DNA from: Vezdaea acicularis
Taxonomy: Eukaryota
Direction of reading: 5' to 3'
Length of the DNA stretch: 64,000 nucleotides
Assembly (NCBI GenBank): GCA_026025075.1
Contig: JAPEUI010000009.1
Coordinates: forward strand, 1-64,000
A program made the translations under genes and the position numbers. Numbering within the stretch: position 1 is the stretch's first letter; the number at the start of each line of letters is the position of its first letter. Under the pieces are notes generated by a model. The model saw nothing but the letters and a program-made list of their open reading frames with translations. It searched no databases and was not told the DNA's origin. This document shows positions 1 through 64,000 of this stretch, piece by piece.

Positions 1-663
1 GGCGTTCGCGGCGGAGGTGATTGCTGAGCTGCTCATGGCCTCATCTGTGCGGCCGCCGAGGGGGCCGGCGTTGGCGCCGCTGGCGGAGGCAGGGCCTTCG
101 CCGCTTGCGGTGCCGAAGCGTACGCCTGGTCGTGGGTTTGTCTTTGATTGATCGTCTTTGCCGGAGTAGGCGCTTTGCCATTGGGCGATTTGCGCTTCGT
201 ATTCGGGATCGGCGGACGAGTTGTCGTATTGGCCGCGGCCGTAGGCAGAGCTGTCTTGGGTGGCGGGGAGTGGGAAGGGGTTGCGTATTTGGGGAGCTGG
301 CGAGTTGGTGTACTCTTGGGGTGAGGGTTGTGGGTACAGCGCCGTTTGCGGCTGGACCGGTGCTTGGTAGTTTCCGCCTGTATATATTGTTTGAGTAGGA
401 GAAAATCCACGGGGAGGGGCCGGGGGAGCAGAGACGGTGGGGCTCGCTGTTCGCCAGTCTTGGGCGCCTGCTCCTATCTGTCTTGGCCTGAAGCCTTGAG
501 GAGCCCCATATGCCCCAGCGCCACCACCGGCGCCACTGTTGAATGAGAATGCCGGCTTAAACGAAGGCGGACCACTGATTGGTGGCGGTGGGCGGGGAGG
601 AAGGGAGGACGGAGGTTGCGGTGAAGACAATTTGCCTAGGCCTGGAGGCGGCGGATAGGACAT
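1..663 (-). CDS. 5' part of an RBM42-like RNA-binding (RRM/RNP) protein; runs off the left edge of the window
   Basis: ATG at 663 opens a stop-free frame to position 1 (absent from the ORF track because it has no stop): MSYPPPPGLGK...SLPPRPP...QIRNPFPLP...DPEYEAQIAQWQSAYSGKDD...GANAGPLG. This matches my recollection of the N-terminus of fungal RBM42 homologs. The RRM itself would lie outside the window. Confidence 0.72.
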   Translation of the reverse strand, partial: MSYPPPPGLGKLSSPQPPSSLPPRPPPPISGPPSFKPAFSFNSGAGGGAGAYGAPQGFRPRQIGAGAQDWRTASPTVSAPPAPPRGFSPTQTIYTGGNYQAPVQPQTALYPQPSPQEYTNSPAPQIRNPFPLPATQDSSAYGRGQYDNSSADPEYEAQIAQWQSAYSGKDDQSKTNPRPGVRFGTASGEGPASASGANAGPLGGRTDEAMSSSAITSAANA

Positions 664-1357
664 GATGAACGGTGGACGGTTGACCTCGTAGAGTTGTGAG
701 GTTACGTACCTTTCGCGTCCGCAAACCAATCTTTCAGAGCCTTTAACAAGCTCCAGATACAGCCAGTGTCTTATACCGGCTTTCTGGCTGCAATTATAGA
801 CTTAGCGGGGGGACGAGAGGAGATGGTTTCACGAGGATGGATGATCAAACGTTCTTGGTGTTGAATAATTAGGCGACCTTCAGATCGTCAAAGTGGCGGT
901 GTTGCATGTGGCTGACGAGCAGATTTGCTGACATAAGCATTACCGGGCATTCCACGATTGGTTGCGGAAGTACTCGGGGAGGATGCCCTGCAGGACGGGT
1001 GAGGCTAAATCCACGTACTGGGACATGCCTATCCAATTGATTGAGAACACAGGTCGCCGGAACCAATCTTTCAAGCCCGGAGATTAGATGTGCGGTGCTG
1101 TTGGTCTCGGATGTTGCGCATATGGTGGGGCGTCTTGAATTGCGTAGCGACTATTTGGATGGCCCCGCCTTCACCCCACCGAGACTGAATCCCTCACCTG
1201 AGGTCATACTCAATTCTTCCCGATCAGTTCCATCTGCAACTGTGGTTCCGTCTCTATCACAAGTCGCAAACTTTTGAATATTACTACGGCTTCACAGTTG
1301 CACGATCAATCAGTTACCATCGCTTCTGCCCAACAGATCCGACCAGACTACTTCATC

Positions 1358-3291
1358 ATGGGTGACAAGGCACTGTAAGTTGTGTTTCCGGAGTTTCCGC
1401 CCGCCCATGCCACTTTAGAAAACCTCCTCTAGTGGCCTTTTCATATTATATCACGAAGTGTAAAGGGAGGACGTGAAGTTCTCTAGTAATTGGGCTGACC
1501 GTAGAGCGCGTCTTGCCGGCATCAATGTCGGCGGGCCTGCGCGGTTTGATGCCAGTGGTGATTTTGGCCTAATCGGTCTTGCCGTCATGGGCCAAAACTT
1601 GATCCTGAACGCCGCAGATCATGGTATGGAATCAGCTTGAAGGGCATCTTACACATAGCCTCTGCTAACCTTCAATAAGGATTTCACGTTGTGGCCTTTA
1701 ACCGGACCGTGGAAAAAGTCGATCGTTTTCTTGAAAATGAAGCTAAAGGTAGGTGATACAACTATCGCCGGCTATAACTGCTTCACGAGCACTTTCATTG
1801 AGAAAGATAAACCATGATATACCCTGTACCTAAATGCTTCTATAGGAAAATCAATAAGCGGTGCTCATTCCGTTGAAGAATTCGTCTTAAAGCTCAAGAA
1901 ACCCCGGATTATGATGCTCTTGGTTATGGCTGGGAAAGCGGTCGACGATTTTATTGAAAAGCTCCTACTATATGTTGAGAAAGGGGACATTATCATTGAC
2001 GGCGGAAACTCTCACTACCCAGACACAAACCGACGGACTCATTATCTGAAGGAGAAAGGAATCCGCTTTGTTGGCACTGGTGTTTCTGGAGGAGAAGATG
2101 GCGCCAGATACGGTCCGTCGCTGATGCCTGGTGGTAACGAGGAGGCATGGTCGTATATCAAAGACATCTTCCAAAGCATTGCAGCCAAAAGTGACGGTGA
2201 GCCCTGCTGTGATTGGGTCGGTGATGACGGTGCAGGTCATTACGTCAAGATGGTCCATAATGGTATCGAGTATGGTGACATGCAGCTTATCAGCGAGGTA
2301 CGAGGCCAAGAAACCCAGCCGACTTGTGAACTTATGACAGACCCAATTAATGTATCCTGGGTAGGCTTACGACATCATGAAACGTGGCCTGGGCATGAAG
2401 GATAAGGAGATTGGAGATACTATGGCAGAGTGGAATAAAGGGGTTCTCGACTCTTTCCTAATCGAAATCACCCGTGATGTTTTGAGATTCAACGATACCG
2501 ACGGCGTACCTATGGTGGAGAAAATCCTTGACTCTGCGGGGCAGAAAGGTACAGGTAAATGGACTGCTATCAACGCCCTTGACCTGGGCATGCCCGTTAC
2601 GCTTATCGGAGAGGCTGTATTTGCTCGATGTTTGAGCTCCCTGAAGGCGGAGCGTGGCCGCGCAGCCAAGGTCCTTACTGGACCGACTCCCAAGTTCGAG
2701 GGTAATAAGAAAGAATTCCTGGCCAACTTGGAGCAAGCGCTTTATGCCTCCAAGATCATTTCTTACGCTCAAGGTTTCATGTTGATACAAAACGTAAGAC
2801 CCAGGAATCCATAAGTGCTGATCAGGTATCTTTTGCTAAGTGACATATAGGCCGCCAAAGAGTATTCGTGGAAGCTCAATAAGCCATCAATTGCCTTGAT
2901 GTGGCGTGGCGGCTGCATTATCCGGTCCGTGTTCCTGAAAGACATTACGAAGGCATATCGCACAAACCCCGACCTCGAAAATCTACTCTTTGACGATTTC
3001 TTCAATAAGGCTATCCACAAGGCCCAACCAGGCTGGCGGGACGTTGTTAGTAAAGGCTGTCTCTGGGGAATACCCACCCCAGCTTTCAGCACGGCTCTCA
3101 GCTTCTTCGACGGATACAGGACCAAGGATCTTCCAGCAAATCTACTTCAAGCACAACGAGATTACTTTGGCGCCCACACCTTCCGAATCAAGCCAGAATA
3201 CGCAAACGAGCAACATCCTGAGGGTAAGAACATTCATGTCAACTGGACAGGACATGGCGGCGACGTGTCGGCCACGACGTATACCGCGTAA
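1358..3291 (+). CDS. gnd1: 6-phosphogluconate dehydrogenase, decarboxylating (491 aa, or 508 aa with the proximal acceptor)
   Basis: Exons 1358-1374, (1505 or 1556)-1623, 1680-1748, 1846-2297, 2365-2793, 2851-3291. Motifs: [12 protein letters not shown] (NADP-binding), [51 protein letters not shown]. Confidence 0.98.
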
Positions 3292-3869
3292 GCTCTGAAC
3301 AGGGCCTTGGATGGCCAGGAAATAGCATTGTAAGCAATACTAGGCACGAGGTGAGGAAACAATAGATATAGCTCTATCGTTCATCGTTAGAAGACCCAAA
3401 ATGAAACAAGCGTATAAAGCTATGACAACTTCGTGAGCATGAGCTGTACACATTGGATACCTTTCACATGTACTCGTACAAGATTGGTGGGTGGAAGTAA
3501 ACTTTAGCGGTATAAATTCTAGCCCCACTGATTGCGCTAGCCGTAATAGGACTAGCAGATAACCAGCGAGATATACCGACCATTTCCCCGTCCTCCTGGG
3601 CAAATACCGTTCTCATCTGCCTCCTCGACCCCATTCCCCTACGGAACGGTCAAGGTGTTGGACCCATGTTCTAGCTTCCCATAATCTCTGCGGCTCTTGT
3701 TTTCACGTCGTTCCTTTGACCCTGCCCTTTTGCATGTCCTACGTCTACTTTCAGGTGCGACCTTCTGCGCCAAAACCTCCGATGACCTGAAGCTAGCTTC
3801 TTGCCTTTCTCTACACACCCGCAACTGCGCACAGCGGTATTAAGGTGAAGGAGATTCAAGGAGGGGAGT

Positions 3870-4728
3870 ATGGCAGAGACCATGACGAAGAAGCCAGCAA
3901 AGATCCCACCTGCGATTCCCAATGTCGGTGGACAAGGGCATGCGGCGACTGCGTTAGCAATTGAGTCCGCTCTAGTGCAGGCGGTGGGGGCACGGCAAGC
4001 TCTCCCTTTTCTTTATCTTTGGTCTCTGCGCCGACGGTCAAGCGCTCCCTTGGCGAGAATGAAACTAATCTTATAATTGTCATCTCAGAGTCCGCATAAC
4101 GAACTCTCACTCTCGTGCCTTTGAGGGCACCGTCTTCGCTGTGGACCCCGTTCGCCGACTCGTTGCGCTCAACACGACTCCTCCGCCACCTACCCCGTCC
4201 TCGTCAGCTCCCACAAAGGACACTCCTAGCGACTACCATATCTTCCACATCTCACGCCTTCTGAAGGTGGATGTGCTCTCTCCTGCGCCGTCCACTCCAG
4301 AGAACACCCCCAAGCAGGTAAACCCTGCCGCCGGAGAGGACAGGCTGCGCAAAGCCGTGCTAGCTGAGAAGAAGAAGGAAGAACGCGTGGGCAAGGGTGT
4401 GACTAAAGAGGCGCAGGTGGTGTTCGACGGGATCCTCAGAACTGGGCTGCCGACGCGCTGGGTGGGGAAGGACATTATGGTCATGGACTCCGTTCTCGTC
4501 ACGTCACCGTACGGATCCCAGAACTGCAAGTCTGTGGACAAGAACAACCAAGCTCTAGCGCGGGTCAAGAAAGTGGTAAGCCCTCGATCTTATCTCATTT
4601 CCGTCAAATATACCTCCTCTGCTAACACCTCCCAACAGTTGGAGAACGAAAAGCAGAAGAGATCCTCCGCTCTCCGTAAAGGCGAGAATGCTAGTTCCCC
4701 GAAAGGAGACGCCCGTAAAGGTGGCTGA
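3870..4728 (+). CDS. LSM12: LSM12-like protein (Sm-like N-domain plus anticodon-binding-like AD domain), 233 aa
   Basis: Exons 3870-3994, 4089-4575, 4639-4728; the first intron is best modelled as GC-AG. Motifs: VGARVRIT..FEGTVFAVDP, DYHIFHISRL, VGKGVTKEAQVVFD..RWVGKDIMVMDSVLVTSPY. Confidence 0.85.
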
Positions 4729-5264
4729 GGCTAGCTGGAATGCTTGAGTTCCGGACACTGGATATAGCACCTTTTCTTAACGACAGTCCGGTTGGCTGCA
4801 CACATACGGTGTATTTTGCATGGCGATGGGGCAGCATTGTTTAGATTTGTACACTATTTTAGGCATGATACCCCCGATAGGGGGGGATAGGAACAAGACA
4901 TCGAAAATATCAGTACCATATTGCAGTCTCATGGGAGCATGTGCTGTAGTGTCATCTATAATCCGCCGCCTTCTGGAGAGATAGATCCTTCAAGGAGAAT
5001 ATGCGTACTAGGGGCCATTTTGGCCTGTCGTGCCTAGGCCCCTTTCATCGGATCTACTCAGCCTCCATATACGTGAAGCCCATGCAACAAGTGGGTGAAA
5101 AGCTGCTATTGGTTATAGACAAGACTAGAGCTATCATTTCAGAGGAAAAGGATATATAACCCACCATAAAAACGCCCACTAATGCTCGAAACCGCTATGC
5201 AAAGCTAATCAAGCTCATACCCATCCCAATGCCTATGTACAAAAGACCCGCGCGGCCTCAAATC

Positions 5265-7093
5265 TTACCTCGCCTGCGTTGGCTCCCCGACGGTGGGTGG
5301 GAATTCGAACGCGCGATCGAGTTCCCCATCCCCACTAGTTCTCGCGAACAGCTCCGAGCTTTCTTGTGCCTCGCTAGCATCAACGGTAGCGTATTCATGC
5401 CTAACCTCTTCTTGCGCGTCGACCCTCATTTTCTTGATCTTGATGTAGTTGTAAGCCGCAATGCTAGCAATCGTGACTACCAGCCCACTGACGTTGATCA
5501 GGGTCAACTCGTCGTGGAAGACTAGCGAGGCAGCGCTGATCGTCACGACCTCCTTGAAGATACCGCAAATTGAGAGCGTGACGACAGACGTTCGTTGTAG
5601 CAGAGCAAACTCGCTGGCTGTCATCATAAAGGCTAGACACCCCGGGAACAGTACGAGTGCAACTGCTGTGAAACGCCCCTTAGATGCCATCAGCTCGCCG
5701 AAACCTACGGCGAGGGGCCCCGGGCCCTCTACTGGCAGCGCGATAGCAAGGAGACTCGCAAACATGATTGGTGCCAGAAAAAAGATCGAACTGAAAGGGT
5801 TGGAAGTAGCTGGGTTACGCAGGAGCAGAATCTGTGTAAGCGCCCAGCGGAAGCCGGAGAAGAAAGCAGCCGAGATGACAAGCAGGAATCCAAGAATATT
5901 GAAAGCGGTTTCACCTGCAACCATCATGATGACACCTATGGTCATTGTGAGGATGATGAGGATGAGCTTGACGGAGGGACTTTCGAGATGGAAGAGGAAT
6001 GCAAACGTTAGAACGAAGGCAAGGGAGGAGGATTTGCACATTGCTAACGAAAATTAGTTTTTTAATACAGAGATTGAAAATGATCGGACTTTACGTACTA
6101 TAGAATGTGAGGGAGATGAACCGTAGGCTCATGTTTCCTAGGCCAATGTCTAGCCCCGTCGCAGCGCCGCAAGGTCCCAGGCGCGTAAGGTAGAAGAAAC
6201 GCGTCATTAATGGCTTTTCTGACTCCGCCGGCACAGAGTCGGCGATATCAGGGTTGGCGATGGAGTCATGGCGAGGGCGGAAGCGCGGAAAAAGGTAGAG
6301 GACGAGGGAGGCGAGCGTAAACTGGACAAGCATGTGCAGAGAGGTTGTGAAGAGAGGAAAGTTGAAATGAAGGTGGTCTTTCGAGAACATCCATTTGTTG
6401 TACTGTTGAAGTTAGCATCCTAGTGAATGTAGCCCTTAGATTGGGTAGGTTTACCAAAGATATCGATAAGGAGAAAATATACCACAGCCCAATTAAGACC
6501 CCATTAATCAGTGATTGCCTGATTATGCTAAGGTCTGCTTCTTTTCTCATGTCTTTTTTCAACCGCAATTCACCCGCAACCCTTTCATCAAGGTCCATCT
6601 TCCGCTTCTTCCGGCTTCTCCGCTTCTTTCGTTCGTTTCCAGTCAACCCAGTCTCCTCGTCGTCTTCTAGCCCCTCCTCCGCTAGGATATCGTCTAGCTG
6701 CACATCTTCGGTCGTATCATGGGATGAAAAGTCGGAATCATCGTCATCGGAAGAATGCCTCTTACTCTCTTCATTGATTGTGTCTTCGTCCGTCCGCCTG
6801 GGCTGATGGCGAGGTTGACCATTTCCGCTGGCGACACCGTTGATCAGCGAACTGCGCCGCCGTCGGTGCTCACGAGCTCCGTCCCCCTCCATTTGCTCTC
6901 CAAAGCCTATGTTAGCATTGGTCGAATGCCCAAAATCATCATTACCGCGCACGGATGGTGAACTGGCCGTTGGCGATGGTGGGTATGCAATTGTAGGTGC
7001 TGGAAAGAGTGAGCCTGGGTGTTGTTGATCCGGATCTCCCTTCTTGGGCAACAGCGGATCTGACTGCGCCTGACTAAGCCCGGCGTTATTCAT
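5265..7093 (-). CDS. Triose-phosphate/nucleotide-sugar transporter family protein (SLC35C2/Ymd8-like), 573 aa
   Basis: Exons 7093-6455, 6402-6099, 6043-5265. Motifs: WYIFSLSISLYNKWMF, FPLFTTSLHMLVQF, ATGLDIGLGNMSL..TFYTMCKSSSLAFVL, SGFRWALTQILL, TSVVTLSICGIFKE; multiple TM segments. Confidence 0.92.
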
Positions 7094-7438
7094 AGTAGGC
7101 TACGGGGCCGTCACGGCCTTTTCTTTTGCATTGACGATTTCTTGAGGCACTGTTCGCTGGGTGACGGTTGGTCAGGAGCAATGGCCAGCTCGGGTTAGGG
7201 ATCGATTGAGCATGGGCCAGTAAGCGCAGCGTGGGCTTGTAAGCACCGCGGTTTCCTTCTCGGCTCACTAGCCGATTACCACTGCGACGAACACTTACCC
7301 CTGATAACCACACACGAAATACTGACGGACTATGGAAACATAATCTTCACTAAAGATGCATGTGAAGATAAGCTAGGGAGCTGTCAAGGGGCTGGTTGTC
7401 CCATAGTCTCCTTTATCAAAAGCTGGCTCTATGCTAGT

Positions 7439-10080
7439 CTATGATGATAACGCTCTCTCGGCGATAGCTCGCGCCATAACGCTGGCAAACCTGCCAGCCA
7501 TATCTTCATCTTGTTTCGCCGTTTCAACGCCAAGTAACACCTTCTGTATGCCCACATCAATCTCATCACTTCTTGTCAACTCTCTTATTTCTCGTAAAGA
7601 CCTGTCCTGGTCCATTCGCGAAACCCCAGATTTCTCTAGCACATGCGCAAGTTCCTCTCTTGTATTGACATTCGGTATCGCAATGTCTGCATCAAAGCAA
7701 CGGAAAAGGTCAAGATCCTTAAGAGTAGTACGTTCCGTACTGGTACCTAATATGAGGAGCTTTCGACCCTTCGGAGGTTGTTTTCGGATGAGGACCATCA
7801 ATATTTGAAGTACAGCGTTACTAAAGCGTGGACCGATAGGAACCCAGTCGACAATACGCTCGATGTTGTCGATAACAACAACGTTCAATGGAGACTTGTA
7901 TGCATCCATGAAGATTTTGCTGATATGCTGAACCTTCATCATTTCGTTGAAGCCGACCATTGATTCCGGAGAGATTAACTTAATGTACGGGAAACCGGAA
8001 TCCAACGCCATCTTTGCGGCAAGCGCAGTCTTCCCACTGCCAGGAGGACCATGTAGTAGGACAGATACCAATGGCGTAGACCCCGATTGGCGAACCTGCT
8101 CGGCGAATAGATGGCCTTCGTCGAGTATATTTTTGATGAAAGGGGAGTAATGGATGATTCCCCCTACGAGAGCTGTCTCAAGCTCTGCCTCATCTACACC
8201 AAATTGCGCCTTCACTTCCTCGAGGGCGTGCATGAAGTCATCTCGATTGACTTTCATATTCTCGATGTTTCCCTGAATGCCTGCCATCGTGCCGACTTTC
8301 ACATGGCGGTTCAAGGCAAACGATGACGCAGACTTGATCAAGCCCCCAATTTCAGCGCCAGAAAAGTTTTTGGTGAGATGCGCGATTTCCTCGAGGTCAA
8401 CATCAGGAGCCATCACACCATTATTTGACATGTTTAGCGTATGTATTTTGAGGATCTGATGACGGCCATGTTCATCTGGTAGTGATATCTCCATGTGGAC
8501 CTCGAGGCGACCAGGTCGAAGAAGAGCATCGTCGATCATGTCCTTGCGATTGGTCATACCAATTAAAAGTATATTGTTTAGTTGTTCAACACCGTCAAGC
8601 TTGAAGAAAACCCGTTAGCATGTTCCAGTACGGTGAAACTACCCTTCAACAAACCTTTGATAATAACTGATTGACGACGCTGTCGCCTACCCCTGTCCCT
8701 CCTCCTGCTCCACTTCCCCTTTGCTTGCATACAGCATCTAGTTCATCAAAGATAATAATATGTAGACCGCTCTCATCACCTTTGTCTTTATATTCCTTCT
8801 CCGCTTCCGCAAAGAGTTTTCGGATATTTTCCTCGGATTGGCCCACATATTTGTTCAGAACTTCTGGGCCATTGATAATTTTAGGTGGTCTTGCATTGAG
8901 CATTTTCCCTATTTGCCGTGCAATTAATGTTTTCCCTGTGCCGGGTGGGCCGTATAACAATATGCCCTTCACATGCTGAATTCCGAGCTTTTCGATCAGT
9001 CCTGGAGGAAATATTCGAGAAGCAAAGGCGCGGCGGAAGATGGCGCTGAACTCAGTATCTAACCCGCCGATTCCCATGTCTTCAAATTTGAAGTCTGGTT
9101 GTAATATGGAATTGGCCGCGGGTCGCTTGCTAGATCCCTTCAACTTGATATTCGATTTTGCATCTTTGAAGAATACCATAGGGGTGTGACGTGTCAGGAT
9201 ACCGCGCGATTGGGGAGAAGACACAGTGGGCGCAGAGGAGTCCCCGGGTTTATCAGAAGTGAGATCGATGAGCTGGACAGTCTTGACGACGAACAACAGG
9301 TAAAAGCTTTTGTGGTCCATCAGGATTCTTTGACCAGGAGCAAATATTTGATTCTCAAAATTCTAATTCAAGGTAAGAAGATCTACTGGCATGCATCCAA
9401 GAGGTTTATACGTACTCGAATGAAGCTATCAGCCAGTTCATCTTGGTCATAGGGCGCCTCAGTTGTCCTTCTCCCAGCAAAACCAACTTCAACGTCCATG
9501 CTTCCCAGATAGCTGTGCCCTCCTTGGCTAAAAGGGTCGTAAATTTGGACATTGACCGAGTCCCTCATAGCAACACCAGCCCAAGAGCGCTGGGGATCTC
9601 CTAATCCAATATGGCCTGGTGGAAATTGATCTAGTGGTCTTGCAGTAAAAACATACAAGTCGTTCACAAGGAGGTATAGGTCTGAGCCATCCCGAGGTGG
9701 GGCGAAGTCCATGGGAGAGACAGCAACTCTGGATAGCTGAGAGTCAGTAAATGGAAGGATGCTTCCCAAACCGTCGTGAGGTTCTGGTAGAGTCTAAGCT
9801 AGACTTACAAGTTTCCAAATGTATAGTCCTCAGACGGACTTTTGGCTGCTTTGAGTTGCCACAGCCTACTGCCGCCTCTCTGACTCTGTAATGGTCTCGC
9901 GACAGATGTCCTGGCTTCGCCTTGATTACCCCCATAACCAGGAGATCCAGACATTCTTGTATCATGTCCTCCGCGGTCATCTCGTACTTGATTGTAACCC
10001 TCCCTCTGCGATGGCCTGGCTGCCCCAGTAGGCGCTTGTCCAAAAGGGTTTGGCACAGAATACTTCTCGCGGTTAAACAT
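7439..10080 (-). CDS. SEC18: Vesicular fusion ATPase NSF/Sec18, 817 aa
   Basis: Exons 10080-9809, 9728-9416, 9362-8655, 8599-7439. Motifs: GIGGLDTEFSAIFRRAFASR, GPPGTGKT, IIIFDELDA, ALLRPGRLEV, second AAA GPPGSGKT. Confidence 0.98.
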
Positions 10081-10348
10081 GTTGAAGGTTGTGTGATATC
10101 TACATTAGAATTAACGAAGAATTCCACATATGATACAGCTAAAGGTAGCCATATGCTCGTCTACAAAGTATTGCGGGACGTACACCTAGACATAACGCCG
10201 ACTAAATCACGCATTTGGTCTGTTTCACGGCCGTACAAACTTCCTACGGTGGCCTAATTTATTTCTGGTGTGCCTAGAATGAAGCCTCGGAACCCTTAAA
10301 GTAATGATAGAGGAAGTCTACCATCTCAAACTTGAGAAATTCTAGAGG

Positions 10349-11382
10349 ATGGTCTTGTAAGATTTCTTAACCCCATATTAATATGAAAGGCTAACCATTT
10401 CAGACATTTGTTAGGCAAGAAGTCATGGAACGTCTACAACAAGGACAACGTAGAGAAGGTCCGCCGAGATGAGGAGAAAGCCGAGCTTCAGAAAGAGGAG
10501 GAGGAAAGGCGTATGCAAGAAGTCGATGCTGAGAGGCGTTTACAAATATTGCGCGGGGAAACACTAGAACCGATTCTCGCCAGCGTAGCGGAGGAAAGTA
10601 CAGCTCAGCAGAGCAAGGGAGGGAGGGATAGGAAGAGAAGGAAACTTGAGGGGGAGGATGACACTGATAGAGATATCAGGCTGGCGAAAGCTCAAGCGAC
10701 TTCGGAGAATTTACCTTTGACTACCGTTGTCAAGTCATCCATATCTAGTTCTATAAGTAGTGCGCCCTTGACGGATCGAAAGGGCAATATCAGTCTCTTT
10801 CCTGAGGAGAGATCTAGGAAAGGGGGACAGAAGAACGCAGAAGCTCAGGCTGAGGAAGCGAAAAAGAAAAAGGAGTATGAGGACCAGTTCACAATGAGAT
10901 TTTCGAATGCTGCAGGATTTAAACAAGGTCTGGAGACGCCATGGTATTCTGCGAATAATGCGGCGGAAAACGACTTGGAGGTGATACCAAAGGACGCTTG
11001 GGGAAATGAAGATCCAAGACGGAAAGAGAGAGACACCATGCGACTCAACTCGAGTGACCCTCTAGCCTTTATGAAGAAAGGGGTGAAACAGTTGAAGCAG
11101 GCGGAAAGAGACAGAGCTCAATGGCTAAGAGATCGAGAGCGGGAGTTCAGCAACCCAATAGGAGCTGCAAAGAGTCATAGAAAGAGACATCGCTCTCCGG
11201 AGATAATTGAGGAGCTCTCCTTAGATATATCAAGCATATCAAGCAGACGCTCACGGAAGCACTCAGAAAGGGAGCATAGGCACCATACGAGAAGACCCAA
11301 GAGTCACAGTCGAAGCCGAGAGCATCATCGACATAGGTCAGAGCGAGCAGATAGGGACAAGGCCGTCTTGAGTAATCGTTGA
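10349..11382 (+). CDS. CIR_N-domain (LENG1-like) putative splicing-associated protein, 328 aa
   Basis: 8-nt first exon 10349-10356, intron 10357-10403 (GTAAGA..CTAAC..CAG), exon 10404-11382. N-terminus MVLHLLGKKSWNVYNKDNVEKVRRDE; DQFTMRFSNAAG and DPLAFMKKGV blocks; R/S/H-rich tail. Confidence 0.85.
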
Positions 11383-11773
11383 GTTTGGACAGCCCAGCAT
11401 TCTTAATTATATATTGATTCCACTGGTCGGATAACGTCTTAATTGAGGTGATCTAATTCTCCCTTTGCACTGCAAAATCTTGAGATCTCTCGTTCATAGA
11501 ACTTGACAGTACGTAATTTTGTATTCACACGACGTAGTCCTCTATAAGGAAGCACGGGGGGCCCCCCTAATCCATTTGTGTTTTCCGCTTCCTGATTTGG
11601 GTTGAATGGATTTCCGCCGTCCGCCCCGCATTTACCGGAAAGTTAGCTCCGCCCCACGGGCGGAAACTAGCGAAAATTCACCCGCAACCCCACGCTGAGG
11701 GCATTCACCATTTTGCGGCGACAATAAGAGTGCTCTACTGACCACAATAGGTCGAACAACACAATCTAGAACC

Positions 11774-13791
<2,018 letters not shown>

Positions 13792-14194
13792 TGATATAGA
13801 TTTAGCATGGCTTAGGTTGCATGGTCCGGCGCAGGCGGTACGGCGTGCATTTATGGGGGTTGAATATCCTTTGTCGACCTCTTTTCTAGAAGTACTAGGG
13901 TCTATACCAGCTTTTTACTGACCTTTCTTGGGGTTAGCCTTAGAGAGAAATGTGGATAGCATCCTCACCTACTCGGCAGCTCATAGACTTCGATATCTAA
14001 GAGCTTTGCAATTCGAACTAGACCAACGGAGTCAAAAGATATATAGGAGACATCTACATTCAGGTCAGACTTGGGCTTAGGCCATGACCCCAACTCTGAA
14101 ATTGACCTTAGCGCTGTGATGAACTACCATGTGAACGACAGGTTCGAGCCCTTACATGTTCTATAATCTAGCAGGAGGTAATGATACACATGAG

Positions 14195-16497
14195 TTAAAG
14201 ATGCGGCGTACTCGCAGCCGCCAGTGCCAAGTTGACGATACTCACAACCCCCTCACCAAGTACCAATCCACTCGCAAGCACAATCAACCTTGTCTCATCC
14301 CCTCTCCTCCACCTCAACCACCACCAATTAACTGCGCCTCCTATAAACCTCGCTACGGTAAAGCTTGGAATATTGTACATGCCCACTGCGACCGCAATGC
14401 CGCCTGGCACCCATTGCGCCCAATGCCAAGCTCGAGCCCTACCAACAACCCTAATCACACTCAAGACTGCCCAAACAACACCAGCGCCAAGCGCCCATTC
14501 CTTCACCATGGGTGGCAATCCTTGCCCAAGTACAAGCCGGGCGGTAAAAACCCACACGTAGGCCGTTGGGACCTGAAAAAGACTTCCAGGGACTTCGTAC
14601 ACATGCGTATACAGACGATAGACGCACGCGCTGACAACAGCCCCGACAGTACTTCCAATCAGCTGTCCCCAGAACTGCGCCTTTGGGCTCGCCCCGAGAA
14701 GATGGCCTGTTTTAAGGTCCTGCATGATATCGCCCGCCTGTTGAGCCCCAGCTTCAGATAGTGCCCCAGCAAGAAGGTTTGTCAAAACAGCGTGGGGGGC
14801 GTGAGCGGAAGGGAGGAGCGAGAAGAGTAGCTGGGTGATTTTCGAGATTCCGCTGACGGGGTTGAGGTCGGTTTCGCCGAGAGCGCGGACACCGACTATA
14901 GAGAGAATGAGGGCAAGAAATAATGCGAGGATGGCGAGATTCGGGGGTAGAAGTGGAAACGTAAAGTGTGTGGTGATGAGACAGAAGCACAGGGAGAGGA
15001 GTAGGCCCACGGCTACTGTACGAGGACCGATGAGCTGATCAGGAGGGGCGTCAGGATCGGGAATGGTGCTGGTGGTAGAAAACTGACGGTATAGAGTCGA
15101 GCTTCTCGTTCTGATAGGTTTGAGGATATTGTGTTGGTCCGAGTTTGAAAGAGGGGGGATCTCATCGTCGTCCTCACTATACGGCCTGACGGCTTCATAG
15201 GACTGGCTTTTCGGTGCATGCGAGCTTAAGATACTCTTGAAACCATTCCGTCTGATTCGCGCATAGAACTCTTCGCCGTATAAGAGCGCTAGCTTCATGA
15301 GTGGACGGCCTGCTAGCCATATTAGACTAACAATTGAGTCTACCAGCATGATAGCCAAGCTAGGCCATACTATCCAGCCTTTGCTGCCATGCAACCAGTC
15401 ATCAACTGGGCCTGGAGCCCACCCACGGTGCTTAGCCAGAGGTGATAGCACACCCCATCCCAAGATTGCACCAAGGAGCATGTGAGCTGTCGTAACAGGG
15501 CCCATGATGATTCCTTGTCCGATATAGGCTGGTGAAGGATTCAAGGTCCATAGCCAGGTGTTGGCTAGAGTCGTCCCAAGAAAAGGAACATTTCGCAGCT
15601 GAGGTATGAAATAGGTTACTAATGTCTACACATTGAAGTTAGTTTTACTCCTAGAATGTGTGTTACGAGTCGAGACCATACATATATTCCAGAAAGCGCA
15701 AATGATATTACTAACAACCGTACTTTTTCTTTCCAGCTATATTGCTCGTCGGTAATCCCGCCATCTTCTAGTTCTTCATTTCCTTCCACAACATTCTCCT
15801 GGACATTGGCTGGCGGAGTCGCTACGAATGGCCTGCCCCCCCTTCTATCCTCTCTCCTCCTCAAACCCTCATTATCTATATCTCCTTCCTTCTCATGTCC
15901 TGTCCCATGCAACACCTCAATCATGAGGGCCGTCGCTGTCCCACTCGGAAACCTCAACTTCTCGCGCACAATAACTTCCTTCCTTAGCGGAACTGCAAAC
16001 ACGACTCCAAAAAACGACAAACCCAGTGCCCAAACCACTAGCATGCCCAGGCCCAGCCTAACCTCCCCCTCTCCCTTCTTAAGGAGATATTCCATTGCGG
16101 GAAACACCCCCACAAAGCCCCCAGCCAATGGCATTGTGCCAAGCGCCCCAGCAACCGTCTGTATCAAGACATTCTCGACCGGCGTGAAGGGGTATGCGAG
16201 GTATTTAGAGAAGATCTTGAAGATAGCGAAGCCGATGAGGGACGACGGCATGGCCATCCCACTGATCCAGCCAGTCTGAAGGCCAAAGTACATGTTGGAG
16301 AAGCATATGAGGGTCCCAACGAGGAGGCCAACGGCAACGCCACGGAAGGTGAAGTTCTGGGGCTCAGTCGAGTGCGTATCTTGGAAATGCTGAGCTTCAT
16401 CTAGCTCGGCCTGGACATCGTTGGAGCGGTCGCGGAGAGGGCTGCGCTCTGTTGGATTGCCATCTGGCTCTTGGCCAGAGCCCCTATCGGGTGCCAT
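14195..16497 (-). CDS. OPT-superfamily oligopeptide transporter, YSL/YGL114W-like, 748 aa
   Basis: Exons 16497-15682 and 15625-14195. Motifs: SNMYFGLQTGW, PFTPVENVLIQT, LRFPSGTATA, GETDLNPVSG, MQDLKTGHLLGASPKAQF, ASGLVLGEG. Confidence 0.94.
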
Positions 16498-16590
16498 TCT
16501 GGTGATCGTGGAAGTACAATTGAGCGCGATGGTGGTAGTGGGATGTAAAGAAAATATGGTGATCGTTGATGGATATGTCGGCCCCGCTAA

Positions 16591-16600
16591 ATGGCGTCAT
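16591..16600. promoter_or_regulatory. Candidate CYS-3/MetR bZIP site (ATGGCGTCAT)
   Basis: Exact fit to the Neurospora CYS-3 consensus ATGRYRYCAT, 94 bp upstream of the OPT start codon, inside the near-palindrome GCTAA-ATGGCGTCAT-TAGC. Confidence 0.4.
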
Positions 16601-16839
16601 TAGCTTTGGTGATTGGACCATTGTTCATCCGAAGCTCTACCGGTATGCAAATCTACCCATTCGTACAGCATTCGCAGGAAATTATTATATGCAATTAGTT
16701 GGCCAATTTGACCACTTAGATACAAGACAAGAACAAAATGACGCAAAGTTGCGCCGAAGTAAAGTATGCTAACGCCACCCATGCATTTCTCAAAAAAGGG
16801 GCCCATCAATAATACATGTATATTGCAAGCTAAGTGAGC

Positions 16840-19800
16840 TCAGAACCCAAAGCTATCCAATAGAGAACTAGATTCGGGTTCTTCGAATACTGTTGGAGCT
16901 TGCTTCTTTGTCGCCACAGCACTCCGCAATTCATTTAGCGTTGGGCTCTGTAGATCGTCTACTACTAATGAACTCCTTCGTCGAAGGACCATCCGTGGGT
17001 CAGGTGCGGCTTCAATTGACTTCTTTCTTGCCGGGACTGGCTTCAAAAACTCCCAATTACGAACCAGATCCAATGCGAGGAGGTCACATCCCATCCGGTC
17101 ATATAGCCGAGCGTTGTGGATGATGAAATCCCATTCCATACGTCCGCTAATCTTCGAGGCCCCTTTCAGCGTCTGAAGGGTCTTCTCACGTAGTTGCTTG
17201 TACAGCACCACAAGAGCCGGATCATCCGCCAAAAAAAGCTTCGACTGAGTTCCTGGCGTTTCCGGAGTGTCGAGCAATGTGTATACCGGCGAGATCAAGG
17301 CTCTAACGGCCACGTCTCGCCGGTTCAGCATCCAGAACGCCCATGTTGCCATCCAGCGATTGCCTTCTTTTGCTGCTTCGACAAGAACCTTCTCTTCAAG
17401 GAGCTCTCTTAGGACTGGACCGTCATCACCTTCGTAGATCCGAGCTATTGCAATTGCAAGCTGTAGATCGTTCATTTGGTTTGAGCAAACGTTTACCGCG
17501 TCTTTAAGGCAGTCAGCTAAGAGAAAGAAAGCCGCCGCATATTCTAGTCCAATCAGTATGTGTTCTTGCAATAGGATAAAGATAACTTACCAAAACGATG
17601 CTTTCCAAGCAGCGCATACGCATTCTTCAAGGCTGCAGTTTTCCATCGTGCCTCTTTGAAATTATTTGCAAGAAGCTTCTGGGTAGATCTCTGCTCTCGA
17701 TTCCAACCAGCCATTCGCCAGAGGCCAACGAGAACGTTCTTCTTCTTGAGAGCAAAATAATATAAGCTGCAATCGATAGGGTTTTTCTCATCAGTAGCCG
17801 TGTACTGATTTCGTGCTATCACCTCAAATTGGTTGCGCTAGGTTGGAGTCTATCAGCTACGATCTTTCTTAGATATTCAATAGGAGACGTGTTTACCAAA
17901 GCAGTCAGATCTCGCATCCACATGAACATTCCACTCTCTTTCGCATGCTCCCACAACATCTTTCCATGGAAATTTCTGGATACAAGATCAACTAATATGT
18001 CTTGGCTGTTACTGTGAAAAGCCCATACGATCTCGCGCCAGGAGATGTTGATTTGCGAAGTTGCACCTTGAGACCTTCGCAGCATATGTTGACGGAAGAA
18101 AAGTAGATATCTTGTAGCATTGTCATCCATGGATCTTCTGTGCTTCTCAACTGTGGCTACGCATTCTATGATATCTGCCAAGTGAATTTGCTCAGGACTT
18201 GACAGCTGCGGAATGGCTACGTGAGTCAGTTTCTCGGTCAATGAAGAAGCAAGATCCTCGTTAAAACTATCTACTTCCTCGTCGTCGAAGTCGGCATATG
18301 ATGAGTGCATTTCTTTCTTCGCAGGGTTCGGTATATCCTATGCAGAGGAAGCAAAGTCATCAGCACTCGTTCTTTATGGATATTCATATGATATCGGAAT
18401 ACTCACTTCTATAGGTCTATAGAAGTCTTCTGTTTGGATCCCTACAAATCCGTCAAGTTCATCACCTTCAGAGAAGAACTTTAGCTTCCTGTGAAGACCA
18501 ATCAAAATCTTTTGCACCAGGACTGATTTTCCTGACAGAATAGCCTGAGCCAGGAACTGAGGATGGAAAACAGGAAGCGACCCATTGAGACGTGTAACGA
18601 GGCTGAACAGATCCGTAGTAATCCGCTGATGGGTCGGTAGTCTTAGGTCGGTCACAAATTTATCAGCGACATCTACGGTCTTTTCGTAGATGAACAGCTG
18701 ATTACCTGCTCCGATGACGAAATTACCACCACCAAGCCAGATAGAGTCGCCGATAGGGTGAGGAGTCATTTCCTTGATACGGATCTCTCTGATCTTCGCC
18801 CAAGCAGGCCCGGCATTTAGGTAATCATATCGCAATTGCGACATTAAGACGACACGGTGTGGAAACCCGACAGCCAAAATCGACTGGTCATCCGGAGTTG
18901 ATGTCCAGTCAAGATCCTGAATGACGTCCTGAGCATGGAAATCATCTTCATACTCTAATTGTGCTCCCCGCAAATCCCATATAGTCAAGCCCGTGCGATT
19001 CGCGTCAACCAAAGCGGATTTTCGTATGGAGGTGCCACTTGCAAGAGATGGATTCATGATGCCAGTTTCCACAGTCGAAGTCAGAAGCCACCGTACAATT
19101 TCCTTGTCGCGATCAACCTTGGCGGTCCAAGCTCTTAGTACACCGGCATTCGTGTAAGAAATTGCAACGTCTCTTGCAAAAGTATCCATAAACCCAGAGA
19201 TTGTCGTGGTTGGGCCTGCTGGATCGACCGGGAGAACAAAAGCCAGATCATCCTTCATTCCCAGGTCAAACCTTGAGAACTCGCGAAGAAGTGTTGAAGA
19301 ACCATGCAAACCAGAAGACCCATTTGTCGTCAATTGTGGAGGAAGTGATATTTCCCAAACAATCCCTTTCATCTCGGAACTAATGGTTGCTACATGAGCA
19401 ATCCTAGCGGTTTGTTCGACCTCTGGTAACAGTATCAATGCTAATGGTTTCCCCTCAATCTCATAAGAGCAGTATGCAAGTTGGGCTCCGAGGTGGTCTC
19501 GCGTGTCCCAAAGGGTGATAGCGCCGTAGTGCAGAAAGGCAACATAGTCCCCTTCTTGAAGGACACATGTCCTATGGATATGTTCAGGGACTGTCAATTG
19601 ACTCTGTCGGATAATTCTTGTCCCATGCTTAGTAGCCGTTTGCTTCCATACCAGTCCTTCGTTATCACTGGTTCGTGATACAAGCGCTCGACCACTTGCT
19701 GTTCGGACAATTTTCTTGATGGATGAAGCATGCCCAGACCAGATAGCTTTACGTATCAGTCGATCCTGGCGTGGCGATGGGTCGAACAGCTCGCTGATGT

Positions 19801-21015
19801 CGGTCTCCAGCCATTCAATTCTCCCATCGAAATGGTGGGCTAAGATAGTAAATTTCTCGCCCGCTCCTTCCCCACAGAAGTTGTAAAATTGGACGTTCCT
19901 AAGCTCATCTTGAGCACCATGCGCAAAATGTAGCTTCAGGCCTTCAAAATGGGCCACGTTGAATAAGTTGGTCGTTTTCCGGGCTTTGCACCCGACGTTC
20001 TCAAGCCCCCAGGCGGACATGCGCCCCTCATCATCCAATGCCACGCAGATCTCAGGGCTCCGGTTCGCTATTTCGATCAAATGCTCAAGCCCACCCTCTT
20101 GCTTGTCCGAGTCCTTAGCTGACTCAATGGCGCGCTGAGTACCAAGTCCAAACTCGCGACTATCGATAACGAAAGCGAAGCGCCTTGTGGAAGCCGCTGC
20201 TAAGTTGGACAATCGTGGCTTAATAGATTCCTGCAGATCTATCTGCGCCCATTGCTGTAATACCTGAAGACCATGTGGGTCCGTAGCTGCCCATATCCTT
20301 AAGATGTTATCAGCGCAGATTGTGTAGAGAACATTGTCGATGGTCTGGTCTCTGTGGAATGGTCTACGCCAGTGCATACCTGTGATTGTTGTTGGGTGAG
20401 AGAGGTATGTGAAGTCAAATCTTGAGTCGTCGTCTTCACCGGATCCTAGTCTCCTCCATATCTTCACTAGCCGGTCATGCCAACCCGTAGAAGATATTAA
20501 GCTAGAATCATATGAAAAGTTCGCAAATTTCACTGGGTTGGCCAGTTGTATGGACCAGATGGAACGCTGAGACTGGTTCATGGAGAACAACGCTAGTTTT
20601 GACCCCCCAATGAGTAGCTCTTCAGTGAAACCCCAGGATAACGTAGACACGCCATCGTCTTCTGGCGTGAAGGAGCACTGGAGACTCCATTTTAAAGCTC
20701 CGTCTTCCTTGCCGTACGGTTTGTAAACGTATACGGTGCTCTTCGTGCATGCTGCGAATTTTCCTGTGCTCTCGTCAAGCGCGATGGCCTCTAGCTCTTC
20801 GCCCTCCTTATGATATATAGTTTGTAAGATAGCATCGGCTGCAGAGAGAATGACGACCGCATTGCCAGAGATATACGCCTATGGATGTCAGCTCCTGAAA
20901 ATTGATATATCACAATAGCGGCGCAAAGACTCACAATCAGTCTCTGGTTATGCCATTGCCCTACGCAGACAGCTTGGAGCTTGGCCTGAGGCTTGCCCGG
21001 CAGGACTGCCCGCAT
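16840..21015 (-). CDS. RAV1: RAVE complex subunit Rav1 (WD40 repeats plus Rav1p_C), 1314 aa
   Basis: Exons 21015-20935, 20878-18407, 18337-17897, 17837-17591, 17543-16840. Motifs: MRAVLPGKPQ, DLDWTSTPDDQSILAVGF, LPVFHPQFL, WKTAALKNAYALLGKHRFEYAAAFFLL, LYDRMGCDLLALDLVRNW. Confidence 0.95.
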
Positions 21016-22067
21016 GTAAACGGTAGGAATCTTAGTAGTCTAGCGAGCCAGTAGCATATCTTGACAGCAGCTGACTGAGTGGATGGGAGGCAAATAACAT
21101 CAACCGCGGAGCACTGGTTGTAGATATCGAACATGAACGTCGCGCATGCACAATTCACTTAGCGGCCTCGCGAAGTCTCCGATGACGCGTGGACAAGATA
21201 ACATTACGGTCTATATTGTTCTAACTTTGTACACAAGCACCATATGGAGATCCCAGCATCTATGTCCCTGCCACAAGGTAGGTATGCCACGGTTATGCAA
21301 CCTGCAGAATGTTCTTTCCGCAGATCGGCGGCGTTCTGCATTGGGAGCTTGTTGCGCCCAAGCTTGCACCTGCACCCCCACACTTCGCTAAGCTAATGGG
21401 GACCCTGAAAAGATAGCCGATTGGATGCTCAACCTTCAATTCAGCTGACCAATGGAAGGCCTTTTCACTGCTGTAAAACGTAGATTAATGCCAACGTTCC
21501 ACACATCGGAATCTACCGTCTCCCGAACAACAAGCTATTTCAAAGACTACTGGAAAGGTTTTCTCCCGGCCCAAGGAGAGTAGTTTGCGCTATTCCTCTC
21601 GGAAATCACTAACCCTAGACATCGCCAGCTAAACATCCATAAGTTACCTCCTAATCTATTTGAACATTGCTACTTCATAAGCATGTATACCCACGTGAGA
21701 GCGTGTGAGGTGTGAAGTTTCAGGTACCCTCTTATTGTATAAACAGCACCTCATTTAATGGCCGTGCCTCCGAGTAGCCTTCCAGTGTTGCCCAAGTGTG
21801 AGACACAGATATCTTGTCTTCAAGTCCATGAGTGAACTCCGGCAACACTCTCGATTCTTGGTGCACGGAAACGCTCTGAAAGGAGAGAGACATAAAATTT
21901 CATTAACGATCAGATTTCCAAACTATGCACCCGAAAAGATCCCCTGGCCATCCAACCAGCCCCATCCAATACCATGCATGCGATGACATGAATCATGTTC
22001 TTCGTTTCCAGGCCCCAAACTCCTAACAGCACGCTTGAACGCAGCACCACACAAGAACATCATGACG

Positions 22068-25000
22068 CTAATCCTCCCTTTCATCCTCCTCGGCTAGAAA
22101 TGTCGATGATGCCTCCCTAACATCTTCTAAAGGCTCCCGTGGCCTGCTCAAGCCGCTTCTCCCTAAACGCGATCCCCACACTCCCGGAGTGCTAGTCGCC
22201 TGCGCTCTCAGCCTCTGCAGCAGAGTCGTATTCCTCGTGAGCGGAGGCGTCCCAACCGGTGTAGTGGAGGGCCTTGCCAGGGCCCTGGTGTACGCCGCAC
22301 GCTTCGACGGCGTGCTTAGATAGACTGCTCGCGGAGTCGACGTGGGTTGAAACCCGAGACCTGGAGCAAATTCAGCAGGATCGAACGTGTCGTCAAAGGC
22401 CGTCCAGTCTTCAGCACGCCGTGTGGCTCCTAGGACAGACTCTGGAATCCCTTGATCTTGGTTCGCATCCTCGCTGCTCTGAACAGCCGTTTGACTCGAA
22501 GATTGCCTCCGTTGTCGTGCTTGGGCGAGGTCGCGCCAGTATCGCAGCATGCTCCGGTAATGCTTCCTTGTATTTCGCTCCTGGAGATCTTGGGCGCTTC
22601 GGATGCGAGTCTTGATTTCGAAGGCGCGCATGCCGAATTTGCGGAGCTGTACTGCTGCCACGTTCGCAATGTGGAGGTGATCCAACTCCGTGGCTCTGTT
22701 CACCATTTCTCGATGCCGATTCAGGCGAGAGACCCAGAGGTTAAAATGAATCCTTTCTAGGGATTGTACGCGATACAACTGGCATTCTCGGGTCATCTCT
22801 GCGAGCTCATCAGTCCGCGCTCTCCAGCTATCGAAGCAATTCATCCCCACGATGACCAGACGATTGGCAAATACTGCTTCCGCCTGGTGTTCGATGTCGA
22901 GCTGATGCGCTGTGTGTTCACGCCAAGCTAAGAGGACCTTAGTCGCCAAATTGATCTTGACCTTCCGCCGAATGACCGCATAAGCAGAACGACGCTTTTC
23001 TCGCTTCGATTTTGTTAAGGCTTCTTGCCAGCGAGTAATGGAACTCTTTGTCAAGAAAAAGAACCTCGCCAAATCGGCCCTCTCATCAAGCTGCCGTAGG
23101 TATTGAGACTTTTCGACCCATGTACTCAATGCTCGCTGCAAGACTCCAGGGGCGTAAAACTCACGCGCAAGTCGTCGTCTTTGAGCCTGTAGGTCCATTT
23201 GAAGCTTCCATCGGCCTAAAAGGCCTCTCAGCAGTTTCCTATCACGATCATCTTTAATAGTATCCTCGATTCTTGAAGACTCTGCTTGGCGGCTCTTCCA
23301 CTTCTGGACCAAAGTTACAAAAGTCTTCTCGACAAGGCGACGTTCAGATGTCCTTTTGATGAGCGCGTATCTCTCAGCTAGAACCCATTTGTACATAGCT
23401 TCGAGAATTACACGCTCGTTTATCTGATCGACGAGGGTCTGATAACGCAGGCGATCATTCCAGGTTGTCCAGGCATTTCGGAGGATGCGGGAGTGGTTGG
23501 TATATGCAGCGTATTGATTGAGTCTTGTAACATGGAGCCACTGGCGAATAGTGTTCCGCAGTACCCTGCCGTTTCCCACTGCCGAAACGTACCTCGCTGC
23601 TGGTGCCAAGAACGTCTGTTTACGCCATATCAGAAAATGTTCTCTGATCGTCCGCCTTTGAGAATGATCTGCTGCAGCCTGAAGGCGTTCACGAAGGAAT
23701 CGACTCCGCTGGGTGAGTAATGCAAGAGTATTGCCTTGCACTTTAAGCCTCCATATATTTTCCACCCAGCCTTCACGTTCCTTCCGTTCGCGAAACGCGT
23801 TCACCCAATTCACCAAAGCTCTTCTCTTCCTTCTTTCGCCGTACCACTGCGGCGCTCGTTGTCCGCAGAAACTCCAGAACCAACGCCAGTACACATTCTG
23901 CACTAAGTTATGCTGGTAGATAGCGACCGCTTGCGTGGCATTCGTTCGAATGGTCTCTAGCTTACTCCTCCACAGTCCAAAGCACCTCTTAAGGCCGTGA
24001 CGATAGACCTTCAATTGATTGACAACCGTGATATCGCGCCAAGCGTTGAAATATCTCGTTCTTAACATGTGCCTCCTCGCAGTCGATGTCCTCTGGGTTT
24101 CCTCATAGGCCAGTTGCGCCCAATGAGTGAACGCTTTCGTAAGAAGATACAAGTCTCGGGCCTTGTCAGCTCTGCGCTCAATCCTGGCAAAGTATCTGTC
24201 TATCTCCCTCGCCTGCCTTTGATCTCTCATGTTTTCTTTCCAGATCTCTAAAGCTTGTTTGAGTAATGTCCCTCTATCGTAGTTCTTTGCTCTTAATGCC
24301 AAGTGGCGGTGATAAACCGCTACTTGATTCGCCTGGTAGCTCCAGCCGCGAAGAATGCGAGTAGCGATACGTTCTATGTGGCTACGATGCAGCATATCTG
24401 CATACGAAGATAATTGCGCCTGAGAAGGATAGATCAGTGGGCCCCCAGGTGCTAGATTTTCCGAAGGCGAGCTCTCCTCACTGACAATACTTGCATAATC
24501 TTGTTCTTTTGATGCCAATCCGTTACTCCTTACCCTTGATCCCATGAGAAGAGGGCGCTTTCGAAGGTTTGCGTCTTGCGATGAAGCTCTTTCCGTCGTC
24601 CGCGTGGTCGGTCTCGTGGAGGGCCGGCCGTCATTGAACATCGATGCGCCCGTCTCTGGTCGTGACATCGTGGACTGGGACCTAGCTCGCCGGTGTATTT
24701 GCCTCGTGCTCTCATCGCCAGCATCATACATTGAATTGAACGAATTCCGTCGTGTTCGACCCCTCGGGCTATTTTCCTGCTCCTCAAGCAGCTCTCTGGC
24801 AACCACAGGCGTGCCAATCTCCTTTGTGAAGTCTGGGGGCGCGTCGCCTTCCTCGTCGAACTCGAGTCTGATGCCCATCTCGTCCAGCAACGCTTCGAAT
24901 TTCTGGTAAAGAGAGCCATTGCCAGATACGCCTGCCACGCGTAGCAAGAGCCGAAAGTATAGTCGGTCATGATCTGGCTCCAATCCGATGTCGCGGAGCA

Positions 25001-25226
25001 CATTGTTATACGCTTCGAAGAGCGCTTGGAAGGGCTTCTGAGCCGCTTCGGGCCGGGTTTGCGCGGCGGTGATGATGGAATGTAGGACTTCGACATCTGA
25101 GAATCATCAGCTTATACGTCCAGCTTGGAAGCGCAACTGAGGAAGCATACCATGATCTGTCAGAGCGTTTTGCTGATGTAAGTCGACGTTGGTCTCAGAT
25201 TGCGGAGACGTCGGAGGCATGGGCAT
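22068..25226 (-). CDS. SFI1: Spindle pole body half-bridge protein Sfi1 (centrin-binding repeats), about 1034 aa
   Basis: Exons 25226 (or 25220)-25151 and 25096-22068. Many Trp-anchored repeats (LLTKAFTHW, LRTRYFNAW, LRNAWTTWNDRLR, AMYKWVLAER); C-terminal YLSTPSKRA. Confidence 0.9.
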
Positions 25227-25416
25227 AAGTTGCGCCAGCTCACCGCCCGGCTTTAGAATATCTGAGATTGCTCATGCAGAGCGGCGCGCGCAAGACGCCT
25301 GGGCATCGGCTGTAAGAGAAGTCGGGCCGAGAGTAGGGTACAAGCATATTATAAGAGTAAAAAGCGTTGCTATGATGGGGCTGCTAAACATTGCGTGTTC
25401 CGCAAGGATACTTTTG

Positions 25417-25454
25417 ACGCGTGCAGCGGCGGTTTCGAGCCCTCTGTTTTCGCG
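25417..25454. promoter_or_regulatory. MCB (ACGCGT, 25417-25422) and SCB/MCB-like (TTTCGCG, 25448-25454) elements upstream of SFI1
   Basis: Motifs read directly, about 190-230 bp upstream of the SFI1 ATG in the divergent SFI1/CX9C intergenic region. Confidence 0.4.
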
Positions 25455-25705
25455 AGAGTTATCGGTGAGGAGCCAATCGCTAAATTCCGACTCGCGGATT
25501 GGTCGAGTCCAGTAGACATATATTTGGAACCTTGCGATGCGAATATCTTCTTGACGTCAATCAATATTTCTCCAGCTCTCTACGTCTGCAAAGTCTAGTC
25601 TTGCATGTCATTTGAAGTCCAAATAGCGTTGGCAGCTACTCTGCTGCTAGTGATTGCGGGCCTTCCATTGTTGATACGGCTCGAGAAGACTAAGCCACGG
25701 GTCCA

Positions 25706-25993
25706 ATGACGCCGAAACCCACTCGGCCCATCGTGAAGTTCGCAGAAGCCGCTGCAAAATGTTCTGCGGAAGTATGTACCTTTTTCTAAATCAATCGCTG
25801 TGGATACTGATTGCATCCAAGGCTAGTGCATATGGGAAATGCGTTGCGGTCGACTATAATAATGTCTTTAAGGACAAGTGCTTAACGGAGTTCCTTAGGT
25901 TGAAGGAGTGTTATATAGTAAGTTCAACTGCAGCCCTTCTCGTCTTCTCCTTATTGATATTAAGCAACTCAGAATGCTTCGAAGAAGCGATAA
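25706..25993 (+). CDS. Small twin-CX9C mitochondrial intermembrane-space protein, NDUFAF8-like, 60 aa
   Basis: Exons 25706-25771, 25822-25917, 25973-25993 give MTPKPTRPIVKFAEAAAKCSAEASAYGKCVAVDYNNVFKDKCLTEFLRLKECYINASKKR, with two CX9C motifs; donors GTATGT and GTAAGT. Confidence 0.85.
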
Positions 25994-26154
25994 TATAGGA
26001 TATAGTAGCATCAGGCCAAATTGATGTTTCTATATGGTAGCATTTTTGGTCGTCATCCAAATAGTCATTTCTCATTTTTCTTATCTATCGTGACATGCAA
26101 AGCTATTCTAATGCTCTCGAACTTTTACCGAATGACGCTTCACCAGAACGAGGG

Positions 26155-29100
26155 CTATGCTTCGACACTCCCAAGATGCACTAGTCTCAGCAAAAATATG
26201 GCCTTTTGCACTTCTTGCTCCTCTTCTACGATGAGCCTTTCCTTCTCACCGTTGGGTATCTCGCCGCCGTCCACAGTTACCACATGCTTATCAACAGGCC
26301 TCCTTAGGGCTTTCTCAATAGCACCACTCTGCTCAACGAAAGCCTCTTCAATGCCGACCTTCTCGGGATCCTCGAGGACTTTGTACTCCATTTTCACGTC
26401 GTCTGTAGGGACCAGACCAGCTTTCTTTCGCAATCGTTGTATACGGTTGATGATCTCTCTTGCTAGCCCCTCTTGATGAAGTTCGGGGTATAAAGCAGCA
26501 TCCAGAATAATGAGAACGTCATTGTCTGTATTTGGTTCAAGGTTCTTTGATGATTCGTCCTCTTTTAATCCGCGCTTCACTAGTAGATCCTCCTCCACGA
26601 GCTCGATGCCGCCTACGGTGATTTTCTTATCTTGCACAAACTTCTTGACCTGTTCATTTGTTATGTTTGGAAGTTCTTTCTTCACCTTTTGCGCTTCTTT
26701 CTTCAGTTTCTTGCCAAGTGTTGGCCAATCTGCTGTGACGCTGTATTGTACGTCGTACTTCTCCTCATCGGACGATAAGATGAGGTCGCGGATGTTCAGC
26801 TCCTCAGTTATATATTTCTCGAGCGACCGGACATCGTCAAGGTATTCTGGATCTTTATGTATGACGATAAGAGTCTTCAAGGGCGTCTTGAGACCAATGG
26901 CTCGGCGTTCTCGAGAAACACGACCTAACTCAATGACCGTCTGCATTCGGCTTACTTGGCGTTCGATCTTCTCATCAAACAATTCCTCTCTGACGTCCGG
27001 AAACCGTGTGAAATGTACGCTTCTGGGGTCTTTAACGCGCATTGATTCGGGAATAAAGGGGGTGAGGCGGAGGTAAATGTTGTCTGTAAGGAAAGGAGTA
27101 AAAGGGGCGAGACCTCGAGTAAGGGTTAAGAGCACCTCAAAAAGTGTATTGAGAGCGTGTGCGGTATCCTCAATTCCTAGCTCGCCCTTTAGCCGTTTGC
27201 GGTTAAACCGAATATACCAATTCGTTGTGTTGTCGATGAGGCCAAGCAGTCGAGGCACGACAGTATATAGACGGTAGGCTAACGACAGAGATATTAGTAC
27301 TTATCTCTTGAAGTGGTTTGTAACATGAACTAACCAGCCATCTCTTGATTGACAAACTTCAAGAGACTTTGCGTGCTCGCGAGGATCCATCGATCCATTA
27401 CGTTCTCATTGTTAACGCCTGCCTTAGGATCGAACATATAGGAAATATTCTCGACCTTCTTGAGCAATGCGACTTGGCCTTCGAAAAACTTGTAGCTGTT
27501 CCAAAGTGGTAAGAGGACCTTCGAAACCACCTCTTTAACACCTGCCTCTTTGAACCTCAGAGGCTCCGCGCGGACTACGGGAGAATTGATTAGGTACAAC
27601 CTGAGGGCATCAGAGCCATATCGGTCCATGATTAGGGTAGGATCGGGATAATTCTTTAGTCGCTTCGACATCTTCTTTCCGTCTTCAGCCAAAACGATTC
27701 CATTTACCACACAATTCTTGAAAGGCGACTTATTCCATAGATATGTGCCAAGTACGACGAGCGTATAGAACCAACCCCTCGTTTGATCAAGACCTTCAGC
27801 GATGAAGTCTCCTGGGAAAGAATTCTCAAAGAATTCCTTGTTTTCGAATGGGTAATGACTCGAAGCGTAGGGCATACTTCCGGACTCAAACCAGCAGTCA
27901 AAGACCTCCTCAATACGATGGAGTTCTCCTTTTCCCTTTTTGCTAGGTATTGTGATGCTGTCCACTTTATCACGATGGATGTCAGTTATGTCGCCCTTGT
28001 ATCCACTCAGCTTTTTCAGCTCTTCGATGCTGCCTACACAAACGACCTCCTGAAAATCGTCCGATACCCATAGCGGAATTGGTGTTCCCCAATATCGATT
28101 TCTTGAGACATTCCAATCTCTTGCGTTGGCAATCCAGCTCCCAAAACGGTTCTCTTTGACGAAATTAGGAACCCAGTGCGAACCCTCGATATTTGCCAGC
28201 ATGTCGGGGATGATCGGGGGAATCTTCACGAACCACGAGGAGACTGCGCGATAGATGAGTGGTGTATCGGACCTCCAGCAAAAGGGGTAGCTGTGCATTA
28301 TGGTGCTATCCACGACGACTCTGCCGTTATTCTTTAGGTGCTTTATGATAGCTTTATCCGCAGCCTTAACGTGCTGTCCCGCAAAGTCCCGGACTTCTGC
28401 AGTAAAGTAACCCGAGTCGTCCACTGGATTTGGTGGCAACCGTTTGTGGTCGATAACGCCAGCTGCAAATGCCACATTATAATCTTCTTCCCCAAATGCC
28501 GGCGCTTGATGTACTATTCCCACACCACTGTCTGAAGTGACATACGTTGCGTTCAGCACCCTGAAACCAAAGTCTTTGAACTCGTCATAGAAGTAATCAA
28601 ATAGGGGCTCGTAGCGCCAGCCAAGCATCTCTTTACCCTTTAACCTTTCCACAACCTTAAACTTCGCCTTTTTGGGATCCTTATATAAAGTCTTCAGGAG
28701 ACTCTCCAATAAGATATAATTCTTCTTGTCTTTCTCATCATAGATCTTGACATATTCGAAATCGGGATGTGCTGCCAGCCCTGTGTGCGAAGGAAGAGTC
28801 CATGGTGTGGTAGTCCACGCTAGAAGGTTTGTTGTAGGGTCTTCGAGAAGAGGAAATGATACGACAACCGCAGGGTCTTGTGTATCCTTGTAGTTTTGCT
28901 GTGCTTCCATATTACTGAGCGGAGTATTTAACGCCGTTGAAAAGGGCATAACCCGATACCCTCGATATACCGCATCCTTCTCGTATAGCTGCTTGAAAAC
29001 CCACCAAACCGACTCCATGAAATCCGTATTCATAGTCTTGTAGTCATTGTCGAAGTCCACCCACCTGCCCAACCTGTCAATCGTCTGCCTCCACTCGCCC

Positions 29101-29465
29101 GCAAACTTCATGACAATAGCCCTGCACTCAGCATTATACCTCTCGATCCCGAGCTCTTGCACCGCCTGCTTCCCGCTCAGACCCAGCTTCTTATCGATCT
29201 CGTACTCAATCGGGACGCCGTGCGTATCCCAACCGAAGCGTCTCTCCACATAATGGCCCTTCATGGACCAGTACCGCGGGATGATGTCCTTGATCGTCGA
29301 GGCGAGCAGGTGGCCATAGTGGGGCAGGCCGGTCGCGAATGGCGGGCCATCGTAGAAGGTGTACGGTTTTTGGCCGCGCGAGAGCTCGACTTGCGTCTCG
29401 AAGGCTTTGATGGCCTTCCAGCGCGCGAGTACGGCTTCTTCTTCTTTCGGGAAGTCGATCGACAT
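26155..29465 (-). CDS. ILS1: Cytosolic isoleucyl-tRNA synthetase, 1084 aa
   Basis: Exons 29465-27335 and 27278-26155. Motifs: MSIDFPKEEE, DGPPFATGLPHYGH (HIGH), WTTTPWTLP (editing domain), EGLDQTRGWF, KMSKR. Confidence 0.98.
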
Positions 29466-29536
29466 TTTCACGGCGGTTCGTTCCTGGGGTTGAGATGAGC
29501 TGTGGTGGGGCAATTTAACGGTCGAGTTCCGTTCGC

Positions 29537-29545
29537 GTGACTCAT
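29537..29545. promoter_or_regulatory. Gcn4/CpcA/CPC-1 response element (GTGACTCAT)
   Basis: Perfect TGACTCA core with flanking T, 72 bp upstream of the ILS1 ATG; aminoacyl-tRNA synthetases are established cross-pathway control targets. Confidence 0.65.
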
Positions 29546-30151
29546 GAAGGGGGAAAAACTAATTGGGAAATGCTTTCCAGCGACCAAATTGCATTTTCTA
29601 GATAAACGCGATATGACGAGAGAATCAATTCTGTAACTCGACTGCATCTTGCCATGGTTTTCATTAGCATTTCAATACACATTGTAGCCTCATGATGACA
29701 TTTGTAAATGTAATTCGAAGCCTTTCAGCTAATTAGTTACTTCCCAAGTATCCTATCAATAGCCCCAAGCCTTTATAAGTATTAGAATTCCCTAACCAAT
29801 CCGTTTTTGTGATCCCATCATCACAATGGCCTTTTCCCATAAGATAATATAGGGTACAGGAATGCTAGGAAGGCTCTGTGAACACCCTAGCTGGTACACT
29901 GATATAAGATAGTCGAACCCTTGACGATACCGAATCATTCGCCCCGTGCGCAGTGTCCCTCCAGTTCGAATTATTTGCCAACCTTCTATTAGCATTGCCA
30001 CTACCCCAAAAACGCCATCATGGATCAGCCTATCCATTCCATGCAGTGCGAAAAAGTCAGACAACCTCCTTTTGCATGGACCATGCCTTACAAGACGCTA
30101 ATGCCAAAAAACAATATGCATGCAAAACGCTTGGAAAAGTCTGAGAAGAAT

Positions 30152-33100
30152 TCAAGTCAAGCTCATTAATTCATGGGGTACAACTGGATTTTCTGGAACA
30201 AGGAACTTCATCATAACTGCGCTCAGATCCTTGAAATCAATTGGCTTGCTGACGTAGCCTGAGAAACCGGCCTCAACACACTTGTCAAGAACTTCGGCCA
30301 TGACGTTGGCGGAAAGAGCAAGGATAGGCATATGAGGGTAGCCGTTTGCCAGTTCTGAAGCGCGGATTGTCTTACAGGTGTCGTAGCCATCTTTGTGTGG
30401 CATTTGGATGTCGCACTATAGATAAATGCGTTAATGGTAATAGATATTCTCGGAAGTCGGATGAACTTACGAGAAGCATTGCATAATGACCATGACCAGC
30501 CTGGAAGTATTTAGCGGTACAAGCAACGCCATCTTCTGCGACGTCAACATCGAGTCCTACCCGCTTGAGGAATTTGACTAGGACCATCTGATTCGTTTTG
30601 TTGTCTTCAGCGAACAAAATCTTGAGACCGCGGTGACCAACCGCATCCTCCATACGAGTGAAGACCTCTCGCTGATCTTTTGCCATTCGCTGGCCTCTAT
30701 CGCGTAGTCTTTCATTGCTTGATTCACGATTCAGACCATGATCGAATATCGTCTGCAGCCTAGAAACCTTGATAGGCTTATACACAAACAAAACTCTCTC
30801 GTCCTTCTCGAGCTGATCGAAGTCGAAATCGGAGGATCTTTTCTTCACCTCCTTTTTGAGCGCTGGGTCTGCAATAACCACAACAACAGTATTAGGATGT
30901 GAAATGGAACTCAAGATCTGGTCCATGACAGCACAGATAGATTCTGCCCCTTCCTCTTCGCTAAAGTTGAGAACTATATGGGTGAAGATCACTGGATCAT
31001 CGCCACCTATCAACTTCTGGCAGTCAAGAATACTCTCGCTCTCGGTAATCTGGAATGGAATATTCTTAGGTATACTTGACTCGATTCCCTTCCTGGTAGC
31101 TTCCCGAGCACCTACTCTTGGACAAATTACTAGCACAGAGTACATAGGCGGCCTCGAAACTGTGCCATTCGAGATAGACGTTGCTCGAGGTCGGGATGAC
31201 CTGCTGGATGGCCTGGCCGTACCTTCTGACGAGCCAGGCGATGGACTACCTGGAGGATTATCGTCCAGAGGTAGCTCCAAGTTCATTCTTGAAGCTTGTT
31301 GCTGACCTTGCGCAGCGATTACAGGATATACCGAGGACATGGAAGACCGTACGGATAGCCCAGTGTGATATGAGCGAATGGATGGATCTGAGCTACCCGA
31401 AGACTCTAGTGCAGGCGAATCACCTTTCAATGGCGAAGGGAGGTCAGCGATATCAGGATGAGATGTTGTTGGAAGCGTCGATGCAATGTTGATGGGTAAA
31501 GGGTGTTCTCCTGGAGAACTAGTGATACTTGGAGTAGACAGAGCCCTCATCGAAGCAAGGAGTGGAACTCCAGTAATCGATGAATTTGATCCGTTTGAGG
31601 GAAGAGAAGGTTGCTTGCTCCAACGAGGTAAGGCTGGAGGAGGAGTGATAGGGTGGTCTTCCTCGGACGGTATCTGGAACCTGAATGAGAATGTAAAGGT
31701 CGAGCCCTTTTCAGGGACGCTTGTCGCAGACATCTTTCCCCCGTGAAGCTCCACCAGCTGTCTCGAGATTACTAATCCAAGACCAGTCCCACCATGCTGC
31801 CTGGTGCTGCTTGCGTCTATCTGACTAAAAGGCTTGAAAAGTCGCCGAGCTTGTTCTTCCGAGAAACCATGGCCAGTATCAACTACATCAAACTTGATCA
31901 TGACCTCATTGTCGTCGATCTGACCATCTTCATTGGCAAGTACCGAGCAGCGGGTGAGCACCTCCCCATGGCTTGTGAATTTGATGGCGTTTCCGATTGT
32001 ATTAGTGAGAACCTGGCGGACCTTGAGAGGATCTCCTTTGACCATATCTGGGACATCATCTTCCACCACAAGATTGAGCTCCAATTGTTTGGCTTCAGAT
32101 AGCTTTGCCAGCATCTCGGTGACGTTTTCTGCAAGAGTACGAATGCGAAACCAATCTTGTGTGATAGTCATCATGCCGGCTTCAATCTTTGAGAGGTCAA
32201 GTATCCCATTTATGAGACCAAGCAGCTGGTCACAGCTCGAATGTATATTTGCACAACACTCATCTTGCTCCTTAGTCAAGTCTGTATCCAGTAAGAATTG
32301 AATGGATGCAGTCACACCATTAAGAGGAGTTCGGATTTCATGTGACATGTTACTCAAGAACAGAGTCTTCGAATCCATAGTCTCTTGAAGTTTTTGCTCC
32401 AAGAGCTTGTGATCGTCAATGTCAGTACAAGTACCGAACCAAGTCCCGGCTCCGTGGCCAAAATCAGTTTCATCAACAGCAACGCAACGGACAAGGTGCC
32501 AGCGATAATCGCCCTTGTTATTCCTCAGGCGAACTTCGGTGGAGTATGAAGTTTGCCCATTAGCATCTTTCGCAACTTTAAGAATTCCCGTTTGAGCAAG
32601 TTCCGATAGTTCTGCAGTTGGAAGATCCATATGTATGTCGCTAGTACTGCTGGCGCGAGATACCCTTGGAGCTTCACCGGTCACAGTTGCGTTGGTTGGA
32701 GTAGCATCAGACTTTGAATGCGACGTAGAGGACGCCCGCGATATTTGCGGTGGAGACATTGACGTTGGAACATTCAGAGAATTTGGCTTGTCTTTTCCGA
32801 AAATTGGTAGCTTGCACTTAGCTAGATCATCAGGATGGACATGTTCCATGAATCCTGTTCCCAGTGCGGACTCGAGCTTCTGGCCCGAGTAATTGAGCCA
32901 TTGAGTATTCGCAAACGTTACCCCCTCCGATGCAGTCGCAGCAAAAACGATTTGCGGGCTCGAATTGGCCAGAGCTCGATATCTTGCTTCCGATGCCGTG
33001 ACTTCTTTTTGACGTGCAGCGCTAACCTCCATCAGGTATTGCTCGTGAACGTCCATGTTCGTTCCAAACCAGTGGACCGTTACTCCGCGAGTATCTTTGA

Positions 33101-36100
33101 GGGGGGCCGCGCGGACGTAGAACCAACGATAGACCCCATCAAATCTTCGAAGCTGGACCTGGTAAGAGAACTGATCACCATTTCGAAGCGCTTGCCTCCA
33201 AGCCTTGAGATAGTTCTCACGCTGTTCCGCGTGGATGCCTTCCCAAGGATTCTGAAGGAAATTCTCGACTGTTTCGCCCCGATAAGCCAAGAAACGAGAA
33301 TTCACCCAAGTAATTTTGCCAGAACCAGGTGCAGCAGTAAATATTTGAACTGGTAGAGAATCAATAATAGTTCGCATAAGCTTCTCTGATGGTGGTGGCA
33401 TCTCGAACAACGATCCAGACGAATCGGATGTTGCTCGAGAGTGATGTCTAAGCGATCCTTGACCCTTTTGAGCGGCGGCTGTTGAGGGAAGTGACTGGAA
33501 GGTTGCATTGAAGTCAGCACCAAATGAATGTAACTTCGTATGGTACCTCTTTAGGCCACCATCGTTGGTGTAATGTCGAGCTATTTGACGTCGAGGTGAG
33601 TTCGATTCAACCCTGTCCGATATACGTCTTATAGGGCTTGAATTGCGTTGCTTCCTCGCCACACCAAAGATTGGTGTGGTTTTGGGATATTCCTCCTGCT
33701 CTTCAGGAACGGAATGTGTCGGTACTGCTTTATTCGACCGATACGGGTCGTCTCGATTATTAAGGGTAGGCGATGAAGACCCATTCTCCCGATCTGGACC
33801 AGAGTCTCGTTTCTCCGAGCGGGGCGAGTGACGAGAAACTCTCGGGCTAGGCTGCGAGCTCCGTATTCCAGAATTTTGATTTGGGGTTTCTTGCGTAGCA
33901 ATGGTACTGCTGTTTGCCCTGTAACGCTTCCTGGAGCTGAAGTAGCTGTCGATGATGTCGGAGCCTGCGGCCTGTCCTGGCGTACCTCCGCCAGAGCGCT
34001 GGTCAATGGACAGGCCCATAGTGGCCGGATCCCAATTTGGTGTCCCAATTAAGGAGCCCGCAGGGCTCCTAAAGACAGCAGAATACTCGTTTGAGCTCAC
34101 ACTGCCAGTAATTGACGGACTAGGTCCCTCGATGAATCCAGGCGAGAGATAATCAACATTCGCGAGTTCTTCAAGTTGCTGGCTCGCGTCCAAGGCGGCG
34201 CTCCCATAGCAATGACTGCCGTGTTGTCCTCGCCGCTTTTGAGCGAGGCCAGCAGCTTCTCTTTCAATATTAGTGTATTGTCGTGCTATTGAAAATGAAG
34301 TCGCAAGATGAGGTGCAAGCTGGGTCAGAGACCGAACAAGCGATGCCGGAAAAGGGATGACTGGTGACATCAATGAAAGGACAGCAATAGGGGTTTTCTT
34401 CGTTGTTAAACCTCTGGGAGTCTGGACAGACTCGGTATTTTGAGCATAATTAGGCCAGTCTTGAGGCGATTGTGGGTTCGGCGAGCCCAGATACGATGCT
34501 TGCCCAGGACATGACAGGAGGGGGTGAATCAAGGGTAGGTGAATTATTGACGTTGCTTTGTCGAGTCCAATAGCCTCGACACTATCCTTGGTCCTGTAAT
34601 CAGGTGGACCTTGCGTGGGGTCGAAAGATGCCTCTTGAATATTAGAGTTCACGAAAAAGGGGTTTATTTCAGGTTCATTCTGAATCGCTGGAGATGGTGC
34701 AGGAGATTGTGACCATGGTGACGACGGAACCTGTTCAAATTCTTCGTATGGTACGGGTTGCAAGATCTGCGCCGCATCCCGCCCTGACAAGCGCTGGTGA
34801 CCATCACCAGGCTGAGTATGTAATGCTTGCCTGCTTCGTTGCGACCATTGCTGTTCAGGGATAGACGAGGAACTAGGTGGAGCTGTAGGGACGTTTACTC
34901 TTGTCTGATCTGTTTTCATGGGATCTGGAACCGGTTTTCGTTCCGGAGTCCATGGGCGCTTTGACGGTGTTGAAGCGTCAGATGAAACAACTTTGCGCAT
35001 TTTCCCATCCTCTGAGTTTGAGTATTCACGTGAGAGCACGACGCTCTTTCCTCTTTCGAGCACCTTGTTAATCCCCGCACTATCAATTAACGAATCCACC
35101 TCGTAATCAAGAGCCTGGAGTACTGGAAAGACACGTCCTTTGCTTAAAGGTTCTGAATATCCTGGGAGCTGTGCATAGCCTGGTTGTTGGGACTCTTGGT
35201 TGGCAACGTGATGTTGTAAGGTTTCTGAGTTCAGCTTGAGCCCCAGATTTTGCCCTAGAGGGGCCGGCTCTTTTGCTGGTGCTCCAAGATGACTAGCATA
35301 CCTCAGAAGCCTTGGACGCTTCTCATGCTTGCCCAACGTATTGTCTGTTGAGACGCTTGTGACACCCGGCGGCGCTATCCTTGATTCGAATCCGGCAAAA
35401 GAATGTCGGCTCTCCAAAGTAGGGCGTTGAAACGAGGTGTGAGGAACGTTGTTCTCTACCAGGGGATCGATTTCCTCCTGGGAACTTCCTTCGCTACTCC
35501 GTTCTTGACCTGTGCTACTTCTGTGCAGGTATGCCAAACTTTGATTATCGTCCTCCTGTGAATTATAAGTTGCTTTTTGACCCCACGGTACGTTCTCCAA
35601 ATCAGTTACGTCTGCAGGGACAGCGAGTGTGACTCTTTCGGCCTTATAATGGTCCTTCATAATCTGCACTAGATTCGTCCACCAGGCATCCAGTCCAGGT
35701 TCTGATAGGAGAGAAAGCATGATATTGTATAAGTTTGGTGTAGGAAAATCGGAAGACCTCTTAGAAATGGAAGTTCCCGGTGGCAAAAAGGAAGGTGTTG
35801 ATGGAGACATATCGTACAGTGCACCTTCTCTCGACTCAGAGAATTTGCCTATACCTACAGGAGCTGGACCCACTGTTGGTGAAAGAGCTGTAAAAGGCTT
35901 GTGAAAGCCGGTGTAAGGCGATCCTGGAGTGCCTATGGACATAGACGGGAAAGGATACGCTGGTGTCTTTGGGCCTTGGCCTGGCGTAGACGTTGGTATG
36001 CCTATCACTGTCTTCGTTGAGTCAGTCGATCTGGTTTGTGGTCCCGACTGAAACGGAGAAGTTGACGACCCAGTTTGGGTCGGTATTGGCCGCTTCTCTT

Positions 36101-36551
36101 GCATGATAGGAAGCGATCTTGGGGCGCTTTCGATGCCCAGGCCTTTTTCGCTAGAATCGAGTTGTTGTGACAGCCTCTCTCTCTGCTGATGTAACAACAT
36201 TTGGGCGTCCATGGCTGTCCTCAGCCTCTGAGTTTCCCCTATCGACTTTTCTGCCCCGTCCGCAGGATTTGTGCTTAGTATGGCTTGTCCAGCTGAAGTT
36301 TGCGCAAGTGTAGGAGAGAACTGGGAATTCACAAACTGTGCCTCCACTTGTGCTGGGTTCGGATTGGCAGAAGTACCGCCAGTGGAATTCGAGGGCATTA
36401 TGAGATTATGATCGTTGTGTACACTAGGTAAGGAAATTTCCAAGGCGACATCTTGAATCTGAGCGGCGGAGTTGTCGTTATAGGTGGGCTGAGGCGTTGC
36501 ATCTTGTGGAGTTTCTGCCGAAGGTTGTAACGAGGGCGGACGAGACTCCAT
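30152..36551 (-). CDS. Hybrid histidine kinase with two PAS/PAC domains, HisKA, HATPase and receiver (group V, PhkB/HHK2-like), 2114 aa
   Basis: Exons 36551-30471 and 30415-30152. PAS segments IIDSLPVQIF..YRWF..WFGTNMD and YRALANSSPQIVF..YRWHL..WFGTCTDID; H-box FLSNMSHEIRTPL; GNAIKFT; DTGHGF; GGTGLGL; receiver AEDN..LLCDIQMP..ALSAN..KP. Confidence 0.95.
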
Positions 36552-37568
36552 ACTGGACCCCCTCTCCTATATTCGCCGCCAGAGAGGGGCTCGTTGTTCC
36601 ACCCGTCTTTTGTGTGAGAGCGATCCCTCTAACAAAACGACTGAAACCAGCGCAGTGCATTTGTCATGCACGTAGGGGTTTAAAGGAGGACAGGATAAGT
36701 CGAATAATCAGTGATGAGGACCAGGGCCCACCAAACGGGGATGGAGGCGCCTCCGTCGATTCACCTAAAATCAGCCGGGAAGCGAAGCCCACTACGTCAC
36801 TGGGCGTCCACCACTCAGGTGACCGCCTCGGATTACTGTGTGATTTCACTTTGTACTCGATGCCAAAGAGTCGCCAACAAGTTTGGAGATATTCTGTTCC
36901 GTGGTACTCTGCAGTCTGAACCTAGCAGATGTACCAGAAACTCTATTATAATGGCGTTTGGACTATTTATTGATCAGGAACCAAAGATCGCTAATCGGCG
37001 TGAACGTTCTCGGTTAGCGGTAAACAAGGACTGCCCAACCATTCACATTATACGTAGTGAAATCTCTTCTGTCACAGGCACCCAGAATCTTTATGGACGG
37101 GCTTCATAGATCCCCTCGCGCAGGGAGTTCGGTTGTATTGGGCAGCATTCAAATAAGATTTACCCCCTTTAGCCGCTTAGGCGATTACGCCTATAAGGGT
37201 TTTTTTGGTTTGATTCGTTATAAAAGCAAGTACAACATGGCTTCATGGAAGAGAGTACTCATGACGGTGATCAAGGTGTTCGAAACAGCGAAACAGCGTG
37301 CAACTTTCAGGAAACAACATGTAGTGAACTATTCAGGTCTGCTGTCTTACGATCCAGGCGCATGCCAGTTGACAGAGGCAAGATAATAATCTCAAACCAC
37401 CTTCAAACCCAAACTGTGCGCCCTTGTTCTGCTGATGTGACGAGGGATCAATCTCCAGCTATACATGAAAGTCCTTTAAGGAAAGTTAGCACAATTTGGT
37501 TAACTCCTAGATATCCTGCTGCCGGCATTTCGCCTTTTTATGACCATCGAATGTTGGTTATTGCCAGG

Positions 37569-38478
37569 CTAGAATCCCAATTTCTGCTTCTTGACTCGCG
37601 GCAAGACTCCTATTAGAACCAGTACGCTAGCAAAAGCAACTGCCCAGAGCTTAATGTGTATGGATTGTTCAATATAGTCCGTCTTCGTGGCGGCACACAC
37701 AGTAGCTAAGCTGAATACTAGCAAGGCATAACCGCTCATCCGATGATATTTATAGAGCTTCTTTGCCTTGGCTTCACCACCCAGGAGGCCCGGGGTGAAA
37801 AACTGCATGAAGCCTACAGTGGCTTGGATGAAGAAGATGGCGTAAGTAATGACGCCAAGGTAGGCATGGACGCTATGGAAATGGGGCTGGCCGCCATTGA
37901 TTTTGTTGTACTCGATCAATATTAGTCCAGCCAGCAGGAGGCCCAGGCCTACGTCGTTAAGTGCAGCGTGAACGTAGGTCCCCCGTATTTTTTGGTCCTT
38001 TGTGTGCGTAGGCTGAAGGATGAGTGTCGCTTGCACGATGAAGAAGAGCCCGGCGGAATTAAGGAGCTACGTATTTAGTCAGCTCTTCCTACTCTGGGTT
38101 TCCTCTTTAGGTCTCATGCGCTCACCGGGTGGGTCGAAAACAGTATCACCTTATGTGTGAATATACCTGCCCAGATGATTGCGACAAGCTACGAAGATCA
38201 GCTACATTCACTCGAGAATCCTCTCAAGGTACTTACAATCCAAATGCCGCCTTGTGCAATGACTGCCGTACCTGAACGCACCCGAGTTATGATCAGTAAC
38301 TTATACAACTACCTGCGAATTCGATAATTCTTTGTGACCACATACCCAGAAGCAGGTTGAACCACAAACCCTTTTCCCTCCTCTGCGATGCATCGCCCGG
38401 ACCTCCAAGCAAAGGTTCATCTTCTGTCGCCGCATCATGAAGTGGGGCTTGCGCCGGGATTCCAGTAGCAGATGCCAT
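37569..38478 (-). CDS. Cytochrome b561 family membrane protein, 242 aa
   Basis: Exons 38478-38346, 38271-38237, 38188-38126, 38066-37569. Heme-ligating His motifs LFSTHPLLN, YVHAAL, HFHSVHAYLG, LYKYHRMSGY. Confidence 0.88.
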
Positions 38479-38817
38479 TTTCGTCTTGCGTCTGGTGGCC
38501 GGTCCGCCGTTGTCCATAAAAACAAATATCCTCGGGGGCTCTTGTGAAGAACCGTGGGAGCTTGAGGTTCAAATGGTGGGGTAGGTAAGCTCGAACTGGT
38601 CCATGCACGCTAGTTGGGTTTGTCAGGCGCTCCACGATGAATGACGCAAGTTACGATCGTGCATTAGCGCCATGAGACATGACGAGCGGCAGTCAGGTGA
38701 GTTTACAGACTCAATAGGTTGCCATTTACGATAATTGTTCATGCAGTAGGAAATGTGAAGTGAGCAGTTTTTATTTGTGATAGTATAGCAGTGTCAGAAG
38801 GTCTCGCTCAGTATTTA

Positions 38818-39926
38818 CTACTTACGCCCTAACGCTCTCAATCTCGAGACACCACCATCAGGCAATATGGTCAACTTAACATGTGTCCATTCCTCAACCT
38901 TTGATGGGTCAATCTCAAACTCGTGCTCCCGATCAGGACCGCACGGTTTAGGGGGTAGAATCTCGGTCCATTCATCACCGACTCCGGGCTCATACGCCGG
39001 GTCTCCACAGAGAATTGCGTGAATCTTGAATTCTCGGGGGTAGTTTCCCCGGAAATGCGCTGTATCGAGAACGATTTTCTGAATCTGTCCCAAAGTACCT
39101 AGACGGACAATAACCCAGTCGGAGTGATCTTTCTCACGGCTTCTTTTTGTCTCCCATCCATCTCCCATATGCACTCCTCTGCCAGGCAGTAGAATATTGT
39201 CTTTCTTCCCGAAATGTTGGTCTGAGCAGCTCACCGCAACCCCACCCATAGTCGCTGCAGCAAGGTCGAAGAGAATATTCCTGTCTTGGGGAAAGACTGG
39301 TATGACATTTCCGTAGAGTCGAAATCTTGCTATTCCACCATCGGGAAACATCAGAAGGCGCACATGCGTGATAGGATTGTAAGTGACTGAGCCTGACAGT
39401 TTCCAGGCGTGGCGTTGGGATGGTCCGCATTCTTGAGTACCCAAGATGGTTTTCCATTGCCACCCTCCTCTTCCAACACCAGCGTATTTTGTCACTGTGT
39501 CTTTATCAACATCTGGGGCGTACGCACCTTCAACGGCAATCGCAGGAGCTTCGTTGCCATTAAAATGTGCAGTGTCAATCTCTATGCCCTGAACTTTGCC
39601 CGAAGAAACGCCTAACCTAATGACTACCCAATCAAAGGGCCCTGGGTTGTGTCTTCTTGTTTCCCAACCATCATACCATGCTCCAGAATGGACGAATACT
39701 CCAGGCTTCCTGACCGGCGGCGTTGGGGTTATGAGGTTCGCGGCGTCTGCGAACCATTGGTCACTAAAAGCAACAATTTCTGAGCCCAAAGATTTAGAGA
39801 TCAGGTCTTTGATCGATCAGTATCAGTCTAGTCTTTCTTGAAGCACTTGTCATTGTGCTTACCAATACAAGTGGACCCAAATGTTCTATCAATCTCTAGG
39901 ATTGGGACGCTGCTAACCGACTCCAT
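38818..39926 (-). CDS. DAL2: Allantoicase, 350 aa
   Basis: Exons 39926-39863 and 39806-38818. Two allantoicase repeats: SDQWF..DGWETRRH..IDTAHFNGN..PDGGIARFR and SDQHF..DGWETKR..DTAHFRGN..PDGGVSRLR. Confidence 0.97.
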
Positions 39927-39935
39927 CTTGAATTC

Positions 39936-40214
39936 CGATAATATTCACCACGTGTTTTACGAATTGCAACTTCGGACGATTTGGAGTGGCTTAGGTCAAA
40001 GATGCTATCATGCAGAATTACAATTTTAAATTGGTAGCATACGCAGACTCTATATTATGATGCAGATAATGATGTTCACTAAAATTTTCTCAGACCGCGT
40101 GAGCTACAGATCGGCGATCCCCGCCTAAGGAAATTTTACACGCAAGGTCGTTGCACTGTGCAAGCAGCCTCGCAGAGTCCAGGCTCCCCTGGAGCCAGAT
40201 GGTAGCTAAGATAG
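39936..40214. promoter_or_regulatory. Candidate UaY-type site (TCGG-CGATCC-CCGC, 40111-40124) with four HGATAR (AreA-type) sites upstream of allantoicase
   Basis: CGG-N6-CCG core, one mismatch to TCGG-N6-CCGA. GATA sites at 39936-39941, 40005-40010 (reverse), 40064-40069 and 40209-40214. Confidence 0.45.
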
Positions 40215-40332
40215 AAGCCCTACAAAGATCTTGTACACTGTTTTGATTAAGATGCTGAGCTATTCCCTACGTGAGCCCTCCCCAAACGCCATCCGATATG
40301 CACGCTAAGCACAGCCGTCTGATGCAAAGTGT

Positions 40333-42974
40333 TTATTCCCCTTCATTCCAATTGAAACTATCATAAGTAGTCCCACTTTTTTGCCCACCATTGACGTCTA
40401 ATTTTGCAAGAAACTCTGGCGGTACGGTAGGAACATACTTTCGCTCCCTCTCGCGGTCTACGCCCCCGAAACCAGCTCCGTAACTTACGAGCATGTCCGT
40501 GGAAGTTGGTAATGAAAATGGTAGCATCACCGATGGATCTAATAGCAGATTTTCAGAGCCTTCATCTTCGTCTTCCTGGAGCTCATCAAGCTCCAGTGCG
40601 CCAGGCTTCTTCTCGGATGGTGGAGATGATGGTAATTTAGGGGTCGTGGACCCCTTCTTTGGTGTGGTCGGAACGGATGTTGCGTTGTGACCCTGACTCT
40701 TGCGTTGCTTCTCACGGCGTTCCGCAATCTCTTTCTGCAGACCCCGAACATACCTTAGTGCATTCTTCGTGAGTGACTTCTCGCCCACCTCTGGTCTGTA
40801 ATTCTTAACAGCGTGCAGAAGCTGCTGAGGCGAGAGTCGTTTGATTTGCTGGAGTGTGCTAACGAGGGCCTCAAAATCATCTCCAAGGGATGAGAAGCAT
40901 TGCAGCCATTGAAGTAGTTGAACGACTGGCTCAAGATGGTGCCTAACGGCATCGACGGTGTTCTCACCCGTCGAGCTTGTAGATCCGTTTTCGAAGTGGT
41001 CTGGCTGCCTGTTGTTTGCTCGAGCCCAGTCTTCGAGCGTTGATATATTCATTCGAATTTGCATCGCCTTGGTCCTTGCACAGTACTTTTTATTCGACAT
41101 GATGCGATTGAAAAGCTCTGCACCAAGCCAGTAAAGGAGTTGAGATAGGATTTGAGATATGATGACCGAGTGGATGTCGTATAGGTCGAGAACAAAAAGG
41201 GTTGAAGAGAGTAAGGACGTTACGTTCCGCGGAGAGACCTGCGCTCGACGTTTTGGTGATGGGGGTCTAAATCTCTTTTCCAGAGGCTCTGGCTCTTTTA
41301 CTTTTGTTTTCGATCGAAATATCCGCCACTCATTCTGGAAGTGAACGTCTTCAAATCCAGGAATCGTCTCGTGATCGAGCATGGCTGCATTCATGATTCG
41401 ATCAATCCTCCGCTCTGCGTCTCGGATAATTAGGATAAATATCTCGTTGATTAGTTCCGCGAGCTGAAGCTGGAACTCTGTCGTAGATTCTACGAGGCCA
41501 GAATCCTTTTTGAGATAATGAAGAAGCAAGGTCGCATTCGAGATCCAAAATGCAAGCAATGTCATGTCCCATTGGTGTTTTTCTACCACATCGTTGATTT
41601 TATCCATGGCAGTGACAAGTAGCATGGCCAACAGTTCCTGATTAGCATGGTAGTGAGCATATCGCGCGCTGAGAAATAGTATGTTGGCCGGAACGGGCTT
41701 TTGTGAAGGTGATCGCTGGGGTGTCATATTTGTGATAATGATATCAAGGATTCTCCCTAATTCGCTTTCTTGGAAGACAAACATCTGGTCATTAAGGCAT
41801 CTATCCCAAACGAACTCCTGTCCTTCCTGTTCTATTTCTCCTGGAGACTATACGATATTAGCAGGCAACGTCGTAGATCTGGAGTAATGGCTCTTACTTC
41901 TGGAGGTTCGTCAAGGCCTAAGCTTGACAGATCCACTTCGAGGTTCATTGCGCTCTCCATCATCATACGCCTCTTCATTTCGTTCTCGGCCATTTCCTCT
42001 TCAAACCGATCCTGAGAGAATCCAGAACTGTAGAAGTCATCTGCAACCCCAGCGTTCCCAATATGGTAACCACTTTCGTGAAGATAGTCTGATATCTCGC
42101 TATTCGGCGCAATGAAGTCGAATGCTGTCCGGCCAGTAGAGGATTTGACATCTGGCGAAGCGCCATGATCTAGTAAGAGCTTCGCGATATTCTTGTGCCT
42201 GTTCGTCATTGCCCACATCAACGCACTCCACTGATTCCGGTCTTGAATATCAACATTTGCGCCCCCAGCTATGAGGATAGAAACCACGTCTTGATGGCCC
42301 TATCTTGTTGTTAGCCATTTAACACCTAAGCAGATAGCCCTGGCGCCTACAAAGCAGCTAGCATATATCAGCGGAGCAGTTCCTTCCTCGTCCGGGGCAT
42401 CTATATTGACCATAGTCCTCGCCTTTCCATTGACAAGCTGTTTGACTCGGTCGACATCGCCATTGCTAGCGGCCATATTGAGAACTTTTTGCAGCATATC
42501 CCGCTTTTCTCCCTCATCGAGTTTCGTGTTATTAATGATATCGTCCTCGTCTTCGGCAGCAGATCCATCTTCCCGATGAGCCGCTTGCGCTGCAAGCATC
42601 TCCATTAGCCGGTTATCACTATCCTCCAACGTGTGCGTCGAAGGCTCGTCTTCATAACTAGGCTCGTCGAGAGCTAGATTGAACGTGAGAGGCTTGGCAG
42701 GTACTGGGGAAGTTAAGAATTGAGATTGGCCTATTAACAATGTAGTCTTAGTTTGCGAGCGCCCAAGATATGCTCGATGGCTTGGTCTAAGAGCAAACCA
42801 CGTACCTTGCCATGCATCATACATTTCCGTCTCCGTATCAAAGTTTGGCACGACACGGCGGTCGTCTAGAGATTTTGGGAGGTCATCAGGGAGCTGCCGT
42901 TGTATTGGACTTGGTGCCTCCAATTCTTCTTCCTCGCTGTGATAGTCCCCACCCTCCACTCTCGGCGACTGCAT
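40333..42974 (-). CDS. Ankyrin repeat plus DIL (dilute) domain protein, YPR089W-like, 821 aa
   Basis: Exons 42974-42806, 42730-42351, 42299-41898, 41847-40333. Ankyrin repeats (MAASNGD, APLIYASCFGH, SALMWAMTN); DIL motifs LAFWISN, ELFNRIM..ARTKAMQIRMNISTLEDW, LLQWLQ. Confidence 0.92.
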
Positions 42975-43796
42975 GTTGTCGTAGATCCTTGAGCTTCGAG
43001 CTTCAAGGTAGGGACTTACGTCTGGTACAAGCGGCTGCTTCCATTGGAGTCGTTGTAGACCTCTCCGGATGTGAGGTCAAAGCTCACGAATCCATCCGTG
43101 CATACGCTGTCTATGGTGCTCGAATGTGGTGGGACCGCAAAGTCACTTCCTCGGTTCAACTTCTATCGCTCATGCAGTTTTTATGGTGGCCGACGCATGA
43201 GCTACATAAATCTAGAAGACCTTCAGAGCCAGCATCATATGTTTTTTTCGGGCAGAACTTCAAGCAACTTTATCAACTTTCTTGTGGTGTCCGATTCTAC
43301 GGGAGCACGTTTGATAACATCAAGTCCCATGAGGAAAGGAAATTTTGGACCAAACTCTGAATATCGTCATTAAAGCCTGTAATTCAGCCCCACGAATGCA
43401 TTTTTATGCCCAATTGCATGCAGTCTATCATGACTAAGCTCGAAAGCTTGAAAATAATGCAAATGCTCCACAATCCCCACCAAGACCGCTTTCAAGACCT
43501 TCGCCTAGGTTCGAAAAGAAAATATTACACTTCTAGAAGGGAAACTTCTCGATCCGGGTACGCATAAAATGCAAAACAAACACCTCGCGTGATTAACACC
43601 TAGTCGTGACAATGGCTATCGAAACGGAAACTGCAATCCAATCGCACCGTTGCAAGAATAGAGAGGAAATGAGTTAAGAGCTCCAGAAACAGGAATAGTT
43701 AATCGTTGCGGCTGGGAGGTACTCCCAAAGATAACAGGAAGGCAAAGATAGCAGAGTAACTCTGGCGCATCCAGGTGATGTTGGTGAAGACTTCTC

Positions 43797-46362
43797 TTAG
43801 AAGACAGCGGCTAGCCCACTTTTGGATTGTCTTTTGCTGAAGCGCTTCCTTGCCTTCGACGAATCAGCGTCAGAGGTTAGCTTAGAGAGCCGATTGCTAG
43901 ACAGAAACCCGCCATCGCCGCTGTAAGCAATTTCCCCACCAAGTGTGCTTGAGGGGCTAGGTGACCCCATTTCGTGAAGAGCATCTTCAGCAGAGTAGGA
44001 GTTCGAGATACCTTGCGAGATCGCAAGGTCTTTTGCACGTTCAACCATATCGAGCCATTCATCAGCAGAGTAAGATGTGTTTTGAGCTTCATTAGACGAT
44101 ACTTTAGGTTCTTCAAACATGAAGACCCTGTCACGCTAGATTCATGTCTGTCAGTACCCGTCCTTCTTTGTCCTTTAGAGAGGAATGACGACTCACAGTA
44201 TCGATACACCAACAGCTTCCGCCTTTAGAGTCTTTCGTGATTCTGATGCTAACACCAGGGGCCAGCAACGAGATCTCGGATTTAGACTTCTTCTCTTCAC
44301 CACCAGGTGCAGCCATGATAACCCTTGCTCCAGATGTAATCATTACGAGCCGCTGCCGCTTCTTCAGACCATTACCACCAAAGAACCTAGAAAGCTTCTT
44401 CGAGGGCTCAGCAACCCCGCCTTCAGAAGGATGTATAGCAGGTCCAGACACAACGACAAGATTCCCCAATTTCAAGATACGTTCATTCGTCTTGGTTAGC
44501 ACAGGGGACCAATCTATGTCTAATTGGCTAGGTGGAGGTAGCTCAGTGATTACCCTAGGCTGAGGGCGAGAGCCTCCGTTGATGATCTGTTTCGAACTTG
44601 AACTTGGAACGTTCGGAGATGGTGCACCAGTCGAATACCCGTTGAGATTGATAACAATAGAATCGTTGGAAGGGACATACGGCCTCAACCTCGGCGCTCT
44701 CTGTGTCCACAGGCTCCGGTCCCACTTCACTCCATCGAAAAACTCGTGATTCTTGATGTGTTCAATTGACAGTCGTTTAGCGGGATCGAGGACTAGCAAC
44801 CTCTCCACAAGATCCTGAGCAATTGGTGGAAACCCCTTCGGAAATTCATAATCCAGAGCGACTATTTTTTGAAATGTAAGGTACTCATTGGCAGCCTTGA
44901 AAGGGGGTCTGCCGGCGAGTAGCTGATACACTATGCACCCAAATGCCCACAAATCACTCGCCTTGCAGGCGTTCTTGTCGCTCAGCAGCTCCGGGCTGAC
45001 ATACTCTGCTGTGCCCACGAATGAGCTAGCACGGTCGTCATTATTCGGGCCATCGGCAGCAAAGGGAATGTTTGGCCCATTTCCCTTTGTCTTTGGCTGT
45101 GGTGGCTGTAGAATCTTTGCTGTCCCAAAATCGGTTATCTTGACGTGCATTTGATCGTCAAGTAGGACGTTCTCGGGCTTCAGATCTCGGTGGATGACCC
45201 CTTGCGAATGCATGTAGGCGACAGCATCGAGAATTTGCGCAGCATAATACCTGGTACACTCAACATCGAAGGTCGACATTCTCTTAAGGACACCTAATAG
45301 TTCACCGCCGCTAGCAAGATCGAGGACGTAGTAAAGGGACTTCTCATCTTGAAAGGTGTAGTAGAGTCGAACGATTCCAGGATGAGCACCAAGTCTATTG
45401 AGGGTGTCTTTTTCAATATTCACATACTTGACCTTCTTCTCCTTTATTATATGCCTCTTATCTAGAACCTTGATAGCGTATTCATGGAGCGTCTGGCGGT
45501 CAGTTGCTGCAAGGACGGTACTGTACGACCCCTCCCCCAGCGTTCGACCAAAGTTGAAATCCTTGACTCCTTTCTTGGTAATTTTCGAAATAGCATTGCC
45601 ATTTCGGTCTACCTCTTGCTGTACAACTGTAGTAGCTCCTCGCTCTTTCCATTCCTCACTACTTGATGGTAGACCTGTGTCTGCACGATAATTATTTCCA
45701 ACGGCCGACACACCATATTGAGGTGGTGGCATCCCTCGGGAACTCCTCCTTGGTGGCAGCGGGCCATTCCCTGATATATTCGGCTGCCCTTGCCTGTATG
45801 TCCTGTCGCTATAACTATGTTCTCTAGATGGCACGCCAGCTTGCAATGCCGCTGAGCCCCCCCGAGAATCACTCCTAGTCGGATATCCAGTCGTGGATGA
45901 GCGTGATGATTCACTTTGGAGGCGATATGATCCCTCGTCCGTAACTCCTGGAGCCGAAGCTGCCATCGCTGGCGTATGCGGGTAAGTCGAGGACATTGGC
46001 CTGGAAGAGGCGGACGAAGAAGATGGGTGTATTCTGCTTGATCTTGAACTGACTTGGTCTTGTGGCGCTAGTGGGGGTATGGTAGCGGTATATGGAACTG
46101 AAGCTGGAGTTCTAGAGCTTGGATTGGGGTCCAGAGGCATGCTAGTTGGAGGAGATTGCTGAAAGGGAGGGAAAGGTTGAGTGCTGTGCCTTGAGCTGCT
46201 ACGTGTCCTTGCATATGAGTTGGAAGATGAGCGCTGGGGTATCGAGCCTGTGTAGTCTGCCTCCCTTGGCGGACTTTGCGTGGAAGCGGTGTCATCGTCG
46301 TCGTCAGGGTTCGCTATCCTCAATCCACCGAGGGATTCCGAGAGGCTAAGGTCCCCTTCCAT
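43797..46362 (-). CDS. ksg1: PDK1-like AGC Ser/Thr kinase (Ksg1/Pkh) with C-terminal PH-like domain, 834 aa
   Basis: Exons 46362-44197 and 44135-43797. Motifs: LGEGSYSTV, HIIKEKKVKYV, HRDLKPEN, DFGTAK, RASSFVGTAEYVSPELL, ILKLG..KKRQRLVMITS. Confidence 0.96.
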
Positions 46363-47202
46363 GACCACCACCTTAAGGGATCACGAAGTGCAGAAGGCTT
46401 GATAAGGATTGTAAATTCCCCAGGCGGGCCACTAAAGGGAAAGTGGAGGGTTTGGAAGTGATTGTGGGCAGAGCCGAAGCTTAACGCAATGTGAGAGAAG
46501 GATACGATAAAGCAAGCGAGTGAAGAAACACCAAACCAATCTCCACGATGATTGCCCGTTTAGCACCCTTTTCAGATTAATCAGGGTGCTTTCGGTCGTT
46601 GCTGTAGAGGCAATCTAAGGCCGTTGGGTTTTCTATTCTGCTACTAAAGCTAATACGTGTAGTCATCCTGAGCTTCTTCGAGAGACATTGCTCAGTGCAC
46701 TGCGCACGCGCCTTGATTACGCATTACTCTACCCACGTCCCATGATCTGCCTATTTAGGCCATGGCTGATCACTACGCTCTTCCTCCTCCGTTACTTGGA
46801 TCCAAGACGCCGCCAGGCTCCAGCGGATTCACTCTTTCATTCATATTTTCGTGTTATTTTGCTATCAAATTGAATTGTGCAAGCAGTTCAATTCATCTCT
46901 TCTATCAGTTGAGTGCTTCTTTTCTGATCTAGAAATGCTCTTTCCTCAGCAGATCAAGTCCTTCTACTTTGGGCGCGTCGGTATAACTTGACGTATTTAT
47001 GATTTCTTGTCCTTCTTTCCGCTCCAAGAAGTCATATCATGTCGTTTTCAACGTCCTTTCCTGTTGAGTGAAAGCAGATGCGACAAGGGTTCTTGCGTAC
47101 CTTGACAGATGGTTGCTCGCCATCATGACTATCCGAAAATCATCTTCGAATTCCGCATACTTAGTATGGTACAGCTCTCTATACGGCGTCTCTCATTTCA
47201 TC

Positions 47203-48893
47203 ATGATCCGTTTGCAGCCGACAAAGATCGAGCTCTCACCTAAGGATGTTGCTGACGCTTGTTCACGTATCGAACGTCGCCGTGAGCTACAGGCTACATT
47301 AGCATATGAAAGTTACTCCTCTACAATCAGCACCCCGGCAACCATCCTTTCTCAGAATGTGACGCATTCTCCTGAGCTTGAACGGAAATTTGAGCAGCTG
47401 AAGATCCGTACTGATCCAACATCTGTCTCAGGCGAGACCTGGCGTCGCAGTCCCGATGTTTTCCCTCCCCCTAATGAGGAGTCAAGTGCAGCTATACTTG
47501 AAGCGTCTACCTCCAGTAGTGTGTATAGAGAGCAAGTCATTACACAAGGGTTGGGCTCTATGAGGTGGGAATCACTCTTGGTTCTTTGGGCTGAGTCAAT
47601 ACAGAGCGTGTTTGTGCTGAAGCTAAACTTTGGTACTTTGCTAGAAACGAGGAGTCTCGTTATGCAAGTATCTCATCCAGATCAACCTCGCACTACGGTG
47701 CTACACCTATCAACCGATATGGTTCAATCTCACACAGTCTTCGCTTTCCCTCTCCACACCTCCCAGCCCAATTTTCCCAATCCTTTGACGGCTCCGAGGA
47801 CGATGCCGAAGGTCCCCGACCATCCTCCGATCGGATCCGCCAAGATGGTGTCAACCGTCCTTATTTGAGAGCTTCTTCACCACGCACGCATCCTCCTGAA
47901 GCTGTCGGCATTCCATATGCCCCGGTGATAGAAGATGCTTCCCTTCAGCTGCCTCCCCTACCTCGCTTAGTGGAGGCATATACGCAACTCAGCAGACATG
48001 GCCTTCCTCGATCTCCTCTCTATCTTAGCCAGCAGGCTGCCTCGAGCTCTCCGGACAAGGATGGAGCGAGCAGAGCTCCAAGCGTCGGGGAAGCTGATGA
48101 CACTATTCCCGAAGATCTACCTTTACCGCGTTTAACAGGCTATCGTCAACGTGCACAGAGCTACTCTTTCATCGAATCTGAAGCTGACGAAAGTATGGCG
48201 TTCACTGGTAGTGCTCAGCTCTCAGCCATTCACTCTTCCCCACCAGTTTTCAGCAACGAAGAGCTGTTGGAGTCCGAGATCAGTGATGGCGGGGTTTCTG
48301 ATACTAGTGATCCTTCGGTGTCCTCCGTGGACACAGAAGAAGCTCCTGGTCCGAACAATCATCCTTTTGCGTCTCCTTTCGCTTCGCTGGATCGTTTTCC
48401 GTTGCCTGAGCCCCAAAGGCGCTCCTCATCCGAGCTTAACTTCGGGATTTCCACACGTTCGACGTTTGGATCTGGCGGCCCACGTATAGTAGTACGAACT
48501 CCTTCTCCTCCCAGCCACCGGCCAGGCTTCCTAATTTATGATGACAACCTGCCTCCCTCCACCCAGCCACAGACTCCCAGCAACCGGCACACTGGGCCAT
48601 TCAACCCGGCTTTTACGGCTCCAGCCGCATTAAATAGGGCTGAGGCCGTAAGGCAGTTCTGGAGGTCTCCCCGTCGTCGAGTCCGGGACGACCACGGCGA
48701 GAGCGCTCACCGCTCCGACTCCTCCGAGATCGAGTCCAACCAGGAGAACGGGTCGATGGAGGTGGAGAGGAGTCGAGCGGTGAGGCGGCTGGTTCAAGAT
48801 CCCGCCGTTATGCGGAGAATGGAGGACTGGGAGGTCGCCGCATTACACAGCACAATGGACAGGACTCCTCCTCAGGAATCATGGCCATTATGA
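47203..48893 (+). CDS. Hypothetical Ser/Pro-rich disordered protein with a Cdc26-like N-terminal peptide, 536 aa
   Basis: Exons 47203-47564 and 47645-48893; the intron (GTGGGA..GCTAAA..TAG) joins ORFs 47068..47868 and 47865..48893 in frame. Starts MIRLQPTKIELSPKDV. Confidence 0.7.
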
Positions 48894-50258
48894 GTAATAG
48901 GCAGCCTCTCGGTGCCTGACTTGATGTTTGTTGCTTCCTGTTCTCTACGTTGGCTGTCCGGCTCTGCGGCCCCCGGCTTGGCATTGGTTGCTTCTAGTTG
49001 GCTCCGTCTGCTCTCTAATCCTTTGCTCCACTCCTCATCTGCTTGATTCTTCCCCTTTTTCGCCACTTGTGACTTCATTTATCTGCTCTCCCTTTTTTTC
49101 GCTACCATCTTGCTCTTGCTAGCCTCTTATGTATATTAGACCAGGCATCTGTTCTAAGTTGAAGTCTGCATGTGACGCTAAAAAGAGTATGCTGTGACAG
49201 TAGACTCTCATATCGCCCCCGACAATTTCTGCCAAATACAGCGTCAGGAGATTTGGCCATCGTTCCGGATAAGGACAGAGTATCACATCATATTGATCAG
49301 CATGTTCACATATCGCGTCGGAATCGACCGTTGGGCTGAGCTTCGTCTCATGCACGATTCATAGGTCTTGCGTGCGCTGGCGCAAAGCAACTTCCCTCGA
49401 TGTGTTACAGCACGCACGTCCTTGACAAAGGAAAACACAGAATACTTCGGGCACCTAAAGAGAGAGGTGCGTCGATGTAGGATGTGTAGTGGAGGTCACG
49501 TGAGGGTTTAGCTGATACGCCGTGCTGATACGATAATCGTGGAGGTTGCGCTGCGACGTTTTTCGTACTCGGAGCAACAGCCTCGTCAACATCAACCTAA
49601 ACCAAGAATTTGGAGCACTTTTCCTCCGGTGAGCCAATGTATCAGCGCTACGCCCCATTTTGTCCCGATGGACGAGGCTGACGAGGTCGTGTTGACGAGG
49701 ACAAGCCGCGAGAGAAGCGAGAAGGGCGAGACGGCAGAACCCCCCCCGAAGAGTCGACGGCCTCAGCGGGCGATCGGACGCGAGATCGGAGGACACCCTT
49801 GTTTCTTGGTGGGATTGCCGTCATTGGTTCGCTTACGCCCCCACTGCGCTAGGTCAGCTTCCGGTTAGGCGGCATTGGTGGCTTCCGGAGGGCTTGGGGG
49901 AAGGGCGAGGAGGACCGGTCCTAAGCCAAGGCGTTCGATTCCTTGCATCTTGCGCATCGCCGTCTGCTTACTGGCCCTTCACTGGGCGACCTTTAAAGGC
50001 TGGCCCCCAGCGGCCTTCCTCCTTCAACAGTCCTCACCAGCGTGCCTCTTCCATCCTCCTTCCACCAATTACTCAATTGGCTTCTTTCTATTCCCTCTCA
50101 CCTATCTTCTCCACTTTGGGATCTATTTACCTGCCTCGTACGATCATCCTCATCTCAATGCCGTACTGACATATACCTACCTTCCCTCCGCTCTTTCTAC
50201 AATCCTCTTCTCTCACCTTATCTTATCTCACCTCACATCGTTCCAAACCCATCTCAAC

Positions 50259-51200
50259 ATGGGTCCAAACAACATGTACTACTCTTCGTCTCCTACCGTC
50301 GTCCTTCCTCCCAATCAGACGCTCCAGCCTTTCGGTAACGATGGTACTTCACCTTCCTCCTCTCTCACTGAGCCGTCCATGTTTTCTCAAGCCACAACCC
50401 CGGCAACACCTCCATCATGGGCCCAGCTCAAGTCATCATCCAACGTCCCACGGTTATCGAAGTCGCGCAAACGCTCGCGGGATGAGATGGCCTCTCCGCC
50501 ACCGGAAGACTTGCCGGCCGTACCGGAACCTGAACCCATCTATGGCGAAGGGATGACCCTCATAAACCCTCGAACGAATCTCTGCATATCCGCCGCAAGT
50601 CAGACCGGGACCTGGGTCGAAGAGAAAGCCGACGCCACTCCTCCCCCATCGCCTCCGTCTGCACTCCCTCCACGACCCATCATGGAGAGTCGAAAGTCCC
50701 AGCGTCTTGACACCAGCTCTTCCGCCTACTCCAACCCCTCCTCGCCTGCCGCGATGAACAGTCCTCCGAAATCGCATCCAGTGGAGCCCACAGTCGATGA
50801 CTTTACGCTCTTGCTCGGCATAGGCTGGACGCGCCTTCCGACCGATCCTGACATACAGGCCGCCGCGCGTGGCTGGGCCCGCTACATCGAAAATCACTAC
50901 CCACTGAACGGCACGTGTATACTCCTCAAATCCAAAGCACTCGAATCCTATCTCGTCGGTGCGAAAGAGGGATTCTACCTCTTCCACGAGGACCTCGGCG
51001 AGGGACGGCTCGTCGGCACGACGTTCGAGACGGTCATGGCGAACCTTCGATGCGCGCCGGTCGCGTTCGAAGGCGGGGACTCACTAAGAGCGATTGGCAC
51101 GCCGCGCTGCGGCGGAGCGGCGCAGAAGAGCGAGGATAGAGAGGAGTTGGCCGTCATTGAGGAGGAGACGGGACAGGAGTTTCGCATGGATTTGGATTGA
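50259..51200 (+). CDS. Conserved fungal hypothetical protein, 313 aa
   Basis: First ATG of ORF 49875..51200. Contains blocks I recognise from a Pezizomycotina family of unknown function: RKRSR, YGEGMTLI, SQTGTW, RKSQR, DDFTLLLGIGW, AAARGWARYIENHYPL, GFYLFHEDLGEGRLV. Confidence 0.8.
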   Translation: MGPNNMYYSSSPTVVLPPNQTLQPFGNDGTSPSSSLTEPSMFSQATTPATPPSWAQLKSSSNVPRLSKSRKRSRDEMASPPPEDLPAVPEPEPIYGEGMTLINPRTNLCISAASQTGTWVEEKADATPPPSPPSALPPRPIMESRKSQRLDTSSSAYSNPSSPAAMNSPPKSHPVEPTVDDFTLLLGIGWTRLPTDPDIQAAARGWARYIENHYPLNGTCILLKSKALESYLVGAKEGFYLFHEDLGEGRLVGTTFETVMANLRCAPVAFEGGDSLRAIGTPRCGGAAQKSEDREELAVIEEETGQEFRMDLD

Positions 51201-51780
51201 CGAGGTGAGGTTGGGGTTGAGGTCTGACGATGGTCTGTCGCTGGGTTGGTGGCTTGGCGAGATCGCGATGGCCTATGGCGGGCGCTTCGTGCTTCGGCCT
51301 CGTCAAAAGCGTCGCTCGTCGCATCTCGCTTTCGGCAGCACTTGAAATATCTCGCTCCTCTAGAGTTCCAATATCGGTTTTGGTTGGATGGGGGGATCGC
51401 TCGCAGAGACCTGGCGGCACTCGGGCATCTAGGTAGTAGGACATGAGTCCTTGGATGGATGACTGGCTCGCTATATCTGCTTGCATTTATCTATCGGGAC
51501 CTTCGCAGCATATATCGCATACATATAGAAATACATTGACATCACTTCTCCGATCACTTATCTATCTGCAGCTGCCCTGTCATCACACACGGCCATGGAA
51601 CATGGGAAGGCGTTACGATTTGGCTACGCAAAAACCTGGTATCCTCGATTCAGAAGAGCGATCGTAGAACCCATAGCAGCATGAAATTCGTATAGATATC
51701 CTCTACCCAGTCTACCCAATCCACCCAACCCCGCCCCCCCAAAAACGCCTGAACCCATCCATCCATCCAAGCATCCGAAA

Positions 51781-52926
51781 TCACATCCCCTCCCCCCCCT
51801 TCCCCCTCCTAAGCACAACCATGCCCTCGCCCACCCCCTCATAAACACCGCCCACCACGCCTTCCACCGCCCACCTCCCGGCATCACGGACCGCATCCCC
51901 CACTCTGCCCTCGCCTAAGCCCATGAGACGCTCCCACAGGACGCAAGCCTCCTTGGCGAGGGAATCGGCGGTGTGGAGACTGGATGCGAGCAGGCGCTCG
52001 GAGAGGCGGTGGGTGCGTTCGTAGGTGTAGAGGTGGGCGAGAGTGGATTTTAGGTAGGGGAGGAGGAGGGAGAAGAGGAGGATGAGGTGGAGGGTGAGGG
52101 AGGAGAGGAGGCGGTGGAGGAGGGAAGGGGGGGCTGGGTTGGAGCCGGAGCCGGAGGGGGATGGGATGGAGGTGCCGGTTGTTGGGGAGAGGGTGAGGGG
52201 CGTGGTGATGCTGGGGGGGAGGGAGGTGCGGAGGGAGAGGCTTTCGGAGGGCGTGAGGTCTGTGGGAAGGGCGCGGAGGAGGTAGGTCAGGCTGTGGATG
52301 TAGAGGGAGCGCGTTAGGGTTATGGAGGTGTCTGTTGCTTGAGCGGTGGCGGCTGTGGCGGTTGTGGTGGTGGTGAAAGCTGCGGTGGGGTCGCTGGGCG
52401 GGGCGGTGGGATTGGCGATGCTGTTGTTGCTCTCGCAAATGGAGAGGTTGAGGAGGTGTATACCCTGCGCCGCGAAGCGCCAGACGATACCGGTACTGGT
52501 CTCTGAAGGGATTGGAGCGGGAGCAGGGGCCATGAGGGTAAGTGCGTTGTTTGTCGGTACTGATAGCGAGCTGGAGCTTGATGAGGCATGGGAGGGCGTG
52601 TTGAAGAGTTCCAGATTGGAGTAGTCCACGGCAGCTCCGGTTGTGAGGGCGTAGTCGCTTGCGCCATAGCTAGGGGGAGGAGTGCGTGTACCGGAAGCAG
52701 GGCGGCGGTGGTGGAGGGTGAAGAGCGAGGAGCGGGACTTTTTGGACGATGAGGAGGTCATGTAGGGGTCAGTGTTTTCGATGTACTTGTAGCGGATAGA
52801 GGGGAGCTGGTGGAGGTGCTCGGAGACGGCGGATGGGAGTAGCGAATACAGGAAGGACTGTTGAGGAGCGGCGGGGGGGCGGCGATGCTTCGAGGTATTT
52901 GGTGCTTGGGGCGTAATGTAGGCCAT
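51781..52926 (-). CDS. Conserved fungal hypothetical protein, probable membrane-associated C-terminus, 381 aa
   Basis: ATG at 52926. Family-like blocks ETSTGIVWRFAAQG, RSLYIHSLTYLLRALPTDLT, SLLHRLL..LLLPYLK..YERTHRLSE, GVVGGVYEGVGEG. Confidence 0.75.
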   Translation of the reverse strand: MAYITPQAPNTSKHRRPPAAPQQSFLYSLLPSAVSEHLHQLPSIRYKYIENTDPYMTSSSSKKSRSSLFTLHHRRPASGTRTPPPSYGASDYALTTGAAVDYSNLELFNTPSHASSSSSSLSVPTNNALTLMAPAPAPIPSETSTGIVWRFAAQGIHLLNLSICESNNSIANPTAPPSDPTAAFTTTTTATAATAQATDTSITLTRSLYIHSLTYLLRALPTDLTPSESLSLRTSLPPSITTPLTLSPTTGTSIPSPSGSGSNPAPPSLLHRLLSSLTLHLILLFSLLLPYLKSTLAHLYTYERTHRLSERLLASSLHTADSLAKEACVLWERLMGLGEGRVGDAVRDAGRWAVEGVVGGVYEGVGEGMVVLRRGKGGEGM

Positions 52927-54562
52927 TGTATGTTTTCTATCGGTCAGGATATCGTAGGTCAAAAGGATGAGGTGAGTGAAGCGCCCTTGACAGTTCAAGG
53001 TGGGGTATAATGCTATCGTTGCTGGGGGTATCTCAGGAATGCCGGGCCATGCGATCTAGAGCGCTTGATGCTTGATTGAAGCAAGAAAACAACCGCGACT
53101 CTATGAATGAGAAAATTAGATGAGATAGTCTCTATCTCTCAACATGAAGTGAAGAAAGGAAGTAAGAGACAAGACACAGCGGGCGAACGCGGGTTATGAT
53201 AAGGGCGGTTGAAAAAAGCTGGTGGGTAAGCTTGCGACAGCCTTTCACATGCAAAATGACACCAATCAGCGAGGAAGAGAGCCTGAAAACCATTGTGTGC
53301 GGTCTTCGCGCGTTCTTTAACATCCATCCGCCTTCAGCCCGCTTTCGGTATCGATCTGAAGCAGGGGACCTGGATATCCGTTGGGAATACTGTAGGCTCA
53401 TTGGGTCGTTCGTGGGAAGCCCACTGGGAGACGTGTGGATCCCCTAGATCACTGCACGTGCGGTTGCAGCTGTCAAAAAGCTGGATGCATATCGATATGC
53501 GAAAGGAGCCCGTGACCTTGTGTCTAGGGCGCTTGATGCTTCATGCCGTGACCTAGCTCATGGCAGTAAGATCATCCCGTCGATGCTCTTCGTCGGATGC
53601 CTCTGCAGCATTTTGTGCCCCGCCCTTAGAATGCAGTGCGACCAATCACGGCTCGGTCAGGTTCCAAGATATGGTCTGACACTACAACGGATGTAGAGAA
53701 TACCTCATAAGATTAAACAGACCTGTGAACATCGTTCAGGATAGCTAAAACCCGTTATGGAAAGGTTTTACGACCGCTTTAAATGTCACGTGTCAGGGGT
53801 CGGCATGAAGGGTGGTCCCCCACTGAGTAGACAACTACATCTTGAAAGGGCATGTAGCTCTCATAATCAACGACAACAAACCAGGATAAAGTCCCTCAAT
53901 CTGCGTTTCTTCTCTCTGGTAGTCATACCCAGTGGCTAAAGGTTCAAACAACTATGGCCGACCTGATACGAGAAGGCTGTTTCAAGGGAGCACAGACCAC
54001 GTATAATCTGCATAAGTCGGGCAGATGCGGTCGTCCTAGACGCAGGAGTTGCCAACTCCAGCAATTGTTTTTAAATCCTACACGGCGCCGTTTGCTTCTC
54101 GTGCAAGCTTAAGCTTGTCTTTGTGCTCGGAAGGATCTGCCCTCGCACATTTAGACTCAAATGCCCGAGCGCTAGGAGGTGCTGGTTACTGCGGAAGAGC
54201 GCTTTGCTCTTCATCCCATCTCAGTGCACCTCAGCCTTTCTTCTTACTCTCTTTGCGCTCATTTATGAATGAGCGTATCTGTAGACAATCTTAAGACCGG
54301 TTGAACTCCAAGTCTGTCGTAAAGGTCGTTGCGTGCGCATAGCTCAACCCTCAAATTCGGTACTGCACCTCCCACCTGGATGCGGGGCGGTCTGCGACCT
54401 TCAACATCAGGCCTGCGATCTTACCCTACCAAAACTTCTAAGCTCTAGCATCGCATACTTCCTACCTTCAAGTACTTGCGCTTTTCTCTCTGTCCTTACC
54501 TTTTAACAGGTCTTCAGCCAGAGTTTGTAAGCAGCTTCGTCACTCGTTTCTAGTGAATCAAC

Positions 54563-55628
54563 ATGCTCCTCCCTCTGACAGTCTCCCTCTGGTGCTTTTC
54601 TGGTATTTTTCTTTCTGTTATCGCAACCCCTGCCCAGCTTGCACCTCGTGCTGCCTGCCAAGCAAGCTACACGGCTTGCAAGCCATCAGGAGCGAAGAGC
54701 ACCTCGTCACCACCGGTCGGCAGCGCTCTGTCTTCTCTGTTTGTTGACCTTCTCGATTCAATCCAGGGAGTCCCGAACCCTAGCAAGAGAAAGCGCGAAG
54801 TTGATGATATAGCTCGAGTTCTTGGAACGCGAGACATATCCTCACCCATATGCTGTGAGTCTACCGCGAAAGCCCAATGTCAGATACAGGCCCACTAACT
54901 GAATTTGGAGGCGCACCAACCACCCTATGTTTGCTGCTACAGGAGTTTGATGTCCCTTTTTGTTACGTATGCTCCCTACACGATGCCCGATTAATTCCTA
55001 AATACTGACACTCATCAAGGACCGGTTTACTACCAACTATTTCCTTCCTGATGGATCTTATGGCTCTATTGACACAGGCTTATACACAGGCTCAGACGGG
55101 TCAAACGCGAACTTGATTGATGGTTCCTATACTCTCAAAGATGGTGTTACTGGGAACGTATATAAGGATGCCTCGATATCAGCTCTAAACATCGCCACAC
55201 TCACGCTTCCAAAGCCCTTCACTGGCACTGGCATCGGCTCGGCGATCCCTGCAAACGAATTAGGATCACTCGAAACATACACAACAACAATTCCGGCAAC
55301 TACAATGCCTGGAAGTACCATTCCTGCGACAGTTCTCCCTGCTATTACTATCTCCGCAGACACAACCATTCCTGCCACCACAGTCAATGGCCAAAGCATC
55401 GCAGGAACAACTGTCACCGATCAAACCATCAGGCCAACCACGATCAGTGCCCAAAGCGTAGCTGCGACAACCGAGCCAGCAATCGTCAAACCAGCGCAGA
55501 CACGCACGGTTGTCACATCTGTGGCAAAAGCTTCCAAGACAGGTGGGGCAGGAAGTTTGCCAAGGCCACTGGAGAAAGCAAATGGATCTCTACTCGGGCT
55601 TGTCATGATAGCGCTGTTTATGCTATAA
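54563..55628 (+). CDS. Secreted, probably GPI-anchored Cys-rich/Thr-rich cell-surface protein, 318 aa
   Basis: Exons 54563-54854, 54911-54966, 55020-55628. Hydrophobic signal peptide, six Cys, KRKR dibasic site, PFCYDRFTTNYFLPDGSYG block, Thr-rich stalk, small residues followed by a hydrophobic C-terminus (..SLLGLVMIALFML). Confidence 0.8.
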
Positions 55629-56106
55629 AGTCTGATAGCACGGTTGATCCACGTACGACCTCGATGTTAGAGGTGATAGATGGCATTGCACGGCGTGACT
55701 CAATTCAGCATGTTGGATCTCATGTTGCGGCATGTAACAATAGTTTGAACGGTGTCATTACGAAGTGCTGATGGACTTTGAATTCCTAATTGTAAAGCCT
55801 TAGTTAGGGGTGGAGCTATACCAATCACAAAATGATAGATATCACTGAGCGCTGAAGTCGTGAGGAAAGGCACTGAGCCATCTTGTCCGGGCTGGGAATA
55901 TCAGATCGCGCTATACCCGAATGGGCTCGACTAGAGAATGTCGCGAAATTTCTCAACTGGCGAAAAAGCTACTGTCCACTCCCCTTCCCTACCTTTTAGT
56001 GCCGATCATACCGTTCCATCCCAACCTTGTCACTCTTTTCCTCGTTGTAGACCTAGTGATATTGTAACTCATTGGGGCCTTGTTTTCATAGAAGGCGTAA
56101 CTAGCA

Positions 56107-58259
56107 ATGTTCCGCGTTGCGAGGAGCTCTTCGAGCGTGCTCACAAGATACATACGTCAAGCATCAATCAGTCCCCTTTCGGTGTCGACGTCTAGATCAT
56201 ATATATTATCATCTCATCGAGCTTTGAGTTCGCAGTCACCTCCTTCAAGGTTGCTTCATCAGTCTAGAAGAGATCAGCAACAAGCTGCTGCTGTTGCCGA
56301 TGTCGATGGACAGGATGACTACAGCCCAAGCGATGTCGATCGGCATTATACGGATTTTCAAGAACTTGCAGATAGCGGGCTTGTGGATAAGAAACTCGTC
56401 CGAGCCATAACAGATTCGATGGGGTTCAAGAAGATGACGGAGGTTCAGGCAGCGACGATAAATCCAACAGTGCGAGGATCCGATGTGTAGGTTTAGTCGA
56501 TTGCATGAAGGTTGTTAGCGACTAACAAGACTATAGTGCCGCCCAAGCTAAAACAGGAACTGGGAAAACTCTTGGATTCCTCCTTCCAGTCATGCAGAAT
56601 GTAATCAGAAGCGGAGGCCTTACGAAGTCTCGTACTGGCAAACCGACTGACATTCATGCGATAATTATATCTCCTACACGTGAACTGGCCGAGCAAATTG
56701 CAGTCGATGCACGACGCTTAGCACGAGAGAGTCGATCTGGCATTATTGTCGAGACTGCTGTCGGCGGGTCAAGGAAACGAGAAGGTCTGCAACGTATCCA
56801 AAATGGCTGCCACGTTCTTGTAGGGACTCCGGGACGACTACATGATATACTATCAGATCCCTCATCTGGGGTAAGCGCTCCTCGACTAAACACTCTGGTA
56901 CTGGATGAAGCAGACCGCTTGTTGGATATCGGGTTCGCCGAAGCAATCATGGATATTGTAGATCTCTTGCCACCTAGAGAGGAGGTTGATCGACAGACGC
57001 TCCTATTTTCAGCAACAATCCCAGAGGAGGTCATGCGGATGGTTAATCGGTTCATGAAGCCCAATTATGAATTCATCCGAACCGTCAAACCTGGAGAACA
57101 GCAAACCCATGAGAAAGTCCCGCAGAAGGCAGTCGAGCTACGGAGCTTCGAGAACATGTTCCCTGCTCTAGTGGAACTCTGTAAACGCGAGCTTGCAAAA
57201 CCCGATGGACCACCATTCAAAGCAATGATCTATTTCAACTCTACGAGGATGGTGGATCTTGCAGAGAACACCCTCGCGAATATAAGAGATCCAGCTAGTG
57301 GCACTTTTGGTAAGAACGCCTTGGCGCCAGCGAAGATAATTGCAATCCATGGGAAGATGACACAAGGGGAAAGGACGTTTGCTGCACGAGACTTCAAAAA
57401 CGCGAAGAGTGCAATCTTGCTGTCCTCGGACGTAACAGCACGAGGGATGGATTTCCCAGGTGTCACACATGTCATTCAGATGGGTTCTCCACGCAATCGG
57501 GATGACTACATACATCGCGTCGGCCGCACCGGGCGTGCAGATAAAGATGGAGAGGGTTGGCTTCTATACGCCAGCAGTGAGCGCGATAGCACCCATTCGG
57601 TGCTGCGAAAGCTGCCCCTGAAGATGGATCATTCGTTGGAGACGGCCAATGTCGACATGGGCGAGAAAGCCCAGCTACCAGTCCGCGTGGCGGATATACT
57701 AACTCAAGTCGGCGAGTCTACGAGACAGATCCGTAACCATGTCAAGACAGACGCCTGGCTTTCCATGCTCCCTCAGACAAGAGGACGAGAGGCGCAGTCG
57801 AGAATCGAGCAATTAAACAGGTGGTCAATGTTCGGGTTTGGGTTCCCCGAGCCGCCGACGATCGCTGCTGACAAGGCTCGGAAAATGGGCATTGCAAACA
57901 TCCCCGGGATCAATATTGGAGAGCCTCGGGGTCGCAGGGCTATGGATGACTTCAGTGAGGATGGAGGCTTCGGCGAACGAGACGGCTTCCGTGGTAGGTC
58001 TTCTGGCTTTGGGGGTCGGGATCGGGGTCGGGGTGGCTTCGGCGACCGCGGCGACCGCAACGGAGCACGGGGATTCGGAGATCGTGGTTTCGGAGATCGT
58101 AATGGTGGAAGAGGCTTTGGAGACCGAGGGCGAGGTGGGTCGAGCTTCGGGGACCGTGGCGGAGAAAGAGGCCGTAGCAGTGGTGGCTTTGGTGGACGTG
58201 AGCGTGGCAGAGGACAGGAGCACGGGAGAGGACAAGAGCAGGGTGGATTCCTAGACTGA
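56107..58259 (+). CDS. MSS116: Mitochondrial DEAD-box RNA helicase Mss116/CYT-19, 700 aa
   Basis: Exons 56107-56486 and 56537-58259. R/S-rich presequence; MTEVQ Q-motif, AQAKTGTGKT, SPTRELA, GTPGRL, DEAD, SAT, SDVTARGMDFP, HRVGRTGRA; RG-rich tail. Confidence 0.92.
57963..58245 (+). repeat. Degenerate coding repeat (GFGDRG/RGG units) in the MSS116 C-terminal tail
   Basis: Repeated units ggcttcggcgaccgc, ggattcggagatcgt, ggtttcggagatcgt, ggctttggagaccga, agcttcggggaccgt, plus RGQE twice. Confidence 0.8.
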
Positions 58260-60400
58260 GAGAGGGCGGCGGACTCGGCAAATTGTTCTCACCGCTATAT
58301 TCACGGTCATGGCCAGAACAACCTGGCCTCGTGTTAAGGCATAGCCGACACGGCCGAAGAGAGATGCTGCGGCCTCTTTTGTACAGTACAGTATGATACC
58401 ATATAGGGGCAGCATGGGCGGGCGTCTGGGTGGTATGCCTCCTCTTCGGCGCACATAGACGCTTGACGGATTGCAGAGGCATAGCTATGACACCATTCAA
58501 CTCCGTCAAACTCGACCATGTGTTTTTTAGCTTCCTCGCCTCGGGATTCGGATTCCGGTTGAGGGGGTCCCGACGTAGTTGATCGTGCAGTGAATCAAGA
58601 CCTTATATGCATTCCTGGAACAGGTTGAACAGCCTACTAGTCAGAGCACTCACACTTTGAAGGCATAGCATCGAGCTTGAAGCAAACACGCGAAGGTCAT
58701 CGTCGCAAATCACCCTTGCTAAATCCATATTTACAAACTTGCACCAATGCTCTCCCTCCGAAAGCTGAAAAACAAGGCCATGCGCAGCGTTCGCAACCCT
58801 TTCCTTTTACGAGCCGGGGTATCTGCATTCCGCGATGGCAGGAGGCAGGCTCGGACAGAAAGCGTAAGGTCATAGCGCGGCGCTTTTCTCTCCGCGCGAG
58901 GTCGGAGTCGTCATCTTCGTGTTATTCTTTGGCCAGAAGACGCATCAGACGCCGATCCAACAGAGGAGATCCATGTGTCTTGGCAAGCCACCAGGCGCGA
59001 GAGTAAGACGAAATCACGGGGTCGGCACGATCTCTCTGTCGGGAAACATCCCATCCACGGGGCCGGATCCCCATGACGGTCGATAATGCCTCATACAATC
59101 GGGGCTTGCCGGATTGCCGACAAGGCCACTTAAAAGCTAGCAACGGTGGTGTGTGGTGTGCTTGGTGATAGGCTCTCAACTCCTTGAGAGGGCTAGACGA
59201 ATGCTGGTGCTACGATACAATCGGTATGAGCAGGTTTTAGCTGGAAGGCTGAGTTCAAGAGCACCTGCAGGCGAAGAGTATGGAAGGACGGGAGAGCTTC
59301 CATGGAACTGGCTGAGGGTGTGCCGGGACGTAAGAGGGTGTGCGGCATCAGGCTGGTGGCTGATTATGTGCGAGTCTAGGGACAGACAGAGACAGTCCAT
59401 CCTCCCCGACTTCGGGACAGAGAGGGCACAAACGGGCGGACGGCATCAGACTGACGACGTGGAGAGCGGGGGAAGGGAAACGGGAGAATAAGAGTTGGGG
59501 CCAAGGCGAATTGAGGGGTATGACTGAAGGGGGGGAAGTTCCCGAAGATCTGTGGAGGCCCCCAATATCTGTTATCAGATGAACACCACAACGATAATCT
59601 CGACGCTCATGGCGGATATTATAGGCCGAGGTCGGAGAGGGGCTTACTAAGACGACGCACCCAATGTCTCGGCCGCCAATGACGTCGGCCCCTCCTCGAG
59701 CCATCTTGAATACGGGGTCAGGCACCCCTCGTGCCCCGTCGCAGCGCACAAAAAGAAGTCCCCGTCGGACCCGTCTGCGCGAACTTGGGGAAGAGGGGAA
59801 CAAGATCATCGGCGAGAGAGCTTAGCGCTGCCGACATCTGCGCTTGAGCCGGCCCCCCCTGTCACGCCCACCCACGCCGCCCCTACCCGCATCTGCCACG
59901 GTGCTAAGCGGATCCGCTTGCCGCTTCGGGTCGGCGAAGGGCGCGGTTGTCAATTCCCCGCCGGCCAACCCATCCAGCTTGAACCACCAAGTCCACCCTA
60001 TGCGGCCGCATTGGCCCTGACGGACCCTGCAATTCCCCCTCCATCGGCCCATATAACGTAGCCTGGAGATTGGAAATCCGATGACTCTTCAGCCAGGCCG
60101 TGCTCGTCGACTATTTGCTGATCTCGGCGACGCGTCGCTAACTTCCTTACCGTTCTGCTCGTCTTTTATATCTTCTTTCCTTCCTCTAGTTCTCTCCGTT
60201 CGCAAAAGCTTCAACTTCTCACCTGCGAGAAGCCTTTCCTCCATTTCACCTGCGTGGCATTGGCATCAATTGATCCCCTGCGTTAGAATTGACAATTCTC
60301 AACAAGCTTTCACGCCCTCGCTTCCTTTGCCCTGCGTGCCCTTTGCTTGACGCTGTCCTCTGCTCTTCTCTAAGATAAAAACCCCCCCCACCCACTCCGA

Positions 60401-62593
60401 ATGGAATACTTCAACTTTGAGGATGCTGCAAACGTTCAACAACAAGAAGATGAGTTCCAACGCTTTCTAGCCTCCGCGCCCGCATTAGATACCTTCCATC
60501 CGGATGGAGCCGACTTCCTTGGCGCTCTTCCCGGCTTGAGCGAGATCCCCATGCTCGATGCGGAGTTGCCCATGACCTCTTCCGCTCAGCCAATGGATAC
60601 CGAGATGGCCGGCTTTGACGACTTCTCGAGCTGGATTCCTGGTTGCTTCAAACCAGCCGTGGCCTGTGACTACTGCCGAAGCAGACAGCTCGAATGTCTC
60701 GTCATCCACAAGGGCCAGCAGGCTTGCACGAGTTGCATCACCCTGTTCCGCTCATGCAGCTTTCTCGGCACGAAAGACACTGGCTACGAAAGTTTGCCCG
60801 ATGATTCTGGAGGTATTGATACGCTTCACGGTGTCGTGGAGGACACCGTCATCCAACGTGGAGAGACGGTCGGTTGCAGATCCCTACGATCGACCTTGAA
60901 CATGAACGAAGAGTCGGGGTCACTCGAGCGTAAGGCTCGCAAGACCGGCACCAGGTTCTCACGGGAAGCCGTCAGAACCTTGAAGAATTGGCTCAACGAG
61001 CACAGCGATCATCCCTATCCTACGGACGACGAGAAGAACCACCTTAAAATGGCCACGGGGCTCAAGCGGAGCCAGATATCAAACTGGCTGGCCAACGCTC
61101 GCCGTCGAGGCAAGGTGCCTAATCGATGCGTTTCGCCTGGTTTGGGCGGCGGAGCCTACGAACGCTCCTCGAACTCAGGAGCGCGCGGCATCGCCATCCC
61201 CAGCCCAGTGGATCCGTCATCTTGGAAAGAGATGAACCCCTTGGAAAGATGGAAGCATTCTCCCCCCGAGCGCGAAGCTGCTGCCGTCCACGACATAGTA
61301 CACGCCGTGGCCACATCGGGCCTTCGTGCCGATAAGGCCACGCCCGATAGCGGCATCTGCGTCGAGGGACAGAAAGATTCTAGCGCTGGATCCTCTTTCT
61401 CCGTGTTTCGTGCTCCTTCGATGACGAGTGTCGAAACCGGCCGCTCCAGCGGATCCGACATGTCCTTCAGCTCTCTCTTCTCGCACCAATCTCGCCATTC
61501 CTATGGCTCCTCCAAGGACCGCCGCAGACGCCGCCGCCAACCCCTGAGCCAACAACCCTCCACCTCCATTGCGCAGCCGCGAACCTTTCAATGTACCTTT
61601 TGTACCGACAGCTTCAAGACGAAACATGACTGGTCTCGGCATGAAAAGTCGCTCCACCTCTCCCTCGAGAAATGGACGTGCGCCCCTCAAGGCGGACTCG
61701 TGAGCACCATCCTACCGAACGGCATCACCTCCACGACCTGCGTCTACTGCCACGCCATCGACCCGCCCCTGTCCCACCTCGAGACGCACAACTATTCCAG
61801 CTGCCGCGAAAAGTCCTCCGCAGACCGAACCTTCTACCGGAAAGATCACCTACGGCAACACCTGCGCCTGACCCACGCCTGCACCTTCCTCCCCAGCATG
61901 GAGTCCTGGCGCATCGCCCCGCCCGAGCTCCGCTCCCGCTGCGGCTTCTGCCCAGCCGACGTCATCCTACACACCTGGCAAGCGCGCGTCGACCACCTGG
62001 CGAAGCACTTCCGCGCCGGCGCCAACATGGCCGACTGGCACGGCGACTGGGGCTTCTCCGCCCCCGTGCTGCGCATGATCGAGAACGCGATGCCGCCCTG
62101 GCTGCTCTCGCAGGAGCGTAAAGCGCCCGTCCCCCTCTCCGCCGAGGCGCTCAACCGCAACGCCATCTCCCCCGACGACGCTGATATCGACCTGGGGCCC
62201 CCTCGCAACGGCGTCGATGTCGTCGCCGATGCGCGCCACTGCTACCGCCGCCTCGAACTCGGCCTCCGTAGCTTCGTCCGCGAGGAGCGCCAAGCTGGCC
62301 GCAAGCCCTCAGACCGCGAGTTGCAGGAGAAGGCCCGCTGGGTCGTCTATGGTGAGACCGATAGCTGGAATCAGACGGCGGCGGATAACGAGGTCTGGCT
62401 CGAGCGCTTCAGGCGTGCGACTGGTTTGGATTCGGAAGAATATTGGAACTGGGGTCAGGAGGGGCTTGCTGGTGGTGCGAAGGGGGGCGAGGAGGATGGA
62501 GTCGGTGGGTTGGAGGAACAGCTCATGTATTGTAATTTCGGGGTCGAGGAAGATGATGATACAGCAATCCGCGGCGCGAAGATTGTTGTCTAG
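60401..62593 (+). CDS. Transcription factor with Zn2Cys6-like cluster, TALE homeodomain and C2H2 zinc fingers, 730 aa
   Basis: Single ORF. CDYC-x6-C-x9-CTSC-x6-C; HPYPT..LKRSQISNWLANARRR; CTFC..HEKSLH; FYRKDHLRQHLRLTH; RCGFC..HLAKHF; C-terminal WNQTAADN. Confidence 0.93.
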   Translation: MEYFNFEDAANVQQQEDEFQRFLASAPALDTFHPDGADFLGALPGLSEIPMLDAELPMTSSAQPMDTEMAGFDDFSSWIPGCFKPAVACDYCRSRQLECLVIHKGQQACTSCITLFRSCSFLGTKDTGYESLPDDSGGIDTLHGVVEDTVIQRGETVGCRSLRSTLNMNEESGSLERKARKTGTRFSREAVRTLKNWLNEHSDHPYPTDDEKNHLKMATGLKRSQISNWLANARRRGKVPNRCVSPGLGGGAYERSSNSGARGIAIPSPVDPSSWKEMNPLERWKHSPPEREAAAVHDIVHAVATSGLRADKATPDSGICVEGQKDSSAGSSFSVFRAPSMTSVETGRSSGSDMSFSSLFSHQSRHSYGSSKDRRRRRRQPLSQQPSTSIAQPRTFQCTFCTDSFKTKHDWSRHEKSLHLSLEKWTCAPQGGLVSTILPNGITSTTCVYCHAIDPPLSHLETHNYSSCREKSSADRTFYRKDHLRQHLRLTHACTFLPSMESWRIAPPELRSRCGFCPADVILHTWQARVDHLAKHFRAGANMADWHGDWGFSAPVLRMIENAMPPWLLSQERKAPVPLSAEALNRNAISPDDADIDLGPPRNGVDVVADARHCYRRLELGLRSFVREERQAGRKPSDRELQEKARWVVYGETDSWNQTAADNEVWLERFRRATGLDSEEYWNWGQEGLAGGAKGGEEDGVGGLEEQLMYCNFGVEEDDDTAIRGAKIVV

Positions 62594-63319
62594 AGTGGAT
62601 TGGGAGAGGAGAAAGGGGAGAAGGCACGGCTAGATCCGGTTGGGCGTTTGAGAAAAGGGTGTATTTGCCGTACGGTAAGTTTTTCTCTGAAAGAGCGAGC
62701 ATCTTTCATGGCGTATGTTTTCTTTTCTTCTTTTCTCTTTCTTCATCTTTGTTCGTGTTTCAGTCCTTGGGGTTTTTTTTCTTGGTCATAGCGTTCAACC
62801 CAAAAGATATTAAGATGCTCTGATTAGACTAATTAATATACATCTCGTTTCAATATCAAATGTCATCCAGTTACGTTTTATCCATCATCAAGAATGGGTC
62901 CAGAAAAACGGGGGGCTTCCAAGAATATTTCGCTTTTTGGGCCGGGGGATATGGGTCTTTGTCGCTGGAAACACCTCCAGCGCCATGACAGTAGTCAGAA
63001 AATTTTCATCCAAACCCCTCTCTCGACGTACCTGCCGTTCCGGTCGTGAGATATAAAACCAGCAAATCAATCATGAAGCCAACCCCACACCACCGAACCC
63101 GCAAGAATGAGTACGCGCCGCGGCATACCTCCCCCTCCCACTCCCATTTCCCCTTCCACTCGGCGCAAGCGCCCCACGGAAACTCAACTCGCTTTTCGAA
63201 AAGAAGAATAGCGGTGGTAGCACACGCCGAAGCGGGTATATTTGTGTGCGCGGTGGGGAGGAAAGTGCGGGAGGAGGAAGGGAGGCTGGGTTTTTGTGAT
63301 AGCGGGTTAATGGGAGTGG

Positions 63320-63360
63320 TATGGGAAGGCTATGGGAAGGCTTAGGAAGGCTTGGGGTAT
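63320..63360 (+). repeat. Short degenerate 10-11 bp tandem repeat (tatgggaaggc x2, ttaggaaggc, ttggggtat)
   Basis: Read directly from the sequence within the G-rich intergenic tract. Confidence 0.6.
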
Positions 63361-64000
63361 GGGGTTGTTGGGTGGGGGAAAGGGGGGGCGGGGCTTTGGT
63401 GCGGGGAGGGGCGGGAGTTTTGGTGGAGTGGTGTGGGGAGATATGGGGGGGGTTCGGGGTATATGCGCCCCTGGTTCTCATGCAGGTCTGCGTGGTTGGG
63501 GTAGTCGTAAGAGTTAGATCGCTGGATAGGTATGGTATAGTGGAGGTATCTCTATTGAGGAAGCGTGAGCGGGAAGAAGGTTTTAGATGGGAAGACGTGA
63601 CAATTCTCTTTGACTAAAATTCTAGTATATATTATGCCAAAACTTAGGGTTCGAGGATGTTGTAGAATGGAGCGGGAGGAGAGCGAAAGTCACGGCTTTC
63701 GAATTGCTTTGAAAGGCCGAGAACGCTGTTTGATGATACAGCCCTGCTCGAGGCAGCTATTTCGAGACATAGCTGCAAAAGGGCAGGACAAATGAGCGGG
63801 GAGGTCGTCAATGCGCATTGCTCGAGTCCCTCCGTCTAGGATGGTTGGAACACCGCCTTACGTCCTCTCTACTTGTGAGAATGCGTAATGTTCAATCATG
63901 ATGCAAGATCTTGTGTTGCCTTGTCGGACTTTATTCCTCCGGGCTGAAACCATAGTTTGGCAACGTCTCCAGCAAATGCAGAGGACATGGTGGGCGGTCG

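What the first reader, a model, noticed from the sequence alone, without database searches (positions are those of the whole stretch)
1375..1560. Candidate bistable RNA switch controlling alternative 3' splice-site choice in gnd1
Seen: intron 1 (donor GTAAGT at 1375, branch GCTGAC at 1494-1499) has two in-frame acceptors, TAG ending at 1504 and CAG ending at 1555. They are exactly 51 nt apart, with no AG between 1507 and 1553, and give MGDKAL-GDFGLIG or [30 protein letters not shown]. The 51-nt segment can fold two mutually exclusive ways. Fold A: GCCGGCA (1515-1521) pairs with TGTCGGC (1526-1532) around a 4-nt loop, extended by 1506-1514/1533-1542 with G-U pairs, one mismatch and one bulge. 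It loops out about 37 nt, bringing the distal CAG within normal branch-point distance and leaving it unpaired. Fold B: a perfect 8-bp helix GGCATCAA (1518-1525)/TTGATGCC (1546-1553), extendable by C1516-G1555 and G-U pairs to 1513/1558, buries the distal acceptor. Established: RNA structure between branch point and AG steers 3' site choice in budding yeast, and fungal TPP riboswitches act through splicing. Inference: this could be a temperature-, protein- or ligand-responsive switch setting the isoform ratio of an NADPH-producing enzyme. It does not resemble a TPP aptamer.
Basis: partly seen in the sequence, partly recalled or inferred. Interest (0 to 1): 0.8.

Follow-up and report, generated by a model that had tools for sequence, protein, structure and literature searches.

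The report
Conserved hairpin between two gnd1 acceptors
The two splice acceptors are the already known way fungi make a long (targeting-peptide) and a short (cytosolic) 6-phosphogluconate dehydrogenase, and between them lies one conserved RNA hairpin that probably favours the far acceptor rather than acting as a two-state switch.

Summary
The sequence features are all at the stated coordinates. The gene is a fungal 6-phosphogluconate dehydrogenase. Its two in-frame acceptors correspond to the published GND alternative 3' splice sites. There the proximal site gives a minor PTS2 isoform and the distal site the cytosolic one (Hurtig 2020, passages read).

In 18 diverged lineages (window plus 17 metagenome loci):
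- The distal YAG is kept in 18 of 18 and a proximal YAG in 16 of 18.
- Fold A is kept, with strong constraint on synonymous sites. Core codons have synonymous pair identity 0.865 against 0.51 in the background.
- The rare Ala codon GCG is kept in 17 of 17, against 4% in the background.
- Native stems are about 11 kcal/mol more stable than synonymous recodings in all 18.

Fold B is not conserved; its 3' arm lies in a variable stretch. It holds at most 1.3% of the ensemble at 37 °C. No Rfam family matches.

Best reading: a "downstream stem" cuts the 57-nt branch-to-distal-AG path to about 20 nt and masks the proximal AG. No RNA data cover this intron in this organism. The splice-site pair is known; the conserved, dual-coding stem appears unreported in the two literature searches made.

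The parts
1358..1374 (+). Coding part of exon 1 (ATG plus 14 nt, ends in codon phase 2)
   Evidence: The same layout (ATG, 14 or 17 nt, then GTRRGT) is found in 14 of the 17 related lineages; the other 3 lacked it in the flank held.
1375..1380 (+). 5' splice site GTAAGT of intron 1
1494..1499 (+). Branch-point consensus GCTGAC (branch A at 1498). It lies 6 nt from the proximal AG and 57 nt from the distal AG.
   Evidence: CTRAY sits at the same aligned place in 18 of 18 lineages. Only the window (TTGAT at 1546) and L003 have another YTRAY between the two acceptors.
1502..1504 (+). Proximal 3' splice site TAG. It gives the long isoform with the 17-residue insert.
   Evidence: YAG is at this aligned place in 16 of 18 lineages; L005 has AAG 2 nt further on and L025 has none.
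1505..1555 (+). 51-nt alternative segment. It is coding in the long isoform (junction base plus [17 protein letters not shown]) and intronic in the short one.
   Evidence: The peptide is conserved in the relatives' proteins listed.
1506..1542 (+). Conserved stem-loop (fold A): lower stem 1506-1510/1538-1542, core hairpin 1512-1521/1526-1535, loop 1522-1525.
   Evidence: MFE and pair probabilities. Conservation of pairs. Synonymous-site constraint. Recoding test.
1539..1542 (+). GCGC: a rare Ala codon GCG plus C, forming the 3' strand of the lower stem.
   Evidence: GCG in 17 of 17 lineages that have Ala here, against 4% of Ala codons in the background. It pairs with the GCGC at or next to the proximal acceptor.
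1543..1552 (+). Variable linker between the stem and the distal acceptor.
   Evidence: No conserved columns. Fold B pairs are kept in only 58.3% of cells.
1553..1555 (+). Distal 3' splice site CAG. It gives the short, presumably cytosolic isoform.
   Evidence: YAG in 27 of 27 sequences. The Ser codon is AGT in 17 and AGC in 1 of 18 lineages, against 12% AGT in the background. In relatives' proteins the residue is S in 142, R in 6, T in 1 and K in 1. Short-form ORFs occur on mRNA-length contigs.
1556..1623 (+). Common part of exon 2 ([22 protein letters not shown], the NAD(P)-binding start of 6PGDH).
   Evidence: Homologues carry PF03446 and PF00393.
1624..1679 (+). Intron 2 (56 nt, GTATGG...AG), particular to this lineage.
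   Evidence: It is absent at this place in all 26 metagenome loci, where the ex2 and ex3 matches abut.

Best explanation
Window 1358-3291 (+) is a Pezizomycotina 6-phosphogluconate dehydrogenase gene. Its first intron has the conserved GND pair of in-frame 3' splice sites.

The proximal site (ending 1504) adds a 17-residue, highly conserved N-terminal peptide. That peptide sits where other fungi carry a PTS2. The distal site (ending 1555) gives the ordinary short enzyme.

The segment between the sites doubles as one conserved RNA stem-loop (about 1506-1542). I read it as a "downstream stem" with two effects:
- It begins at the proximal AG, so that AG is partly masked. The AG is also only 6 nt from the branch A.
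- It loops out about 37-39 nt, so the distal AG, 57 nt from the branch A in linear sequence, ends up about 19-21 nt away.

The result would be mostly short mRNA and a small share of long mRNA.

Shown: the sequence anatomy; conservation of both acceptors; synonymous-site constraint that matches the stem; the lack of AG between the sites; and use of the distal junction in mRNA-length contigs of relatives.

Inferred: that the stem causes distal choice; that the long form is minor in this organism; and what the long form's peptide does.
For: Anatomy.

Known system. Hurtig 2020 (passages read) describes proximal/PTS2 and distal/cytosolic GND isoforms in several yeasts, with a potential proximal site in A. 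fumigatus.

Peptide. ARLAGINVG(G/A)PA... occurs in annotated proteins of about 508 aa from Lecanoromycetes, Eurotiomycetes, Dothideomycetes and Geoglossum.

Nucleotide level. These figures come from 18 lineages that are mostly 72-93% identical in coding DNA (two pairs 96% and 99%):
- Distal YAG in 18 of 18; proximal YAG in 16 of 18.
- Core codons are GCC 17, GGC 18, ATC 17, AAT 15, GTC 18 and GGC 15, each of 18. Their mean synonymous pair identity is 0.865, against 0.51 in 144 background columns.
- None of 139 sliding 6-column background windows reaches 0.865 (the maximum is 0.706). No background column is invariant.
- GCG is kept in 17 of 17, against 4% in the background.

Structure:
- 94.1% of cells pair in the consensus structure, against at most 53.8% when partners are slid.
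- The six inner pairs of the core stem (columns 22-27 with 34-39) are paired in 108 of 108 cells. All 4 changes there are G-C to G-U.
- The stem region averages -22.5 kcal/mol, against -11.3 for synonymous recodings. At most 1% of 500 recodings are as stable, in every one of the 18 lineages.
- The core hairpin has probability at least 0.94 in 16 of 18 lineages. The proximal G is paired with probability at least 0.73 in 15 of 18.

AG avoidance. There are 4 AG in total between the sites, against 19.0 ± 3.7 in recodings. None of 2000 recodings is as low.

Isoform use:
- Ten ORFs of 491-495 aa on 1.6-1.9 kb contigs start M-x-(V/Q)-GDFG.
- Three of them are 91-94% identical to annotated long-form proteins.
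- Of the 52 near-full-length long-form proteins, 50 come from NCBI genome annotation. The other 2 are ENA ORF fragments. None comes from an mRNA-length contig.

Mechanism class. Stems that shorten branch-to-3'ss distance and occlude cryptic 3' sites are documented in S. cerevisiae (PMC12350175) and S. pombe (PMC9508853).
Against: - No RNA evidence exists for this organism. The only run found covers 2179-2284 and 3049-3289, not intron 1.
- Covariation proper is weak. Three pairs change on both sides, and 33 of 500 shuffles reach the covariation score. The case therefore rests on conservation at synonymous sites. A protein-binding or other primary-sequence element would produce the same conservation.
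- Taken alone, the window's segment is not unusually stable (z = -0.76).
- In the window the lower stem sits 2 nt further 3' than in most lineages. Its proximal AG is only half paired (0.49).
- Four lineages carry an extra AG between the sites.
- L003 is predicted to fold otherwise (hairpin probability 0.125).
- The loci were fished with a pattern that required the LAGINVG and (G/A)DFGLIG peptides at fixed spacing. Lineages with diverged peptides were therefore not sampled.
- "mRNA-length contig" is my inference from ORF length against contig length.
- The minimum usable branch-to-AG distance in these fungi is not known to me. A criterion or range of 10 nt upward is stated only for S. cerevisiae.
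Confidence: 0.55

Rival explanations
1. First reader's model. The segment is a bistable switch (fold A against fold B) that responds to temperature, a protein or a ligand and so sets the isoform ratio.
For: - In the window both helices exist. The fold B helix is a perfect 8 bp, which is seen in only 1.9% of shuffles.
- The modelled fold B share rises on cooling: 0.011 at 37 °C, 0.107 at 15 °C and 0.31 at 5 °C.
- One other lineage (L001) has a different pairing between the hairpin's 5' arm and the distal-site region. Its probability is 0.92 at 15 °C.
- Temperature-sensitive stems between branch point and 3'ss are known.
Against: - Fold B's 3' arm is not conserved: 58.3% of cells are paired and no pair changes on both sides.
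- Sixteen of 18 lineages show no such alternative, with probability at most 0.01 at 37 °C and at most 0.002 at 15 °C.
- Fold A has probability at least 0.987 at 37 °C in the window.
- No Rfam family matches, riboswitch families included.
- Nearest-neighbour energies extrapolated to 5 °C are uncertain.
Confidence: 0.07
2. The nucleotide conservation serves something other than 3' site choice, and the hairpin is incidental to splicing. Candidates are a protein-binding element, a structure acting on translation of the long mRNA (the stem begins 18 nt after its AUG), or a DNA-level element.
For: - Loop and unpaired bases are conserved too: ATC in 17 and AAT in 15 of 18 lineages.
- Covariation is weak.
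- L025 keeps the whole segment although it has no proximal AG. The segment therefore matters even where the long splice form cannot be made in the usual way.
Against: - The conserved wobble bases are the ones that face G in the stem. They are C rather than T in 68 of 72 cells, although T-ending Gly codons are the commoner in the background.
- The changes seen keep the pairs.
- The stem spans exactly from the proximal AG to 13 nt before the distal AG.
- AG is avoided between the sites.
Confidence: 0.2
3. Only the proximal acceptor is used, as in nearly all genome annotations (508-510 aa). On this view the distal CAG and the hairpin are by-products of a conserved peptide and codon bias.
For: - Fifty of the 52 near-full-length proteins with the insert are genome-annotation models that use the proximal site.
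- The peptide A-G-I-N-V-G fixes two of the stem's pairs by itself. The C-ending codons favoured in this gene would supply most of the rest.
Against: - Distal YAG occurs in 27 of 27 sequences, using a minority Ser codon (AGT, 12% in the background).
- In relatives' proteins the residue is S in 142 and R in 6 of 150, which fits a kept AG.
- The minority codons GCG (4%), AAT (27%) and GGC (30%) are fixed.
- Recodings with the gene's own codon usage are about 11 kcal/mol weaker.
- Short-form ORFs occur on mRNA-length contigs 91-94% identical to long-form genes.
- Hurtig 2020 found no proximal-junction reads in A. fumigatus.
Confidence: 0.05
4. Two branch points serve the two acceptors. A conserved TTGAY-type motif 17-21 nt upstream of GCTGAC would serve the proximal AG. 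GCTGAC, too close to the proximal AG, would serve the distal AG. The isoform ratio would then be set by branch choice, with the stem only bridging the distance.
For: - A YTGAY-like motif (TTGAC, TTGAT, CTGAG or TTAAT) aligns at that place in about 15 of 18 lineages.
- GCTGAC lies 6 nt from the proximal AG in 16 of 18 lineages.
Against: - The motif is weak in the window itself (GTGAAG) and absent in L025.
- No branch mapping is available.
- This is an addition to the best explanation more than a rival to it.
Confidence: 0.13

Closest known systems
Alternative 3' splice sites of fungal GND/6PGDH genes (Strijbis et al. 2012 in C. albicans; Hurtig et al. 2020 in Saccharomycotina, with a potential site noted in A. 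fumigatus)
   Same: - Same gene and same intron position near the N-terminus.
- The proximal site adds an N-terminal peptide and the distal site gives the short form.
- The added peptide lies where a canonical PTS2 lies in some relatives, for example RLAKIAGHI in P0151.
   Different: - The Pezizomycotina insert RLAGINVG(G/A) lacks the H/Q-L/A end of the PTS2 consensus.
- Peroxisomal import has not been shown for it.
- A conserved stem-loop between the sites was not found in print: two full-text searches gave 0 papers.
[quoted passage not shown] Examples are the S. cerevisiae effective-distance hairpins and the APE2 thermosensor (Meyer 2011, cited in PMC12350175), and S. pombe rap1 intron 2 (PMC9508853).
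   Same: - A stable stem loops out most of a long branch-to-AG spacer.
- It covers an upstream competing AG (for the class; for this case).
   Different: - Here the stem is built from codons of an alternatively included coding segment, so it is constrained by a peptide as well.
- It is conserved across classes of Pezizomycotina.
- It has not been tested by mutation.
Cryptic PTS2 in the 5' UTR of basidiomycete pgd1, read by non-AUG initiation (Kremp et al. 2020, PMC7214817)
   Same: - The same enzyme is given a minor N-terminally extended isoform.
- Capnodiales relatives show RLSDLSAHF-type motifs in frame upstream of the ATG.
   Different: - The window's 5' UTR has no PTS2 match in any frame.
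- The window uses splicing rather than alternative initiation.
Fungal TPP riboswitches that act through splicing
   Same: An RNA structure near alternative splice sites in a fungal intron.
   Different: - There is no aptamer and no Rfam match.
- There is no conserved alternative fold.

Membership tests
GND alternative-3'-splice-site dual-isoform system | The gene encodes 6-phosphogluconate dehydrogenase. | tested here: met
   The exon translations match 6PGDH proteins carrying PF03446 and PF00393. Identity is 82-95% over exon 2 and 79-91% over exon 4.
GND alternative-3'-splice-site dual-isoform system | Two in-frame 3' splice sites in the first intron, with the proximal one adding an N-terminal segment. 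| tested here: met
   Acceptors end at 1504 and 1555, 51 nt apart. The distal YAG is conserved in 18 of 18 lineages and the proximal YAG in 16 of 18.
GND alternative-3'-splice-site dual-isoform system | Both junctions are present in RNA. | tested here: inconclusive
   No read or contig covers intron 1 in the one run available. In relatives the distal junction is seen in mRNA-length contigs. The proximal junction appears only in genome-annotation models.
GND alternative-3'-splice-site dual-isoform system | The long isoform is imported into peroxisomes. | not testable with these tools
   This needs localisation experiments.
PTS2 signal | A nonapeptide (R/K)(L/V/I)x5(H/Q)(L/A) near the N-terminus (consensus as given in PMC7214817). 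| tested here: not met
   The window's long N-terminus gives no match. RLAGINVGG has G-G where H/Q-L/A is required. Among the roughly 150 relatives with the splice-type insert, only P0151 matches.
Branch-point-to-3'ss downstream stem (effective-distance hairpin) | [quoted passage not shown] | tested here: met
   The core hairpin has probability 0.987-1.0 in the window and at least 0.94 in 16 of 18 lineages.
Branch-point-to-3'ss downstream stem (effective-distance hairpin) | The linear distance is long, and the distance with the stem looped out falls in the usual range. | tested here: met
   The path is 57 nt from A1498 to G1555. It is about 19-21 nt once 1504/1506-1542 is closed, counted from the structures.
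Branch-point-to-3'ss downstream stem (effective-distance hairpin) | Evolutionary support for the pairing. | tested here: inconclusive
   Conservation and the recoding tests are strong. Covariation is weak: 3 pairs change on both sides, and 33 of 500 shuffles reach the score.
Branch-point-to-3'ss downstream stem (effective-distance hairpin) | Breaking the stem shifts 3' site choice, and restoring it rescues. | not testable with these tools
   This needs minigene experiments.
Riboswitch or bistable RNA switch | Two mutually exclusive folds, both conserved. | tested here: not met
   Fold B pairs in 58.3% of cells with no change on both sides. It is absent in 16 of 18 lineages.
Riboswitch or bistable RNA switch | A recognisable aptamer. 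| tested here: not met
   No Rfam match at E up to 1 in 1200-1800.

The most novel reading that the evidence does not exclude
The stem-loop is a tunable element, set by its stability, by temperature, by a helicase or by a binding protein. It would fix the ratio of the targeted to the cytosolic 6PGDH across Pezizomycotina. On this reading, the near-invariance of the ARLAGINVG peptide is imposed partly by the RNA structure it encodes. That would make it a true dual-coding element in which peptide and splicing stem constrain each other. The weak fold-B-like alternatives in the window and in L001 would then be lineage-specific, cold-responsive tuning.
Probability: 0.15. Interest if true: 0.7.

Novelty: new member of a known kind. 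Interest (0 to 1): 0.45.

Why it matters
The splice-site pair itself is known biology.

The new part is a testable mechanism for how a short-intron fungus reaches an acceptor 57 nt from its branch point while skipping one that is 6 nt away. It also offers an explanation for why a 17-codon insert is conserved even at its silent sites.

If the stem sets the isoform ratio, it is a clean natural case of a coding segment that doubles as a splicing structure. That would give a handle on how much NADPH-producing enzyme is sent to its second destination.

It also warns annotators. The roughly 508-aa models in many Pezizomycotina genomes probably describe the minor isoform.

Tried and rejected
- RNA evidence. 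One RNA run was found, with a small share of the words. Its contigs lie only on 2179-2284 (a relative, 19 differences) and 3049-3289 (identical). It says nothing about intron 1.
- Own genome. None is held for this window.
- A first protein query was 1 residue too short. It was re-sent with 40 residues.
I could not see the published alignment of PTS2 inserts or the A. fumigatus model, which bear on whether the Pezizomycotina insert counts as a PTS2.
- One literature query was malformed. It was replaced.
- Earlier findings of this scan: nothing by place or by words.
- Rfam: no match.
- PTS2 in the window's 5' UTR (the Kremp mechanism): none in three frames.
- Matching the short-form transcripts to my loci: none is identical to a locus. 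The link is therefore by 91-94% identity to annotated proteins only.
- The outer helix GCUG (branch site) with CAGU (distal acceptor) is kept in 95.8% of cells. I give it no weight, because both arms are splicing signals and would be conserved anyway.
Full report
**1. The observation**

Reading 1-4200 and a script confirm every coordinate:
- ATG at 1358, with exon 1 ending at 1374 in codon phase 2.
- Donor GTAAGT at 1375.
- GCTGAC at 1494-1499.
- TAG ending at 1504 and CAG ending at 1555.
- AG dinucleotides in 1490-1570 only at 1503, 1505 and 1554.

Downstream exons translate to a 6-phosphogluconate dehydrogenase.

The fold A hairpin is the minimum-energy structure. The fold B helix is a perfect 8 bp.

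**2. Energetics in the window**

The 76-nt stretch 1490-1565 folds to -29.8 kcal/mol, which is not unusual (z = -0.76; 46 of 200 shuffles fold as well).

Fold A core pairs have probability 0.987-1.0 and fold B pairs 0-0.013, depending on the flanks.

With fold B enforced, its share of the ensemble is 0.011 at 37 °C, 0.037 at 25 °C, 0.107 at 15 °C and 0.31 at 5 °C. In the model the window's sequence therefore leans a little towards fold B in the cold, but it is not bistable at ordinary temperatures.

An 8-bp perfect helix turns up in 1.9% of 1000 dinucleotide shuffles.

**3. The insert is a conserved peptide, and the splice pair is known**

A search with the translation of 1503-1622 gave 287 proteins at E of 0.001 or better among 778 candidates. 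The best 120 were listed.

Their N-termini show ARLAGINVG(G/A)PA(R/H/Q)xxxS followed by (G/A)DFGLIG. This holds in annotated proteins of about 508 aa from Lecanoromycetes, Eurotiomycetes (Aspergillus, Penicillium, Talaromyces), Dothideomycetes and Geoglossum. It also holds in many short ORFs called across the 3' end of the intron.

Hurtig et al. 2020 (PMC7491326, passages read) state the following:
[quoted passage not shown] The proximal site includes a PTS2 and the distal site gives a cytoplasmic protein.
- The peroxisomal form is about 0.1% of the mRNA.
- The pattern is seen in other yeasts.
- A. fumigatus has a potential proximal site for which they found no junction reads.

Kremp et al. 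2020 (PMC7214817, parts 1 and 2 of 5 of the text read) give the PTS2 consensus. They also describe a different route to a PTS2 isoform, by non-AUG initiation. I could not read Strijbis 2012 or the supplements of Hurtig 2020.

**4. Orthologous DNA**

A degenerate pattern asked for L-A-G-I-N-V-G, then 24 free bases, then (G/A)-D-F-G-L-I-G. Every wobble base was left free. It matched the window once and 26 metagenome contigs.

After removing identical and near-identical copies, 18 lineages remain, counting the window. I dropped L007, L008, L015, L017, L018, L020, L022, L024 and L026. Most remaining pairs are 72-93% identical over 211 codons.

In all 27 sequences the distal acceptor is YAG at the same place. 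In the 18 lineages the proximal YAG is present in 16. L005 has AAG two bases on, and L025 has no AG there at all.

CTRAY stands 6 nt before the proximal AG in 16 of 18 lineages. Only the window and L003 have another YTRAY between the two acceptors. The distal site must therefore normally use a branch about 57 nt away.

**5. Silent-site constraint**

In the 18 lineages the codons under the core hairpin are GCC 17, GGC 18, ATC 17, AAT 15, GTC 18 and GGC 15 (the other 3 are GGT).

- Their mean synonymous pair identity is 0.865. The mean is 0.51 for 144 conserved-residue background columns of the same genes.
- None of 139 sliding six-column background windows reaches 0.865 (the maximum is 0.706).
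- No background column is invariant, whereas three columns of the segment are.

The kept codons are often minority codons in this gene:

| Codon | Share in background | Kept in segment |
|---|---|---|
| GCG (Ala) | 4% | 17 of 17 |
| AAT (Asn) | 27% | 15 of 18 |
| GGC (Gly) | 30% | 18 and 15 of 18 |
| AGT (Ser) | 12% | 17 of 18 |

The Ser codon carries the distal AG. In about 150 relatives' proteins with this insert, the residue is S in 142, R in 6, T in 1 and K in 1. Ten further proteins with V belong to the 5'-UTR type described in section 9. S and R share AGN codons, which fits a kept AG.

**6. Structure**

RNAalifold proposes three helices:
- A core helix, columns 21-27 with 34-40.
- A lower helix, columns 11-15 with 45-49. 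This is the G of the proximal AG plus CGC, facing the conserved GCGC.
- An outer helix, GCUG of the branch site with CAGU of the distal site.

This consensus pairs in 94.1% of cells, against at most 53.8% with partners slid. The six inner core pairs are paired in 108 of 108 cells, and the only changes there are G-C to G-U.

True covariation is thin. Three pairs change on both sides, and 33 of 500 shuffles reach the covariation score. I say so plainly: the case rests on silent-site conservation.

I ran a recoding control that keeps each lineage's peptide and draws codons from the genes' own usage. It gives -11.3 kcal/mol for the stem region, against -22.5 for the native sequences. At most 1% of 500 recodings are as stable, in each of the 18 lineages.

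The hairpin has probability at least 0.94 in 16 of 18 lineages (L001 0.80, L003 0.125). The proximal G is paired with probability at least 0.73 in 15 of 18 (window 0.49).

AG is avoided between the sites. There are 4 in all, against 19.0 ± 3.7 in recodings, and none of 2000 recodings is as low.

**7. Fold B**

Its 3' arm (1546-1553) lies in the stretch with no conserved column. Pairing is 58.3%, with no change on both sides.

Any pairing between the hairpin's 5' half and the distal-site region has probability at most 0.01 in 16 of 18 lineages at 37 °C, and at most 0.002 at 15 °C. The exceptions are the window (0.013 at 37 °C and 0.116 at 15 °C) and L001 (0.196 and 0.92).

Rfam finds nothing in 1200-1800.

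**8. Which site is used**

There are no data for this organism.

For relatives, a search with the common N-terminal 45 residues (P0121, from L010) listed ten ORFs of 491-495 aa on contigs of 1.6-1.9 kb. These are too short to hold the introns, so I take them to be mRNA-derived. All ten join the exon-1 residues straight to GDFG.

P0123, P0153 and P0164 are 93.8%, 91.4% and 91.1% identical to annotated long-form proteins. None is identical to one of my loci.

Conversely, of 52 near-full-length proteins with the insert, 50 come from NCBI genome annotation and 2 are ENA ORF fragments. None sits on an mRNA-length contig. This agrees with Hurtig's finding for A. fumigatus.

**9. What the insert is**

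It does not fit the PTS2 consensus. RLAGINVGG keeps R, L and I but has G-G at the H/Q-L/A positions.

It does occupy the place of canonical motifs in some relatives, such as RLAKIAGHI in P0151 and RLSAIAGGL in Choiromyces. Capnodiales relatives lack the insert and carry RLSDLSAHF-type motifs in frame upstream of their ATG. Those motifs match the Kremp mechanism.

I therefore read the insert as PTS2-derived, with present function unproven.

**10. Mechanism and comparison**

Stems between branch point and 3' site that shorten the effective distance and cover cryptic AGs are documented:
- By in vivo probing in S. cerevisiae, where cryptic sites were counted from 10 nt after the branch (PMC12350175).
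- By mutation and rescue in S. pombe (PMC9508853). That paper also notes that spacings of 30 nt or more are rare there.

The stem here runs from the proximal AG to 13 nt before the distal AG. It cuts 57 nt to about 19-21 nt. It is a new example of that class, sitting inside the known GND splice pair.

Two full-text searches combined GND1 or 6PGDH with stem-loop or hairpin and splicing terms. Both found no paper.

**11. Verdict**

The switch interpretation is not supported.

What is there is the known GND alternative 3' splice pair plus one conserved, dual-coding stem-loop that probably favours the distal site.

Confidence is 0.55 for the whole mechanism. It is higher (about 0.8-0.9) for the two sub-claims that the pair is homologous to the known system and that the stem is under selection at the RNA level.

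Noticed in passing
L025:524-590 (aligned to window 1494-1560): This lineage has TACC where the others have the proximal TAG plus one base, so it has no proximal AG. Its intron is short (71 nt to that point). It nevertheless keeps the whole 51-nt segment in frame, with the hairpin at probability 1.0. This could be a recent loss, an assembly error, or a sign that the segment matters for distal splicing alone.
   Followed up: partly
Window about 1471-1480; loci, 17-21 nt upstream of their GCTGAC: A second branch-like motif (TTGAC, TTGAT, CTGAG or TTAAT, often followed by RAG) aligns in about 15 of 18 lineages. It is weak in the window (GTGAAG) and absent in L025. It could be a separate branch point for the proximal acceptor.
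   Followed up: partly
Window 1624-1679: The window has a 56-nt intron inside the codon after ...AADH. None of the 26 metagenome loci has it; their exon 2 and exon 3 matches abut.
   Followed up: no
Proteins P0131, P0139, P0143, P0167, P0174, P0178, P0179 and others: Capnodiales-type 6PGDH records lack the ARLAGINVG insert. Read in frame upstream of the ATG, they carry canonical PTS2-like motifs (RLSDLSAHF, RVNSISSHF, RVDSIAHHL, RLHSLSQHI, RVAHLANHL). That pattern fits the non-AUG mechanism of Kremp 2020, but in ascomycetes.
   Followed up: no
L001:917-983 (minus strand): This lineage has GCT instead of GCC in the hairpin's 5' arm. The model gives it an alternative pairing of that arm with the distal-acceptor region, with probability 0.196 at 37 °C and 0.92 at 15 °C. 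It is the only lineage besides the window with any such alternative.
   Followed up: no
Window 3049-3289: A 241-nt contig of a lichen metatranscriptome run matches the 3' end of the gene without a difference. The organism or a very close relative is therefore present, and this gene's 3' end is represented, in that RNA library.
   Followed up: no
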